A stretch of 64,000 bases of DNA from Burkholderiales bacterium. Lineage in GTDB: Bacteria; Pseudomonadota; Gammaproteobacteria; Burkholderiales; SG8-41. Made by a program: the position numbers and the translations under genes. The stretch is taken from positions 16,857-80,856 of the forward strand of contig JALHND010000002.1 of NCBI GenBank assembly GCA_022843705.1. Direction: 5' to 3'. Shown piece by piece: positions 1-64,000 of the stretch; positions within the stretch are counted from its first letter, which is position 1; each line of letters begins with the position of its first letter. Under the pieces are notes generated by a model. It was not told the origin of the DNA. It made no database searches and was given only the letters and a program-made list of their open reading frames with translations.

Positions 1-99
1 ATGGGCCGTGTCCTTGCCGGGCAGGTATTTGCTGGAGCAGTGGATGTCGGTGCTGACCTCGTCGCCGAGGATGCGGGCACTGCCTTTGATGATGTTCAT
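1..99 (-). CDS. aconitase-family dehydratase small subunit (LeuD-like), N-terminal 33 codons only; the gene runs off the window edge
   Basis: The reverse-strand ATG at 97-99 reads MNIIKGSARILGDEVSTDIHCSSKYLPGKD, the G-x-A...D-x-TD...YL start typical of LeuD/HacB small subunits. It lies downstream of a LeuC-like gene on the same strand. Confidence 0.6.
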   Translation of the reverse strand, partial: MNIIKGSARILGDEVSTDIHCSSKYLPGKDTAH

Positions 100-173
100 G
101 TTTGACGCCTCCGAACTGCAGGACCAAATTCAATAATAGCCACAGGGAACACGAATGACTTCAAAAACAACTT

Positions 174-263
174 GCAGGATGGACAGGATGATCAGGATAA
201 AAAACAGAAAGGCCGCCGCTCAAGGCAAGGGGTTTATCCTGTAAATCCTGTCCATCCTGTTAA
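174..263. repeat. palindromic REP/MITE-like element, copy A
   Basis: Left arm is GCAGGATGGACAGGATGATCAGGATAAAAA. Right arm is GGTTTATCCTGTAAATCCTGTCCATCCTGTTAA. The two are reverse complements apart from 3-4 central mismatches, with a ~25 nt loop. The arms are near-identical to those of the copy at 2655-2741. Confidence 0.85.
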
Positions 264-296
264 TTTGCTTTTCCCTGCATCCCCTGTGGCCAAGTT

Positions 297-1580
297 TCAG
301 GCCGCCGCCCGCCAGTCGCCGCCGGCGACCGTCCGTGCATCGGTGATCACGCCGGTCAGCGCAGACGCCGCCACCGTTGCCGCCGAACCGATCCAGATTT
401 CCGACTTCGGGTTGCCGAGCCGCCCCTTGAAATTGCGGTTGGCGCTGGAAATCACCACCTGGTCGTCGCCGGCAATGTAGTGGCCGGTGATGTTGACGCA
501 GGTGCCGCAACCCGCGGCCTCCACCGAGGCGCCTGCCGCAGTGAGGATTTCAAACAGGCCTTCGCGCATCGCCGCGAGGTAGATTGCCCGCGAGGCCGGG
601 GTGACGATCATGCGCACGCCCTTCGCGAGTTTGCGGCCCTTGAGGATTGCCGCCGCCTGGCGGATGTCGTCGAGCCGGCCGTTGGTGCAGGTGCCGATCA
701 GCGCCACCTGGATCTTCTGGCCGGCGACATCCGGCACCGCCGCGATATCGTCGATATGGTGCTGGCGTGCCACCTGCGGCGCCAGTGCCGCGGTGTCGAT
801 GACAATGCGCTGCGCATAGACCGCATCGGCATCGGCCTGCACCGGATTCGGCGTGGCAGCGCCGTGGGCCTTGAGCCAGGCCAGCGTTTTTTCGTCAGCC
901 TCGAGGATCGCCGCCTTCGCGCCGAGTTCGGCCGCGTGGTTGGACAATGTCATGCGGTCGTCGATCGCCATTGCCTCAACACCGCTGCCGGCATATTCGA
1001 GGGCCTGGTAGTTGGCACCCTCGGCGCCCAGCCTGCCGAGCATGGCCAGCGTGACGTCCTTGGCCCAGACACCCGGCTGCAGGGCGCCCTTGAGTTCGAT
1101 GTGGATGGTCTCCGGCACGCGGAACCACAGCTTGCCGGTCATCATCACCGCCGACACGTCGGTGCCTTCGACACCGGTGCCGAAGGCGTTGAAGGCGCCG
1201 TAGGTGGTTGAATGGGTGTCGGTGCCGACCACGAGATCGCCGCAGGTCAGGTGCCCGCCTTCGGGCAGCACCTGGTGGCAAATGCCGTCACCGACGTCGT
1301 AGATCGGCGAGCCGTGCCTGTCGGCAAACGCGCGCATCTCGACATGGGTATTGGCCGCCTCCATGTTGGGCGGCGGCGAATAGTGGTCCAGCACCAGGGC
1401 GGTGCGTTTGACGTAAGGCAGGGATTTCGCACCCAGCTTTTCGATCATCTTCAGTGCGTTGCCGGCACGGGCGTCGTGGATCATTGCGAAATCGACGTCC
1501 GCGATGACGATTTCACCGGCCCTGGCCGGCTTGCCGCCCGCGTGTTTGCCGAGAATCTTCTCGGCGATGGTATGCCCCAT
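297..1580 (-). CDS. aconitase-family dehydratase large subunit (LeuC/homoaconitase-like)
   Basis: 427-aa ORF with the motifs VGTDTHSTT, IGTCTNGR, CGTCVN and SANRNFKGR characteristic of isopropylmalate/homoaconitate dehydratase large subunits. Confidence 0.9.
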   Translation of the reverse strand: MGHTIAEKILGKHAGGKPARAGEIVIADVDFAMIHDARAGNALKMIEKLGAKSLPYVKRTALVLDHYSPPPNMEAANTHVEMRAFADRHGSPIYDVGDGICHQVLPEGGHLTCGDLVVGTDTHSTTYGAFNAFGTGVEGTDVSAVMMTGKLWFRVPETIHIELKGALQPGVWAKDVTLAMLGRLGAEGANYQALEYAGSGVEAMAIDDRMTLSNHAAELGAKAAILEADEKTLAWLKAHGAATPNPVQADADAVYAQRIVIDTAALAPQVARQHHIDDIAAVPDVAGQKIQVALIGTCTNGRLDDIRQAAAILKGRKLAKGVRMIVTPASRAIYLAAMREGLFEILTAAGASVEAAGCGTCVNITGHYIAGDDQVVISSANRNFKGRLGNPKSEIWIGSAATVAASALTGVITDARTVAGGDWRAAA

Positions 1581-1750
1581 CGGCTGTCCTCCTGTGGGAT
1601 TCCGCCGCAGGACGGATCGCAGCGGCGAAGCTGCGGATTTTAACCCAGCCCGGGACAGCTCACGCCCTGATGTTCACCATATGAGCAGCATCCAGCCCGC
1701 TCCGGAGACGCCTTCAACCATAAGGCGTCCGTATGCTGCACACGGAAAAA

Positions 1751-2635
1751 CTAATTGCGGAAAATGCCCAGCAGGGTCCGCGCCTCATCCGTCGTCGCCG
1801 GCTCCCGGCCGACCGCCCGTCCCAGCTCCGCAAACCGCCGCACCAGTTCGGCGTTGGTCGGACAGCCGATTTCCGGATAGGGATAGTCGCCGATGCCCGG
1901 CGCGAGATGCCCCATGCGTTCAAGCGCGGTGGTGGCAACATTGAACAGGTTGCCTTCCTTGCAGGCCACCGTCCATTCGATGCGACGCTGCGGCGGCAGG
2001 AAATCGATCAGCGCCTCCAGCCCGCGCGTGTTGCAGGGATGTGCGCCGACGATGCCGCCCTCGGCCAGCACACACTGCACATAGGCCGGCTCCTTCACCG
2101 CCCCCATGTCGAGGAAGGCCTCGACCATGCGCACAAAGGGTACCGCCCATACCGACAGGTGCGGCTTGACGCCGGCTTCGGTCATACCCCTGGCCAGGAA
2201 CAGGCAGGTCTCGGTGCTGTTCTTGTAGATCTTGTTGGTGGTCAGGAATTTTTTCGCCACCGGATCATAGGCGTCGATGTTGCTGCTGCCGGTGTCGACC
2301 GCCGCAAAATCCGGCCGGGTTTTGCTCTTCTGCCCCATCAGCTTGATATGGGCCAGCCGGTTCTCGTCTTCGTTGACGGTAATCTGGCCCAGCGTCGAAT
2401 CGATCAGGATGTCGGTTTTCTCGCGGATCTTGGCCACGATCTCGGCGTAGACCTCCGGTTCGTGGCATTTGCCGCCGTCCGGCGTGCGCGCATGGAAATG
2501 GATGATCGAGGCGCCGGCCGCGCGGCATTCCGCCGCGGTTTCGGCGATCTCGTCCGGCGTGAACGGTACGTTGCGATTGATGTCGCGCGACATGTATTCG
2601 TTGACGCGCACGGTGATGATGAGTTTTTTGGTCAT
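1751..2635 (-). CDS. BKACE-family enzyme (3-keto-5-aminohexanoate cleavage enzyme-like, DUF849)
   Basis: ORF 1751-2698 trimmed to the start MTKKLIITVRVNEY at 2635. The upstream extension translates through the palindromic repeat. Sequence signature IIHFHARTPDGG and a length of ~294 aa fit the BKACE TIM-barrel family. Confidence 0.85.
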   Translation of the reverse strand: MTKKLIITVRVNEYMSRDINRNVPFTPDEIAETAAECRAAGASIIHFHARTPDGGKCHEPEVYAEIVAKIREKTDILIDSTLGQITVNEDENRLAHIKLMGQKSKTRPDFAAVDTGSSNIDAYDPVAKKFLTTNKIYKNSTETCLFLARGMTEAGVKPHLSVWAVPFVRMVEAFLDMGAVKEPAYVQCVLAEGGIVGAHPCNTRGLEALIDFLPPQRRIEWTVACKEGNLFNVATTALERMGHLAPGIGDYPYPEIGCPTNAELVRRFAELGRAVGREPATTDEARTLLGIFRN

Positions 2636-2654
2636 GGCATGAAAATCAAAGCAA

Positions 2655-2741
2655 TTAACAGGATGGACAGGATGATCAGGATAAAAACGGAAAACCAAGT
2701 ATCAAAGGGTTTATCCTGAAAATCCTGTCCATCCTGTAAAT
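2655..2741. repeat. palindromic REP/MITE-like element, copy B
   Basis: Left arm is TAACAGGATGGACAGGATGATCAGGATAAAAA. Right arm is GGGTTTATCCTGAAAATCCTGTCCATCCTGTAAA. The ~20 nt loop is unrelated to the copy A loop. The element ends 1 nt before the stop codon (2742-2744) of the HpcH-family gene. Confidence 0.85.
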
Positions 2742-3530
2742 TCAGGTTTTTACGGCATTCACCCGACGGCACACATCCAGAAACAGGTGCCCGTCGGTGC
2801 CCAGCACGATCGCCTGCACGCCGCGGTCACGCACCGACCGGCCGTAGACGGGATCAGGCTTGTTGCCGATGGTGGTCATCACGTGTTTGCCGTGTTTGCG
2901 CGCAGCCGTCACCACCTGCTCCAGCGCGGCAGCCATCTTCGGATTTTCAAACGTGGCATGCGGCACGCCCAGCGCAATCGACAGGTCGGTCGGCCCGATG
3001 AAAAACAGCTCCAGACCCGGCATCGCCGCCATCGCCTCGAAATCCTGCAGCGTCGGTGTGTCCTCGATCAGCGGAATGACCATCAGTTCATCGTTGGCGC
3101 GGCGCACATGCGCGTCCCAGTCGCCCGGCGCATAACCCGCGGAACGCACGATGGTGCAGGCCCCGCGTTGACCCGCGGGCGCGTAACGCGCGTAGTCCAG
3201 CGCCAGCGCGCAGTTTTCCCGGGTGGCATGCGAAATCGCGATGCCGGCCGCGCCCATGTTCATCAGTTTCAGGATCAGGGTGCGTTCAACGTCGGCGATG
3301 CGCACGAAAGGCGTGATGCCGGCGGCATCGGCGGCGCGGATGACATGGGCGCAGGTGTCAAAATCGAGCGCGCTGTGTTCCATGTCGATGATCACGAAAT
3401 CGACGCCGGCGGCTGCGGCCAGCTCGGTGATCATCGGGCTGCCGCTGAACAGGATGAGACCGGTGACGGTCTCGCCGCGTGCCAATGCGGCACGAACCGG
3501 GTTTTTCATGGATGTCATGGATGAAAACAA
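2742..3530 (-). CDS. HpcH/HpaI-family 2-keto-3-deoxy-acid aldolase
   Basis: 262-aa ORF with VDFVIIDMEHS and the overall pattern of the HpaI/HpcH aldolase family. The start is ambiguous, and MKNPVRAAL at 3509 is an alternative. Confidence 0.85.
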   Translation of the reverse strand: MFSSMTSMKNPVRAALARGETVTGLILFSGSPMITELAAAAGVDFVIIDMEHSALDFDTCAHVIRAADAAGITPFVRIADVERTLILKLMNMGAAGIAISHATRENCALALDYARYAPAGQRGACTIVRSAGYAPGDWDAHVRRANDELMVIPLIEDTPTLQDFEAMAAMPGLELFFIGPTDLSIALGVPHATFENPKMAAALEQVVTAARKHGKHVMTTIGNKPDPVYGRSVRDRGVQAIVLGTDGHLFLDVCRRVNAVKT

Positions 3531-3712
3531 TCATTGCGCATCGGAGGAGGCGTCGAGGTTACTCCGCCCCCCCCGCACCCGGCAAGGCCGCAACCGCCCG
3601 GTGACCAGCATCCGGAACCCGCGACGCTCGGGCACCCTGGCTGTGATAAAAATCCGGCAGCGGAACACCGGATGCCGTTCCGCAGTCCCGAAAGCATAAA
3701 AAGGATGACGCG

Positions 3713-4231
3713 ATGGCGGACGCGAAGGAAGCACAGCTGAGCCCGGAAACCGTGCTCGCGCAGATGAAACAGAACGGCGTGACCCATGTCGTCTGGCTGC
3801 CCGACAGCGAAACCAACTGGCTCTACACGCTGATGAAGGCGGATCCCGGGCTGACCCTGATCGCCGTCGCGCGCGAAGGTCTCGCCTTTTCGACCGCCGC
3901 CGGGCTGCACACCGGCGGCAAGGTGCCGATCATCCTGATCCAGAACACCGGCATGATGGAAGCCGGCGATTCGATGCGCGGCTGGGGGCTCGGGCTCAAC
4001 ATCCCGGTGGTGATGCTGGTGGGTTACCGCGGATGGACAAGGCATGGCGTGACCAAGGACACCGCGGCGGTCTATACCGAGCGTTTCCTCAACGCCTTCG
4101 GCATCAACTACTATCTCGTCGAAAACGACAATGACGCCCCGCGCATCTCTGCGGCTTTCGGGGAAGCGCGCAGGAACCGGCGTCCGGTGGCGGTCCTGGT
4201 CGGGGACGAATACCACGGATTCAACAGCTGA
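3713..4231 (+). CDS. TPP-dependent decarboxylase, alpha-type subunit (sulfopyruvate/phosphonopyruvate decarboxylase-like N-terminal PYR domain)
   Basis: 172-aa ORF resembling ComD-type subunits (VTHVVWLPDSE...GLAFSTAAG...IQNTGMMEAGD). It is followed 20 nt later by the beta-type partner. Confidence 0.75.
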   Translation: MADAKEAQLSPETVLAQMKQNGVTHVVWLPDSETNWLYTLMKADPGLTLIAVAREGLAFSTAAGLHTGGKVPIILIQNTGMMEAGDSMRGWGLGLNIPVVMLVGYRGWTRHGVTKDTAAVYTERFLNAFGINYYLVENDNDAPRISAAFGEARRNRRPVAVLVGDEYHGFNS

Positions 4232-4251
4232 ACACCCCGGGAGAACAAAAC

Positions 4252-4839
4252 ATGATCGTCATGCAGGAAATGTTCAGGGTGTTCCAGCAGCATCGCGGCA
4301 ACGCCATCGTGATTCCCGGCCGCGGCAACCGCCAGTGGCACGAAATCAGCACGCAGCCCCGCCGCGACCTGCCGCTGGGCGATCCGGCGATGGGCGGACA
4401 CGCCGGCTTCGCGCTCGGACTGGCGCTGGCCCTGCCCCGTGAAAAAATCGTGCTCTTCGACTCCGAAGGCGACCTGCAGATGAGCCTGGGGGTGCTGGCG
4501 ATGGTGTCCGAGCACAAGCCGAAGAATTTTTACCATTTCCTGCTCGACAACGAGTGTTACGCAACCACCGGCGGCCAGCCGGTGCCCAACGCCGCCAACG
4601 TTGCCTACGACCAGATGGCCCGCGCTGCCGGATATCCCGCCGCGCACGCGTACACCAATCTCGAAAGCCTGACGATCGACATCGGCCGCATTCTCGCCGC
4701 GCCCGGCCCGGTGTTCGTTGCCATGAAAATCGTGCCCGAAATCGAGAACCGCCCGATGGGCCAGCGCCCGCCCCGCCTGCAACGCAGCCGCGAGCAGGTG
4801 ATCGCCGATTTCAGCGCCGAACTCGGCCTCGCCGGCTGA
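4252..4839 (+). CDS. TPP-dependent decarboxylase, beta-type subunit (TPP-binding PP domain)
   Basis: 195-aa ORF with a GDLQM...LDNE-type TPP/Mg-binding segment (FDSEGDLQMSLG...FLLDNECY), as in ComE-type subunits. Confidence 0.75.
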   Translation: MIVMQEMFRVFQQHRGNAIVIPGRGNRQWHEISTQPRRDLPLGDPAMGGHAGFALGLALALPREKIVLFDSEGDLQMSLGVLAMVSEHKPKNFYHFLLDNECYATTGGQPVPNAANVAYDQMARAAGYPAAHAYTNLESLTIDIGRILAAPGPVFVAMKIVPEIENRPMGQRPPRLQRSREQVIADFSAELGLAG

Positions 4840-4923
4840 AACCGGCCCCGCGGCTCCGGCACATGGTCAAGCCGGTGCCGATGTGTTAAATCAGGCGCCT
4901 CTCCGTCTTTCCAGAGGCCCCGC

Positions 4924-6360
4924 ATGCCCCGAGAAATCGCCCTTACCGCCGAAGTCGCCCGCTTCGTCACCCGCACCCGTACGGCGCAGATTCCGCGCGC
5001 GGTGATGCACCACGGCAAACGTTCCCTGCTCGACGGTCTCGGCCTCGCGCTGGCCGGCAACGCCGCCGAGTCCGGCCATGTCATCCGCCGCTACCTGAAG
5101 ACGCTGGGCCTGCCGCTGGACCGCGGTGCCACGGTGATCGGCACCGCGCTCAGGGTACCGCCGCGTTTCGCCGCCTTCGCCAACGGCATCGCGATCCATG
5201 CCGACGATTACGACGATACCCAGCTCGCAGTGGCCAAAGACCGCGTCTACGGCCTGCTCACCCACCCCACGGCGCCGGCACTGCCCGCCGTGCTGGCACT
5301 GGCCGAACACGGCAACCGTTCCGGCCTCGACCTGCTGACAGCGTACCAGATCGCCGTCGAGGTCGAAACCAAACTCGCCGAAGCGATCAACCCGCGCCAT
5401 TACGCCGACGGCTTCCATTCCACGGCAACCTTCGGTGCCATCGGTGCCGCCGCCGGCGCGGCACGGCTGCTCGGGCTCGACGCCGCCCAGACCGCGCAGG
5501 CGCTGAGCCTGGGCGCCAGCCAGGCCGCCGGCCTGCGCGAGAACTTCGGCACCATGACCAAGCCCTTCCATCCCGGCCGTTCCGCGGAATCGGGCGTGAT
5601 GGCGGCGGAACTGATCCGCCTCGGCTGGAGCGCCGCACCGGATGCGCTGGAAGCAAAACGCGGCTTCTTCAACGCCGCCGGCGGCGGTTACGACCCGAAG
5701 GCCATCCACGGCAAGCTCGGCAAACCCTGGACCTTCGCGATGCCTGGCGTCTCGATCAAACCCCATCCCAGCGGCTCGCTGACCCATCCCGGCATGGGTG
5801 TCATGCTCGAACTCGTGCTGCAGAACGACATCCGGCCGGCGCAGGTGCGCAAAATCCGCGTCGGCACCAATCGCCACATGCCCAACACACTGATCCACCG
5901 CCGCCCAAGAACGGAACTGCAGGCCAAGTTCAGCATGGAATTCTGCATGGCGATACTGCTGCTCGAACGCAGGGCCGGCCTGGCGCAGTTCACCGATGCC
6001 GTGGTGCGCCGCGCCGATGTGCAGCGCATGATCGGCCTGGTCGAATTCGGCGTGCATCCCGAAGCCGAGGCCGCCGGCTACGAAAAAATGACCACCATCA
6101 TCGACATCGAACTGAAGGACGGCCGCGTGATCAGCGGCCGCGCCGATTTCGGCAAGGGCAGTCCCGCCTATCCGATGAGCGACGGAGAGGTCGCGGACAA
6201 ATTCCGCGAATGCGCAGCCTGGGGCGGGCTGCCGCCGGCGCGGGCCGAGCAGGTGATCGAGCGGGTCTTCCGTCTCGAAAAACTCGAATCGGTGCGCGAG
6301 CTGACCCGGCTGCTGGTGCCGGCTCCGCGGCGCAAAGGGTCGGCCCGGACAAGGAAATAG
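4924..6360 (+). CDS. MmgE/PrpD-family protein (2-methylcitrate dehydratase-like)
   Basis: 478-aa ORF. Its N-terminus (AEVARFV...IP...KRSLLDGLGLALAG) and its length are typical of the MmgE/PrpD family. Confidence 0.85.
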   Translation: MPREIALTAEVARFVTRTRTAQIPRAVMHHGKRSLLDGLGLALAGNAAESGHVIRRYLKTLGLPLDRGATVIGTALRVPPRFAAFANGIAIHADDYDDTQLAVAKDRVYGLLTHPTAPALPAVLALAEHGNRSGLDLLTAYQIAVEVETKLAEAINPRHYADGFHSTATFGAIGAAAGAARLLGLDAAQTAQALSLGASQAAGLRENFGTMTKPFHPGRSAESGVMAAELIRLGWSAAPDALEAKRGFFNAAGGGYDPKAIHGKLGKPWTFAMPGVSIKPHPSGSLTHPGMGVMLELVLQNDIRPAQVRKIRVGTNRHMPNTLIHRRPRTELQAKFSMEFCMAILLLERRAGLAQFTDAVVRRADVQRMIGLVEFGVHPEAEAAGYEKMTTIIDIELKDGRVISGRADFGKGSPAYPMSDGEVADKFRECAAWGGLPPARAEQVIERVFRLEKLESVRELTRLLVPAPRRKGSARTRK

Positions 6361-6393
6361 ACTAAACTAGCCCCCTCTTTTCCCGGAGTACCC

Positions 6394-7422
6394 ATGAGCA
6401 AGCTTCCCCGCATCGGATTCATGCTGGGCGATGTCACCGGCATCGGCCCGGAAATCGCCGCAAAACTGCTGGCATCAGGCAAACCTTCGCAACTCGCGGA
6501 AGTCGTCATCATCGGCGACCGGCGCGTGCTTGAACTCGGCATGCGGGATGCCGGCGTCAAGTTTGCATATACCGCCTGCCGCAGCATCGACGAAGTCAGC
6601 TGGCCGCGCCAGGACCTGCCGCTGATCGACCTCGGCAATACCGATCCCGCGAAATTCGCGCAGGGCGCCCCGTCCGACGAAGCGGGCAAACTTGCCGGCG
6701 ACACGCTGAAATTCATGATCGACCTCGCCATGGCCGGCAAACTCGACGGCATCTGCTTCGCGCCGCTGAACAAGGGCGCGATGAACCGCGGCGGCTGGAA
6801 GTTCAACGACGAGCACCAGATGTTCGCCAAGCTGACCGACCACAGCGGCTTTTTCGGCGAAATGAACGTCATCGACCAGTTCAGCACCTTCCGCGTGACT
6901 TCCCATGTCGCCCTGCGCGAAGCCGTGAACATGATCACCCCGGAACGCATCACCTCCGCCGTCAATCTCGCCAATGACACGCTGCTCGCCACCGGCAGGA
7001 CCGCACCGCGCATCGGGGTTGCCGCGCTCAATCCGCACAACGGCGAAAACGGCCTCTTCGGTGACGAGGAAATCCGCATCATCCGCCCGACCGTCGACAG
7101 GCTGAAGGCCGGCGGCATCAACTGCGAAGGCCCGATCTCATCGGACGTTATTTTCCTGCAGGCACTCAAGGGGAAATTCGATGGCGTGGTCATGATGTAC
7201 CACGACCAGGGCCAGATCGCGACCAAGCTGCTCGGCTTCAACAAGGGTGTCACCGTCACCGCCGGACTGAAAACGGTGTTCACGACCCCCGCCCACGGCA
7301 CGGCCTATGACATCGTCGGCCAGAGCAAGGCCGACCCCGGCGCCATGGAACACGCCTTTACCCTCGCCACCCGGCTCGCTGCCGGACGCAAGGCAGCATC
7401 TGCCGCAAATGCGGCGGCCTGA
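6394..7422 (+). CDS. PdxA-family NAD-dependent 4-hydroxy-acid-phosphate dehydrogenase (PdxA2-like)
   Basis: 342-aa ORF with the motifs GDVTGIGPEI, ALNPHNGENG, MYHDQGQIA and TTPAHGTAYDI, diagnostic of the PdxA family. Confidence 0.9.
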   Translation: MSKLPRIGFMLGDVTGIGPEIAAKLLASGKPSQLAEVVIIGDRRVLELGMRDAGVKFAYTACRSIDEVSWPRQDLPLIDLGNTDPAKFAQGAPSDEAGKLAGDTLKFMIDLAMAGKLDGICFAPLNKGAMNRGGWKFNDEHQMFAKLTDHSGFFGEMNVIDQFSTFRVTSHVALREAVNMITPERITSAVNLANDTLLATGRTAPRIGVAALNPHNGENGLFGDEEIRIIRPTVDRLKAGGINCEGPISSDVIFLQALKGKFDGVVMMYHDQGQIATKLLGFNKGVTVTAGLKTVFTTPAHGTAYDIVGQSKADPGAMEHAFTLATRLAAGRKAASAANAAA

Positions 7423-7461
7423 ACCGCAGCACCCATAACCAACCATCACTGGAGGAAAACA

Positions 7462-8436
7462 ATGAACCGACACCTGACGACGCGCCTGATGGCCGGCGCC
7501 GCGCTGGCCTGCTTCGCCGCACAGGGCCTGGCCGCCGAATGGCAGCCGACCAAGCCGATCCGCATGCTGGTGGGTTTTGCACCCGGCGGCGGCACCGACA
7601 CCACGGCCCGCGCCATGGGTGCCAAGCTGAGCGAGCGCCTCGGCCAGCAGGTCATCATCGACAACCGGCCCGGTGCTGCGGGCAACATCGCCACCGAGAT
7701 TCTCTCCAACGCGACCCCTGACGGCTACACCATCCTGATGGGCACCATCGCCGCACTGGCCATCAATCCCTCGCTCTACAAGAAGCTGCCCTTCGATCCG
7801 CTGAAGGATGTGCTGCCGATAACCCGCGCGGTGGATTCCACCAACGCGCTGGTCGTGCACCCCTCGGTGCCCGCCAAAAGTGTCAAGGAACTGGTCGCCC
7901 TGGCCAAGACCAAGCCGCTCAACGGCGGCTCTTCGGGCGTCGGCGGTGCCGGCCACCTCGCTCTGGAACTGTTCAACCTGCAGGCCGGCACCAAGATCGT
8001 CCATGTCCCGTACAAGGGCGGCGGACCGGCCATGGTCGACCTGCTCGGCGGCCAGATCAACCTGATTTTCGCCACTGCCGCGAGCGCTGTCGGCCACATC
8101 AAGTCCGGCAAGATCCGCGCGCTGGCCGTGTCCACGGCCAAACGTTCGGGCCTGCTGCCCGAACTGCCGACGGTCGCCGAAGCCGGCCTCAAAGGCTTCG
8201 AAGCCAACAACTGGTACGGCCTGCTCGCCCCGGCGAAAACGCCGCGCAACATCATCGACCGCCTGAACAAGGAGTCCATCGCGGCGCTGAACCTGCCCGA
8301 CGTCAAGGATCTGCTGTTCAGGCAGGGCCTGGATGTTTCGACCAGCACGCCGGAAGCCTTCGGCGCCTATATCAGGGCCGAAAAGGCACAGTGGGAAAAA
8401 GTGATCAAGGCCGCCGGCCTGTATCACACCAACTGA
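7462..8436 (+). CDS. Bug/TctC-family tripartite tricarboxylate transporter substrate-binding protein
   Basis: 324-aa ORF with a signal peptide, then WQPTKPIRMLVGFAPGGGTD...VPYKGGGPA...NWYGLLAPAKTP. A GGAGGA RBS precedes the ATG. Confidence 0.92.
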   Translation: MNRHLTTRLMAGAALACFAAQGLAAEWQPTKPIRMLVGFAPGGGTDTTARAMGAKLSERLGQQVIIDNRPGAAGNIATEILSNATPDGYTILMGTIAALAINPSLYKKLPFDPLKDVLPITRAVDSTNALVVHPSVPAKSVKELVALAKTKPLNGGSSGVGGAGHLALELFNLQAGTKIVHVPYKGGGPAMVDLLGGQINLIFATAASAVGHIKSGKIRALAVSTAKRSGLLPELPTVAEAGLKGFEANNWYGLLAPAKTPRNIIDRLNKESIAALNLPDVKDLLFRQGLDVSTSTPEAFGAYIRAEKAQWEKVIKAAGLYHTN

Positions 8437-8461
8437 AAAACAAACTAAATCGTTTCCTGAC

Positions 8462-8502
8462 AAAAAAGACTGCGGGGCACTGGCCCTGCAGTCTTTTTTT
8501 TT
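8462..8502. terminator. intrinsic terminator (bidirectional A-run/stem/T-run)
   Basis: AAAAAAGACTGCGGGG-CACTGG-CCCTGCAGTC followed by T9. The stem is 10 bp with one G-T pair. Confidence 0.8.
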
Positions 8503-8547
8503 GCGAAAATGCTGCATCGCACACAGATTCCATCCTTACGGAGTGAC

Positions 8548-9522
8548 ATGCCCATGAAGTCTTTGCATCGCATCACCGCCCTGCTCGCCGCCGGACTGTT
8601 TGCCGCACCGGCGCTGGCCGCCGAATGGGGCCCGACCAAACCTGTCCGTTTCATTGTCGGCTTCCCGCCCGGCGGCGCCACCGACCTGGTCGCGCGCATC
8701 CTGCAACCCAAACTGGCCGCCAGCTTCGGCAACCAGGTCATTGTCGACAACCGCCCCGGCGCCAACAGCGTGATTGCCATGCAACTGCTGTCGCGCTCCG
8801 AACCGGACGGCCATACGGTGGGCATGTCACACATCGGCTCCATGGTGGTCAGTCCCGCAATCCAGAAAGTGCCCTATGACCCGATGAAGGATTTCACCCA
8901 CATCGGCATGCTGGTCACGCTGCAGAACATCCTGATCACCCATCCCTCGGTGCCGGCCAAAAATCTCGGCGAATTCATCGCCAGTGCCAAAGCCCAGCCC
9001 GGCAAGATCAACTACGCCAGTTCGGGCACCGGCAGCCCCGGCCACCTCGCCGTCGAATTGCTCGAAGGCATGACCGGCATTACGCTGAACCATGTCCCGT
9101 ACAAAGGCGGCGGCCCGGCCATCACCGACCTCATCGGCGGCCATGTGCCGGCCTTCATGGCGGTCATCTCGACCGCGGTGCCGCATGTGCAGTCGGGCAA
9201 GGCCCGCGCGCTCGGCGTCACCGGCGCCAAACGCGCCGAGGCACTGCCCAATGTTCCGACCATCGCCGAAGCCGGCGTCAAGGGTTATCTGGCGATCAAC
9301 TGGTACGGCCTGTCGGCCGCACCGAAGACCCCGCCGGTGATCATCAATCGCCTGAGCAAGGATTTCACCGCCGCGCTGAATGCACCCGACGTGATCAAGC
9401 AGCTGAAGGACCGCGGCATCGACTCCGCACCGTCGGGCGGCGCCGAATACCAGAAATTCATCCGGGACGAGCAGGCACGCTGGGTGCCGGTGATCAAGCG
9501 GGCAAAAATCGAGGCCAATTGA
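8548..9522 (+). CDS. Bug/TctC-family substrate-binding protein
   Basis: ORF 8509-9522 trimmed to the ATG at 8548; the ATG at 8554 is also possible. Signal peptide, then WGPTKPVRFIVGFPPGGATD...VPYKGGGPA...NWYGLSAAPKTP. Confidence 0.9.
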   Translation: MPMKSLHRITALLAAGLFAAPALAAEWGPTKPVRFIVGFPPGGATDLVARILQPKLAASFGNQVIVDNRPGANSVIAMQLLSRSEPDGHTVGMSHIGSMVVSPAIQKVPYDPMKDFTHIGMLVTLQNILITHPSVPAKNLGEFIASAKAQPGKINYASSGTGSPGHLAVELLEGMTGITLNHVPYKGGGPAITDLIGGHVPAFMAVISTAVPHVQSGKARALGVTGAKRAEALPNVPTIAEAGVKGYLAINWYGLSAAPKTPPVIINRLSKDFTAALNAPDVIKQLKDRGIDSAPSGGAEYQKFIRDEQARWVPVIKRAKIEAN

Positions 9523-9563
9523 GTGCCGCCTGAACCGCCCCGGCACTGACCGGCCGCCGGAAC

Positions 9564-9602
9564 ACCGCCCGTCCCGCTCACGCCAGACGGGCGGTTCTTT
9601 TT
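9564..9602 (+). terminator. intrinsic terminator
   Basis: ACCGCCCGTC ... GACGGGCGGT stem followed by TTCTTTTT. Confidence 0.7.
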
Positions 9603-9668
9603 CCGGCAGCGCGTCCCGGCGAAGTAAAATCCGCAGCGTCCCGCAGCAACACCGGAGGAATCCCAGGA

Positions 9669-10685
9669 ATGATCATCGACTGCCACGGCCACTACACCAC
9701 CGCCCCGAAATCACTCGAAGCCTTCCGCCAGAAACAGATTGCCGGCCTCAGGGATCCGGCGCTCAGTCCGGCGAAAAACTCGCTGCGCATCACCGACGAC
9801 GAACTGCGCGAAACCATCGAGGGCGCCCAGTTGCGCATCCAGCGCGAGCGCGGCACCGACATGACCATCTTCTCGCCGCGCGCCGGCGGCATGGCCCACC
9901 ACGTCGGCAACGCCGCCACCAGCGCGCTGTGGACCGACATCTGCAACGAGCTGATCCACCGCGTCTGCACGCTGTTTCCGAAAAACTTCACCGGCGTCTG
10001 CCAGCTGCCGCAGAGCCCCGGCGTGCGGCCCGACAACTGCATCCCGGAACTCGAACGCTGCGTCAGGGAATACGGCTTCATCGGCTGCAACCTGAACCCG
10101 GACCCCTCCGGCGGCTACTGGACCGACCCGCCGCTGACCGACAAGTGGTGGTACCCGCTGTACGAAAAGATGGTCGAGCTCGACGTGCCGGCGATGGTCC
10201 ATGTCAGCTCCTCCTGCAATCCGGCCTTCCATTTCACCGGCGCGCACTACATCAACGGCGACACCACCGCCTTCATGCAGTTCATCAACTCGGACCTGTT
10301 CAGGGACTTCCCGACGCTGAAGTTCATCATCCCGCACGGCGGCGGCGCGGTGCCCTACCACTGGGGCCGCTACCGGGGCCTCGCGCAGGACATGGGCAAG
10401 CCGCCGCTGAAGGAGCACGTGATGAACAACGTGTTCTTCGACACCTGCGTCTACCACCAGGCCGGCATCGACCTGCTGACGCGCGTGATCCCGGCGGACA
10501 ACATCCTGTTCGCCTCGGAAATCGTCGGCGCGGTGAAGGGCATCGACCCGGAAACCGGACACTACTACGACGACACCCGGCGCTACATCGATGCCGCGAC
10601 CGCGATCAGCGCGGCCGACAAGAAAAAGATTTTCGAGGACAACGTCTACAGGGTTTATCCGCGTTTCCGCGGGCGTCCGGCCTGA
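9669..10685 (+). CDS. amidohydrolase-2 family hydratase, LigJ-like (4-oxalomesaconate hydratase-like)
   Basis: 338-aa ORF beginning MIIDCHGHYT, with GFIGCNLNPDP, PLTDKWWYPLYEKMVELDVPAMVH, IIPHGGGAVPY and KKKIFEDNVYRVY. These closely follow the LigJ sequence pattern as I recall it. Confidence 0.8.
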   Translation: MIIDCHGHYTTAPKSLEAFRQKQIAGLRDPALSPAKNSLRITDDELRETIEGAQLRIQRERGTDMTIFSPRAGGMAHHVGNAATSALWTDICNELIHRVCTLFPKNFTGVCQLPQSPGVRPDNCIPELERCVREYGFIGCNLNPDPSGGYWTDPPLTDKWWYPLYEKMVELDVPAMVHVSSSCNPAFHFTGAHYINGDTTAFMQFINSDLFRDFPTLKFIIPHGGGAVPYHWGRYRGLAQDMGKPPLKEHVMNNVFFDTCVYHQAGIDLLTRVIPADNILFASEIVGAVKGIDPETGHYYDDTRRYIDAATAISAADKKKIFEDNVYRVYPRFRGRPA

Positions 10686-10706
10686 GCAACCGCAGGCCGC
10701 GTGACA

Positions 10707-11108
10707 CTAGGGTTGATCCCAGCCCTTCAGTTCGGCAATGCGCCGTTCCGTGCGCTCGATCATGCAGCCGTGGAAACGCGCGTTGCGGATCGACCCGCCC
10801 TCGAACAGCTTGTACATGCCTTCGCAATCCTGGCGACGGAACTCCACCCAGCTGCGCTGCGCCTCCGCCAGCCGCCGCCTGACCGTGCCGCGGTCAACCT
10901 GCTGGGAATCGCTGCCGTCGATGCGCTTGAGCAATTCCTGGTAAACGCGATTCAGTTCGCGGTCGGTCGTCACGAACAGCTGGTTCATGCACTCGCTGAT
11001 CTCGCCGGTATTGATCGCAGCGGCGCAGGGATCGGCGGCCTGCGCCGCGTGCAGCAGTGGCATCGCAGACATCGCGAGTATACCCGTCAGCGCCCGAACA
11101 GTTTTCAT
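10707..11108 (-). CDS. DUF1311/LprI-family (lysozyme inhibitor-like) secreted protein
   Basis: ORF 10707-11147 trimmed to MKTVRALTGILAMSAMPLLHA (signal peptide). It carries the LprI-type motifs C...ELNRVYQELL...Q..W..FR...C. Confidence 0.75.
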   Translation of the reverse strand: MKTVRALTGILAMSAMPLLHAAQAADPCAAAINTGEISECMNQLFVTTDRELNRVYQELLKRIDGSDSQQVDRGTVRRRLAEAQRSWVEFRRQDCEGMYKLFEGGSIRNARFHGCMIERTERRIAELKGWDQP

Positions 11109-11141
11109 AAGTATTTGTTTATATTGGTATTTTTCAATTTT
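11106..11141 (-). repeat. AT-rich intercistronic element, copy 1
   Basis: The minus strand reads GAAAATTGAAAAATACCAATATAAACAAATACTTATGAA. It contains the TGA stop of the upstream gene (11134-11136) and the ATG of the downstream gene (11106-11108). Confidence 0.8.
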
Positions 11142-11598
11142 CGCCACGCTCGCCTAGCAGCCGCCCGTTGCGCTCCACCCGGGTCGTGCAGGACGTGGCG
11201 CCGCAGCCATACTCGGTCCTGACCACATCCTTCGGCGTCACCAGGATCGTGCCCTGGCCGCGTTTCGCGCTGCCGGCATCGTATTCATAAATCACCAGCC
11301 CCGCCGGCTCGCTGATGGTCATCACGTAGCGGATGTATTGGCCGAAATACAGACCCTTCTCCTGCGGCAGCACCATCTCCACGCGCAGCGGAATGCGGTT
11401 CTTGGTATTCGGATGCGTGCGGTAATAACGTTTCACCCGCTCGCCATAACGGAAGGAAGGATCGACCGCGGCGATGCGCTGCATCAGCTTCAGTTCGCTC
11501 GGCCGCAGCGGCGTATCCTCCACGCCCATGCCGGTCCCCGCCGCAGCCGTTGCCGCAAGCGCCAGCGACAAGCCGCAGGCATGACTCCACCGGATCAT
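11134..11598 (-). CDS. hypothetical secreted protein
   Basis: ORF 11134-11625 trimmed to MIRWSHACGLSLALAATAAAG (signal-like). GC3-rich codon usage. I do not recognise a family. Confidence 0.55.
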   Translation of the reverse strand: MIRWSHACGLSLALAATAAAGTGMGVEDTPLRPSELKLMQRIAAVDPSFRYGERVKRYYRTHPNTKNRIPLRVEMVLPQEKGLYFGQYIRYVMTISEPAGLVIYEYDAGSAKRGQGTILVTPKDVVRTEYGCGATSCTTRVERNGRLLGERGEN

Positions 11599-12047
11599 GC
11601 GGCAACGGATGCCGCTGCAGGCCATTGCAACAACTCGTAGGCACCGTCGTCGCTGTTGCCTGCAGCGATGCGGATCCAGCCGAGACGGCGGTAGAAACGC
11701 AGGGCATCAACATTCGACTTCAGGCATTTCAGGCTCCAGGGCCGCGGCATGCTGATCCGCAGGGATTCGAGCAACGCACTGGCCACTCCGCGCCTCCGCG
11801 CGCGCTCCCGCACGTACAGGTGATGCACAAAAGCCTGCGGCTCCCACACCGCGATCAGTCCGTCGATGATCCCGTCCGGGGCCACCGCGACGATCACCCG
11901 CTCACCCTCCGAGTCATGCGCAAAATTTGCATTCATCCGTGCAGCGGGCGGCAACCACTCCGCGCGGCCGCGGATGTCCGCGTACAGCCGCTGCAGCGCC
12001 GGCGCATCAGCCGGACCCGCCTCGCGCAGTTCATGCATCACCACCAT
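11595..12047 (-). CDS. GNAT-family N-acetyltransferase
   Basis: The segment HHLYVRERARRRGVASALLESL...ALRFYRRLGW is the acetyl-CoA binding motif A region of GNATs. The start is uncertain (ATGs at 12056, 12047 and 12038). Confidence 0.75.
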   Translation of the reverse strand: MVVMHELREAGPADAPALQRLYADIRGRAEWLPPAARMNANFAHDSEGERVIVAVAPDGIIDGLIAVWEPQAFVHHLYVRERARRRGVASALLESLRISMPRPWSLKCLKSNVDALRFYRRLGWIRIAAGNSDDGAYELLQWPAAASVAA

Positions 12048-12411
12048 CCTCCGCATCCTCGTAGGCCTCCGGCCGGAAACGCGGCGTGCAGATGGCCAGG
12101 AACACCAGATCACCCTCGCCGGCATTGGCAATGCGCTGGCGCACCGACGGCGGAATCATCACCACGTCACCGGCCTGCACTTCCTGCGGCGGGTAATCAC
12201 CGATCTCCATGCGCCCCACGCCGTCGAGAATCACATAACGCTCGACGGTGTCGCGCACCCGGTGCCAGCGCGTGGTGACGCCGGGCCCGACCCGCGCCCG
12301 GGCGATCGACATCGCCGGGTCGCTGTCGTCGTTGGACAGTTCGAGGATGTGGCAACGCTCTTCCGTCAGGACTTCGGCAGCGGGATGGGGGCGGAGGATC
12401 GGGGGAAGCAT
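12031..12411 (-). CDS. cupin-domain protein
   Basis: 126-aa reading from MLPPILRPHP at 12411. The cupin motifs G.....H.H...E.Y.ILDG and GD.V.IPP are present (TTRWHRVRDTVERYVILDG; GDVVMIPPSVRQRI). Confidence 0.75.
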   Translation of the reverse strand: MLPPILRPHPAAEVLTEERCHILELSNDDSDPAMSIARARVGPGVTTRWHRVRDTVERYVILDGVGRMEIGDYPPQEVQAGDVVMIPPSVRQRIANAGEGDLVFLAICTPRFRPEAYEDAEDGGDA

Positions 12412-12509
12412 GGCGGCATTATCGCAGAGCCTCGCTGTGCATTCCCGCATGACGCACACGGAAACCTTGCAGAAAGCCGCGATTGCGTCCCTGGCGGAAC
12501 AGGGATCCC

Positions 12510-13004
12510 TTATTTCGGCGGCGCAGGAAACTGCACGTAAGGCTGCGCCGGCTCCCGCTCCGGCGGCACGTAGACCGGCGCCGGCTTGCCCGCGGGTCCG
12601 AGGTGGCGCACGTAACGGTAGATTGCACGCAGGTCGGCATCGTTCATGCCCTGGAGGTTGAACCAGGGCATGGGCGGACGCCATTCGACGCGCGCATGCT
12701 TCAGCCACTGCGCCTCGCTCATGTTGTTCATGACCAGCCGCAGATTGCTGGCATACGTCGTACCCCAGGGACCGCGCCAGCCCAGCGGGCTGCCGGTGAG
12801 CCATTCCTTTTCCGGCGTCCTGCCGTTCGATTCCGGATAACCGGGGGTATGGCAATCATTGCAGCCGGTGATGCGAACAAGGTAACGCCCGCGCTGGATG
12901 TCGGCCTGCGGATGCTGCGGACTCGCCGCGGCGGCAGACAATGTCCAGGCCTGCAGCATGCAGGCGATGCCGGCAGCCACAGCCGGGATGAAAATCGCTC
13001 TCAT
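12510..13004 (-). CDS. c-type cytochrome (single CxxCH)
   Basis: ORF trimmed to MRAIFIPAVAAGIACMLQA (signal peptide). The heme motif is CNDCH. Its ATG overlaps the TGA of the upstream tetR (ATGA). Confidence 0.8.
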   Translation of the reverse strand: MRAIFIPAVAAGIACMLQAWTLSAAAASPQHPQADIQRGRYLVRITGCNDCHTPGYPESNGRTPEKEWLTGSPLGWRGPWGTTYASNLRLVMNNMSEAQWLKHARVEWRPPMPWFNLQGMNDADLRAIYRYVRHLGPAGKPAPVYVPPEREPAQPYVQFPAPPK

Positions 13005-13654
13005 GATCCGGATCTCCCCTGTGTTGTCGCAGCCGCCGGTTTTCGGCCGCCGCTTTTCGATGAACCTTCGTCCAGCGCTGCGCGTACCAGCGCACGCACC
13101 GCCCAGCTTTTCGCATCCCGCGCCTGCCGCCCGTCGATGCGCAGCACGTCGCGGGCGACAATCATCGCCTCCGGGCCGAAGAGCAGCGCCAGCGCGGTGC
13201 ACAGCCGTCCGTAATCGGCATCACCGATGCGTGCGCGCGCCGGCGCGAGCGCGGCCTCGATCAGCGGCAGGCGCCTGTTCTGGCGGCGCGGCAGCGTGTC
13301 GTCTGCGGTATCGCGGCCGATGCTGTTTGCAAGCATCAGCCGCAGCTGCGGCTCGTTGCGCCAGGTCACGTCGTGCATGAAGGCCTCCGCACGGTCGATG
13401 CGCGCTTCGGCATCGGTGGAGGCATCATGTGCGAACAGCGCGGCAGGATCGGCCACCGCCTCGTCGACCGGCACTTCGACCAGCAGTGCATCGACATTCG
13501 AAAAATGACGATAGGCAGTCGCGCGCGACACCAGGGCTTCGGCAGCCACCTCCTCCATCGACGGCCGGCGCCCCGATTTCAGCAGCCGGCCAGCAGCCTG
13601 CAGCAGATCCTTGCGGGTGCGCAATTCACGGTTGCTGCCGCGGCGTGGCATCAT
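13001..13654 (-). CDS. TetR/AcrR-family transcriptional regulator
   Basis: 217-aa ORF with the N-terminal HTH segment RKDLLQAAGRLLKSGRRPSMEEVAAEALVSRATAYRHFSN. Confidence 0.9.
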   Translation of the reverse strand: MMPRRGSNRELRTRKDLLQAAGRLLKSGRRPSMEEVAAEALVSRATAYRHFSNVDALLVEVPVDEAVADPAALFAHDASTDAEARIDRAEAFMHDVTWRNEPQLRLMLANSIGRDTADDTLPRRQNRRLPLIEAALAPARARIGDADYGRLCTALALLFGPEAMIVARDVLRIDGRQARDAKSWAVRALVRAALDEGSSKSGGRKPAAATTQGRSGS

Positions 13655-14070
13655 TGCTGCAGCTGGCGCATGACCGCCGCCACGTCGAGCCAGACCTGCT
13701 CCCTCGCAATCTGCCCGGATTCAGTGAACTCGACGACATGCAGCAACCTGAACTCCAGCGGCCGCCCGCGCCCCTCGAACCCGAACGGCCGGCCGGGCGC
13801 CTTGCCCTGCCACAGTGATTCATCGACCAGAAAGCCGTTGCCGTGAAGCCTGCGCAGCGGCGTCACCCGGCCGTCGGCGAGGTCGGCAAACAGTGTTTCG
13901 TAGAAACGACGCGCGGCTTCGCGTCCGTGGCTCGGCCCCTCCGTCCAGCCGACAACGTCATGCGTCGCGTCGGGCGCCAGCGTGGCAAGCACACCTTCGA
14001 CGTCGTCACGGCCTTCATAACCGAAATGTTCGTCGATCTTACGGTCCATCTGTGCGGGTGTCAGGGGCAT
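13651..14070 (-). CDS. SnoaL-like / ester-cyclase (NTF2-fold) protein
   Basis: 139-aa ORF. The segment D..FGYEGRDDVEGVLATLAPDATHD...FYETLFADL is typical of ester-cyclase/SnoaL-like proteins. It overlaps the tetR start by 4 nt. Confidence 0.7.
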   Translation of the reverse strand: MPLTPAQMDRKIDEHFGYEGRDDVEGVLATLAPDATHDVVGWTEGPSHGREAARRFYETLFADLADGRVTPLRRLHGNGFLVDESLWQGKAPGRPFGFEGRGRPLEFRLLHVVEFTESGQIAREQVWLDVAAVMRQLQQ

Positions 14071-14105
14071 GGCAGCTCTCCAGCCGGAGGCAGGAAACGG
14101 CCCGC

Positions 14106-14134
14106 ATCGTAATGAGACTAAAATCTCATGTCAA
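14106..14134 (-). promoter_or_regulatory. sigma70-type promoter with a palindromic operator in the spacer (candidate TetR site)
   Basis: On the minus strand, TTGACA (14129-14134) is followed by a 17-nt spacer and then TACGAT (14106-14111). The spacer holds the inverted repeat ATGAGA-N6-TCTCAT (14112-14129). It lies 36 nt upstream of the snoaL-like ATG. Confidence 0.65.
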
Positions 14135-14191
14135 GACAACAATCCATAAAATCTCCATTCAGAAATGACCAAGGCCGCTGTCGCGGCCTTG

Positions 14192-14231
14192 GAAAATAAC
14201 CATAACTATTTGTTTTATATTGTTTTATTCT
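14192..14231 (-). repeat. AT-rich intercistronic element, copy 2
   Basis: The minus strand reads CAGAATAAAACAATATAAAACAAATAGTTATGGTTATTTTCC. It contains the TAA stop of tcuB (14225-14227). Confidence 0.75.
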
Positions 14232-15367
14232 GACGCAATCCCCGGCACCGGCCGCCGCCGTTCAAGGTGATAACGCACCAGCGCCATCAGCCGGTACATG
14301 CCGTGCACGAACTTGCCATAGGGCATGGTCAGGAACAGCGCCAGCACGAAACCGAGATGCACCGCGAGCCAGGTGCCCATAGCACCGGTCTCGCGCCAGA
14401 TCAGCAGGCCCAGGCCGGTCAGGCTGATCATGAACAGCAGCACCAGCAGCCCGGCGTCCATGCCGTCCTGCGCACGGTAGGCCAGTTCCGGATCGCGCTT
14501 CGCCTTGATCCACAGCAGCCCCGCCGGCCCGATCAGCAGGCCGATGCCGCCGACGGTGCCGAGGATCACCGGCAGGCTCAGGTACGGATACGGTGCCGGA
14601 TAGTCGAATGCGTAGTGATACACCGTCGCCACGCTGGTCGCCGCAAGGCACAGCAGGAAACCGTAGAAGGTGAAGTGGTGGAATATCCGGCGCGCGAAGG
14701 ACTTCTGCTCCGCGGGATAGGTACAGCCCTCCCCGCCGCCGCCGAGGTTCTTCAGCGTGAAGGCGTCATGCAGGCCCTCCGCCAGCGGCTTTTTGAAGAA
14801 GTCCGCCAGATCCTCGCCCATGTACGGCCAGAAGCGGATGAACCCCATCACAAGCGCGATCAGCACGAACACCGACACCGCGCCGAACATGCCGGCCATC
14901 AGGTTGTGCGGCATCAGCGCGTAGAACGAGCCCTCGGCGTCGCTGTGCGCGGCGAAGAAACGCTCCGGATGGGTCAGCGCGCCGGCGATCCAGAACAGCA
15001 GCGCAATGCTGAATGCCGAGATCAGGCTCACCGCGACGCCGTTGTTGTCATAAAGTTTCCCGAGGAAACCCGGCCAGGCGTAACGGCGGTAGGTTTCGCC
15101 GCGCACCCGCGCCATCAGCCGCGGCACATTGACCTGGAATTCATGCGGCGGCGAGAACTGGCAGGCATAGAGGCAGGAGCCGCAGTTGTGGCAGAGGTTG
15201 CCCAGGTAATGGATGTCGTTCTCGGTGAACTCGAGACGGCGCGCCATCGCCGGGAACATCGCGCAGAAACCTTCGCAATAGCGGCAGGCATTGCACACGC
15301 GCAGCACGCGCTGCGCGTCCTCGATCAGCGCATCAAGGGGCATCGGTTTTTCATCAGCCGCGTACAT
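14225..15367 (-). CDS. tcuB: tricarballylate utilization 4Fe-4S membrane protein TcuB
   Basis: ORF trimmed to MYAADEKPM at 15367. It has two Cys clusters (CNACRYCEGFC and CHNCGSCLYAC) followed by multiple TM helices. It overlaps the end of tcuA by 14 nt. Confidence 0.88.
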   Translation of the reverse strand: MYAADEKPMPLDALIEDAQRVLRVCNACRYCEGFCAMFPAMARRLEFTENDIHYLGNLCHNCGSCLYACQFSPPHEFQVNVPRLMARVRGETYRRYAWPGFLGKLYDNNGVAVSLISAFSIALLFWIAGALTHPERFFAAHSDAEGSFYALMPHNLMAGMFGAVSVFVLIALVMGFIRFWPYMGEDLADFFKKPLAEGLHDAFTLKNLGGGGEGCTYPAEQKSFARRIFHHFTFYGFLLCLAATSVATVYHYAFDYPAPYPYLSLPVILGTVGGIGLLIGPAGLLWIKAKRDPELAYRAQDGMDAGLLVLLFMISLTGLGLLIWRETGAMGTWLAVHLGFVLALFLTMPYGKFVHGMYRLMALVRYHLERRRPVPGIASE

Positions 15368-16751
15368 GTTTTGCCGCCTCCTCGCCTGCGATGCGCCCGA
15401 AGGTGGTGCCGATGGACATGCCGATGCCCGCCAGGTACCCCTTGCCCAATACGTTTCCCGCCATGATTTCTCCGGCTGCAAATATGTTTTTGCAGGGTTT
15501 GTCGTCCTGCAGGATCATCCGCGACTTGTCGTCGACGGTGACCCCGAGATAGGTGAAGGTGATGCCGGGCCGCAGCGGGTAGCCGAAATACGGCGCGGTG
15601 TCGATTTTCTGCGCCCAGTGGGTTTTTGCCGGCGTGATGCCCTCGGTGACGCAGTCGTCCTGGATCGTGTGGTCGAAGGTGCCGGTGCGCACCGCGGCAT
15701 TGAATTCGCGCACGGTTTTCTCCAGCGCATCCGGGTCCAGTTCAAGCTTGACCGCCAGCTCGCGCAGCGAACTGGCGCGGATCGGCGGATACACCGGCGG
15801 CATGAACTTGCCCATGACCTTGGCATCGACGATCGAATAGCCGATCTGGTCGGGCTGCCCCGCCACCAGCCGGCCCCAGATTGCGTAACGCTTGGGCCAG
15901 AAATCCTCGCCCTCGTCGTAGAACCGCTCGGCATTCTTGTTGACCACGATGCCCAGCGATACCGCGTCGACGCGGGTGATGATGCCGCCGTCGTATTTCG
16001 GCGAGCGTGCATCGATTGCCACGCAATGCCCCTGCAATGGATCGCTGATCTGCTTGGCACCCTTCGCCAGCAGCAGCTTCAGGATGTCGCCGCGGTTGTA
16101 CGGCGTGCCGCGCACGAGGAAGTTCTTCGCCGCCGGCCCCCAGGCCTCCTCCAGCCATTCGAGGTTGGCCTGGAAACCGCCGCAGGCGATGACCACGGCT
16201 TTTGCGCGCACCTGATGCGTTGCACCGCCAAGGGTGAAGGTTGCCGACTTGAACTGGTCGCCGTCGATCTCGAGGTCGGTGACCTGCGCTTCATAATGAA
16301 CCTCGACCCCGAGCCGGGCGGCCGAATCGTAGTAGGCATTGACCAGCGCCTTGCCGCCGCCGAGAAAAAAGGCGTTGGTGCGTGACAGGTGCAGCGTGCC
16401 GCCCAGCGGCGGCTGGAAACGCACGCCGTGTTTCATCATCCACGGCCGGCAGGACGAGGTGTGGTGCAGCACGATGCGCGCCAGTTTCTCGCTGGTCAGG
16501 CCGCCGGTGACCTTCAGCAGGTCCTGCCAGTATTCCTCTTCCGGATAAACGCCGGTGAGGATGTCCTGCGGCTCTTCATGCATGCAGCGCAGGTTGCGGG
16601 TGTGGCGGCTGTTGCCGCCGCGGAAGGGTTTGGGCGCGCCTTCGAGCAGGATCACGCTGCATCCGGCCTCGCGCGCCATCAGCGCCGCGCACAGCGCCGC
16701 GTTGCCGCCGCCGACAACGAGCAGATCCCAGGTCTTGGTGGTGTCCAGCAT
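15354..16751 (-). CDS. tcuA: FAD-dependent tricarballylate dehydrogenase TcuA
   Basis: 465-aa ORF. VVGGGNAALCAAL...GGNSRHTRNLRCMH...EEYWQDLLKVTGG matches the TcuA sequence pattern nearly residue-for-residue, as I recall it. Confidence 0.9.
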   Translation of the reverse strand: MLDTTKTWDLLVVGGGNAALCAALMAREAGCSVILLEGAPKPFRGGNSRHTRNLRCMHEEPQDILTGVYPEEEYWQDLLKVTGGLTSEKLARIVLHHTSSCRPWMMKHGVRFQPPLGGTLHLSRTNAFFLGGGKALVNAYYDSAARLGVEVHYEAQVTDLEIDGDQFKSATFTLGGATHQVRAKAVVIACGGFQANLEWLEEAWGPAAKNFLVRGTPYNRGDILKLLLAKGAKQISDPLQGHCVAIDARSPKYDGGIITRVDAVSLGIVVNKNAERFYDEGEDFWPKRYAIWGRLVAGQPDQIGYSIVDAKVMGKFMPPVYPPIRASSLRELAVKLELDPDALEKTVREFNAAVRTGTFDHTIQDDCVTEGITPAKTHWAQKIDTAPYFGYPLRPGITFTYLGVTVDDKSRMILQDDKPCKNIFAAGEIMAGNVLGKGYLAGIGMSIGTTFGRIAGEEAAKHVRG

Positions 16752-16835
16752 GGAGTGGGCTTTCGGCTCTCGAAAAAAGGTGCGCGAATTATACCCGCGC
16801 GCCCCGTCGCGCCCACCCCTGCAATCGGCTGCGGC

Positions 16836-17705
16836 TCACATCGTGAACAACTCGTCCACGGCAAGCCGCCGCGGGATCAGACCCTGGTGGAACGCATGAT
16901 GGATGATCAGGTCAAGACTCGGCCGCAACGCCTCGATGCCGGACTGGATGCTGTCCGCGCCGGGCATGTCCGGCGCGCGCGCCGCACTCTGCTGCAGCAG
17001 GCGCAGCACCTCGTCCGCCACCCAGGGCTGCGCGCGCGCAAGGTCGCGGTGCAGCACCACCATATGGTTGAGCGGCCTCGCGTTGCAGCGCTCGCGCCAG
17101 CGCGCCAACGCGGCTGCCGGATCGGGAATCACCGGCGCGAGCACGCCATCCTGCTGGTCGGATACCGAAACCACGCCGGCATCGAGTTCACCGGCACGCA
17201 GCATGCCGACCAGAGTCCTGCCCGCCGGCGCGCGGCTGACATTCGCAGGCTCCACACACTCGGGCACGTGCGGATCCTCGAAGGCAACCCACTGAATGCT
17301 GTCGAGGTCGACGCCGTAGTCCTGGGCGAGGATGCCGCGCACCCAGGCCACCGTGGTCACCGAATGCGCGCGGATGCCGATACGTTTGCCGGCAAGGTCG
17401 CCCGGCCCGAGCCTGCCGCGGGTCGTGTTGTACGCCAGGCAGGGATGCGGCGGTATGGCCATCACCACCGTCGGCAGCAGCGTCACCGGCCTGCCGTGGG
17501 CAAAAGCCTGCAGGCAGGTCACGATGGCCAGTTCGGCCACGTCGTATTCTCCGCGCACCACTGCCTTGAACGCGTTTTGCGGCAGTTTGACGTCCGCGAA
17601 GTCGAAATCCAGCCGCGGCGTCGCCACCACGCCCGATTTCAGGGCAAGTGTATTGGGATAATCGCCCAGCAGGGTTTTCACCCTCAGGGCCGGCGCAAGC
17701 GTCAT
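16836..17705 (-). CDS. PBP2-fold protein, NMT1 / 4,5-dihydroxyphthalate-decarboxylase-like, no signal peptide
   Basis: 289-aa ORF with GC3-rich codons and a GGAGGA RBS. The family assignment rests only on general resemblance. Confidence 0.55.
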   Translation of the reverse strand: MTLAPALRVKTLLGDYPNTLALKSGVVATPRLDFDFADVKLPQNAFKAVVRGEYDVAELAIVTCLQAFAHGRPVTLLPTVVMAIPPHPCLAYNTTRGRLGPGDLAGKRIGIRAHSVTTVAWVRGILAQDYGVDLDSIQWVAFEDPHVPECVEPANVSRAPAGRTLVGMLRAGELDAGVVSVSDQQDGVLAPVIPDPAAALARWRERCNARPLNHMVVLHRDLARAQPWVADEVLRLLQQSAARAPDMPGADSIQSGIEALRPSLDLIIHHAFHQGLIPRRLAVDELFTM

Positions 17706-17825
17706 GCTCCGTCCTCCTTCCCCCAGCGCGCCACCGCATCATGCAAGGGATGCCGGGCGCTCGTATAATCCGTGGCAGGCCGCCAATTCGAGCAGCTTCG
17801 GAAGATACCACTGGAGGAAGCCGCA

Positions 17826-18815
17826 ATGACTCAGCATCCCGCCATCCGCACACCGTTTGCCGCAGCCTGCGCCGCGCTGCTGGCGCTGACCCTGCCGGCA
17901 GCGGCATCCGCAGAGGAATATCCGTCACGGCCGCTGCGCATCATCGTCGGCTTCCCCCCTGGCGGCGCCACCGACCTGGTGGCGAGGATCATCGCGCCTA
18001 AGCTGGCGGAATCACTGAAACAGCAGGTCATCGTCGACAACCGTTCCGGCGCCAACGGCACCATCGGCGCGGACATTGCGGCCAAGTCGACGCCCGACGG
18101 TTACAACCTGCACCTCGCCACGCTGGGTGCGCTGGTGATCAGCCCGTCCATCACCAAGGTGCCCTACGACCCGCTGAAGGACTTTGCGACCATTTCGATG
18201 ACGGTGCAGCTGCAGAACATGTTCCTGGCCCATCCGTCGCTGGCTGCCAGGACCATCCCCGAGCTGATCACGCTCAGCAAACAGAAACCCGGCGGACTCA
18301 ATTACGCGTCCTCGGGTCTGGGCAGCCCCGGCCACCTGGCCGGCGAGCTGTTCAAGACCATGGCCAAAGTGGAAATGACCCATATCCCGTACAAGGGCGG
18401 CGGCCCCGCGCTGTCCGACCTGCTCGGCGGCCAGTTGCCGGTGTTCGTCGCGGTGATCTCCACCGGCGTGCCGCCGGTGAAGGCCGGCAGGGCTGTCGCA
18501 TTGGCGGTGACCGGCGCCAAACGCTCCTCCGCCCTGCCCGGCGTGCCGACGGTGGCGGAAACACCGGGCATGAAAGGTTACGAGGCCAGCAACTGGTACG
18601 GCATGGTCGCCCCGGCAGGCACGCCGCCGGCAATCATCACGCGACTGCAACGCGAACTTCATGCCGTGAACAATGCGCCGGACATCCGCGAGGCACTGCT
18701 CTCCCGCGGCATCGATCCGGACAGCTCGACGCCCGGGGAATTCACCGCCTACATCCGCGCCGAAACGGCGAAATGGGGCAAGGTCATCAGCGCGGCAAAC
18801 CTCAAACCTAACTAA
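17826..18815 (+). CDS. Bug/TctC-family substrate-binding protein
   Basis: ORF 17772-18815 trimmed to MTQHPAIRT at 17826. Signal peptide, then YPSRPLRIIVGFPPGGATD...IPYKGGGPA...NWYGMVAPAGTP. Confidence 0.9.
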   Translation: MTQHPAIRTPFAAACAALLALTLPAAASAEEYPSRPLRIIVGFPPGGATDLVARIIAPKLAESLKQQVIVDNRSGANGTIGADIAAKSTPDGYNLHLATLGALVISPSITKVPYDPLKDFATISMTVQLQNMFLAHPSLAARTIPELITLSKQKPGGLNYASSGLGSPGHLAGELFKTMAKVEMTHIPYKGGGPALSDLLGGQLPVFVAVISTGVPPVKAGRAVALAVTGAKRSSALPGVPTVAETPGMKGYEASNWYGMVAPAGTPPAIITRLQRELHAVNNAPDIREALLSRGIDPDSSTPGEFTAYIRAETAKWGKVISAANLKPN

Positions 18816-20038
18816 GAGCGCCTGACGGCCTGCAGCCACAGCGCAAGCCCGCCGGCCATCGCCAGTATCGTCAGCGCGAAATAGACGCGCAGTCCGAGCA
18901 CCGGTCCGATCAGGCCCGCCGCAAAGGGCGCAACGCCCATCGCAAAAAACTGGAAGGCGGTCGAGTACGAAATCGCGCGCGCATCGGTGCCGGCCGGTGC
19001 GTGCATGCGGATCAGCTGCACAATCGCCGTCGGCATTGCCGCCGCGCCCAGGCCGAAGGCCGCGCGCGCGATGACCAGCTGCAGCGGCGTCTCGATCACC
19101 AGCAGCGGCAGGTGGGTGATGATCGTCACCACGGACGCAAACACCATCACCCGGGCCGGCCCGATGCGGTCGATCGCCCGCCCCCACAGCGGAAGCGCGA
19201 TCACGGTGCCGACAGCCATCGCCATCGCCGCCGCACCCACCCAGTAGGCCTCCTCCGCCGCATCCGCGCCGCGCGCCTCGAGCAACTGCAGCACGAATAT
19301 CGTGATCACCGTCACACCGCCGTACCACATGATCATGAACAGGAAGTTGAGCAGGTACAGCAGGCCGATGCGCGGCACTGCCAGCATGTCGCGCAGGCCG
19401 CCGATCCAGCGCACGCGCCAGGGCCCGGCAGCCAGCTGCTTCACTTCACCGGCGCCAAAGGCGACCAGCCCGCCACCGGCAAACATCAGCGCCGCGCTGA
19501 TCCAGAACACCCGGTGCTGCGGTTCAAGCAGCGCGATCAGCAACGCACCCAGCGCCGGACCCAACGCCTGCCCGACCAGCCCGCCGGTCTGCGCCAGCGC
19601 CACCACGCTGCCGATGCGTTGCGGCGGCGTATTGGCGACCAGCAGCGACACCCCGGCCGGCGTGAACCCGTTGAACACGGCGATCAGCATCAGCAACGCG
19701 GCAAAGGACAGCGGGGTTTCCGCAAAAGGCATCAGCACCATCGCAAAACCGATGCCCAGCATCGCGCGCAGCACCATCAGCTTGCGGCCGTAATGGTCGG
19801 CGATGCCGCCCCAGACCGGACTCACGGCAAAGCTGACGAGGTAGAACACCAGCAGCATGTGGCCGACCCAGGTCTCGAGGTTCTCGCGCACGCCGAGCCC
19901 GCGCACCAGCAGCGGCACGAAAGGCCAGACCAGGTTGAAGCCGAGACCGCAGAGCAGGTTCGACAGCGGCATCACCCACCGGTTGCGGCGCCAGTGGGGA
20001 TAACGCTGCGAATCGTCGCCGGCGGCGCCGGTGCTCAT
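18812..20038 (-). CDS. MFS transporter
   Basis: 408-aa ORF with about 12 hydrophobic helices and the MFS loop motif GGIADHYGRK. It converges on the preceding Bug gene with a 4-nt overlap. Confidence 0.85.
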   Translation of the reverse strand: MSTGAAGDDSQRYPHWRRNRWVMPLSNLLCGLGFNLVWPFVPLLVRGLGVRENLETWVGHMLLVFYLVSFAVSPVWGGIADHYGRKLMVLRAMLGIGFAMVLMPFAETPLSFAALLMLIAVFNGFTPAGVSLLVANTPPQRIGSVVALAQTGGLVGQALGPALGALLIALLEPQHRVFWISAALMFAGGGLVAFGAGEVKQLAAGPWRVRWIGGLRDMLAVPRIGLLYLLNFLFMIMWYGGVTVITIFVLQLLEARGADAAEEAYWVGAAAMAMAVGTVIALPLWGRAIDRIGPARVMVFASVVTIITHLPLLVIETPLQLVIARAAFGLGAAAMPTAIVQLIRMHAPAGTDARAISYSTAFQFFAMGVAPFAAGLIGPVLGLRVYFALTILAMAGGLALWLQAVRRS

Positions 20039-20084
20039 CCCGGTGAGGACCTGCAGTGGCGGGGGATTTCAGGCACCCGCGGGA

Positions 20085-20969
20085 TCAATCGCGGAAGAAT
20101 GTGCTGATTTCCTCGTAGACCATGTCCGGCACCTGCTCCGCCGGATAGTGGCCGCAGGGCAGCGGCTTGATGCGCACGATGTTCGCGGCATACTGCGGCC
20201 AGGCCTTGCGCGGGTCGAAATGTTTTTCGGTATGGCTTTTCTCGCCCCAGTACACCGCCGTCGGGCACTGGATCTTGCGCCCGGCATTGAAGTCCTCGGT
20301 GTCCATCGCCATGTCCACCGATACCGCGGCGCGGTAATCCTCGCACACGCCGTGGATGTTTTCGGCGGTGCAGACCCGCGCGTATTCCTTCAGCGTCTCC
20401 TCCGAGAACCCGCCCTTGCCGATGCCGAGTTTGGTCAGCTTCTGCTTGATGTAGTAATCGTACTTGCCCTCGATCAGCTTTTCCGGAATGTCATAGGCCT
20501 GCGCCATGAAAAACCAGTGCGAGGAATTGAGCGCCCATTGCCAGGTGGCATTGCTCAGCATGTGGTGCGTGGGCAGGATGTCGAAACTGGCAAACTTCCT
20601 GATCTTGTCCGGGTGGTCCAGCGCCATGCGGAAGGCGGTGCGCGCGCCGCGGTCGTGGCCGGCGACGCAGAATTTGTCGAAACCCAGGTGCGCCATCACG
20701 TCGATCTGGTCCTGCCCCATGCGGCGGAAGGAGTAGTTGCTGTGATCCGGCAGGCCGCGCGGCTTGCCGCTGTCGCCGTAACCGCGCAGGTCGGTGCAGA
20801 CCACGGTGAACTCCTTCGCCAGCCGCGGCGCGACCAGGTGCCAGTGCACATGGGTCAGCGGATTGCCGTGGATCAGCAGGATGGGCGGGCCGTTGCCGCC
20901 GTAACGCAGGTTGATCTTGACCTCGGGGTCGGTGGTCTGCACCTGGACATGCTTGAAACCTTCGAACAC
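20085..20969 (-). CDS. alpha/beta hydrolase, haloacetate (fluoroacetate) dehalogenase-like
   Basis: ORF 20085-21092 trimmed to the GTG at 20967-20969, preceded by an AAGGAG RBS, giving MFEGFKHVQV. Contains AGHDRGARTAFRMALD, DILPT, SHWFFMAQ, CEDYRAA and GHYPAEQ. Confidence 0.8.
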   Translation of the reverse strand: MFEGFKHVQVQTTDPEVKINLRYGGNGPPILLIHGNPLTHVHWHLVAPRLAKEFTVVCTDLRGYGDSGKPRGLPDHSNYSFRRMGQDQIDVMAHLGFDKFCVAGHDRGARTAFRMALDHPDKIRKFASFDILPTHHMLSNATWQWALNSSHWFFMAQAYDIPEKLIEGKYDYYIKQKLTKLGIGKGGFSEETLKEYARVCTAENIHGVCEDYRAAVSVDMAMDTEDFNAGRKIQCPTAVYWGEKSHTEKHFDPRKAWPQYAANIVRIKPLPCGHYPAEQVPDMVYEEISTFFRD

Positions 20970-21174
20970 GGCATTGCTCCTTTTCGGTAAGGCGTCGATG
21001 CTACCGCACGATGGCAATCCGCGTTGATCACATGCCGCGATATGGACACAGCGGCCCGTGCACGCGGTAACGCGCATCACGCGTGCTAACATCGCAGCGT
21101 TTGTTTGCCGCAGCAGTCACCGGCTGCCTGCTTCTGGAGTCCGCGTGATGTGCGCCATGCGCAATCCGCCGATT

Positions 21175-21212
21175 CTTAAAAATATCAATAAAATCAATTA
21201 TTTAAATTAAAC
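21175..21212 (+). repeat. AT-rich element, copy 3 (diverged)
   Basis: Reads TTCTTAAAAATATCAATAAAATCAATTATTTAAATTAAA. It ends 21 nt upstream of the SMP-30-like ATG and contains AATCAATTATTTA, a perfect WATCAANNNNTTR match. Confidence 0.7.
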
Positions 21213-21232
21213 CCTAGAGAGATCATCGCGTC

Positions 21233-22162
21233 ATGTTCAATCCCTTCAAGCCGCTGGAACACATCCACGCCGACGTCTTCACCTCCATGCCCGGAAAATT
21301 CCGCAAGAAAAGCCGCAGCAGCTGGTCGGATCCTAATCGCCAGAATGCGGAAGTGGAATGTTTTCTCGAGGCGCCCGCCTTTGACCGCGACGGCAACCTG
21401 TTCGTCTGCGACATTCCCTTCGGCCGCATTTTCCGCATCACGCCCAAAGGCGACTGGGACCTGGTGATCCAGTACGACGGCTGGCCCAACGGCATGAAGT
21501 TCCACAAGGACGGCCGCCTGTTCATCTGTGATTACAAGGAAGGCCTGCTGACGCTGGACGTCAAGACCGGCAAGCTGGAAAACGTGCTGCGCACCGCCTA
21601 CAGCGAAAGTTTCAAGGGATTGAACGACCTGCACTTCGCGTCGAACGGCGACCTCTACTTCACCGACCAGGGCCAGACCGGCATCGCCGACCCGACCGGC
21701 CGCGTGTTCCGCCTGAAGGCCAACGGCGAGCTGCGCCGCCTGCTTGAAAACGGCCCCAGTCCCAACGGCATCACGCTGTCCACCACCGAGAAACATGTCT
21801 ACGTCGGCATGACGCGCTCGAATTCGGTGTGGCGCCTGCCGCTGATGGCCGACGGCTCGGTCTCCAAGACCGGCCTCGCGATCCAGCTCTCCGGCGGTGT
21901 TGCCGGACCCGACGGCATCGAGATGGACGGTGAAAACGGCCTGCTGGTCTGCCAGTTGGGCGTCGGCATCTGGCGTTTCGATGCCAACATGCTGCCGACC
22001 CACCTGATTTCGTCGAAAAACCACGACAAGCATCACCACCTCGACAACGTCGCCTTCGGCGGCCCCGACCACAAGCAGATTTTCATCACTGAAGCCTTGT
22101 CAGGTGATGTGCTGACGGCAAAAGTGCCGTTTGCCGGCAAGAAGCTCTACGGCCACCAGTAA
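21233..22162 (+). CDS. SMP-30/gluconolactonase/LRE-family lactonase
   Basis: 309-aa ORF. Six-bladed propeller-type motifs are present (EAPAFDRDGNLF, PNGMKF, NDLHFASNGDLYFTD, PNGITLS, GPDGIEMD). Confidence 0.85.
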   Translation: MFNPFKPLEHIHADVFTSMPGKFRKKSRSSWSDPNRQNAEVECFLEAPAFDRDGNLFVCDIPFGRIFRITPKGDWDLVIQYDGWPNGMKFHKDGRLFICDYKEGLLTLDVKTGKLENVLRTAYSESFKGLNDLHFASNGDLYFTDQGQTGIADPTGRVFRLKANGELRRLLENGPSPNGITLSTTEKHVYVGMTRSNSVWRLPLMADGSVSKTGLAIQLSGGVAGPDGIEMDGENGLLVCQLGVGIWRFDANMLPTHLISSKNHDKHHHLDNVAFGGPDHKQIFITEALSGDVLTAKVPFAGKKLYGHQ

Positions 22163-22176
22163 CAGCGCAGCCCGCG

Positions 22177-22210
22177 AAAAAAAACGGCGCACACTGTGCG
22201 CCGTTTTTTT
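22177..22210. terminator. bidirectional intrinsic terminator
   Basis: A8-ACGGCGCAC-ACT-GTGCGCCGT-T7, lying between convergent genes. Confidence 0.85.
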
Positions 22211-22224
22211 CGCACGGGCAGCGC

Positions 22225-23343
22225 TCAGTGATCCATCGGCAGGCCGTACCGCGCGAGCTTCTCCTCATCAAGCTCGATTCCCAGGCCGGGCCCGGACGGC
22301 AAGGCAACACTGCCGCCGCTGATGTCGAGCCGGGTTTTGGCCACGGTATCGACCACCTTCAGCGGGCCCACGCATTCCAGTCCCGGCACGACGTTGCGTG
22401 AAGTGGCGCCGAGCATGATCTCCGCCATGGTGCTGAGGTCCAGACCGAAGCCGTGTCCCAGCACCACCGGGAGCCCCGCCGCCTCCGCCGTGGCCAGCAT
22501 GCGCGCCGCCTGCAGCAGGCCGCCGGCCTGCTTGATGCCGAACTTGACGTAATCGGCGCAGTCCGCCTTGATGACCCGGATCAGGCTCTGGTGGTTGCTG
22601 ATCGATTCGTCGGCCATCACCGGTATGCCGCCTTCCCGCCGGATCCTCGCCAGGGCTGCGAGGTCGTCCTTGGGGGTCGGCTGTTCGAACAACTGCATGT
22701 CGCAGGACTTGACCGCCCGGCACAGGGCCAGCGCCTGCTCCACGGTGCATTGCATGTTGGCATCCATGCGCAACTTGATGTCCTTGCCGACGGCGTCGCG
22801 TACCGCCTTCACCCGCGCGCTGTCCTGGTCGACGTTGTTGCCGACCTTGATCTTCATCGATTTGAAGCCGGCATTCTTCCAGCGCATCGCTTCGGTCGCC
22901 GCTTCGTCCGGCGGCAGTTCCCCGACCCAGCCGTTGAACTGCACACGGTCGAGGACGGCGCCCCCGACAAAATCATGCAGCGCGATGCCCCGGCGCCGGC
23001 AGACCAGCTCGATGCAGGCCAGCTCCACGCCGACGACGGCGCCGGGCTGCGTTGGCGTCAGTTTTGAAGCGATCCCGAGGATGCGGTTGATGTTGCCCGG
23101 ATCCTGGCCGATCAGCGCCGGCGCAATGCGGTCACGGATGGCGAGCGCCAGTTCCGGACCGGTGTGGGGCGATTTGGCCGTCGATGCCGGATCAATGCTG
23201 CTGATGCCGGTCGCGCCATCCGAATCCGTCACCCGCACCACGACGCACTTGGTGACACTCTTGGACACCCCGCCGCTGGTGAACGTGCCCACCAAAGGCA
23301 TGCCTATGCTGAACACCTCGATTTTGCTGATTGTTGCAGTCAT
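22225..23343 (-). CDS. enolase-superfamily enzyme (mandelate racemase/muconate lactonizing enzyme family)
   Basis: 372-aa ORF with FKSMKIKVG, LRMDANM, FEQP and MADES segments, matching the metal-ligand spacing of the MR/MLE subgroup. Confidence 0.85.
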   Translation of the reverse strand: MTATISKIEVFSIGMPLVGTFTSGGVSKSVTKCVVVRVTDSDGATGISSIDPASTAKSPHTGPELALAIRDRIAPALIGQDPGNINRILGIASKLTPTQPGAVVGVELACIELVCRRRGIALHDFVGGAVLDRVQFNGWVGELPPDEAATEAMRWKNAGFKSMKIKVGNNVDQDSARVKAVRDAVGKDIKLRMDANMQCTVEQALALCRAVKSCDMQLFEQPTPKDDLAALARIRREGGIPVMADESISNHQSLIRVIKADCADYVKFGIKQAGGLLQAARMLATAEAAGLPVVLGHGFGLDLSTMAEIMLGATSRNVVPGLECVGPLKVVDTVAKTRLDISGGSVALPSGPGLGIELDEEKLARYGLPMDH

Positions 23344-23364
23344 TCCGGACCTCTTCCGTTATTT

Positions 23365-24114
23365 TCATCTGGACTTGGTGATGCCGGCGCCGCCGACGCG
23401 GGCCAGGCGGGTTATCAGTGAATGCCTTACATGTTCACGCGCCACCGCCTCGGCACGCGCGGCATCGCGGCGCTCGATGGCGTCGACAATGGCCCGGTGC
23501 TGGTCATGCGCCTCGCGGGCATGCGGGCCGTCCAGCAGGTTCGAATCGCCCAGCAGCGGAATCAGCGCGTAAACCGCCGCGATGGCCTTGCTCAGGAACT
23601 GGTTGCGCGCGCACTCGAGGATGATGTCGTGAAACTGCCGGTTCAGCGGGATCAGCGCGGCGGGATTATCCAGCGCCAGGGCCTCCTGTTCAAGGATCGC
23701 GCGCAGCGCCGCGATTTCCGCCGGACCCGCGCGCGCGGCGCAGGCCGCTGCAGCCGCAGGCTCCAGCAGCTCGCGCACCGCGAACATCTGCCGCATGTCC
23801 TCGACATCCAGACGCATCACCAGCGCGCCGCGGAACGGCTGGTTGAGCAGCAGGCCTTCGCTTTGCAGGCGGCGCATCGCTTCACGCACGGGCGTGCGGC
23901 TCATGCCCAGCCAGGCTGCGATATCGACTTCCGTGAGATGCGCGCCGGTGGCGATGCGCCCTTCGCGGATGGCGCGGCGGATTTCGTCGCAGGCCACTTC
24001 GGCGAGGGAACGCGCATCCCCGCCGGCAGCACTGCGCCGCGCGCTGATGCGCTGCAAGGCATTTTCGTCGGGTGCGCTGCGGACAGCGCGCCTGCTGCGG
24101 CTGCGCGGCGCCAT
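23365..24114 (-). CDS. GntR-family (FadR/FCD subfamily) transcriptional regulator
   Basis: 249-aa ORF with a winged-HTH segment (HLTEVDIAAWLGMSRTPVREAMRRLQSEGLL) followed by an all-helical FCD-type C-domain. Confidence 0.9.
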   Translation of the reverse strand: MAPRSRSRRAVRSAPDENALQRISARRSAAGGDARSLAEVACDEIRRAIREGRIATGAHLTEVDIAAWLGMSRTPVREAMRRLQSEGLLLNQPFRGALVMRLDVEDMRQMFAVRELLEPAAAAACAARAGPAEIAALRAILEQEALALDNPAALIPLNRQFHDIILECARNQFLSKAIAAVYALIPLLGDSNLLDGPHAREAHDQHRAIVDAIERRDAARAEAVAREHVRHSLITRLARVGGAGITKSR

Positions 24115-25061
24115 CAGCCGGGAATCACCGCTTCACCGTTGATCACGGTGCGATGCAGGACCCTCGGCTGGCTGGAATCGACCTCGGAGCGGTAATGCAT
24201 CGCGCAGCGGTTGTCCCACAGCACCAGGTCCCCCACCTGCCAGCTGTGTTTCCAGGCGTACTTGGGCTGGGTGGCATGCGCCCACAACCTGTCGAGCAGG
24301 GTTTCGCTGTCTTCGTTCGACAGGCCGATGATGTAATTAGACGGCCAGTCGCGGCGGCGGCCCAGGTACAGCGCGCGTTTGCCGGTGACCGGATGCAAGC
24401 GCACCAGCGGATGCGCCGGCCCCGGCACCTCTTCCGGCCGGGTCGGCATTTTCACCGTAGGGCGCAACACACCGGCGCTGTTGCGGCTGGCGTCGTGGAT
24501 CTGCGACCTGCCCTTGATCGCCGCTTTCAGTTCGTCGGACAGATCGTCGTAGGCCATGTACTGGTTGTTGAACCAGGTATCACCGCCGCCGTTGACCGGA
24601 ATCACCACCGAATAGAGCATGCTGCCCGCCGGCGGCACTGCGACGTAGGAGTTGTCGCTGTGCCAGACCACTTCGTAACTGCCCAGCGCGCCGTTGTCCC
24701 TGACCGGCAGACCGTTCTCGTCGAGGTTGCTGATCAGCGTCAGGTGGGGATGCAGCGGCACGATCTTGCCGCCGATCCTGTAGCCGCCGGCGACCTGGTA
24801 TTTGCGCGCGGCCGGCTCCTTGGTGACACCGAAGATTCTGGCCGCGTCCAGCAGCGACTCGTCCGGAAGATTCTGGCCGCGCCAGAACAGCACCAGGTGA
24901 TCGGCCCAGGCCTGGCGCAGCAACCGGCATGTGGCTTCCGGCACCGGCTGCGACAGGTCCATGCCGCGGATTTCCGCGCCCAGCGCGGCACCGCTGGGGA
25001 CCACCTGAATCTGCCCGGGCAGATTCTGACTGGCGGCTGTCCGGCTTTGTGTGGTCTGCAT
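24114..25061 (-). CDS. TauD/TfdA-family Fe(II)/2-oxoglutarate dioxygenase
   Basis: ORF trimmed to MQTTQSRT at 25061 (AGGAG RBS). The WHSDNSY motif and the C-terminal WDNRCAMH...R are typical of TauD/TfdA. Its stop overlaps the gntR start by 1 nt. Confidence 0.88.
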   Translation of the reverse strand: MQTTQSRTAASQNLPGQIQVVPSGAALGAEIRGMDLSQPVPEATCRLLRQAWADHLVLFWRGQNLPDESLLDAARIFGVTKEPAARKYQVAGGYRIGGKIVPLHPHLTLISNLDENGLPVRDNGALGSYEVVWHSDNSYVAVPPAGSMLYSVVIPVNGGGDTWFNNQYMAYDDLSDELKAAIKGRSQIHDASRNSAGVLRPTVKMPTRPEEVPGPAHPLVRLHPVTGKRALYLGRRRDWPSNYIIGLSNEDSETLLDRLWAHATQPKYAWKHSWQVGDLVLWDNRCAMHYRSEVDSSQPRVLHRTVINGEAVIPG

Positions 25062-25092
25062 GGCTTTACTCCTGTACGGGTCTAGCCGATGG

Positions 25093-25121
25093 ATTGTATA
25101 CAGTGAATACAATTCACACAA
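25093..25121 (-). promoter_or_regulatory. promoter with overlapping GntR-type operator
   Basis: On the minus strand, TTGTGT (25116-25121) is followed by 17 nt and then TACAAT (25093-25098). The inverted repeat ATTGTATAC-AGT-GAATACAAT (25093-25113) fits the GntR/FadR half-site pattern (T.GT...AC.A). Confidence 0.6.
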
Positions 25122-25175
25122 ACAGATCCGGGCCTGCAGCAGCCTGCTGCGGGGGCCGACGCCCCCCCCCCTTGC

Positions 25176-25967
25176 TCAGTCAATCAGGCTGACACTGTCG
25201 CCGACGCGGATCTCGCCACCCGCACCACGCGTCAGCATGCCGACGCCCAGCGTGGATTCCTTCTGCGCAAACGATCTCATCAGCCCCTGCATCACCGACA
25301 GGTCACGCTCGCCGGTCAGCGGATTGGCATGGGTCGCCAGGCAGCGGGTCTTGGGTTTCACCACGTCGAATTCGACGCCGCCGATGCGGATGCTGCGTCC
25401 GAGCCAGGACTGCTCGGCCCAGGCCTCCACACCTTCGACCGCGATATTGGAACGGAAACGGTGCTCGCTCAGTCCGGGATCACGCAGCGCAGTTGCCGCA
25501 GAAGCAATGGTTTCCCGGCTGTGCAGTGTCACCTGCCCGGCCTCGTTGTCCTGGTAACGCGGTGTCAGGCCATCACCGACCAGCTTCAGCGGCAGGCGGT
25601 CGGGGTGGTTGCGCAGCGGATGCTCACCGAGGCTGAGCACGTAGGCGGTCAGCGCCCCGACCAAACGTTTGCGCCCCGCCTCATCGAGCCCCTCGTCGGC
25701 AAGCACCTGGTCACCCAGGGCAATTTTCAGGCGCATCCGGTGCTGGTCAAACTGCGTGCCCAGCCGCGCCAGCCCCGGCGTGTTGGCCAGCACCACACCC
25801 TCGTACTTGCGGCACCACCGGTCATCGGCGGCCGGTGCATTGGCAAAACGGAACGCCAGGACACGGTCACCCGCAACCCGGCCTTCGGGCAGCACGGTCA
25901 GTGCGTTGCAGTGTTCCGGTGTGAAACCCTTGAGCGGATAACGGTAGAGGGCAACGACGCGGGGCAT
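25176..25967 (-). CDS. MOSC-domain protein
   Basis: ORF trimmed to MPRVVALYRYPLKGF at 25967. N-terminal beta-barrel plus a MOSC domain with RFRSNI and KPKTRCLAT, which contains the conserved Cys. Confidence 0.85.
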   Translation of the reverse strand: MPRVVALYRYPLKGFTPEHCNALTVLPEGRVAGDRVLAFRFANAPAADDRWCRKYEGVVLANTPGLARLGTQFDQHRMRLKIALGDQVLADEGLDEAGRKRLVGALTAYVLSLGEHPLRNHPDRLPLKLVGDGLTPRYQDNEAGQVTLHSRETIASAATALRDPGLSEHRFRSNIAVEGVEAWAEQSWLGRSIRIGGVEFDVVKPKTRCLATHANPLTGERDLSVMQGLMRSFAQKESTLGVGMLTRGAGGEIRVGDSVSLID

Positions 25968-26053
25968 GTTTGCGGATATCTCCTGTGGTTGTCGCGTCCC
26001 GGACCATCCGGCGACGCTGCTACAATTTCCGCCCCACCATAACAGGTCCCGCA

Positions 26054-27109
26054 ATGAAAATCCTGGTACTCCCCGGCGACGGCATCGGCCCCGAAATCAC
26101 CGCGGCGACACTCGCCGTCCTCGACCGCGCCAGCGCAAAATTCAAACTCGGCCTCGACTGGGATATGCGCGAAATCGGTTTCGCCGCCCTGAAAAAACAC
26201 GGCTCGACCTTCCCGGTTGAAATCCAGGAAGCCGCGCGCAAGGCGCCCGGCATCATCCTCGGCCCGGTGTCGCACCTCGACTATCTGGCCAAGGAACAGG
26301 GCGGCATCAATCCTTCGGGCTGGCTGCGCGTGCAGCTCGACCTGTTTGCCAACATCCGCCCGGCGAAATCGCGCATGGGCATGGGCCTGACCGGCAAACC
26401 GATCGACCTGGTGATTTTCCGCGAATGCACCGAGGGTTTTTACGGCGACCGCAACATGTTCATGGGCCGCGGCGAATTCATGCCGACCGAGGACGTTGCG
26501 ATCGCCATCCGCAAGGTCACCGCCAGGCAGTCGCGGCGCATCGCCGAAGTCGCCTTTGAATGGGCACGCAAGCGGCGCAAAAAGGTCACCGCCGTGCACA
26601 AGGCCAATGTGCTGCACATGTCCGACGGCCTGTTCCTGCGCGAAGTGCGCGCGGTCGCTGAAAAATATCCCGACGTGCAGCTCGATGAAAAAATCGTCGA
26701 TGCGATGGCCGCGCTGCTGGTGCGCATCCCCGACCAGTTCGACTGCATCGTCACCGGCAACATGTTCGGCGACATCCTGTCGGACGAGGCCTCGGAACTC
26801 TCGGGCGGCCTCGGCATTGCCGGCTCGACGATGACCGGCGACACCGCCTGCTGCGCGCAGGCCCAGCACGGCTCCGCCCCGGACATCGCCGGCCAGGACA
26901 AGGCCAACCCGGTATCACTGCTGCTGTCCTCGGTGATGCTGCTGGAATGGCTGGCGACCCGGCACCGGCGCCCGGAATTCGGGGCTGCGGCCAGGGCCAT
27001 CGAAACCGCCATCGATGCCGCATTGCAATCGCCCGCCACGCGCACCGTGGATCTCGGCGGCAGGCTGGGCACCCGGGCGTTTACCGAAAAACTGGTCGCG
27101 GCGCTCTAA
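26054..27109 (+). CDS. isocitrate/isopropylmalate dehydrogenase-family enzyme (tartrate/IPM dehydrogenase-like)
   Basis: ORF trimmed to MKILVLPGDGIGPEI at 26054. Contains NLFGDILSDE-type NMFGDILSDEAS and GSAPDIAG. Confidence 0.88.
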   Translation: MKILVLPGDGIGPEITAATLAVLDRASAKFKLGLDWDMREIGFAALKKHGSTFPVEIQEAARKAPGIILGPVSHLDYLAKEQGGINPSGWLRVQLDLFANIRPAKSRMGMGLTGKPIDLVIFRECTEGFYGDRNMFMGRGEFMPTEDVAIAIRKVTARQSRRIAEVAFEWARKRRKKVTAVHKANVLHMSDGLFLREVRAVAEKYPDVQLDEKIVDAMAALLVRIPDQFDCIVTGNMFGDILSDEASELSGGLGIAGSTMTGDTACCAQAQHGSAPDIAGQDKANPVSLLLSSVMLLEWLATRHRRPEFGAAARAIETAIDAALQSPATRTVDLGGRLGTRAFTEKLVAAL

Positions 27110-27121
27110 GCCGCATCGGTT

Positions 27122-27553
27122 TCATCGGCCCTGATCGGCCGCCGGACGCGACTCCGGCGGCCCCTTCAATTCCACGGTATTGCCTTCGGGATCGCTGATG
27201 TAGACCGAGGGCCCGTGGCCATCGGCGCCGTAGCGGGATTTGATCTCTCCCGGCACCACGCCATGGCGGATCAGTTGCGCGGTCAGCGTGCCGGGATCAA
27301 AGGGTTCTATGCGCAGGCACAGGTGGTCGAGATTGCGCCCTTCGGCCGCAGGCGCAGCCCCGCCCCGGCGTCCGATTTCACTGTCCACCGCGACCAGATC
27401 AATCAGCGAATTGCCCGCGCGCAGCTGCACCAGCCCGATGTCCGGCCGCTCGCGCTCCAGCGTGCAGCCCAGTACCGTGCAATAAAAATGGACCATGCGC
27501 GGCAGGTTCACGGCACGCAATACAACATGGTCAAGTCCGAGAATGCTGAACAT
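27122..27553 (-). CDS. VOC (glyoxalase/bleomycin resistance/dioxygenase) family protein
   Basis: 143-aa ORF with LDHVVLRAVNL...FY..VLG and DHLCLRI...YISDPEGNTVEL. Confidence 0.85.
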   Translation of the reverse strand: MFSILGLDHVVLRAVNLPRMVHFYCTVLGCTLERERPDIGLVQLRAGNSLIDLVAVDSEIGRRGGAAPAAEGRNLDHLCLRIEPFDPGTLTAQLIRHGVVPGEIKSRYGADGHGPSVYISDPEGNTVELKGPPESRPAADQGR

Positions 27554-27566
27554 GTTCCGGTCTCAC

Positions 27567-27598
27567 AAAAAAAACGCCGCTGCAGATGCGGCGGCGTC
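27567..27598 (-). terminator. intrinsic terminator downstream of gabD
   Basis: The minus strand reads GACGCCGCCGC-ATCT-GCAGCGGCG followed by T8. It ends only 14 nt upstream of the VOC-gene ATG. Confidence 0.85.
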
Positions 27599-27647
27599 AG
27601 GACGGCTGCTACAACGACGACTGCTACGGATCGGCAAAATATTGCCA

Positions 27648-27685
27648 GTATATAAGTATTTGATTTTATTAAATTATTTATTAAC
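27648..27685 (-). repeat. AT-rich element, copy 4
   Basis: The minus strand reads GTTAATAAATAATTTAATAAAATCAAATACTTATATAC. Positions 27648-27670 are 23/23 identical to 58569-58591. The element contains the TAA stop and the last codons of gabD. Confidence 0.85.
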
Positions 27686-29155
27686 GTCACCGATGCAGAG
27701 GTATTTCACCTCGACAAACTCCTCGATTCCGTACTTGGAGCCTTCGCGGCCGATGCCCGATTCCTTGATGCCGCCGAAGGGCGCGATCTCGTTGGAAATG
27801 ATGCCGACATTGATGCCGACGATGCCGGATTCGAGGCCCTCGGCAATGCGCCAGATGCGGCCGATGTCGCGGCTGTAGAAATACGACGCGAGTCCGTATT
27901 CGGTGTTGTTCGCCAGCTTCAGCAGTTCTTCTTCGGTCTTGAATCGGTACAGCGGCGCCACCGGGCCGAAGGTCTCTTCATGCGTGACCTTCATTTCGGT
28001 GGTGACGCCGGCCAGCACCGTGGGCTGGAAAAACTGTCCGCCCTTTTCGTGGCGCTTGCCGCCGGTCAGCACTTTTGCGCCCTTCTCCAGCGCATCGGCA
28101 ATATGCTCCTCGACTTTCTCCACCGCCTTCATGTCGATCAGCGGACCCTGCAGGTTGCCGTCCTCCAGTCCGTTGCCGACCTTCATCGCGGCGACCTTTT
28201 CGGACAGCATTTTCGCGAATTTGTCGTAGACGCCGTCCTGCACGAAGATGCGGTTGGCGCAGACGCAGGTCTGACCGGTGTTGCGGAACTTGGAGGCCAT
28301 CGCGCCTTCGACCGCGGACGCGAGGTCGGCGTCATCGAATACGATGAAGGGCGCGTTGCCGCCGAGCTCCAGCGACACCTTCTTCACCGTGCTCGCGCAC
28401 TGCTGCATCAGCAGCTTGCCGATTTCGGTGGAGCCGGTGAAGGTGAACTTGCGCACGATCGGATTGGTTGTCAGCTCCTTGCCGATCGGGCCGGCGGATC
28501 CGGTCACCACCGACAGCACGCCTTTCGGAATGCCGGCGCGTTCCGCCAGTTCGCACAGCGCCAGCGCCGAATACGGCGTCTGCGACGCCGGTTTGATCAC
28601 CATCGTGCAGCCGGCCGCCAGCGCGGGGCCGGCCTTGCGCGTGATCATCGCATTGGGAAAATTCCACGGCGTCACCGCGGCGCAGACTCCGATCGGCTGC
28701 TTGATGACGACGATGCGCTTGTCCGGTGCATGGGTCGGGATGGTGTCGCCATAGATGCGTTTGCCTTCCTCGGCGAACCACTCGATGAACGAGGCGCCGT
28801 AGGCGATTTCACCGCGCGACTCGGCGATCGGCTTGCCCTGCTCGACGGTCATCAGCTTCGCCAGGTCCTCCTGGTTGGCCATCATCAGCTCGAACCACTT
28901 GCGCAGGATGATGGAGCGCTCCTTCGCGGTTTTCGCGCGCCAGGCCGGCCAGGCGGCATTGGCGGCCTCGATTGCGCGCCGGGTTTCGGCGACGCCCATC
29001 TTCGGCACCGTGCCGACGGGCACGCCGGTCGCCGGGTTGACCACGGTCAGGGTCGACTTGTCATCGGCATCGACCCAGGCGCCGTCGATGTAACACTGCT
29101 GGCGGAACAGGCTGGGATCCTTCAGTTCGACGGGCGGCTTGGTTTTCTGCAGCAT
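27674..29155 (-). CDS. gabD: NAD(P)-dependent succinate-semialdehyde dehydrogenase
   Basis: ORF 27674-29254 trimmed to MLQKTKPPVELKDPSLFRQQCYIDG at 29155 (AGGAG RBS). Aldehyde-dehydrogenase motifs ELGGNAP and the catalytic Cys segment GQTCVCANR are present. Confidence 0.9.
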   Translation of the reverse strand: MLQKTKPPVELKDPSLFRQQCYIDGAWVDADDKSTLTVVNPATGVPVGTVPKMGVAETRRAIEAANAAWPAWRAKTAKERSIILRKWFELMMANQEDLAKLMTVEQGKPIAESRGEIAYGASFIEWFAEEGKRIYGDTIPTHAPDKRIVVIKQPIGVCAAVTPWNFPNAMITRKAGPALAAGCTMVIKPASQTPYSALALCELAERAGIPKGVLSVVTGSAGPIGKELTTNPIVRKFTFTGSTEIGKLLMQQCASTVKKVSLELGGNAPFIVFDDADLASAVEGAMASKFRNTGQTCVCANRIFVQDGVYDKFAKMLSEKVAAMKVGNGLEDGNLQGPLIDMKAVEKVEEHIADALEKGAKVLTGGKRHEKGGQFFQPTVLAGVTTEMKVTHEETFGPVAPLYRFKTEEELLKLANNTEYGLASYFYSRDIGRIWRIAEGLESGIVGINVGIISNEIAPFGGIKESGIGREGSKYGIEEFVEVKYLCIGDVNK

Positions 29156-29446
29156 GGTTCGGCTCCTGCGGATGGATGTTGTGTCCGGGACAAGGATGTC
29201 TTTCATCGCCCCGGATAATGAGTCAAATGAGTATAACAAAGGGAATTTGACCAATCTCCGACCAATAAAACGGCACGATCAGCGTGCATGGACGGATTCA
29301 GGCGCACCGTCATCGTGCCGTTAAAGGATTGCGGATGCTGTGTTTTTGCAACAGCGCCGGCGGCGCACGCCGCAACGCCAACGGCTTGTATATAATCGCC
29401 AAATCCGCCCGTTGCGGCACAAAAAATCAAGTCAAGGAAACGAAAC

Positions 29447-30349
29447 ATGCTCCATCTTGCCCGTCGCTTGCGCTCGGCCCTCGTCTGCGCCGTGCTCGGA
29501 CTCGGCGTGCTGGGCGGATGCGCCAGCACCGGCGACCCGCGCGATCCGCTGGAGCCCCTCAACCGCGGGATCTACACCTTCAACGACGGCGTGGACACCA
29601 TGTTCATCAAGCCGGCGGCCGAGGTCTACCAGGGCGTGGTCCCGGGCCTTGTGCGCACCGGCGTCAGCAACGTCTTCGCCAACATCAACGATGTCATCGT
29701 CGCGCTGAACAACCTGCTGCAGGGCAAGTTCGGCGCCGCGTTTTCCGACATCGGCCGCGTGCTGCTCAACACCACCGCGGGCCTGCTCGGCATTTTCGAC
29801 GTGGCGACACCCGCGGGACTGGAAAAACACGACGAGGATTTCGGCCAGACCTTCGGCTACTGGGGCGTCGGCGACGGCCCCTACCTGGTGCTGCCCTTCC
29901 TGGGGCCGCGCACCACGCGTGATGCGGTGGGCACCGTGGTCTACATGGCCGTCGATCCGGTCTCGAACATCAATCCGCCGCGTGACCGCAACCAGATTGC
30001 CGCGCTGCGCCTGGTTTCCGACCGTGCAAACCTGCTCAGTGCCAGTCGCATTCTCGCGGTCGCCGCGCTGGACGAGTATGAATTCGTGCGTGATGCCTAC
30101 CTGCAGCGCCGCCGCAACCTGATTTACGACGGCAACCCGCCGCGGGAAAAACTGGACGGCTCATCACTTCCCGGCGGACTGATTCCGCAATCGGCGAATC
30201 CTGCCGCCGAAGGCAGTAGGCTGTGGAGCGGCGAACTGCCGACACCGGCGGAAGAGGAAGCCGCCCGCCGCGATGCCGGTCTGGCGCGTCCGGACACGGC
30301 CGGCATCACCGCGATGTCAGCGGTGGTCTCCGGCATCACGCCGCGCTGA
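29447..30349 (+). CDS. mlaA: MlaA/VacJ-family outer-membrane lipoprotein
   Basis: 300-aa ORF with a lipobox (LGGC), then DPLEPLNRGIYTFND...LNNLLQGK...TTAGLLGIFDVA...EDFGQTFGYWG. Confidence 0.9.
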   Translation: MLHLARRLRSALVCAVLGLGVLGGCASTGDPRDPLEPLNRGIYTFNDGVDTMFIKPAAEVYQGVVPGLVRTGVSNVFANINDVIVALNNLLQGKFGAAFSDIGRVLLNTTAGLLGIFDVATPAGLEKHDEDFGQTFGYWGVGDGPYLVLPFLGPRTTRDAVGTVVYMAVDPVSNINPPRDRNQIAALRLVSDRANLLSASRILAVAALDEYEFVRDAYLQRRRNLIYDGNPPREKLDGSSLPGGLIPQSANPAAEGSRLWSGELPTPAEEEAARRDAGLARPDTAGITAMSAVVSGITPR

Positions 30350-30369
30350 CCGCCGCCCGTCCCGCCTGA

Positions 30370-31383
30370 TCAGGACGACGCGCCGGCTGCCGGCGCGCCC
30401 CCCGGCGTCGTCTTCTTGACGTTGTCCATCACCGCCATAGCCGAACTCACCAGTGTCGCCACGTCGGCGACATTGGCCGGCACGATCAGCGTGTTGTTGG
30501 TGCGCGCGAGATGGGCGAAAGCGTTCACGTACTGCTTTGCCACCTCGAGGTTTGCCGCCTGGTTGCCGCCGGGGCCGTTCAGGGCCTGGGCCACGGTGCT
30601 GATCGCACCCGCGGTGGCTTCCGCGATCAGCTGGATGCGCGCCGCCTCGCCCTGGGCGCGGTTGATCGCCGCAGTCTTGTCACCTTCCGACTTCAGCACC
30701 GCCGCCTGCTTCTCGCCGTCGGCGAGGTTGATCTCCTCCTGGCGCTGACCTTCGGACTTGGCAATCAGCGCGCGCTTCTCGCGCTCGGCGGTGATCTGCG
30801 CCTGCATCGCGCGCAGGATCGAGTCCGGCGGCGTCAGGTTCTTGATCTCGTAACGCAGCACCTTGACGCCCCAGGTGCGCCCCGCCTCGTCGAGCACCGA
30901 CACCACCTGGCGGTTGATCTCGTCGCGGCTCTCGAAGGTCTTGTCCAGCTCCATCTTGCCGATCTCCGAACGCAGCGTGGTCTGCGCGAGCTGGGTCACC
31001 GCCGAGATGTAATCCGAGGATCCGTAGGATGCGAGCTTGGGGTCGGTCACCTGGTAATAGATGATGCCGTCGACGCCGAGCTGGGTGTTGTCGCGGGTGA
31101 TGCAGACCTGCTCCGGCACGTCGAGCGGCGTCTCCTTCAGCGAGTGGCGGTAGGCCACCTTGTCGAGGAAAGGCACGATCACGTTGAGGCCGGGCTCGAG
31201 GACACCGTGGAACTTGCCCAGCCGCTCGATCACCCAGGCCATCTGCTGCGGCACCTGGCGGATCGATTCGATGGCCACCACGACACCCAGGGCCACCACG
31301 AAGAAGGGCACTGCAAACGAACGCTGATCGAAGGCGATCAGCATGCCGGTCAGGAAAACTACGATGATCAGTTTTGGAAACAT
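30370..31383 (-). CDS. SPFH/band-7 (stomatin/QmcA-like) membrane protein
   Basis: 337-aa ORF with an N-terminal TM helix and an SPFH core (VIERLGKFHGVLEPGLN...TRDN...YQV.DP). A coiled-coil region is rich in AEREKRA. Confidence 0.9.
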   Translation of the reverse strand: MFPKLIIVVFLTGMLIAFDQRSFAVPFFVVALGVVVAIESIRQVPQQMAWVIERLGKFHGVLEPGLNVIVPFLDKVAYRHSLKETPLDVPEQVCITRDNTQLGVDGIIYYQVTDPKLASYGSSDYISAVTQLAQTTLRSEIGKMELDKTFESRDEINRQVVSVLDEAGRTWGVKVLRYEIKNLTPPDSILRAMQAQITAEREKRALIAKSEGQRQEEINLADGEKQAAVLKSEGDKTAAINRAQGEAARIQLIAEATAGAISTVAQALNGPGGNQAANLEVAKQYVNAFAHLARTNNTLIVPANVADVATLVSSAMAVMDNVKKTTPGGAPAAGASS

Positions 31384-31425
31384 GCCGGGCTCTCCGTCAC
31401 GATGGTCGGTTGTCGAAAACTGCGC

Positions 31426-31857
31426 TCACTGCGGCCGCGCAGACGACACGCGCAGCGTATTGCCGTCGACCGCATGGATGTAGAACACCCTGCCGTCCGG
31501 CGTGCGTTCGCCGGTGACCTGCGCCTCCCACTGCGCATTGCGGTAATTGACGCGGGCAAGCCCGTCGGCCTCGCTGATCCACGCATCCAGCGTCACCGCC
31601 TGTCCGACATCGAGTCCCGGCCCCTGCATGGCCTGCGCCGCCCGCGCGCTGCCGCGGAAACGCTTCACCAGCAGCACGCCGATCACCGACACCCCGGTGA
31701 TCACCACGGCCTGCACCCAGAACGATCCGCCGAACCAGGCAACGGCCGCGGCGGACAGCGCGGCAATCCCCAGGACCAGCAGGTAAAACGTGCCGGTCAG
31801 CATTTCGATGATGATCAGCGCAATGCCGGTCACCGCCCACAGCAGATACGCATCCAT
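31426..31857 (-). CDS. NfeD-family membrane protein
   Basis: 143-aa ORF with three TM helices plus a C-terminal OB-like domain. It lies immediately upstream of the SPFH gene, which is the canonical pairing. Confidence 0.85.
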   Translation of the reverse strand: MDAYLLWAVTGIALIIIEMLTGTFYLLVLGIAALSAAAVAWFGGSFWVQAVVITGVSVIGVLLVKRFRGSARAAQAMQGPGLDVGQAVTLDAWISEADGLARVNYRNAQWEAQVTGERTPDGRVFYIHAVDGNTLRVSSARPQ

Positions 31858-31933
31858 TCTTTTCCCCTCCCGTTCCAGCGCGCTTCGGTGGCCGAAGCAT
31901 AACCAAGCCCCGGTTGAGCGTCCACGCCGCCCG

Positions 31934-32698
31934 TCAGAGCCGCAATCCCCCGAGCCAGGCTGCTATGCGCTGCGCAGCCTCCCGCCAGCGGACGTCCAGC
32001 ATCATCGCATGCGCCGTGTCCGGCAGTATTTCCAGTTCGCCGCGGTGCCATTGCGCAGTCCCCTCCACCGCAGACGGCGGGAACAGGCGGTCATCAGCGG
32101 CCGCGAACACTTTCACCGGAATGTCCGCCGCTTCGATCCAGGGCTGCTGCGGCCAGCTCAGGTCAAACAGCGCACGCTGCGACTCGTTGCGCATGCGCCG
32201 CAGGTGGCGCCAGGCCTCGGCAGCCGGCATAGACTCCGAAAAAATCGCCTGCTGCAGCCGCGCAGAAGCCGAGTGAGTCCCGGAGAAGTTCTGCAAACCA
32301 TTGATTTCAATATATATTTCAGGAGAATTCAGGGCCAGCATCAGGCTGCTGCCGAGCACCCCCTGCAGCGGCACCGGCGCCAGCAGCGCCAGCGCAGGCG
32401 CCTGCGCGCGCCGCCAGGCACGCTGCACAACAACCGCACCCATGGAATGGCCCAGCAGCACCGGCGGCTCGCCGATGGCATCCACCGCCGCCAGCACATC
32501 CCCGACATAGTCCTCGATCGACGCAAAGCCGGCCTCTTCGCCGTCAACGCCGTGCCCGCGCAGATCCACCGCCCAGGTGTCGTAACCGCGCTCCGCAAAA
32601 TACGGCAGGAAGTACTCATCCCAGCACCAGGCACCGCAAAAAGCGCCATGCACGAACAGCAGCGGCCTGCCGTTCGTGCGTAATGTCGCGCGGCGCAC
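31934..32698 (-). CDS. alpha/beta hydrolase
   Basis: ORF 31934-32806 trimmed to the GTG at 32696-32698, giving MRRATLRTNGRPLLFVHG. The nucleophile elbow is GHSMG. The start is uncertain. Confidence 0.7.
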   Translation of the reverse strand: MRRATLRTNGRPLLFVHGAFCGAWCWDEYFLPYFAERGYDTWAVDLRGHGVDGEEAGFASIEDYVGDVLAAVDAIGEPPVLLGHSMGAVVVQRAWRRAQAPALALLAPVPLQGVLGSSLMLALNSPEIYIEINGLQNFSGTHSASARLQQAIFSESMPAAEAWRHLRRMRNESQRALFDLSWPQQPWIEAADIPVKVFAAADDRLFPPSAVEGTAQWHRGELEILPDTAHAMMLDVRWREAAQRIAAWLGGLRL

Positions 32699-32727
32699 GA
32701 TGCAGTGCGGCTGCGCCTTGCCGCCGC

Positions 32728-33600
32728 TCAATTCAGCCTTGCCACCGCGGCCGCGAGATCTGCCATCTGCGCGCGCACCGCCTCGGCATCGGCTGCGCCG
32801 GGGCATTGCCTGAGGTAGGTGCCGAAATCACCCAATGCGGCGCGGAAACACTCCAGCCTCAGGTAAATGCCGCCGCGGTCGCGGTACTCCTCGCCGGCAT
32901 CATCGGGGTGCAGCGCAATCAGACGCTCGCTTGAGGACAAGGCACGCAGCCAGTCCTCCTGCCGCGCATAAACCGTCTTCAGGTTGCGCAGCATCCGCGC
33001 CAGCACTTCCTTGTTCGGGGCGGCGCCCAGCAACTGCGTCAGCACCGCTTCGTCGATGTTGCCATCGCCGCCGGCATCGCGCAGGCGCTGCTGCAGCTCT
33101 TCCACCCCCAGCGACAGGCCGCGGCTGTACGGATCAAGGATCACCACCCCGTCGCGCAGCGCGCACTTGACCAGGAAATGCCCGGGGAAGGACACCCCGT
33201 GCAGGCCGAGCCCGATGCGCCGCCCGACCTCGATGTAGACCAGGCCCAGCGTGAGCGGAATGCCGAGGCGGCGCTCCAGCACCTCGTTGAGGAAACTGTT
33301 GCGCGGATCGTAATAGTCATCCGCGTTGCCGGAGAAACCCAGCTCGTTGAACAGGTAATGGTTCAGGGCCAGCAGTTTTTCCGCGGTCGCCACGTCGGCG
33401 CGCAGGCGCCCGCGCAGCGTCGCCGCCATGTCGTGCAGCTGCCGGAGGTAATCGTCGACCACCAGGCCCGGATACTCCCCGGCGGCAATCCACAGGGCCC
33501 CCTCGGCCAGCGACACATCCTCGTCGCGCATGCGCGCGATGCGGCGCCATTCCGCTGCGGCACGCGCTTCCGGCGAATAACCGCGCGCCGCGCCGCTCAT
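32728..33600 (-). CDS. SirB1-like protein (transglutaminase-like N-domain plus TPR)
   Basis: Trimmed to MSGAARGYSPEA at 33600. Contains NHYLFNELGFSGN...YYDPRNSFLNEVLERRLGIPLTL and a C-terminal TPR-like region. Its ATG overlaps the upstream stop (ATGA). Confidence 0.7.
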   Translation of the reverse strand: MSGAARGYSPEARAAAEWRRIARMRDEDVSLAEGALWIAAGEYPGLVVDDYLRQLHDMAATLRGRLRADVATAEKLLALNHYLFNELGFSGNADDYYDPRNSFLNEVLERRLGIPLTLGLVYIEVGRRIGLGLHGVSFPGHFLVKCALRDGVVILDPYSRGLSLGVEELQQRLRDAGGDGNIDEAVLTQLLGAAPNKEVLARMLRNLKTVYARQEDWLRALSSSERLIALHPDDAGEEYRDRGGIYLRLECFRAALGDFGTYLRQCPGAADAEAVRAQMADLAAAVARLN

Positions 33601-34604
33601 GTCCGCCTCGCCAGCGGCAGGTTCAGCAGCAGGTTCTGCGGTTTCAGCCGCAGGCTGCCGTCCGGAGTCATGGCGATGCCGAGGAACACCGGCGCCCCGC
33701 GCATTTCCGGCTGCAGCGCGCCCACATCCGCGAAATCCATGCGGAACAGGCCGACGATCCGGCGCATGCGCTCTTCGTCCACCTCGCCGCCGGCATAGAT
33801 TTCGTTGAGCATCGCGGTGGCCTCGACATCCAGTCCGACATGCCAGAGCCAGTCCTCGTCGGGTATCTCGCGCACCGGCGTCACCTTGACCGCCGTGCCG
33901 TGGAAATGCCCGACCCAGCGCTCCAGCATCCCGCACAGCGCCAGCGAACCGGGCAGCCCGGGATTGATCTGCAGGGCGGTATCGCGGCGTTCGTCACGAT
34001 TGAAATACTCCATGTGATTGCCGTCATCGAGCACGTCAAGCTCCAGCGAGCGCAGCGGCGCATTGACTTCGCGCAGCATGCGCCCGAGGTTGCCGAGCCC
34101 CCCGCTTTCCGCATGCAGGTTAACCGTCTCGGCATCGGCGAGCATCACCGCGCCCTCATTGATGCTGACCCGCTGCTGGCGGAAAAACACCTCGGCGGCA
34201 CGCACCAGCAGTCCGCTGTCGCAGCCCTCAAGCAGGCCGCGCAGGATGACTTCAACGGTATGGTGGACAAACGGCGGCGGCACCGCGACGTCATCCCGGA
34301 ACAGGCCGCTGTAAAAAGCCTCCAGCGTCGGCGCAGCCAGCAGCTGGCCGCGGAAACGCAGCATCACACGGTAGTTTTCGCGGGCATCCGGGTCGGCCAG
34401 GGCTTCGATTTCGGCTTCGCCGACAGGTCGGCGCGGCGTTTCGAGCAGCGCCTCATGCAGATGCCGTTCGGCCGCGCAGGAGTCCGCCACCGGCGCCAGT
34501 TCGGGACGCGCGTAATAGAGACGAAGGTAATCGTCGGTGACGAGCAGGCGCCCGTCGGGCGCCCGATCGAGCAGGTGATAGCCGCAGCGCTGCCAGAAAT
34601 CCAT
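33597..34604 (-). CDS. conserved hypothetical protein (DUF6352-like by recollection)
   Basis: 335-aa GC3-rich ORF, translationally coupled to the SirB1-like gene. I see no recognisable catalytic motif. Confidence 0.6.
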   Translation of the reverse strand: MDFWQRCGYHLLDRAPDGRLLVTDDYLRLYYARPELAPVADSCAAERHLHEALLETPRRPVGEAEIEALADPDARENYRVMLRFRGQLLAAPTLEAFYSGLFRDDVAVPPPFVHHTVEVILRGLLEGCDSGLLVRAAEVFFRQQRVSINEGAVMLADAETVNLHAESGGLGNLGRMLREVNAPLRSLELDVLDDGNHMEYFNRDERRDTALQINPGLPGSLALCGMLERWVGHFHGTAVKVTPVREIPDEDWLWHVGLDVEATAMLNEIYAGGEVDEERMRRIVGLFRMDFADVGALQPEMRGAPVFLGIAMTPDGSLRLKPQNLLLNLPLARRT

Positions 34605-34672
34605 GATGAATGCCCGATCCAGCGGGCATTATGCCACGGCAGAGGCGGCAACCGGCGCGCCGGCAAACCGGC

Positions 34673-34798
34673 TCAGCGCCGTTTAAGCAGGGACAGCTCT
34701 TCCTCGAAATCCGCGGCCATCTCGAAGGCGTCATCCAGTTCGGATTCGTCCGCATCATCCTCGAAGTCGAGGTCCCAGTCGTTGCGGTCCATGTCCAT
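34673..34798 (-). CDS. candidate 41-aa highly acidic microprotein
   Basis: My own minus-strand reading is MDMDRNDWDLDFEDDADESELDDAFEMAADFEEELSLLKRR, followed by a stop. Codons are GC3-rich and the RBS is weak. It is too short to appear in the supplied ORF track. Confidence 0.35.
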   Translation of the reverse strand: MDMDRNDWDLDFEDDADESELDDAFEMAADFEEELSLLKRR

Positions 34799-34970
34799 TT
34801 CCGTAATCCCGTCACTTTTGCTGAGACTGCAGTCTGCGGCAGACACAATCCCCGCAAGCCGCGGATTACCGGCGGCTACCGGCCCTTTTTCCGCATTTGG
34901 CGGGGCGATGGTGCATCAGGCAGATGAAGAACTCATGACACCGGACTGCAGTACGCAAGTTAGCGGACGG

Positions 34971-34976
34971 TATAAT
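34971..34976 (+). promoter_or_regulatory. -10 element (TATAAT) for the tRNA gene
   Basis: A perfect TATAAT lies 8 nt upstream of the mature tRNA 5' end. There is no convincing -35. Confidence 0.5.
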
Positions 34977-34984
34977 CCGCGCTG

Positions 34985-35060
<76 letters not shown>

Positions 35061-35091
35061 AAAAACAGGCACACAAGGAACCGGCGCTGAC

Positions 35092-35370
35092 ATGGCCCTG
35101 ATCGCATGCCCTGGCTGCGCAAAAGAATTCAGCGATGAAGCGGCCATCTGTCCTCATTGCGCCCGCCCGATGACAGGCAGCCCGGACGCCATCGCAGCTC
35201 AATCCCCAGGCCGGGAATGGAAAATCGTCCGCCTGATCGGCGGCCTGCTGATGGTGACTGGTGTGCTGGCCTGGACCGGCAACTCCACTGATGCCGGAAT
35301 GGTTTTTCTCCTCGGTTGCGTGATTTACCTGGGTGGCTGGCTTGGAGCCCGGTGGATGCAGCGGTCATGA
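35092..35370 (+). CDS. zinc-ribbon membrane protein
   Basis: 92-aa ORF with CPGC...CPHC at the N-terminus and two hydrophobic helices. Its stop overlaps the next ATG (ATGA). Confidence 0.65.
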   Translation: MALIACPGCAKEFSDEAAICPHCARPMTGSPDAIAAQSPGREWKIVRLIGGLLMVTGVLAWTGNSTDAGMVFLLGCVIYLGGWLGARWMQRS

Positions 35371-36626
35371 GCCTGCTGCTCGGCTGCATCGCGGACGATT
35401 TCACCGGCGGCACCGACCTCGCCAGCACGCTTTCCGCGGAAGGCATGCGCACGGTGCAGAGCATCGGCGTGCCGGAGGCCCCCATCGCCGATGCCGATGC
35501 CGTGGTCATTGCGCTGAAATCGCGCACCGCGCCGGCGGACGCGGCCGTTGCCGAATCGCTGGCGGCGCTGCGCTGGCTGCGGGCTCAGGGCTGCCGCCAG
35601 TACTTTTTCAAATACTGCTCGACCTTCGATTCGACACCCGCCGGCAACATCGGCCCGGTCGCCGAAGCCCTGCTGGCGGAACTCGGCGCGGACTTCACCA
35701 TCGCCTGCCCCGCCTATCCCGAAAACGGACGCACGGTCTATCGCGGCCATCTCTTCGTCGGTGACCAACTGCTGTCGGAGTCCGGGATGAAGGATCATCC
35801 GCTGACGCCGATGACCGACGCCAATCTGCTGCGCGTGCTGCAGCCGCAGACCCGACTGCGGGTCGGACTGGTCGCGCATGACACCGTCGCCGGCGGGCCC
35901 GCCGCCATCGCGGCTGCCTGCCGGCAGGCGGCCGCCGCCGGCACCGGCATCGCGATTGTCGATGCGATATCCGCTGCGGACCTGCGGGCCATCGGCAGCG
36001 CCTGTGCCGGCATGCCGCTGGTGACGGGAGGCTCCGGCGTCGCGCTGGGACTCCCGGACAATTTCCGTCGCAGCGGCGAATTGTCCGCGACCCGCGACAC
36101 GGCTTCATTTCCGGACACCGGCGGCAAGGCCGCGGTCATCGCCGGCAGTTGCTCGACGGCCACCCGTGCGCAGGTGGCGCACTGGCTGCGCAGCCGCCCC
36201 GGGTTCCGCATCGATGTGCAACGGCTGCTTGAGGGTGCGGACATCAGCGGTGAAGCGCTGGCCTGGGCCGCGGCGCAGGACGGACAAGCGGTACTGATCT
36301 ACGCCACTGCCGCGCCCGGGGAGATCCGCGCCGTGCAGGCCGCGGCCGGCACACAGGCGGTCGGCACCCGGATCGAACAGACCCTCGCCGACATCGCCCT
36401 GGGACTGGTGAAGGCCGGCACGCGCAGGCTGGTGGTCGCCGGCGGGGAAACCTCGGGAGCAGTCGTCAAACGGCTGGGCATCCGCGCGCTGCGCATCGGG
36501 CCCGCGATCGACCCGGGTGTGCCCTGGACCTGCAGCATCGATGCCCAAGCCCTGGCGCTGGCGCTGAAGTCCGGCAACTTCGGCAGCGGGGACTTTTTCG
36601 AGAAAGCACTCTCAAGACTGCCCTGA
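35367..36626 (+). CDS. four-carbon acid-sugar kinase family protein (DUF1537; 3-oxo-tetronate/threonate kinase-like)
   Basis: ORF trimmed to MSLLLGCIADDFTGGTDLAS at 35367. The DDFTG N-terminal motif and the C-terminal GGETSGAV...KSGNFG are diagnostic of this family. Confidence 0.85.
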   Translation: MSLLLGCIADDFTGGTDLASTLSAEGMRTVQSIGVPEAPIADADAVVIALKSRTAPADAAVAESLAALRWLRAQGCRQYFFKYCSTFDSTPAGNIGPVAEALLAELGADFTIACPAYPENGRTVYRGHLFVGDQLLSESGMKDHPLTPMTDANLLRVLQPQTRLRVGLVAHDTVAGGPAAIAAACRQAAAAGTGIAIVDAISAADLRAIGSACAGMPLVTGGSGVALGLPDNFRRSGELSATRDTASFPDTGGKAAVIAGSCSTATRAQVAHWLRSRPGFRIDVQRLLEGADISGEALAWAAAQDGQAVLIYATAAPGEIRAVQAAAGTQAVGTRIEQTLADIALGLVKAGTRRLVVAGGETSGAVVKRLGIRALRIGPAIDPGVPWTCSIDAQALALALKSGNFGSGDFFEKALSRLP

Positions 36627-36635
36627 GGAACACGC

Positions 36636-37268
36636 ATGAACGAAAACCGCCTGCGCGAAGACATCGCGGAACTCGGCCGCTCGATCTACCAACGCGGCCT
36701 GACCCACGGCAGCACCGGCAACATCAGTGCGCGCTGCGAAAACGGCTGGCTGCTGACGCCGACCGGTTCCAGCCTCGGCAAACTCGATCCGGCGCGGATC
36801 TCGAAACTCGACTGGAACGGGAAATTGCTGTCCGGCGATCCGCCATCCAAGGAAAATTTCCTGCATCTGGCGATGTACTGCGAGCGCCCGCAGAACGGCG
36901 CCGTGGTCCACCTGCATTCGACCCATTCGGTGGCGGTATCGGTGCTGGCCGACACCAACCCGGAGGATGCACTGCCGCCGCTGACCGCCTATTACGTGAT
37001 GCGCATCGGCACGCTGCCGATGGTGCCCTACCACGCGCCCGGCGACATGGCGCTGGCCGACGCGGTGCGCCGGCTGGCCTCGCGCCACCATGCCCTGCTG
37101 CTGGCCAACCACGGACCGGTGGTCGGCGGCAGCACACTGGTCGCCGCTGCGGATGCCATCGAGGAACTGGAGGCCACGGCGCGGCTGCACCTGCTGCTGC
37201 GCGGGGAAAAAACCCGGCCGCTCGATGCCGCCCAGGTGGCCGAACTCAGACGCCGTTATCCGGCCTGA
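36636..37268 (+). CDS. class II aldolase/adducin-family protein (3-oxo-tetronate 4-phosphate decarboxylase-like)
   Basis: 210-aa ORF with GSTGNISAR...TPTGSS...HLHS.. motifs, adjacent to the DUF1537 kinase. Confidence 0.8.
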   Translation: MNENRLREDIAELGRSIYQRGLTHGSTGNISARCENGWLLTPTGSSLGKLDPARISKLDWNGKLLSGDPPSKENFLHLAMYCERPQNGAVVHLHSTHSVAVSVLADTNPEDALPPLTAYYVMRIGTLPMVPYHAPGDMALADAVRRLASRHHALLLANHGPVVGGSTLVAAADAIEELEATARLHLLLRGEKTRPLDAAQVAELRRRYPA

Positions 37269-37286
37269 ACGGCACGGCCTGCCGGC

Positions 37287-38573
<1,287 letters not shown>

Positions 38574-38725
38574 GGACTGCCGCTTTTTCCTGAAATTGAT
38601 CCGCGCTGCCGGCGCAGTCCGGCGCAGGGTGCAGGCGCACGGAAGGCGTGATTAGAACCCTTCGCCTGTCGAGCGTCAACCGGACGATGCGCTAACATGC
38701 GACGCATGGCAAAGACGGACAAGAC

Positions 38726-42382
<3,657 letters not shown>

Positions 42383-42413
42383 ACCCCACAAAAAACAAGG
42401 GAGGAGAAACACC

Positions 42414-43391
42414 ATGCTTCGCCGTCACCATCTGATCACGGCCGTCCTGCTCGGCGGCCTGGCCTTCGCCGGCACTGCGCAGGCACAGAACTGGCCCAAC
42501 CGCCCGCTGCGGGTAATCGTCCCCTACGCGCCCGGCGGCCCCACCGACATCCTGACCCGCGCGGTCGGCCAGCACCTGACCGAAACCTGGGGCCAGCAGG
42601 TGCTGCTGGACCACCGGCCAGGCAACAGCGGACACCTCGGCACGGCCGCAGCGGCCAGGCTGCCGGCCGACGGCTACAACTTCAACATGGTCGGCATCTC
42701 CTTCAGTGTCGCGCCGAGCCTGGGCAACCGCACCGGCTACGACGCGCAGCGCGACTTTGCGCCGGTGAGCCTGATCGCCGGCGTCAACAACGTGATGGTC
42801 GTGCATCCCTCGCTGCCGGTGAAAAACGTGCGCGGATTCCTCGCGCTGGCCCGCAAACAGCCCGGCGCGCTGATCTACGCCTCCGGCGGCCTCGGCGGCG
42901 CACAACATCTTGCCGGCGAGTATTTTTCGCATCTGGCCAACATCAGGATGACCCACGTGCCGTACAAGGGCGCCGCCCCCAGCGTCACCGCGCTGCTCAG
43001 TGGCGAAGTGATGATCGGTTTCGCCGACATGCTGGTCAGCGCACCCCATGTCAAATCGGGCCGGCTGCGCGGCCTCGCGGTCACCGGACCGACACGTTCA
43101 CCCGCGATTCCCGAACTGCCGACCGTCGCCGAGTCCGGACTGCCCGGCTACGCGGTCACGGTATGGTTCGGCATGCTGGCCCCGGCCAAAACGCCGGCCG
43201 AAATCATCAGCCGGCTGCAGGCGGAAATCGCGCGCGGCATGCAGACCCCGAAGGTGCGCGAACGCCTGACGGCGATGGGCGCCGATCCCTCCGGCAACAC
43301 GCCGGAGGAATTCGCCGCCTTCCTGCGCAGCGAAATCGAAAAATGGTCCAGGGTCGTCAAGGCGGCCGGACTCGACAAGACAACCCACTGA
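42414..43391 (+). CDS. Bug/TctC-family substrate-binding protein
   Basis: 325-aa ORF with a signal peptide, then WPNRPLRVIVPYAPGGPTD...VPYKGAAPS...VWFGMLAPAKTP. Strong GGGAGGAG RBS. Confidence 0.92.
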   Translation: MLRRHHLITAVLLGGLAFAGTAQAQNWPNRPLRVIVPYAPGGPTDILTRAVGQHLTETWGQQVLLDHRPGNSGHLGTAAAARLPADGYNFNMVGISFSVAPSLGNRTGYDAQRDFAPVSLIAGVNNVMVVHPSLPVKNVRGFLALARKQPGALIYASGGLGGAQHLAGEYFSHLANIRMTHVPYKGAAPSVTALLSGEVMIGFADMLVSAPHVKSGRLRGLAVTGPTRSPAIPELPTVAESGLPGYAVTVWFGMLAPAKTPAEIISRLQAEIARGMQTPKVRERLTAMGADPSGNTPEEFAAFLRSEIEKWSRVVKAAGLDKTTH

Positions 43392-43404
43392 AGACGGCGA
43401 AAAC

Positions 43405-43938
43405 ATGGCCCGGGTTCCCCTGATCGGCGAGGAGCGCAGCGACCTCGCCCCTTTCATCGCACGCGTCAAGGCCGAGCGCGGCCGGCTGATCAATCTCTAC
43501 CGCGTGCTGATGAACAGCCCCGCGGTTGCCGCCGGCTGGCTTGATTTCAACAGCACGGTGCGTTACGGCACCACGCTCGATGCGGCGCTGCGCGAGATGA
43601 TCATCCTGCGCGTGTCCCTGCTCAACGGCGCCGAATACCAGGCGCGCATCCACGGCAGCGGCCATGCGCTGAAAGCCGGCGTCACGCCCGCACAGGTTGC
43701 CGCGCTCGCCGACCCGGAGCCGGGCCCGCTGTTCACGCCGGCCCAGCTCGCGGCGCTGGCCTGGACCGACGCGATGACCCGCCAGATCGAGGTGCCCGAC
43801 GCGCTGCACGAGGCACTGAAGCGCCATTTCGATGACCAGGCCATCGTCGACATCACCGTGCTGGCCGGCGCCTACAACATGCACACCCGGGTCGCGCGCG
43901 CGCTGCGCATCGACCCCGAAAACGCGGCGGCCGCATGA
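43405..43938 (+). CDS. carboxymuconolactone decarboxylase (AhpD-like) family protein
   Basis: 177-aa ORF. The REMIILRVSLLNGAEYQ...H segment is typical of the CMD family. Confidence 0.8.
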   Translation: MARVPLIGEERSDLAPFIARVKAERGRLINLYRVLMNSPAVAAGWLDFNSTVRYGTTLDAALREMIILRVSLLNGAEYQARIHGSGHALKAGVTPAQVAALADPEPGPLFTPAQLAALAWTDAMTRQIEVPDALHEALKRHFDDQAIVDITVLAGAYNMHTRVARALRIDPENAAAA

Positions 43939-45017
43939 GCGCGGACCGGCCGACCCTCGTCGTCGAGGACGATCCCTTCCTGCGCCTGATCGGCGTCGTG
44001 CTCGATCCCGCGACCGATCCGCAGCGCATCGCGGCCTATGCCGATTTTTTTGCGCACGATCTGCCGGACTTCCCGGGCTGGCTGCAGCAGCTGCGCCGCC
44101 GGCTGCCGAAGCTGCTGCCGGCGAAGGTCACGCTGGTCGACGACCTGCCGGCGCTGCATGCCGCGCTTCCCGGCGCCGACTTCGCGGTGGTGGAATCGCT
44201 GCCGCTGGGCCGCGACGAACTCGCGATCGCGCCGCGGCTGAAGGCGGTGCAGAAATACGGGGCAATCCCGTCCGGCATCGATGCCGCGGCCTGCGCGGCC
44301 CACGGTGTCCCGCTGCTGACGATCCGCCGCCGCGCCAACATTGCCTGCGCCGAACATGCCGTCGCGCTGATGCTCGGCCTGTCGCGCCGCCTGCACGAGG
44401 TTGCCAACCGCATCAGCACCGCATCCCTGCAGGCCGCGGGTTTTGCGCCGCGCACCTACGACCGCCGGCATACCGCGAATTCCAACTGGGCACGGGTCCC
44501 CGGCATCAGCCTGCTCCACGGCAGCACGCTGGGCATCGTCGGCCTCGGCGAGATCGGCCGCGAACTGGCCCTGCGCGGCGCGGCCTTCGGCATGAACATC
44601 CTCTACCACCAGCGCACCCGGCTGCCGCCGGACATCGAAACCCGCCACAGCGCGCATTACGCGGGCCTCGACACGCTGCTCGAAACCGGCGACTGGATCG
44701 TGATCTGCCTGCCCGGCAACAACAACACCCGCGGCCTGTTCGACGCCGCCCGCTTCGACCGCATGAAACCCGGCGCGCGGCTGATCAACATCTCGCGCCC
44801 GGAAATCGTCGACCGCGACGCGCTGATCGGCGCGCTGCGCTCGGGACGGCTCGGCGGCTTTGCGCTCGACCCGCTGTACGAGGCCCCGGGCCGCGACGAT
44901 GACGAACTGCTGACGTTCAACAACGTGCTGATCACCCCGCACATCGCCGCGCAACCGCGGTTCAACGCGCTGGATGACATTGCCGACCTGATTACCGGAC
45001 TGGAGGAGAAATTGTGA
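43935..45017 (+). CDS. D-isomer-specific 2-hydroxyacid dehydrogenase family protein
   Basis: 360-aa ORF with the NAD motif GIVGLGEIGRELA and the catalytic region ...R...E...PH(I). It has an ATGA overlap with the upstream gene. Confidence 0.85.
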   Translation: MSADRPTLVVEDDPFLRLIGVVLDPATDPQRIAAYADFFAHDLPDFPGWLQQLRRRLPKLLPAKVTLVDDLPALHAALPGADFAVVESLPLGRDELAIAPRLKAVQKYGAIPSGIDAAACAAHGVPLLTIRRRANIACAEHAVALMLGLSRRLHEVANRISTASLQAAGFAPRTYDRRHTANSNWARVPGISLLHGSTLGIVGLGEIGRELALRGAAFGMNILYHQRTRLPPDIETRHSAHYAGLDTLLETGDWIVICLPGNNNTRGLFDAARFDRMKPGARLINISRPEIVDRDALIGALRSGRLGGFALDPLYEAPGRDDDELLTFNNVLITPHIAAQPRFNALDDIADLITGLEEKL

Positions 45018-45985
45018 TGATCAAAGCAAAATCCGTATTGGCCTTCGCGCTGGCTCTTGCCACCGGCGGCGCACTTGCCGCCGACACCTGGCCGTCGCGG
45101 CCAATCCGCCTGGTCGCGCCATTCCCGGCCGGCAGTTCCGTCGATGCCGCGGCACGGGTGATCACGCCGCGGGTGGCTGATGCGCTGGGACAATCGATCG
45201 TCATCGACAACCGCGCCGGCGCCAGTGGCGCGATCGGCGTTGAAGTCGGTGCCCGCGCGACACCCGACGGCTACACGCTGACCGGCGGCACCACCAGCAC
45301 CCATGCGCTGGCGCCGGCACTGAATCCGCACCTCAGCTACAACCCGCAGCGCGATTTCATCCCGATCACCACCATCGGCCACCTGCCCTACATCCTTGCC
45401 GTGCATCCGGCGGTCGCCGCGAAAAACCTGCAGGAGCTGATCGCGCTGGCACGTTCGAAACCGGGAGAAATCCGCTACACCACCGTCGGCAATGCCAGCA
45501 TGGCGCGGCTGGGCGGGGAACTGCTGTCGAGCCTCACCGGCGTCAAGCTGACGCCGATCGCCTACAAGAGTTCGGCGCAGTCGGTGGTCGACACCATTGC
45601 CGGCCGCATCGAACTGCAGTTCGGCACCATGGCACCGGTGCTGCCGCATGTGCGCTCCGGCAGGCTGCGGCCGCTCGCCGTCACCGGCAGCAAGCGCGCC
45701 CCGGCCCTGCCCGATGTGCCCACGGCCCAGGAAGCGGGCATCGCGAATTTCGAAGTGACACTGTGGCTGGCCGTGTTCGCGCCGGCGAAAACCCCGCGCG
45801 CCATCGTTGACCGTCTGCACCGCGAATTCACGGCCGCGATCGCGCTGCCCCAGGTCCGCGATGCGCTGCTGGCGCAGGGCCTGCTGCCGGAGACCAGCAC
45901 ACCTGCGGCATTCACCAAAACCCTGGCCGCGGAAATCAGCCGCTGGCGCGAGGTTGCAAAAAAGGCCAATCTGCAGCCTGAATGA
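45017..45985 (+). CDS. Bug/TctC-family substrate-binding protein
   Basis: The track ORF starts at GTG 45014. I prefer the ATG at 45017, which is 8 nt after the GGAGGAG RBS. Signal peptide, then WPSRPIRLVAPFPAGSSVD...AYKSSAQS...LWLAVFAPAKTP. Confidence 0.9.
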   Translation: MIKAKSVLAFALALATGGALAADTWPSRPIRLVAPFPAGSSVDAAARVITPRVADALGQSIVIDNRAGASGAIGVEVGARATPDGYTLTGGTTSTHALAPALNPHLSYNPQRDFIPITTIGHLPYILAVHPAVAAKNLQELIALARSKPGEIRYTTVGNASMARLGGELLSSLTGVKLTPIAYKSSAQSVVDTIAGRIELQFGTMAPVLPHVRSGRLRPLAVTGSKRAPALPDVPTAQEAGIANFEVTLWLAVFAPAKTPRAIVDRLHREFTAAIALPQVRDALLAQGLLPETSTPAAFTKTLAAEISRWREVAKKANLQPE

Positions 45986-46030
45986 AACCGGGCGGCCATT
46001 CACCCCGGAATGCGGGGAGGATGAAGACCT

Positions 46031-46276
46031 TCAGGACTTGTCGCGCTGCGCCGCTGCCGCACCGGGATCGAGCCCCATCAGCCTCAGCGCCCAGGCCGAC
46101 AGGAAGCCGATCACCAGAGGCCACCAAGCCTCGAACATCAGTGCCAGCGCGGCCGCCATGGCATAGGTGGCCGCCAGCAGCAGGGCACCGGGATGGCGCA
46201 GGCGCCACCAGGTGAACAGCAGGGCCAGGGCCAGCAGCAAAAAAATCGCGGAAAACGCGTAAATGACAAAAATCAT
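46031..46276 (-). CDS. small (81-aa) three-helix membrane protein
   Basis: ORF 46031-46318 trimmed to MIFVIYAFSAIFLLLAL. Codons are GC3-rich. No family recognised. Confidence 0.5.
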   Translation of the reverse strand: MIFVIYAFSAIFLLLALALLFTWWRLRHPGALLLAATYAMAAALALMFEAWWPLVIGFLSAWALRLMGLDPGAAAAQRDKS

Positions 46277-46350
46277 TGCAGGACTTTCATGTCGACCCGC
46301 CGATTTTATTTCATTCATGCCTGCCTGCGCATGAGAAGGCTGTTGCAGAC

Positions 46351-47535
46351 TTGAAAACAGCCCGTTCCAGGCGTTCGCTGACGGCCTGCTGTGCGGCGCA
46401 CACGCTGCACGACGGCCTCTCCGACCTCACGTACGTGCTGCTGCCGCTGCTGGCGCAGACCTTCGGCCTGTCGCTGGCGCAGGTCGGCATGATCCGCGCC
46501 GCGCACCGCACGGCGATGGCCGCGTTCCAGATCCCCGCCGGGCTGGTCGCCGAACGTTTCGGCGAACGCAACCTGCTGGCCGCCGGCACACTGCTGGCGG
46601 GCGCCGCGTTTGCCGCGCTCGGTCATGTCTCCGGTTTCTGGATGATCCTCATCGCGCTGTTTTTTGCCGGCGTCGGCTCCGCGGTCCAGCATCCGCTGTG
46701 TTCAACGATCATCTCCAATGCCTATCCCGAAGCCGGCCGGCGCACCGCGCTGGGCACCTACAACCTGTTCGGCGATGTCGGAAAATTCGCCTTCGGCGGA
46801 TTGCTGAGCCTGCTGCTGATGGCGGGTTATTCCTGGCAGGGGCCGGTGACGCTCTACGGCATCGCCGGCATGCTGATTGCCGGCGTGATCTTTTTCCGGA
46901 TTGCCGCCGCCATGCCGGCGCGCGCGGCAGATTCCGCGCCGGCGGCGCGGCGCGGCGGCTGGGGCATCCGCAACCGCCGCGGCTTCACCGCACTGTGCCT
47001 GATCGAGATCATCGACAGCAGCACGCGTGTCGGTTTCCTGACGCTGATCGCCTTCCTGATGATCGACAAGGGCCTGTCGACCGGCTGGGCCGCGCTGTCG
47101 GTGCCGCTGATACTCGTCGGCGGCATGGCGGGCAAGTTCGCCTGCGGCCTGCTCGCCGAACGCGTAGGCATCATCCGCACCATCGTCATCACCGAAATCG
47201 CCACCGGCGCCGGCATTCTCGCTGCGGTTGCGTTGCCGGGGCTCGCGGCGTTCCTGCTGCTGCCGGTGATCGGCATCGTGCTGCAGGGCACCTCGTCGGT
47301 ACTGTACGCCACCACCGGCGATCTCGTCGAAGCGGACCGCCTGCCGCGCGCCTTCGGCCTGATCTACACCCTGGGTTCGGTCTGCGGCATTGCCGCGCCA
47401 CTGGGCTACGGACTTGCCGGTGACCATTTCGGCATCACCAGCGCGATCGCGTTGATGGGCCTTGCGATCTTCATCACGCTGCCCCTCTGCGCAGTGCTGC
47501 GCCCGGCCATCAGCGCGGAGCCGGTGCGGCTCTAG
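46351..47535 (+). CDS. MFS transporter
   Basis: The 46276-47535 reading frame has multiple TM helices and the MFS motif (AERFGERN). There is no in-frame ATG near the 5' end, so TTG 46351 was chosen tentatively. Confidence 0.75.
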   Translation: MKTARSRRSLTACCAAHTLHDGLSDLTYVLLPLLAQTFGLSLAQVGMIRAAHRTAMAAFQIPAGLVAERFGERNLLAAGTLLAGAAFAALGHVSGFWMILIALFFAGVGSAVQHPLCSTIISNAYPEAGRRTALGTYNLFGDVGKFAFGGLLSLLLMAGYSWQGPVTLYGIAGMLIAGVIFFRIAAAMPARAADSAPAARRGGWGIRNRRGFTALCLIEIIDSSTRVGFLTLIAFLMIDKGLSTGWAALSVPLILVGGMAGKFACGLLAERVGIIRTIVITEIATGAGILAAVALPGLAAFLLLPVIGIVLQGTSSVLYATTGDLVEADRLPRAFGLIYTLGSVCGIAAPLGYGLAGDHFGITSAIALMGLAIFITLPLCAVLRPAISAEPVRL

Positions 47536-47596
47536 GCAGGAGGCACGGTGGCGCCACCCTGCCGAAGTGGTTGACCCGGCTGGATCAGTGATATAT

Positions 47597-47615
47597 ATTG
47601 AGAATCATTCTCATT
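47597..47615. promoter_or_regulatory. Fur box
   Basis: The sequence is ATTGAGAATCATTCTCATT. Its core TGAGAATCATTCTCA is a perfect 15-bp palindrome, and it matches the central GATAATCATTATC of the Fur consensus at 11/13 positions. It lies 27 nt upstream of the hemP ATG. Confidence 0.8.
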
Positions 47616-47641
47616 TATATTCAGCTGATCAGGTGATATCC

Positions 47642-47842
47642 ATGTCCGCCATGCCATCGACCCAGAGCGCCGATCCCCAGACCCCCAATCCGCCGGTCAC
47701 CGGCAGCACCGCTCCGGACACCCCTCCGGAAATCAGCAGCCTGCGGCTGCTCGGCGGCCAGGGCCTGTTGCGCATCGAACACCGGGGCGCTGTCTACACG
47801 CTGCGCGCGACCAGCAAGGGCGGGCTGATCCTGACCAAATGA
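47642..47842 (+). CDS. hemP: HemP/hemin-uptake-protein-family small protein
   Basis: ORF 47462-47842 trimmed to the ATG at 47642. This 66-aa protein ends IEHRGAVYTLRATSKGGLILTK, the HemP signature (..Y.LR.T..GKLILTK). Confidence 0.8.
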   Translation: MSAMPSTQSADPQTPNPPVTGSTAPDTPPEISSLRLLGGQGLLRIEHRGAVYTLRATSKGGLILTK

Positions 47843-47941
47843 CCAGCCGGCGCGGCGGCATGTTCCGCCGCACCGCCACCCCGCCAGCCCGCGGATGTTC
47901 CTGCGCGATCGCCAGCCCCGACTGAAACCCGGAGATCCGCA

Positions 47942-48196
47942 ATGCCTGCAAGCCCCGCACCCGAACCCCGCATCGAACAAGCGCCCGCGATCAGCGGCGC
48001 CGGCCATGCCGCAGTGATCCTGTCGCTGATGTCGCACCAGCTGCGCAGCCCCTGCCCGCTGCTGATCTGCGCCATCGCCCGGCGGCTGGCCTGCCTGTCG
48101 CAGGCCTGCGGCGACGGCTCCGCCGAGGCCTTGCACAAACTCGCCGATGCCCTGCTGCCGCAGTGGCGCAACACCCTCCTCCCCCTCCGCCACTGA
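47942..48196 (+). CDS. hypothetical 84-aa Cys-containing protein
   Basis: GC3-rich ORF on the same strand as hemP. No family recognised. Confidence 0.45.
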   Translation: MPASPAPEPRIEQAPAISGAGHAAVILSLMSHQLRSPCPLLICAIARRLACLSQACGDGSAEALHKLADALLPQWRNTLLPLRH

Positions 48197-48208
48197 ACGC
48201 AAACCGCG

Positions 48209-48445
48209 ATGCCTTCGCCCGTTCACCGGAAAATCATTGCGCGCGGCCTGGTTGCCGAGGTCGAACACTGCGCGGATTGCGACATCATGCAGCTGCACAT
48301 CGGCGCCTTCACGCTGCGCCTGAAACCCGTGGTGCTGCATGACCTGCGCGACACGCTGAGCCGCGCGCTGGAGAATCTGCCGCCCGGCAAAACCCGGGAT
48401 GCCCACAACGATGCGGAACTGCGCTCCGGTGGCAGCTGCCACTGA
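48209..48445 (+). CDS. hypothetical 78-aa protein (CADCD motif)
   Basis: GC3-rich ORF starting 12 nt after the previous one. No family recognised. Confidence 0.45.
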   Translation: MPSPVHRKIIARGLVAEVEHCADCDIMQLHIGAFTLRLKPVVLHDLRDTLSRALENLPPGKTRDAHNDAELRSGGSCH

Positions 48446-48454
48446 TGCACGGGC

Positions 48455-48595
48455 ATGAAGCGGGCAACGCCGCCCGCCGCCTTCGGCGCCGCCATGCTCG
48501 CCCTGTCGGCGGCGGGACTGTTCCCGGCGCTGATTGACGGCACGCTGGGCTGGGAATATCTGGTCCGCGAAGTATTGCGACAGCTGATTCCATGA
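48455..48595 (+). CDS. candidate 46-aa single-TM microprotein
   Basis: My own reading is MKRATPPAAFGAAMLALSAAGLFPALIDGTLGWEYLVREVLRQLIP. It is too short for the supplied track and starts 9 nt after the previous stop. Confidence 0.35.
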   Translation: MKRATPPAAFGAAMLALSAAGLFPALIDGTLGWEYLVREVLRQLIP

Positions 48596-48669
48596 CGTGC
48601 CAGGGCGGGTTTCCCCGCCGGTCGCGGCGGGCGATAATCCGGACCCGATCATCAACCGGAAAAACCCGC

Positions 48670-49476
48670 ATGCTGGATCTCAATGGAAAAATCGCCTTCA
48701 TCGGCGGCGCCGGCAGCATCGGCGCAGGCTGGGGCAACGGCAAGGCCACCGCGGTGCTGCTCGCGCGGCAGGGTGCAAAGGTTTTCGGCACCGACCGTGA
48801 TCCCGCGGCAATGGAGGAAACCCGCAAAATCATCGAGGGCGAAGGCGGCAACTTTGTCGCCCATCCCTGCGACATGACCGACTCCGCCGCAGTCAAGGCC
48901 GCGGTTGATGCCTGCATCGCGAAATTCGGCCGCATCGACATCCTGGTCAACAATGTCGGCGGTTCTGCGCCCGGTGACCCGGTGAGCATGGACGTCGAAG
49001 TCTGGGAGCGCCAGCTCGATCACAACCTGAAAACCGCCTTCCTCGGCTGCAAACACGTGCTGCCGGTGATGGAGAAACAGGGCGGCGGCGCGATCGTCAA
49101 CATCTCCTCGGTCGCCGGTTTTGCCCACCAGGTCGACGGCCGCGTGCATGTCGCCTACAGCACCGCGAAATCCGGCCTGCTCGGCTTTACACGCTCGACC
49201 GCGATCGCCTACGTCAAGAAAGGCATCCGCTGCAATCTCGTCATCGTCGGCACCATGCACACGCCTCTGGTCGAGGAACGGCTGATGAAACAGCTGGGCC
49301 CCGGGGCCGCGAAAGACCTGGTTGCCAAACGCCATGCCGCGGTGCCGATCGGCCGCATGGGTGATGCCTGGGATACCGCGCATGCCGTGCTGTTCCTGGC
49401 ATCCGACGAAGCGCGCTACATCACGGCAACCCACCTCGTTGTCGACGGCGGACTGACTGCGGCGCGGCCGGGCTGA
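48670..49476 (+). CDS. SDR-family oxidoreductase
   Basis: ORF trimmed to MLDLNGKIAFIGGAGSIGAG at 48670. Contains the NNVGG motif and the catalytic YSTAK. Confidence 0.88.
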   Translation: MLDLNGKIAFIGGAGSIGAGWGNGKATAVLLARQGAKVFGTDRDPAAMEETRKIIEGEGGNFVAHPCDMTDSAAVKAAVDACIAKFGRIDILVNNVGGSAPGDPVSMDVEVWERQLDHNLKTAFLGCKHVLPVMEKQGGGAIVNISSVAGFAHQVDGRVHVAYSTAKSGLLGFTRSTAIAYVKKGIRCNLVIVGTMHTPLVEERLMKQLGPGAAKDLVAKRHAAVPIGRMGDAWDTAHAVLFLASDEARYITATHLVVDGGLTAARPG

Positions 49477-49548
49477 GCAATTGCGCGGCGCGGAACTTGT
49501 CGCGCCGCGGATTGCCCAATCCGCGGTCAGTAAACAAGGAAATCCCCG

Positions 49549-50481
49549 ATGAACGAGCAGGAACGCAAGGCCGTGCTGACGGTATGCCTGATGGCGGCAT
49601 TCGCCGACGGCAGCAAACACGAGCGCGAGCGCGCCGAAGTCAAAAACATCGCCGAAACCCTCGCCGGTGAAACCTCGATCAACCTCTCCGCGCTTGTCCA
49701 GGACGTGCTGCTGAAGCGCGCGTCGCTGCCCCAGGCGGCGGCAATGCTGGTCACGCCCGAGTCGCGCCAGCTTGCTTTCGAAATGGCGGTCTGCGTCTGC
49801 GATGCCGACGGCGCGCAATCGCCGGCGGAACGCGAATTCCTCGAATCACTGCGTGTCGCGCTGGGCCTCGATGCCGCGCAGGCCGGCAGTTTCAGCGCGC
49901 AGGCGGAGTCCATCGCCGGCGCGCCGCTGGCGCCGGCCGCAACAGTCAGCGCCGCATCAACAATGACCCGCGAGGAAATGGACAAGGCCATCCTCAATGC
50001 CGCGATCCTCAACGGCGCGATTGAGCTGCTGCCTGAATCGCTGTCCACCATGGCGATCATTCCGCTGCAGATGAAGCTGGTCTACCGCATCGGCAAGTCC
50101 TACGGTTATGAGCTCGACCGCGGCCACATCAAGGATTTCCTGGCGACCGCGGGTGTCGGCCTGACCTCGCAGTACCTGGAACAGGCGGGACGCAAACTCC
50201 TCGGCGGACTGCTGCGCAGCGTCGGTGGCGGCCTGCTCGGCGGCCTCGGCAAACAGGCTGTCAGCTCCGGCATGAGTTTCGCCAGCACCTATGCGCTGGG
50301 TCATGTCGCGCGCCACTACTACGCCGGCGGCCGCACGCTGAACACGCAGATGCTGCGCGAGGCCTTCAACGACATGTTGGGCGAAGCAAAAAACCTGCAG
50401 GGACGTTACCTGCCGGAGATGCAGGCGCAGGCACGCACGCTGGATGCGGGACGCCTGGTCAGCCTCGTGCGGCAGGGCTGA
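49549..50481 (+). CDS. TerB-like N-domain protein with a conserved C-terminal domain of unknown function
   Basis: 310-aa ORF. The N-terminal TerB-like pattern is LMAAFADG...ERAEV...AVCVCDADG...EREFL. I do not firmly recognise the C-terminal part (IIPLQMKLVYRIGKSYGYELD). Confidence 0.6.
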   Translation: MNEQERKAVLTVCLMAAFADGSKHERERAEVKNIAETLAGETSINLSALVQDVLLKRASLPQAAAMLVTPESRQLAFEMAVCVCDADGAQSPAEREFLESLRVALGLDAAQAGSFSAQAESIAGAPLAPAATVSAASTMTREEMDKAILNAAILNGAIELLPESLSTMAIIPLQMKLVYRIGKSYGYELDRGHIKDFLATAGVGLTSQYLEQAGRKLLGGLLRSVGGGLLGGLGKQAVSSGMSFASTYALGHVARHYYAGGRTLNTQMLREAFNDMLGEAKNLQGRYLPEMQAQARTLDAGRLVSLVRQG

Positions 50482-50493
50482 GATGCCCCGCCG

Positions 50494-50530
50494 TATATAT
50501 CATAAGTATTTGATTATAAACAACTTTTAA
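50494..50530 (-). repeat. AT-rich element, copy 6
   Basis: The minus strand reads GCTTAAAAGTTGTTTATAATCAAATACTTATGATATATAC. It contains the TAA stop of the PrpF-family gene and fills the 45-bp convergent gap. Confidence 0.8.
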
Positions 50531-51717
50531 GCGACCTTCCGGGCGCCGGCGGATGCCAGCCCCGGCACCCGCGACGCGCGCAGCAGCACCTGGCCCTCGA
50601 ACATACGGCGCTGGGTGCGATAAAAGGCGCCCTGCTCGGCGTGCCAGCCGCCGTCCTTGTGTTTCACGGTTGCCGCCACGGTCAGGATGCCCGAGGGCAT
50701 GCCGATGCGGATCGGCGCCTCGACATCGCCGCCCTTGCGCAGCACCTCGTTGACCACGCTGCCTTCGATGCGCGCGGCCACCGCCATGCACAGCGACACC
50801 GTCAGCGGCAGCGCACGGTGCGGCTGGCCGTTGGAAATGACCCGGCCCGTGAGGTCGATATCCTTGCCGGCGATGGTCTCCCCCGACAGCAGCTTCGCAT
50901 CCTGCGCCGGCGAGACAAAACCGATGAAGGGGATCGACTTCTTTTTTGCGGCCTCGTCCGCATTCGCCGCGATGCCCATCGCCACCGAGCCGGCGATGCG
51001 GATCGCCGACAGTTTCTGCATCGCCCCGGCATTCGCCTCCAGCGGTTCCGGCAGTTCGGTGCCGGAGAGACCGATGTCCTCAGCCTTGATCCACACCGTC
51101 GCGTTGGCGGCATCGACCAGCGATGCGCGGATTTTGCCGACACCCGGCACATCCAGGACATCGACGGCATTGCCGGTGGGCAGCAGTTTGCCGGTGGTCG
51201 CACCGCCGGGATCGCGGAATTCCAGCTTCACCGGCGAACCGGTGCCGGATACGCCAGGAATGGCCAGGTCGCCGTCGACCGCAGCCAGGCCGTCATCAAT
51301 GCTGAACAGCGCATGGATGATTTTTTTGGTGTTGGTGTTGTGGATGCGCACCAGCGCTTCCCGTCCCGACACCCTGACCAGGCCCTCATCGACTGCAAAG
51401 GGCCCCATCGCCGAAGACATGTTGCCGCAGTTCGCGCCGTAGTCGACCTTGGCCTCCTTCACCTGCACCTGGGCAAAGGTGTAGTCGATGTCGGCATCGG
51501 GCCGCGTCGACGGTCCGACCACGCAGACCTTGGACAGCGAGGACACGCCGCCGCCCATGCCGTCGAGCTGGCGGCCGTTGGGATCGGGGCTGCCGATCGC
51601 AGCGAGGAAAATTTCATCCCACAGCGCGCGGTCGGCCGGCAGGTCCTGCTGCTTGAACACCACGGCATTGCTGGTGCCGCCGCGCATGAATACCGCGGGA
51701 AATCTGAGTTGTTTCAT
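50527..51717 (-). CDS. PrpF-family isomerase (AcnD-accessory / 4-oxalomesaconate tautomerase-like)
   Basis: ORF trimmed to MKQLRFPAVFMRGGTSNAVVF at 51717. The MRGGTS and NCGNMS motifs are diagnostic of PrpF-fold isomerases. Confidence 0.88.
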   Translation of the reverse strand: MKQLRFPAVFMRGGTSNAVVFKQQDLPADRALWDEIFLAAIGSPDPNGRQLDGMGGGVSSLSKVCVVGPSTRPDADIDYTFAQVQVKEAKVDYGANCGNMSSAMGPFAVDEGLVRVSGREALVRIHNTNTKKIIHALFSIDDGLAAVDGDLAIPGVSGTGSPVKLEFRDPGGATTGKLLPTGNAVDVLDVPGVGKIRASLVDAANATVWIKAEDIGLSGTELPEPLEANAGAMQKLSAIRIAGSVAMGIAANADEAAKKKSIPFIGFVSPAQDAKLLSGETIAGKDIDLTGRVISNGQPHRALPLTVSLCMAVAARIEGSVVNEVLRKGGDVEAPIRIGMPSGILTVAATVKHKDGGWHAEQGAFYRTQRRMFEGQVLLRASRVPGLASAGARKVA

Positions 51718-51905
51718 CGGAGTCTCCTTGTCCTGCTGTCGTTGTTCCGGATACCTTGCCACATGTTCATGATGTGGATTGATTCACGGCGGATCACGCT
51801 GCAGATGCAACATTTGCAGCCGGTTGCGGTATTCTAGCGGCATTCATGCATAGCTGAATGTGCGGCCTCATCCGCCGCCGCAACCATCGCACGGAAATCC
51901 ACGAT

Positions 51906-52724
51906 ATGAAAAAACGCATCACCTCCACCCGCAAAAAAAACGCGGCACCCCGCAAACGCAGCACCCGCGCCAACCGCGGCATCGACGCCGCCGAATGGCA
52001 GGCCCGCGTCGAACTGGCCGCCGCCTACCGGCTGACCGCGCTGATGGGCTGGACCGACATGCTCGGCACCCACATCTCCTGCCGCGTCCCCGGCCGCCAT
52101 GACCAGTTCCTGATCAATCCCTACGGCCTGCTGTTCGAGGAAATGACCGCGTCCGACCTGATCAAGTGCGATGTCGACGGCCGCAAGCTGTCGGATTCGC
52201 CGTACGAAGTCAACTCCGCCGGCTTCACCATCCACAGCGCGGTGCACATGAACTGCCCGGGAGCCGACGCGGTGATGCACTGCCATACCCAGTATGGCGT
52301 TGCCGTCGCCTCGCAGAAACAGGGCCTGCTGCCGCTGACCCAGATGTCGCTGACCGCGCTGTCCCAGGTGCGTTACCACGATTTCGAGGGTGTCGCCGAG
52401 GATCACAACGAACGCGAGCGCCTGGTGCGCGACCTCGGTGACGGCAGCATGCTGATCCTGCGCAACCACGGCACACTGACCGTGGGCCGCAGTGTCGGCG
52501 AGATGTTCGCGCGCATGTACCGCCTCGAACGCGCCTGCAAGATGCAGATCACCGCGATGACCGGCGGCGCCGAACTGAACCACCTGCCCGGCGAAATCGT
52601 CAAACACACGATCGACCAGGGCAATTTCATCTACGGCGAAAACGGCCGCGGCGCCGGCGGCAGGCTGATGTGGTCGGCGCTGATGCGCAAGCTCGACCGG
52701 GAATGCCCCGGTTACGCGTCCTGA
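51906..52724 (+). CDS. class II aldolase/adducin-family protein
   Basis: ORF trimmed to MKKRITSTRKK at 51906. Contains GTHISCRVPG..FLINPYG and HCHT...A metal-ligand segments. Confidence 0.8.
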   Translation: MKKRITSTRKKNAAPRKRSTRANRGIDAAEWQARVELAAAYRLTALMGWTDMLGTHISCRVPGRHDQFLINPYGLLFEEMTASDLIKCDVDGRKLSDSPYEVNSAGFTIHSAVHMNCPGADAVMHCHTQYGVAVASQKQGLLPLTQMSLTALSQVRYHDFEGVAEDHNERERLVRDLGDGSMLILRNHGTLTVGRSVGEMFARMYRLERACKMQITAMTGGAELNHLPGEIVKHTIDQGNFIYGENGRGAGGRLMWSALMRKLDRECPGYAS

Positions 52725-52742
52725 CTCCCCCTCATCGGCCTG

Positions 52743-52784
52743 CGGGGCACCCCTGCCTTGATGGGCGGCGGTGCCCCGTTTTTT
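52743..52784 (+). terminator. intrinsic terminator
   Basis: CGGGGCACC ... GGTGCCCCG stem followed by T6. Confidence 0.75.
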
Positions 52785-52810
52785 GAGAGATTCCTTTTGA
52801 AAGTCCGCAC

Positions 52811-53959
52811 TTGAAACCGATCACCGTCGTCACCCTGCTGACACTGGCCATGCAGGGTGGCCACATGGGCAGCCGCGTCGTCGCCTCGCTGCTCGCGCTG
52901 AGTCTGGGCGCCGGTCCGATGCTGATCGGTGTGCTGATCGCCTCCTACTCGATCTTCCAGCTCGGATTTGCACTGGTCGTCGGCCGCATATCAGACCGTT
53001 ACGGCTCGCGCTGGCCGATGCTCGGCGGCACCATCGCCTTCGCCGCCGGACTGGTAATACCCGCCCTGTCGCCGACACTGCCGGCGCTGTTCCTGTCGGC
53101 ACCGCTGATCGGCATCGGCTTCGTGTTTTTCAACGTCGCGGTGCAGAACCTGGCCGGCACCCTCGGCAGCGCCGCCGAGCGCACGCGCAACTTCTCCACG
53201 CTGAGCCTCGGTTATTCCAGCGGCCACATGATCGGCCCGATCATCGCCGGGGTGATGATCGACCGTTTCGGCTTCGGCCCCGCCTACATGGCGTTTGCAG
53301 TGCTGACCCTGGCGCCGATACTGACCCTCGCCCTGTCAACCACGCTGGGCGCCAGCGGCGCCCGCAAGGAGGCGACGGGCAGCAGCGCCTTTGACCTGCT
53401 GCGCGTGCCCCCGCTGCGGCGGATGATCATCGTCAGCGGCCTGGTCACCACCGGCTGGGATCTTTATGTGTTCTATGTGCCGATCTACGGCCATTCCATC
53501 GGCCTCTCGGCATCGACCATTGGCGCCATCCTCGGCGCCTTCGCCGCGGCCAGCTTCATCGTCCGCGTCGCGCTGCCGCTGCTGACCCGCCGCTACAGCG
53601 TGGAAACGGTGCTCGCCGCAGCCATGTGCATCGCGGCGCTGCTGTTCCTGCCCTTCGCCTTCATCGATTTCGTGCCGGCCCTGTTGGCCCTGTCCTTCGG
53701 CATCGGCCTCACGCTGGGTGTCAGCCAGCCGCTGACGCTGAACCTGACCTACAACCGCTCGCCTGCCGGACGCTCCGGCGAAGTCACCGGGCTGCGCCTG
53801 ACCATCAACAACGTCACCCATATCGCGGTGCCGCTGGCCGCAGGCTCGGTCGGCGCGCTGCTCGGCATCGCACCGGTGTTCTGGGCCAGCGCCGCGATCC
53901 TGCTGACCAGCGGCTGGTTGACCCACGGCGACCGCGAGCCTCCCCCGGCACGGCAGTAA
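52811..53959 (+). CDS. MFS transporter
   Basis: 382-aa ORF (TTG start per the track; uncertain). It has 11-12 TM helices and the motif GRISDRYGSR. Confidence 0.8.
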   Translation: MKPITVVTLLTLAMQGGHMGSRVVASLLALSLGAGPMLIGVLIASYSIFQLGFALVVGRISDRYGSRWPMLGGTIAFAAGLVIPALSPTLPALFLSAPLIGIGFVFFNVAVQNLAGTLGSAAERTRNFSTLSLGYSSGHMIGPIIAGVMIDRFGFGPAYMAFAVLTLAPILTLALSTTLGASGARKEATGSSAFDLLRVPPLRRMIIVSGLVTTGWDLYVFYVPIYGHSIGLSASTIGAILGAFAAASFIVRVALPLLTRRYSVETVLAAAMCIAALLFLPFAFIDFVPALLALSFGIGLTLGVSQPLTLNLTYNRSPAGRSGEVTGLRLTINNVTHIAVPLAAGSVGALLGIAPVFWASAAILLTSGWLTHGDREPPPARQ

Positions 53960-54015
53960 ACTGCCGGCCGCCAATCGGGGACGGGACAGCAAACGGCCGC
54001 CGGACCGACCCGCCC

Positions 54016-54050
54016 AAAAAAACACGCGGCCTCGGCCGCGTGTCAGTTTT
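54016..54050. terminator. bidirectional intrinsic terminator
   Basis: A7-CACGCGGCC-TC-GGCCGCGTG-TCAGTTTT, lying between convergent MFS and tctA genes. Confidence 0.75.
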
Positions 54051-54103
54051 GATGCTCTTCACTCCGTCACCGGTATGCCGGTGTCTTGTTCTCCCCCTCG
54101 AAA

Positions 54104-55636
54104 TCAGGCTCCCGGAGGTTCGTGGAAAGCGACTTCGCGCTTCTTGCGCACGTTCGGCAGGATCATCACCACCAGCAGCAGGATCGTCAGGCCGAGGAAC
54201 ACCGCGCTGATCGGCCGCGTGAAGAACACGGTCGGATCACCCCGCGAAATCAGCAGCGCGCGGCGCAGGTTTTCTTCCATCAGCGGTCCGAGCACGAAGG
54301 CCAGGATCAGCGGCGCCGGCTCGCACTTCATCTTGATGAAGACATAACCCATCAGGCCGAAGAACACCGTCATGTAGATGTCGAGATCCAGGTTGTTGAC
54401 GCTGTAGACGCCGATCGCCATGAAGGTCAGGATCGCCGGGAACAGGATGCGGTATGGCACCGTCAGCAGCTTGACCCAGAGACCGATCAGCGGCAGGTTC
54501 AGCACCACCAGCATCGCATTGCCGATCCACATGCTCGCGATCAGGCCCCAGAACAGTTCCGGACGCTGGGTCATCACCTGCGGTCCCGGCGCAATGCCCT
54601 GGATGGTCAGCGCGCCCAGCATCAGCGCCATCGTGCCGCTGCCCGGAATGCCGAGGGTCAGCGTCGGGATGAACGCGCACTGCGCGGCAGCGTTGTTGGC
54701 AGACTCCGGACCGGCGACGCCCTGGATGGCGCCCGTGCCGAATTCCTCCGGATTTTTGGCCATCTTTTTCTCCAGCGCATAGCTCGAGAAGGCACTGATC
54801 GTCGGGCCGGCACCGGGCAGCGTGCCGAAGAAGGCGCCGATTGCCGTGCCGCGGACGATCGGACCCACCGACACCTTCAGGTCGCGCAGCGTCGGATACA
54901 GGTGCTCGATCTTCTTGGTCAGCAGTTCGCGCCCGGCGGCATCCTGGCCTTTTTCAAGGTTGTTCAGGATTTCCGCAAAACCGAACAGGCCCATGGCGAC
55001 GACGACAAAGCTCAGCCCGTCAGCCAGTCCCGACATGCCGAAGGTGAAGCGCGACATGCCCGAGTTGACGTCGGTGCCGACGATGCCGAACAGCAGGCCG
55101 AGGAAAATCATCGCGATGGCCTTCAGCATCGAGCCGCTGGCCAGCACCGCCGAAGCGATCAGGCCCATGGACATCAGCGAGAAATATTCCGGCGCACCGA
55201 ATTTCAGCGCGATCTCGGCCAGCGGCGGGCCGGCCAGCGCGATCAGCAGCGTGCACACCGTGCCGGCAAAGAAGGAACCGACGGCGGCGATTGCCAGCGC
55301 CGGGCCGGCGCGGCCGTTCTTGGCCATCTGGTAGCCGTCGAGACAGGTCACCACCGAAGCCGATTCACCGGGCAGGTTGACCAGGATCGAGGTCGTCGAA
55401 CCGCCATACTGGGTGCCGTAATAAATGCCGGCCAGCATGATCAGCGCGCCCACCGGCGGCAGGTTGAAGGTCGCGGGCAGCAGCATCGCGATCGCGGCCA
55501 GCGGACCGACGCCCGGAAGCACACCGACCATCGTGCCGACAAACACGCCGATGAAGCAGTACATCAGGTTCTGCAGCGAAACGGCTGTCTGGAAACCCAA
55601 CGCGAGGTTGGGCAGCAGTGCGGCTAAACTTTCCAT
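54104..55636 (-). CDS. tctA: tripartite tricarboxylate transporter large permease TctA
   Basis: 510-aa polytopic ORF beginning MESLAALLPNLALGFQ...GVLPGVGP, the typical TctA N-terminus. Confidence 0.92.
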   Translation of the reverse strand: MESLAALLPNLALGFQTAVSLQNLMYCFIGVFVGTMVGVLPGVGPLAAIAMLLPATFNLPPVGALIMLAGIYYGTQYGGSTTSILVNLPGESASVVTCLDGYQMAKNGRAGPALAIAAVGSFFAGTVCTLLIALAGPPLAEIALKFGAPEYFSLMSMGLIASAVLASGSMLKAIAMIFLGLLFGIVGTDVNSGMSRFTFGMSGLADGLSFVVVAMGLFGFAEILNNLEKGQDAAGRELLTKKIEHLYPTLRDLKVSVGPIVRGTAIGAFFGTLPGAGPTISAFSSYALEKKMAKNPEEFGTGAIQGVAGPESANNAAAQCAFIPTLTLGIPGSGTMALMLGALTIQGIAPGPQVMTQRPELFWGLIASMWIGNAMLVVLNLPLIGLWVKLLTVPYRILFPAILTFMAIGVYSVNNLDLDIYMTVFFGLMGYVFIKMKCEPAPLILAFVLGPLMEENLRRALLISRGDPTVFFTRPISAVFLGLTILLLVVMILPNVRKKREVAFHEPPGA

Positions 55637-55640
55637 ATTC

Positions 55641-56087
55641 TTATCTCCACCAGAACAGCGGGAAGGGCAGTTCCAGGCCCTTGATGAACAGGGCCCAGCA
55701 GCCGATGATCAGCGCAATACCCACGATGATCGCCTCTTTCCAGCGGTATTCCCTGCCTGCCGCAGAAGCCAGGGTGACCATGACGAAAACAGCCAGCACG
55801 AAGCCGACGTGGTCGATCGCCCATCCGAAGAATATGAAGGCGACGCTCAACAGGACCATCGGCTTCCATGCGAACTTGCCGATACCCTCGCCTTTGTCCT
55901 TGAATCCGGTCGCGGCAATCATCAGTCCCAGTACGATCAGAATGATGCCTATCCATGTGGGGAAATAACCGGGTCCCATCCGCGCAGCCGTACCGAACGG
56001 ATAATCCTGGGCAATGAATATCGCCAAGGCTCCGAAGGCGATGAACATGACACCGCCCCAGAAATCTTCCTGACTCGTGATTTTCAA
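55641..56087 (-). CDS. tctB: tripartite tricarboxylate transporter small subunit TctB
   Basis: 148-aa four-helix ORF ending 5 nt upstream of tctA. TTG start preceded by an AGGAGGG RBS. Confidence 0.85.
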   Translation of the reverse strand: MKITSQEDFWGGVMFIAFGALAIFIAQDYPFGTAARMGPGYFPTWIGIILIVLGLMIAATGFKDKGEGIGKFAWKPMVLLSVAFIFFGWAIDHVGFVLAVFVMVTLASAAGREYRWKEAIIVGIALIIGCWALFIKGLELPFPLFWWR

Positions 56088-56538
56088 CTGAACACCCTCC
56101 TGATTTCAGAAACAGATACCGGGACGCATTTCACTCCCGATCCGGTGTGCCGCCCACCTTGCTCGAACTGCAGACCTTCGCGACAAGTACTGCCCGTGAC
56201 TTCTTTTTTGACCCCTGTGTTATCAGGTTTATAGATTACGGAACCGGACTTTACACGAAGCATTCTGCCAAACAAAGCTTTTTTACCCCCTGTATTGTGC
56301 GATGCACCATGCCTTTTTGCACTTCGCGCAGCACGATTGCGCAACACAGGAACGTGCTTCCAGCCGCCGCGGATTCTAAGGTGCAAGACTTTCGCGAGGC
56401 TTTCATGAAAACAGATATTCAGGGCTCTGCTTTTGCGCTCCGCGCGGCCCCGGAATCGCCGCTGAATACGCTGGCACGACAGTGGTTTGGCAGGTCATGC
56501 GCCGGAGTGGTGCACGGCCTGCCCGCCATGCACCGCCG

Positions 56539-57522
56539 TCAATCCATCATGTCCACGCGCTTGGTCTTGATCAGCATGCGCAGCTTGTCGGCTTCACCGT
56601 TGATGAATTTGCCGAAATCTTCCGGCGTGCCGCCGGCCTTCACCAGCCCGAGCTGGTCCAGTCGCGCCTGGACATCAGGCATCTGCAGCACGCGGTTCAT
56701 CTCGGTGTTCAGCCGATTGACGACGGCGCGCGGCGTTTTGGCGGGAACCTGCACGCCGAACCACACGGTGGCCTCGGCATTGCGGATGCCCTCCTCCGCC
56801 AGTGTCGGCACGTTCGGCAACACGGCCTGGCGCGCGGGCGCGGCAACGGCCAGCACCTTGATGCGTCCGGCCTTGATGTGCGCATCGCCGCTGACCACCG
56901 TGGTGTAGACCACGTCGACCCTGCCGCCGATGACATCGGTCAGCGCCGGCGCGGTGCCCTTGTATGGCACGTGCACCACGTTGACGCCGGTGGCCGCTGC
57001 GAACAGCGCTTGGCCGATATGCAGGCTGCTGCCGTTGCCCGATGAAGCCCAGGTCAGCTTGCCGGGATTGGCCTTGGCATGGGCCAGCAGTTCACGGCCG
57101 TTGTTCGGGCCGAATTTCGGGCTGGCGACGATGATCAGCGGCGAATAACCGATGAAAAACACCGGCGCGAAATCGTTGATCTGGTACGGGGACTTCCGCC
57201 GCATGACAATGTTGTTGACGCTGGGGCCGGGATTGGCATGCAGCAGCGTGTAACCGTCGGGCGCGGCGTCCGCGGCAATCTGCGCGCCGATCGAGCCGCC
57301 GGCGCCGGAACGGTTGTCGATGACGAACTGCTGTCCCAGGCCTTCCGACATTTTCTGCGCGAACAGCCGCGCGGTGATGTCGTTCGAGGCACCCGGCGGA
57401 AAAGGCACGATCCAGCGCACGGGACGCGCCGGATAGGCTTCGGTGCCCTGCGCCACAGCTTCCGATATGGGGAACTGCATGAGTCCGATGGCGGCAAGCG
57501 CCGCGAACAGATTGCGTTTCAT
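56539..57522 (-). CDS. tctC: Bug/TctC-family substrate-binding protein
   Basis: The long ORF 56539-58266 is trimmed to MKRNLFAALAAIGL at 57522 (GAGGAGGA RBS). Contains YPARPVRWIVPFPPGASND...VPYKGTAPA...VWFGVQVPAKTP. Confidence 0.9.
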   Translation of the reverse strand: MKRNLFAALAAIGLMQFPISEAVAQGTEAYPARPVRWIVPFPPGASNDITARLFAQKMSEGLGQQFVIDNRSGAGGSIGAQIAADAAPDGYTLLHANPGPSVNNIVMRRKSPYQINDFAPVFFIGYSPLIIVASPKFGPNNGRELLAHAKANPGKLTWASSGNGSSLHIGQALFAAATGVNVVHVPYKGTAPALTDVIGGRVDVVYTTVVSGDAHIKAGRIKVLAVAAPARQAVLPNVPTLAEEGIRNAEATVWFGVQVPAKTPRAVVNRLNTEMNRVLQMPDVQARLDQLGLVKAGGTPEDFGKFINGEADKLRMLIKTKRVDMMD

Positions 57523-57569
57523 GGTTTTTTCCTCCTCGTTGTTGATGCCGCAGTGCCGCGGCTTGGTCC

Positions 57570-58547
57570 TCAGCCGCGCGTCAGCGCGTCCGGGTTGATC
57601 ACGTTGACCGGCTTGCCGCCGGCATAGGCGATGATCTGGTCGAAAATGCTGCTGAATATGCGCTCGTAACCCGCGCGTTCGACATAACCGATATGCGGCG
57701 TGCACAGCGCATTGTCGAGTTTCAGCAGCGGATGGTTTGCGCCCAGCACCGGCTCGTCCTCGAACACGTCGACGGCGGCCATGCCCGGCCGCCCCAGCTG
57801 CAAGGCCTTTTCCAGCGCGCCCGCCTCGATCAGCCCGGCGCGGCTGGTGTTGACGATCAGTGCCGTGGGTTTCATCCGCGCGAGGTCGGCGGCGGACACG
57901 ATGCCGCGGGTCTCGGCGATCAGCCGCAGATGCAGCGAAATCACGTCGCTCTCCTCGAAAAAAGCCTCCTTGCTGCGCGCGGCGGCATATCCGTCGGCCC
58001 GCGCCCGGGCCAGCGAAGCCTCGCGCGCCCACACCAGCACCTTCATGCCGAAAGCCTTGCCGTAACCGGCGATCACCGCGCCGATGCGGCCGTAACCGTA
58101 GACGCCCAGCGTCTTGCCGCGCAGTCCATGTCCCACCGTCGACTGCCAGCGCCCCGCCTTCAATGCCGCCACCTCCTGCGGGATGTGGCGCATCGCGGCA
58201 ATGATCAATCCCCAGGTCAGCTCGGCGGTGGCGTACGAGGGCTGTCCGGGATGCAGGTTGCTGCACAGCACGACGCCCTGCCGGGTGCAGGCCTCGACGT
58301 CGATGTGCGGGTAGACGCTGTGGTGGCTGATCAGTTTCAGTTTCGGCAGGCGTTCGATCAGCGGCGCGCGGACCGGCGTGCGTTCACGGATCAATACCAG
58401 CGCCTCGGTGTCCTTCAGGCGTTGCGCCAGTACGTCGACATCCTTGCTGTGGTCATTCCAGACCGTGACCTCGTGGCCCTGCAGCTTCGAATAGCAGTCC
58501 AGCCTGCGCACCACATCCTGGTAGTCATCGAGAATCGCGATCTTCAT
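57570..58547 (-). CDS. D-isomer-specific 2-hydroxyacid dehydrogenase
   Basis: 325-aa ORF with the NAD motif [14 protein letters not shown] and the catalytic TPHIGY segment. Confidence 0.88.
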
Positions 58548-58566
58548 TCAGGCTGCTCCACTGTGT

Positions 58567-58601
58567 TTGTATATAAGTATTTGATTTTATTTATTATTTT
58601 A
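58567..58601 (-). repeat. AT-rich element, copy 7
   Basis: The minus strand reads CTAAAATAATAAATAAAATCAAATACTTATATACA. It contains the TAA stop and the last two codons of the upstream lyase gene, and ends 20 nt before the next ATG. Confidence 0.85.
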
Positions 58602-59961
58602 GCCACCCACTGGCGCGCTGTGCCGCCACCACTTCGTCGACGATTTCCGGCGCGCGGCCGACATAGGTGGTCGGATCCAGCGCCGCCTTCAGTTCCGCCG
58701 CCGACAAGGCCGCCTTGATCTGGGCATTTTTCATCAGCGCAGCCTCGAAGGAGATGTTGTTTTCAATGCCATCCATCGAAATCTCGTACACCAGGTCATG
58801 CGCGGTCTGCTTGCCGACCTTTTCCGACAACACGAACATCACCCGCTCCGACAGCAGGAAGCCGCCGAGGCGATCGAGGTTTTCGCGCATCCGCTTGACA
58901 TCGACATGCAGGTCGCCCAGCACATATTTCATGATCGACAACATGCCGCCCATGATCAGGCAGCATTCCGGAATCGCCTTCCACTCGCCGCGCCAGGCCG
59001 AGCCGTCGCGTTCATGCTCGATCAGCATCGACTCCAGCATGTAGGGCACGTTGTAACGCAGCGCGCGGCTGGCTCCGACCACCGCCTCGCAGCTCGAGGG
59101 ATTGCGCTTGTGCGGCATCGTCGAGGAACCGACCTTGCCGGCGCTGAAGGGCTCGTAGAGCTCGCCGATCTCGGTGTGTTCGAGGATGATGATCTCGTTG
59201 GCGATCTTGGCCAGCGTCGAGCTGATCAGGCCCAGCAGGTTGACGTACTCGGCAAAGCGGTCGCGCGCCGGCTGCCAGTTGATGTCGGCGACGCCGAGGC
59301 CGAGCCGCTTCATCAGCCGCTGCTCCAGTTCCTTGGCCTTCGGGCCGAAGGAGGCCTGGGTGCCGACCGCACCGACCATGCCGCCGACAAACACCCGCGG
59401 CTCGACTTCACGCATGCGTTCGTAATGGCGGCCCATCTCCGACAGCCAGATCGCCGCCTTGTGGCCGAAGGTGATCGGCAGCGCCTGCACGCCGTGCGAA
59501 CGCCCGACCATCGGCGTGTCGCGGTGCTTCTCGCACAGCTTCACCAGCGCGTTGCCGATGGCCTTCATGTCGCGCAGGTAGATCGCGTGCGCCTCCTTGA
59601 TCTGCAGCATCACCGCCGTGTCGAGCACGTCCTGGGTGGTCGGGCCGAAGTGGATGTATTCACCCTGGTCACCCTGGCACAGCTTCTGCACCGCCTTCAC
59701 CGCCGGCACCAGCGGATGCTTGATGCGGCGGATCTCGGTGGCCACCGCGTCGACGTCGATTTTCGAGACTTTCGCGTTGGCTGCGATGTCGGCCGCGGCC
59801 GCTTTCGGAATGATGCCCAGCTCGCCCTGTTCGATTGCCAGCGCCGCCTCGAAATCCAGCCACTTCTGCACGCGGTTGTGGTCGTTGAATATCGCCCGCA
59901 GCTCGTCCGTGCTCCAAAGGTGCTTGATCAATGCGTCGTCAAATACTCCGGATACCATCAC
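58594..59961 (-). CDS. fumarase/aspartase-superfamily lyase (adenylosuccinate lyase / 3-carboxy-cis,cis-muconate cycloisomerase-like)
   Basis: 455-aa ORF with the signature GSSTMPHKRNP. Confidence 0.88.
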   Translation of the reverse strand: MMVSGVFDDALIKHLWSTDELRAIFNDHNRVQKWLDFEAALAIEQGELGIIPKAAAADIAANAKVSKIDVDAVATEIRRIKHPLVPAVKAVQKLCQGDQGEYIHFGPTTQDVLDTAVMLQIKEAHAIYLRDMKAIGNALVKLCEKHRDTPMVGRSHGVQALPITFGHKAAIWLSEMGRHYERMREVEPRVFVGGMVGAVGTQASFGPKAKELEQRLMKRLGLGVADINWQPARDRFAEYVNLLGLISSTLAKIANEIIILEHTEIGELYEPFSAGKVGSSTMPHKRNPSSCEAVVGASRALRYNVPYMLESMLIEHERDGSAWRGEWKAIPECCLIMGGMLSIMKYVLGDLHVDVKRMRENLDRLGGFLLSERVMFVLSEKVGKQTAHDLVYEISMDGIENNISFEAALMKNAQIKAALSAAELKAALDPTTYVGRAPEIVDEVVAAQRASGWLK

Positions 59962-59988
59962 AACCTCCAGTCGGTTGATTTTTTCGGG

Positions 59989-60894
59989 TCAGGCGGACAG
60001 CGCGCGGTTGTCCGGAACCTTCATGAACGATTCCATCGCATGCCAGAACTTGTGGCGGTTGATGCCCAGCGTCGCGGCATGGGCAAGGCCCGACACGAAC
60101 ACGAACTGCTTGTCCTTGCTCGGCAGCTTGCCGAAGAAGTTCAGCAGATCCGGTTCGGCGGCGATGCCGTCGTATTCGCCGCGGATGATGCACACCGGGC
60201 AGGTGATTTTCAGCGGATCGATCACCGGCAGGTTGGCGCACATGTCGAGATAGGTGCCGGTGGGCACCGAATCGCCCAGCGGCAGTTCGGCATCGGCCAG
60301 CGCGTCGGCGGCGATCATTTCGGAAGTGCCCGGCTTGTCGCGGGTGAACATGCTGTGGATGAAGGCGCGGTCGACCTTGCGCCGCGGGCTGGCGCGGTAC
60401 TCCTCGACCTTCTCCCTGCGTTTGGCCAGCGTCGGCGAGCCCTCGCCGGTGTAGACCAGCGCCGACACCATCAGCCGTTTGACGCGGCCCGGATTCTGCT
60501 GCGCATACAGGGCCGCGCGCAATGCGCCCGACGAGCCGCCGTACATGTACACCTCGCGCGCGCCGGTTTCGCGCTCGACGACCTGCATTGCCGCAGCGAG
60601 ATCCTGCGCGCCGGAGGCAATATCGGAATTGCTGTCGGTGCGGTCCGAGCGGCCGTAACCTTCGTGGTCCACGGTCCACACGTCGTAACCGAGTCCGGCA
60701 AAATGATCCATCAGCGAATAATCGCCGCGACCCGGCACGCTGAGGTCGAAACTCGAACGGCCCGAGGCCGAGGAGCCGTGCACCAGGAACAGCACCGGCG
60801 CTCCCTTTGGCGCGCCGGCCGCGTGTTTGCGGTAGACATAGAGTTTGACACTGCCTTTTTGCGCCTGGTATTCCCCGGCCCTGATCTGCGCCAT
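59989..60894 (-). CDS. alpha/beta hydrolase
   Basis: 301-aa ORF with the HG oxyanion segment (LFLVHGSS) and a nucleophile-elbow-like YMYGGSSGAL. Confidence 0.8.
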   Translation of the reverse strand: MAQIRAGEYQAQKGSVKLYVYRKHAAGAPKGAPVLFLVHGSSASGRSSFDLSVPGRGDYSLMDHFAGLGYDVWTVDHEGYGRSDRTDSNSDIASGAQDLAAAMQVVERETGAREVYMYGGSSGALRAALYAQQNPGRVKRLMVSALVYTGEGSPTLAKRREKVEEYRASPRRKVDRAFIHSMFTRDKPGTSEMIAADALADAELPLGDSVPTGTYLDMCANLPVIDPLKITCPVCIIRGEYDGIAAEPDLLNFFGKLPSKDKQFVFVSGLAHAATLGINRHKFWHAMESFMKVPDNRALSA

Positions 60895-61012
60895 GCGATG
60901 CTCCGTTCAGTGAATTGAGCGCCGATTATCGCACCGCAGGCGAGGCCGCCGCCCGCAGTCCGAATGCTGGTCGCAGTGTACACTCGCGACATCCACCGTC
61001 ACGGAGCACTGC

Positions 61013-61834
61013 ATGGACGCAGCACCTTCGAAAATCGTCAGCCTGTCCGCGCTGGCCAAACTGATCCCGGACGGCACCGCGCTGGGTCTCGGCGGCGTAT
61101 TCCTGCATCGCGGCCCCTTCGCGCTGGTGCGCGAACTGGTACGGCAGCAGCGCCGGCGGCTGGAGATCATCAAGCCCTCCCCCGGTTACGACCTCGACCT
61201 GCTGTGCCGCGCCGGTGCAGTCGCCAAAGTGCGCGCCGGCATTGTCGCGATGGAAGGCAATTTCGGCCTTGCACGCTGGTACCGCAAGGCCATCGAGCGC
61301 AAGGAGGCGCATCTCGAGGAACATGCCTGAATGACCCTGGTCGCGGGGCTGCGTGCAGCCTCCTACGGAATTCCCTTCCAGCCGGTGGCCGGCGTGCACG
61401 GCAGCGAACTGGCGCGCATCAACGGCTGGCAGACACTGCGCGATCCCTACGGCTCGGACAACGAGGTCTATGTCATTCCGGCGCTGAGCCCCGACATCGC
61501 GGTGATCCATGCCGCGGAAATCGACGATGAAGGCAATGCCCGGGTCTACGGTTCGCCGTTCTGGGACCATCCGCTGACCCGCGCCGCAAAACGCGTGCTG
61601 GTCACCGCCGAAAAACTCGTGCCCACCGACCGCCTGCGCGAACAACCCGAACTGACGCTGGTGCCGGGTTTCATGGTCGAGGCCGCGGCCATCGTGCCGC
61701 GGGGCGCATGGCCGGGCTCGATGCACCCGTACTACGACATCGACTACCCCGCGGTCGAACGCTACATGGAAGACCGCGACGGCGTGCTTGAACAACATCT
61801 CGCCGATGCCCCGGAAGCCGATTCATCGCGCTGA
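61013..61834 (+). pseudogene. glutaconate-type CoA-transferase subunit A (GctA-like), interrupted by an in-frame TGA at 61328-61330
   Basis: Track ORFs 61013-61330 and 61331-61834 are in the same frame. Joined, they read ...AHLEEHA*MTLVAGLRAASYGIPFQPV..., a continuous GctA-like sequence of ~272 aa. Confidence 0.7.
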
Positions 61835-62348
61835 ACCCGCGCCGGTGGTGCACGGCTTCGCTCCGCTGGCCGATGCCGGCGCGCGCGTGCTGATACTGGG
61901 CAGCATGCCGGGCGCCGAATCCCTGCGCGCGGGGCAGTACTATGCCCATCCGCGCAACGCGTTCTGGCGCATCATGGGTGACCTCGTCGGCGCCGGACCC
62001 GGCCTCGCCTACGCAACGCGCACGCGCCGGCTGAAATCCGCGGGCATCGCGCTGTGGGATGTGCTCGCCGCCTGCGCGCGCAAAGGCAGCCTTGATGCCG
62101 ACATCGATCCCGACTCGGTGATCACCAATGAGCTGCCGGCCTTTTTTATGCGTCATCCGCGGATCACGCATGTGTTTTTCAACGGCGCCACCGCCGAACG
62201 CTGCTTCCGCATCCATGTGCAGCCGGCGCTGGAATCGGGTGCGCTGCGCTTGCAACGGCTGCCCTCGACCAGCCCGGCGCATGCCGCGATGGACTACCGG
62301 CGCAAGCTGCAGGCTTGGCAGGTCATTCTGAAGTCCATAAAAATATGA
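61806..62348 (+). CDS. DNA-deoxyinosine (hypoxanthine) glycosylase, UDG family 6-like
   Basis: ORF 61788-62348 trimmed to the ATG at 61806. The LILGSMPGAESLRAGQYYAHPRNAFWRIMG motif is typical of this family. It overlaps the gctA-like 3' end by 29 nt. Confidence 0.75.
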   Translation: MPRKPIHRAEPAPVVHGFAPLADAGARVLILGSMPGAESLRAGQYYAHPRNAFWRIMGDLVGAGPGLAYATRTRRLKSAGIALWDVLAACARKGSLDADIDPDSVITNELPAFFMRHPRITHVFFNGATAERCFRIHVQPALESGALRLQRLPSTSPAHAAMDYRRKLQAWQVILKSIKI

Positions 62349-62372
62349 ATAAAAACAGATACTTATGAACAA
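62337..62372 (+). repeat. AT-rich element, copy 8
   Basis: Reads CATAAAAATATGAATAAAAACAGATACTTATGAACA. It contains the TGA stop of the glycosylase gene (62346-62348) and the ATG of the EamA gene (62365-62367). Confidence 0.8.
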
Positions 62373-63234
62373 TGCCTTGCTGCTGTCCATCAGCAGCGCA
62401 CTGTGTTTCGGCCTGGGCATGGTCACTTCGCGCATCGGCCTGCGGCAGCTTGATGCACGCTCGGGCGCCGCCATCAGCATCCCCTCGGCCACGCTGCTGT
62501 TCCTCGCAACCGCGCCCTTCACCATCGAACTGACGGCCTTCAACACCGGCGCCGCATTGATATTCGCCGCGGTCGGCCTGTTTTATCCGGCGCTGGTCAC
62601 ACTGCTCACCTTCCGCTCCAACGAGGAACTCGGCCCGACCGTGACCAGCGCGATCTCCGGCACCGCGCCGCTGTTCGCGATGCTCGCCGCAGTGCTGTTT
62701 CTCGGAGAACACGTGCCGCCGCAGGCAACGGCCGCGGCAATCGGCGTCGCCGCCGGTGTCGCCCTGCTGTCATGGCAGCCCGGGGCGCTGCGCGCAGGTT
62801 TTTCAGGCCGCGCACTGCTGTGGCCGGTCGCCGGCGCCATCCTGCGCGGAGCGGCCCAGGCCGGCGCGAAGGCGGGCCTGCTGCTGTGGGGCAATCCCTT
62901 TGCCGCCGGAGTCATCGGCTACCTCGTGTCCTCGGCGGCGGTGACCGGCGCCGATCGCCTGCGCGCCGGAAAACCCGGCAGGATTCCGCGCAGCGGCCTG
63001 CTCTGGTTTGTGCTGACCGGACTGATCAACGGCGGCGCCATGCTGCTGATGTATGCCGCGCTGGCCATCGCGCCGGTGTCGACCGTGGCGCCGGTGATTG
63101 CCGCCTATCCGCTGGTCACCGCGCTCGCCACTGCGCTGTTCCTGCGCGGCGAAATCCTCAATGCGCGCATCATTGCCGGAGCCGTCATCACGGTTGCGGC
63201 CATTGCCTGGCTGGCCGGCAGCCGCGCAGCCTGA
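62365..63234 (+). CDS. EamA/DMT-family transporter
   Basis: 289-aa ORF with ten hydrophobic helices in two EamA-like halves. Confidence 0.85.
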   Translation: MNNALLLSISSALCFGLGMVTSRIGLRQLDARSGAAISIPSATLLFLATAPFTIELTAFNTGAALIFAAVGLFYPALVTLLTFRSNEELGPTVTSAISGTAPLFAMLAAVLFLGEHVPPQATAAAIGVAAGVALLSWQPGALRAGFSGRALLWPVAGAILRGAAQAGAKAGLLLWGNPFAAGVIGYLVSSAAVTGADRLRAGKPGRIPRSGLLWFVLTGLINGGAMLLMYAALAIAPVSTVAPVIAAYPLVTALATALFLRGEILNARIIAGAVITVAAIAWLAGSRAA

Positions 63235-63255
63235 AGTGCCCGATATACTCCCGCC

Positions 63256-63984
63256 ATGGACTGGACACCCTTTTCCTTCATCGTCGTCAACCTCGCGCGC
63301 CAGATCCGCGCCGGCGAAATCACCTTCAGCGGCGTCAACTCGACATTGCCGATGCTCGCCTGCCTGCTCGCCAAACGCGCCTTCGATTTTCCGTTCACCT
63401 ACATCAACGTCGCCGGCGGCGTCGAACCGCAGCCGGTCGAGGTGCCGCTGTCGAGCAGCGATCCGGCCATCGTTCACGGCTCGCCGGCGATTTTCGCCAA
63501 CCAGGATTTCTACGACCTCTGCGCGCGCGGCGGCCTCGACCTTGTGTATCTCGGCTGCGCGCAGATCGACGCCGAAGGCCGCACCAACGTCTCGGCAATC
63601 GGCTCCTGGGAAAATCCGAAAGTGCGCCTGCCGGGCGGCGGCGGTGCCGCGGTGATGCTGCCGACCGCAAAACGCGTCGTCACCTGGCGCACCGACCACA
63701 CACCGCGCGCGCTGGTCGACAAACTCGATTTCGTCACCGCCTCCGGAAACATGACGGCGCTGGTGACGCCGCTGGCGGTGTTCCTGCGCGATCCGCGGGC
63801 CGGCTCACGCTTCCGGCTCGAGGTTTTCAACCCGCAAACCACGGTTGAAGACATCGTCACCCGCACCGGATTCCGTTTCGAATACGGCGCGGCAAAACCT
63901 GCGCTGCCGATGACCGATGGCGAACGGCAGGCACTCGAGCTGCTCGACACCGGCGGACGTTTTTCCGCGGCCTTCAAGGGCTGA
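63256..63984 (+). CDS. glutaconate-type CoA-transferase subunit B (GctB-like)
   Basis: 242-aa ORF with GVNSTLPMLA..., AQIDAEGRTNVS and RLPGGGGAAVM, typical of family I CoA-transferase beta subunits of the GctB type. Confidence 0.8.
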   Translation: MDWTPFSFIVVNLARQIRAGEITFSGVNSTLPMLACLLAKRAFDFPFTYINVAGGVEPQPVEVPLSSSDPAIVHGSPAIFANQDFYDLCARGGLDLVYLGCAQIDAEGRTNVSAIGSWENPKVRLPGGGGAAVMLPTAKRVVTWRTDHTPRALVDKLDFVTASGNMTALVTPLAVFLRDPRAGSRFRLEVFNPQTTVEDIVTRTGFRFEYGAAKPALPMTDGERQALELLDTGGRFSAAFKG

Positions 63985-64000
63985 AGCGCTGCGGGCTGCG

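What the first reader, a model, noticed from the sequence alone, without database searches (positions are those of the whole stretch)
27648..27685. Family of 35-40 bp AT-rich elements with an IHF-consensus core, found mostly at stop codons of co-oriented genes
There are eight clear copies in 64 kb of GC-rich DNA: 11106-11141(-), 14192-14231(-), 21175-21212(+), 27648-27685(-), 39963-40000(+), 50494-50530(-), 58567-58601(-) and 62337-62372(+). Positions 27648-27670 and 58569-58591 are 23/23 identical (GTATATAAGTATTTGATTTTATT). Copies 1, 2 and 8 share TTCATAAGTAT(T/C)TGTTT..AT...TATTTTT. The rough consensus in element orientation is AAAA.TAT.AATAAAA(T/A)CAAATACTTAT(G/A). The core AATCAAATACTTA, or AATCAATTATTTA, is a perfect match to the IHF consensus WATCAANNNNTTR in four copies and 1-2 mismatches away in the others. 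It is preceded by an A/T tract, as in strong IHF sites. In six of the eight copies the A-rich 5' end overlaps the stop codon of an upstream gene in the same orientation. That bias argues for function or selection at the transcript level, or for an orientation-specific insertion mechanism. I do not recognise this as a described repeat family.
Basis: partly seen in the sequence, partly recalled or inferred. Interest (0 to 1): 0.78.

Follow-up and report, generated by a model that had tools for sequence, protein, structure and literature searches.

The report
Conserved AT-rich IHF-like sites after stop codons
A real, undescribed family of ~36-bp AT-rich DNA motifs sits just past stop codons in either orientation in an uncultured group of GC-rich Burkholderiales, is kept by selection, and most likely binds a DNA-bending protein such as IHF.

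Summary
All eight copies exist as described, and they are far beyond chance. The 19-mer with up to 3 mismatches has 6 hits against 0 expected, and 8 of the 12 AT-rich islands in the window are this motif.

The same ~36-bp consensus, (T)AAAAATATCA-ATAAAAWCAAATACTTAT-RWWW, recurs in many high-GC Burkholderiales and Betaproteobacteria MAGs.

- **Position.** In 134 copies from 84 loci plus the window, the element hugs gene 3' ends. The stop codon often lies inside either end of it. It is commonest between convergent genes and rarest between divergent ones.
- **Orientation.** Orientation relative to genes is random (39 vs 34 in tandem regions).
- **Structure.** It has no hairpin. It can lie upstream of a separate intrinsic terminator or inside an operon.
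- **Selection.** At one orthologous slot it persists across a clade, with core identity 0.81 against 0.59 at synonymous sites. It is nearly absent from outgroups.
- **Coding copy.** One copy lies inside an oxoprolinase gene with no length change, and it is conserved in an orthologue.

It is therefore a DNA-level motif made by substitution, not a transposon. Its pattern of conservation (AA.CAA....TTR plus an upstream A-tract, ~35 bp) mirrors the IHF consensus. The best reading is a family of IHF-type architectural sites, like E. coli RIB/RIP elements without the REP hairpins. The binding protein is untested, and an uptake-sequence-like drive is not excluded.

The parts
11106..11141 (-). Copy 1. 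The A-rich end overlaps the stop codon (11134-11136) of the upstream - strand gene. The ATG of CTTATG (11108-11106) starts the LprI-family gene, with no Shine-Dalgarno (SD) sequence.
14192..14231 (-). Copy 2, a diverged core (AAACAAATAGTTAT). It overlaps the stop codon 14225-14227 of the upstream gene. A 10-bp-stem hairpin follows directly at 14169-14192.
21175..21212 (+). Copy 3, in a divergent intergenic region, 21 nt upstream of the ATG 21233 of an SMP-30/gluconolactonase gene. Its core AATCAATTATTTA matches WATCAANNNNTTR perfectly.
27648..27685 (-). Copy 4. It overlaps the stop codon (27674-27676) of an aldehyde dehydrogenase gene. A separate canonical intrinsic terminator (27567-27596, - strand) lies about 50 nt further downstream, so the element sits in the 3'UTR DNA and is not itself the terminator.
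39963..40000 (+). Copy 5, inside the 1218-aa hydantoinase/oxoprolinase ORF (38726-42382). It is in frame and encodes [12 protein letters not shown]. There is no indel relative to homologues, and the motif is conserved in the orthologue L123 (KILNKNKYLQS = AAAAAATATTGAATAAAAACAAATACTTAC).
50494..50530 (-). Copy 6. It fills the 45-bp gap between convergent genes: PrpF, with its stop at 50527-50529, and a TerB-like gene ending at 50481.
58567..58601 (-). Copy 7. It forms the 46-bp spacer between the stop codon (58594-58596) of a lyase (Lyase_1/ADSL_C) and the ATG (58547) of a 2-hydroxyacid dehydrogenase. This is the slot used for the orthologous-locus test.
62337..62372 (+). Copy 8. It overlaps the UDG-family gene stop codon (62346-62348). 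The ATG of CTTATG (62365) is the start of the EamA transporter gene, and Pfam aligns from residue 4. There is no SD sequence.

Best explanation
The elements are a lineage-wide family of ~36-bp, non-palindromic, AT-rich DNA sites kept by selection as binding sites for a sequence-specific DNA-bending protein. IHF is the best available candidate.

**Anatomy.** An A-tract (positions -10 to -6) is followed by about 9 bp, then a core AAWCAA-NNNN-TTR, then a short A/T tail. The total is about the 35 bp that IHF wraps.

**Placement.** They occupy the least constrained extragenic DNA. This lies immediately past stop codons, in either orientation, most often between convergent genes. They also occur inside operons and upstream of ordinary terminators.

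**Inferred role.** The likely role is architectural or topological, for example bending, or insulating or relieving transcription-driven supercoiling. It is not control of the flanking genes. In this they resemble the IHF-binding RIB/RIP (BIME-1) repeats at the 3' ends of E. coli transcription units, but without the REP hairpins.

**Shown:** the family, its anatomy, its placement, its orientation independence, in-situ conservation, and origin by substitution in one coding copy. **Inferred:** that a protein reads it, that this protein is IHF, and the architectural role.
For: - **Non-chance and widespread.** The motif is far above chance in the window. The same extended consensus appears in more than 80 high-GC Betaproteobacteria loci whose flanks were not part of the search pattern.
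- **Acts on DNA, not RNA.** Orientation relative to genes is random, 39 vs 34 and 63 vs 58. There is no secondary structure, z between 0 and +1. Only 22 of 119 copies have a hairpin within 45 nt.
- **3'-end niche.** Occupancy is convergent 53% > tandem 29% > divergent 21%, chi-square p = 0.007. The element is closer to the stop in 56 cases against 14, p = 4e-7.
- **Selection.** At the lyase/dehydrogenase slot, 18 of the 23 clade loci (at least 83% aa identity) carry an element scoring at least 28. Three more carry a weaker copy (score 27), one a decayed remnant (L136), and one none after a rearrangement (L126). Pairwise identity in the core is 0.81, against 0.59 at 4-fold synonymous sites. Density is 22 copies in 113 kb in the clade against 2 in 263 kb in outgroups.
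- **Coding copy.** It was made by substitution and is conserved in an orthologue.
- **IHF shape.** The conserved and variable positions follow WATCAANNNNTTR. Of 60 unascertained copies, 13 match perfectly and 37 have one mismatch. In the window there are 4 perfect matches against 0.34 expected for the whole window.
- **Precedent.** In E. coli, fewer than 10% of IHF motifs in bound regions lie upstream of operons (PMC3333857). BIME-1 linkers carry IHF sites at the 3' ends of transcription units (PMC3333891, citing Boccard & Prentki 1993).
Against: - No binding data exist.
- About 65% of copies have A, not T, at the T of WATCAA.
- Positions IHF does not specify are also conserved: AATAAAA 5' of the core, and A12. 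The family is far more uniform than a degenerate IHF regulon would need to be.
- IHF is universal in Proteobacteria, yet the family is confined to one lineage. It is absent from outgroup loci and from cultured Burkholderiales plasmids and chromids. That pattern fits a lineage-specific reader better.
- The logo from 'unascertained' copies still comes from a PWM (position weight matrix) scan, so it leans towards the model.
- Gene calls are from my own simple caller.
Confidence: 0.4

Rival explanations
1. The elements are binding sites for a lineage-specific, highly sequence-specific DNA-binding protein other than IHF. Candidates include a domesticated transposase or recombinase, or a dedicated architectural or roadblock factor. 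The resemblance to the IHF consensus would then be partial coincidence in AT-rich DNA.
For: The family is confined to one lineage. Its information content and uniformity over about 19 bp plus flanks exceed what a degenerate nucleoid-associated protein (NAP) needs. Positions outside the IHF consensus are conserved. Position 6 deviates from IHF in about 65% of copies.
Against: No candidate protein was identified. The pattern of conserved versus variable positions, the A-tract spacing and the ~35-bp extent all fit IHF. There are no hairpins, terminal inverted repeats or target duplications of the kind that Y1-transposase or REP systems use.
Confidence: 0.2
2. The elements are uptake-signal-like sequences. 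The competence machinery of this lineage prefers DNA carrying the motif, and biased uptake plus recombination (molecular drive) accumulates and homogenises copies wherever they are tolerated.
For: - The motif is uniform and lineage-specific. It is shared by many related species, occurs in both orientations equally, and sits in tolerant DNA just past stop codons.
- Copies in coding DNA arise by substitution without indels, in a poorly conserved loop and in a signal-peptide n-region. They always use the one open frame, N-K-N/I-K-Y-L.
- This is what is described for USS and DUS, the uptake signal sequences of Haemophilus and Neisseria, in coding regions (PMC2817400).
Against: - Density is about 1 per 5-8 kb. 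In H. influenzae and N. meningitidis it is about 1 per kb (PMC2817400 counts).
- Only about 2% of copies are intragenic, against 35-65% for USS/DUS.
- No uptake specificity is known in Burkholderiales (one search found none).
- The match to the IHF consensus would be left unexplained.
Confidence: 0.15
3. The element is a signal for gene expression: a promoter, a protein-independent terminator, an RNA 3'UTR or intercistronic element, or an A/U-rich translation enhancer that replaces the Shine-Dalgarno (SD) sequence.
For: - Many genuine start codons lie 0-15 nt past either end of the element with no SD. Examples are EamA at 62365, LprI at 11108, Fpg in L021, RibD in L070 and an aldo-keto reductase in L100.
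- In the orthologous slot, several species lost the SD while the ATG moved up to the element.
- The element is transcribed as 3'UTR or operon spacer.
Against: - Orientation is random, so the RNA would be A-rich in half the cases and U-rich in the other half.
- Occupancy is highest between convergent genes and lowest in divergent promoter regions, the opposite of what a promoter would show.
- There is no hairpin. A separate intrinsic terminator follows copy 4.
- The element sits inside a conserved two-gene operon. One conserved copy lies in the middle of a gene.
- SD-less starts are better explained as a side effect of an unstructured A/U-rich leader.
Confidence: 0.1
4. The element is a miniature mobile element (MITE- or REP-like) that spreads by insertion at or next to stop codons.
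For: There are many near-identical copies. Outgroup operons have 1-20 nt spacers where the clade has a 45-70 nt spacer containing the element. In L140 an element is split or duplicated around a 140-bp insert.
Against: - There are no terminal inverted repeats, no palindrome and no target-site duplication.
- The intragenic copy replaces 12 codons with no length change.
- Copies at one orthologous slot are old and diverge by substitution while keeping the core.
- The consensus is shared across genomes of 52-68% GC.
- The motif is rare in viral contigs and in plasmids.
Confidence: 0.05

Closest known systems
RIB/RIP elements (BIME-1 with an IHF site in the L linker) of E. coli and other enterobacteria
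   Same: They are repeated extragenic elements at the 3' ends of transcription units and inside operons. They are transcribed but bind a protein at the DNA level, and they carry an IHF consensus site. There are tens to hundreds of copies, and their function is architectural or topological and not fully understood (PMC3333891; Boccard & Prentki 1993, cited there).
   Different: In RIB/RIP the IHF site is flanked by two inverted REP hairpins, and the family is linked to RAYT Y1 transposases. Here there is no palindrome at all. The whole element is the AT-rich site, in 58-68% GC genomes of Betaproteobacteria. IHF binding is untested.
Canonical high-affinity IHF sites (e.g. lambda H': A-tract + WATCAANNNNTTR)
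   Same: The site is asymmetric, with an A-tract about 8-9 bp 5' of the core and a total of about 35 bp. Conserved CAA and TTR are separated by four less conserved bases (the layout of H' is from my own knowledge).
   Different: The T of WATCAA is A in about 65% of copies. Bases that IHF leaves free are conserved here. Sites are far more uniform than natural IHF sites.
DNA uptake sequences (USS of Pasteurellaceae, DUS of Neisseriaceae)
   Same: They are lineage-specific, uniform, orientation-independent motifs shared by related species. They arise by point substitution, including inside genes at poorly conserved residues (PMC2817400; PMC3630211). The USS also has AT-rich flanks.
   Different: Density here is about 5-8 times lower and the motif is almost excluded from coding DNA. 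The motif is fully AT-rich and 36 bp long. No competence data exist for this lineage.
REP / REPIN hairpin repeats
   Same: They occupy the same genomic niche. In outgroup species the very same lyase-dehydrogenase spacer is occupied by long hairpins built from inverted heptamer repeats. The window itself has one such hairpin at 2636-2745.
   Different: REPs are GC-rich palindromes that act as RNA or ssDNA hairpins. This element is unstructured.

Membership tests
IHF binding site | Match to WATCAANNNNTTR | tested here: inconclusive
   Four of 8 window copies match perfectly, against 0.34 expected in the whole window. Across the family, 13 of 60 unascertained and 32 of 89 ascertained copies are perfect. 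Nearly all the rest have a single mismatch, T to A at position 3.
IHF binding site | A/T-rich tract about one helical turn 5' of the core, and an overall extent of about 35 bp | tested here: met
   An A-tract lies at -10 to -6, about 9 bp before the W of the core. Information content falls to background outside -11 to +24, a span of about 36 bp.
IHF binding site | Specified positions conserved, NNNN positions free | tested here: inconclusive
   The mean majority-base frequency is 0.91 at the IHF-specified positions. It is 0.73 at the four N positions, but A12 is 0.92 and the bases 5' of the core are also conserved.
IHF binding site | Bound and bent by IHF | not testable with these tools
   This needs EMSA, footprinting or ChIP-seq.
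RIB/RIP (BIME-1) | IHF site flanked by two inverted REP palindromes | tested here: not met
   There is no palindrome in or next to the element. Only 22 of 119 copies have any hairpin of at least 6 bp within 45 nt. Folding z-scores are 0 to +1.
RIB/RIP (BIME-1) | Extragenic location at the 3' ends of transcription units | tested here: met
   Occupancy is convergent > tandem > divergent. The element is closer to the stop than to the start in 56 of 70 cases.
DNA uptake sequence (USS/DUS) | Strongly over-represented motif, both orientations, shared by related species | tested here: met
DNA uptake sequence (USS/DUS) | Density of about 1 per kb, with a large fraction inside genes | tested here: not met
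   There are 8 copies in 64 kb and 1.95 per 10 kb in clade loci. Only about 3 of 134 copies are truly intragenic.
DNA uptake sequence (USS/DUS) | Preferential uptake of motif-bearing DNA by competent cells | not testable with these tools
   No cultured, transformable member is at hand.
MITE / transposon-derived repeat | Terminal inverted repeats, target-site duplication, and presence/absence as a clean indel | tested here: not met
   There are no terminal inverted repeats or target-site duplications. The coding copy has no indel against 40 homologues. Orthologous copies diverge by substitution.
Intrinsic (Rho-independent) terminator | GC-rich hairpin immediately followed by a U-tract | tested here: not met
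   There is no hairpin in the element. Canonical terminators exist elsewhere in the window and separately downstream of copy 4.
Promoter element | Enrichment upstream of genes and in divergent regions, depletion between convergent genes | tested here: not met
   The opposite distribution is seen: divergent 21%, convergent 53% occupancy. No conserved -35 partner lies outside the element.
Rfam RNA family | Covariance-model match | tested here: not met
   No hit overlaps any copy at the gathering threshold or at E up to 5.

The most novel reading that the evidence does not exclude
The motif is not an ordinary IHF site. It would instead be the recognition sequence of a new lineage-specific system. 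One possibility is the first DNA uptake signal sequence outside Pasteurellaceae and Neisseriaceae. The other is a dedicated sequence-specific 'punctuation' protein that marks gene ends on the chromosome of an uncultured Burkholiderales-like lineage. Either would explain why a 36-bp AT-rich word is kept nearly letter-perfect across species, and is even written into protein-coding DNA at the cost of 12 amino acids.
Probability: 0.2. Interest if true: 0.85.

Novelty: new variant of a known kind. Interest (0 to 1): 0.6.

Why it matters
Non-palindromic, protein-site-like extragenic repeats are rarely described. The textbook examples (REP/BIME, Correia elements, ERIC) are hairpins or MITEs.

Here a single asymmetric 36-bp word punctuates gene ends about every 5-8 kb in a whole uncultured lineage. 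It is under purifying selection at orthologous positions. It can overwrite a protein loop.

If IHF reads it, this is a clean natural system for asking what 3'-end IHF sites do. That question has been open since RIB/RIP elements were found in 1993, and here there is no REP hairpin to confound the answer.

If another reader is responsible (an uptake receptor or a new architectural protein), the motif gives a direct handle for finding it, by DNA-affinity purification or phylogenetic profiling.

There are also practical uses. The motif is a lineage marker for binning. It also warns annotators that stop and start codons are often embedded in it and that the adjacent genes lack Shine-Dalgarno sequences.

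Tried and rejected
- **Chance AT-richness.** Rejected by shuffles, and because most AT-rich islands in the window are this motif.
- **Known RNA family.** None at the gathering threshold or at E up to 5.
- **Literature search for the sequence on both strands.** Only irrelevant primer hits. A search for uptake sequences in Burkholderiales found nothing.
- **Intrinsic terminator.** There are no hairpins, and separate terminators are present.
- **Promoter or sigma-54 enhancer context.** The distribution is wrong. Only 5 sigma-54-like sites occur in 656 kb, and none lies within 300 bp of an element.
- **MITE or insertion.** The coding copy shows no indel.
- **First phase-based coding caller.** It gave too many 'no call' results. 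I replaced it with a codon log-odds caller.
- **Reversed-sequence control for the PWM (position weight matrix) scan.** Uninformative, because the reversed motif is equally AT-rich.
- **Retrieving E. coli RIP annotations for direct comparison.** NC_000913 150-200 kb shows no repeat features, and Boccard & Prentki 1993 is not held.
- **Resemblance to Tus-Ter.** The reverse complement shares ATAAGTAT with TerB. By inspection the GTTGTAAC core is absent, the copy number is too high and there is no polarity, so I rejected it.
- **Plasmid and viral collections.** Only chance hits in AT-rich replicons.

Full report
**1.
The 23-mer at 27648-27670 is identical to that at 58569-58591.

AATAAAATCAAATACTTAT with up to 3 mismatches occurs 6 times, against 0.00 in 100 dinucleotide-preserving shuffles. 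WATCAANNNNTTR occurs 5 times against 0.34 expected, and 4 of these hits lie in the elements. Of the 12 AT-rich islands in the window (25-bp windows with at least 19 A/T), 8 are this motif.

With a codon log-odds gene caller trained on the data, plus Pfam, six copies overlap the stop codon of a co-oriented upstream gene, as claimed. Copy 3 lies in a divergent promoter region. Copy 5 lies inside a 1218-aa hydantoinase/oxoprolinase ORF, in frame.

**2. It is a lineage-wide family with a longer consensus.**
I scanned one genome per species for ATAAAAWCAAATACTTAT. The low-GC hits look like chance.

The 84 loci with at least 55% G+C are different. They are almost all MAGs labelled Burkholderiales or Betaproteobacteria, with some Gallionellales and Nitrosomonadales. 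They share flanks that were not in the search pattern: (T)AAAAATATCA before the core and RWWWWW after it. Beyond those flanks the sequence becomes GC-rich. Information content is above background from about -11 to +24, which is about 36 bp.

The window itself comes from activated-carbon and drinking-water-plant metagenomes. Homologues of its proteins are named Burkholderiales, Usitatibacter or Casimicrobiaceae. The motif is absent from the plasmid collection except for chance hits in AT-rich taxa. It is rare in viral contigs: 94 hits, of which only 5 are in contigs with at least 60% GC. No Rfam family covers it. No paper holds the sequence in a relevant context.

**3. Where it sits.**
A PWM (position weight matrix) scan of the 84 loci plus the window gave 134 elements. 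Of 111 intergenic copies with both neighbours called, 73 are between tandem genes, 24 between convergent genes and 14 between divergent genes.

Per region of at least 30 bp, occupancy is 53% for convergent, 29% for tandem and 21% for divergent regions (chi-square p = 0.007). The absolute rates are inflated by ascertainment, but the ranking is not. In tandem regions the element lies closer to the upstream gene's stop than to the next start in 56 cases against 14 (p = 4e-7). The median distance from the element edge to the stop is -2 bp.

The stop is often inside the element. It can be the TAA of TAAAAAT at one end, or the TAA in the complement of CTTAT at the other.

Orientation relative to genes is random. 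In tandem regions, 39 copies are co-oriented and 34 anti-oriented. At 3' ends, the A-rich end faces the gene 63 times and the CTTAT end 58 times. The 5-of-5 co-orientation in the window's tandem copies is therefore not general.

**4. What it is not.**
- **Not a hairpin.** DNA folding of five copies gives z-scores of 0 to +1. Only 22 of 119 copies have any stem of at least 6 bp within 45 nt.
- **Not the terminator.** The genome has ordinary intrinsic terminators. One lies about 50 nt downstream of copy 4, between the element and the next gene. A hairpin directly follows copy 2.
- **Not a promoter.** The distribution is the reverse of what a promoter would show, and nothing outside the element is conserved.
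- **Not tied to sigma-54 promoters**.
- **Not an inserted mobile element, at least for copy 5.** Aligned with 40 homologues, the segment [12 protein letters not shown] replaces residues such as EIRRATGDTRSP with no gap. The closest homologue (63% identity, MAG GCA_035488925.1) reads KILNKNKYLQS. That segment is encoded by GAAAAAATATTGAATAAAAACAAATACTTAC, an even better copy of the motif in the same codons.
- **A third coding example** is the signal-peptide n-region MNKIKYLF in L049. It uses the same frame, the only one without stops.

**5. It is under selection in place.**
I used the lyase gene next to copy 7 to fetch 80 orthologous loci from metagenomes, so the sample was chosen by the protein and not by the motif.

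In the 23 loci with at least 83% protein identity, 18 carry an element scoring at least 28 directly after the lyase stop, in the same orientation. Three more carry a weaker copy (score 27), one a decayed remnant (L136), and one none after a rearrangement (L126).

Among 17 of these loci, pairwise identity is 0.59 at 94 four-fold synonymous sites of invariant codons. It is 0.81 in the 18-nt core of the element and 0.61 over all 37 nt.

In the 55 distinct outgroup loci (at most 79% identity) there are 2 elements in 263 kb, against 22 in 113 kb in the clade. One of the two (L160) is in the same slot but in the opposite orientation, after a hairpin terminator. This suggests an independent gain.

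In outgroups the lyase and dehydrogenase genes overlap, are 1-20 nt apart, or are separated by long heptamer-repeat hairpins. The pair is therefore an operon, and the element lives inside it.

**6. How it most likely works.**
Several features point to a sequence read on double-stranded DNA by a protein:
- orientation independence;
- lack of structure;
- a fixed length of about 36 bp;
- conservation in situ;
- a copy written into coding DNA.

In 60 copies that did not match the exact search core, the near-invariant positions are A4, A5, C7, A8, A9, A12, T14, T15 and R16 (A 0.88, G 0.10). Positions 6, 10, 11, 13 and 17 vary. That is the layout of the IHF consensus WATCAANNNNTTR, with an A-tract about 9 bp upstream as in strong IHF sites. 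The whole element is about the length of DNA that IHF wraps; the layout of the H' site is from my own knowledge.

Thirteen of the 60 are perfect matches and 37 have one mismatch, almost always A for the T.

In E. coli, fewer than 10% of IHF motifs in bound regions lie upstream of operons (PMC3333857). The RIB/RIP class of BIMEs carries IHF sites at the 3' ends of transcription units (PMC3333891). I therefore read the family as IHF-type architectural sites placed in the least constrained extragenic DNA.

The tight contact with stop codons is most simply explained by two things. Deletion bias removes any spacer. In addition, the AT-rich element is the first place where a GC-rich reading frame meets a stop. 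This last point is inference.

The SD-less start codons that abut either end are probably a side effect of an unstructured A/U-rich leader.

**7. Doubts and rivals.**
- About 65% of copies carry A where IHF wants T.
- Bases that IHF leaves free are conserved.
- The family is much more uniform than binding by a degenerate nucleoid protein requires.
- The family is confined to one lineage, although IHF is universal in Proteobacteria.

These points favour a lineage-specific reader. That could be an unknown DNA-binding protein or the DNA-uptake machinery. The uptake-sequence reading fits the uniformity, the symmetry of orientation, the sharing among species and the substitution-made coding copies (compare PMC2817400). 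It does not fit the density (about 1 per 5-8 kb) or the near exclusion from genes.

I put IHF-type site at 0.40, other specific protein at 0.20, uptake-type drive at 0.15, expression signal at 0.10 and mobile element at 0.05.

**8. Novelty and verdict.**
The orientation and transcript-level idea is refuted by the larger sample.

I found no description of this family. The nearest known things are RIB/RIP elements and uptake sequences. It fails a defining feature of each: it has no REP hairpins, and its density and coding fraction are too low. I rate it a new variant of a known kind, with interest 0.6.

**Limits.**
- The gene calls are home-made.
- The 84 loci were ascertained by an exact core match.
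- The genome scan was truncated.
- Nothing here tests binding.

Noticed in passing
window 2636-2745: A long hairpin built from inverted heptamer repeats (CAGGAT-type units). As RNA it folds at -45.5 kcal/mol, z = -9.5. It lies in a tandem intergenic region and looks like a REP-like element of a different kind from the AT-rich family.
   Followed up: partly
L152, L155, L161, L168, L171, L177, L186, L188 (about 5-100 nt after the lyase stop): In outgroup lineages, the lyase-dehydrogenase spacer holds palindromes made of tandem heptamers (GTGAATC... / ...GATTCAC and variants). The unit sequence differs from lineage to lineage. In the window's clade this same spacer holds the AT-rich element instead.
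   Followed up: no
window 47584-47623: An AT-rich island, GATATATATTGAGAATCATTCTCATTTATATTCA, containing a Fur-box-like palindrome (GAGAATCATTCTC). It lies upstream of three small + strand genes at 47642-48445.
   Followed up: no
window 62365 and 11108; L021, L052, L070, L100: Genuine start codons (EamA, LprI, Fpg MPELPEVE, an FAD oxidoreductase, RibD, an aldo-keto reductase) lie 0-2 nt past the element, with no Shine-Dalgarno sequence. In the orthologous lyase/dehydrogenase slot, several species lost the Shine-Dalgarno sequence as the ATG moved up to the element.
   Followed up: partly
L140 3868-4060: The element after the lyase stop is truncated (TAAATATCAATAAAAAG). It is followed by a ~140-bp insert carrying a Shine-Dalgarno sequence and a 12-codon ORF (MKAKTMLLMLIK), then a second, diverged full element. 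This may be an insertion into the element with partial duplication.
   Followed up: no
L049 ~5068-5104: The motif core encodes the n-region of a signal peptide (MNKIKYLFAALLLVPTLALA). It uses the same stop-free frame as the oxoprolinase copy.
   Followed up: partly
window 10707-14070: A run of seven small - strand genes with much lower coding scores than the rest of the window. No Pfam hit was found for three ORFs tested in this stretch. It may be a recently acquired or fast-evolving segment. It nevertheless carries two diverged copies of the element at its edges.
   Followed up: no
window 61013-63984: Genes for a UDG-family protein and an EamA transporter, joined by element copy 8, sit between CoA-transferase subunit genes (61013-61834 and 63256-63984). 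The same order occurs in four other metagenome contigs.
   Followed up: no
window 22163-22224 and 8470-8510: These are textbook intrinsic terminators: A-run, GC hairpin, T-run, and bidirectional at 22163-22224. They show that this genome uses ordinary terminators alongside the AT-rich elements. Several weak Rfam sRNA hits pile up on the first one.
   Followed up: partly
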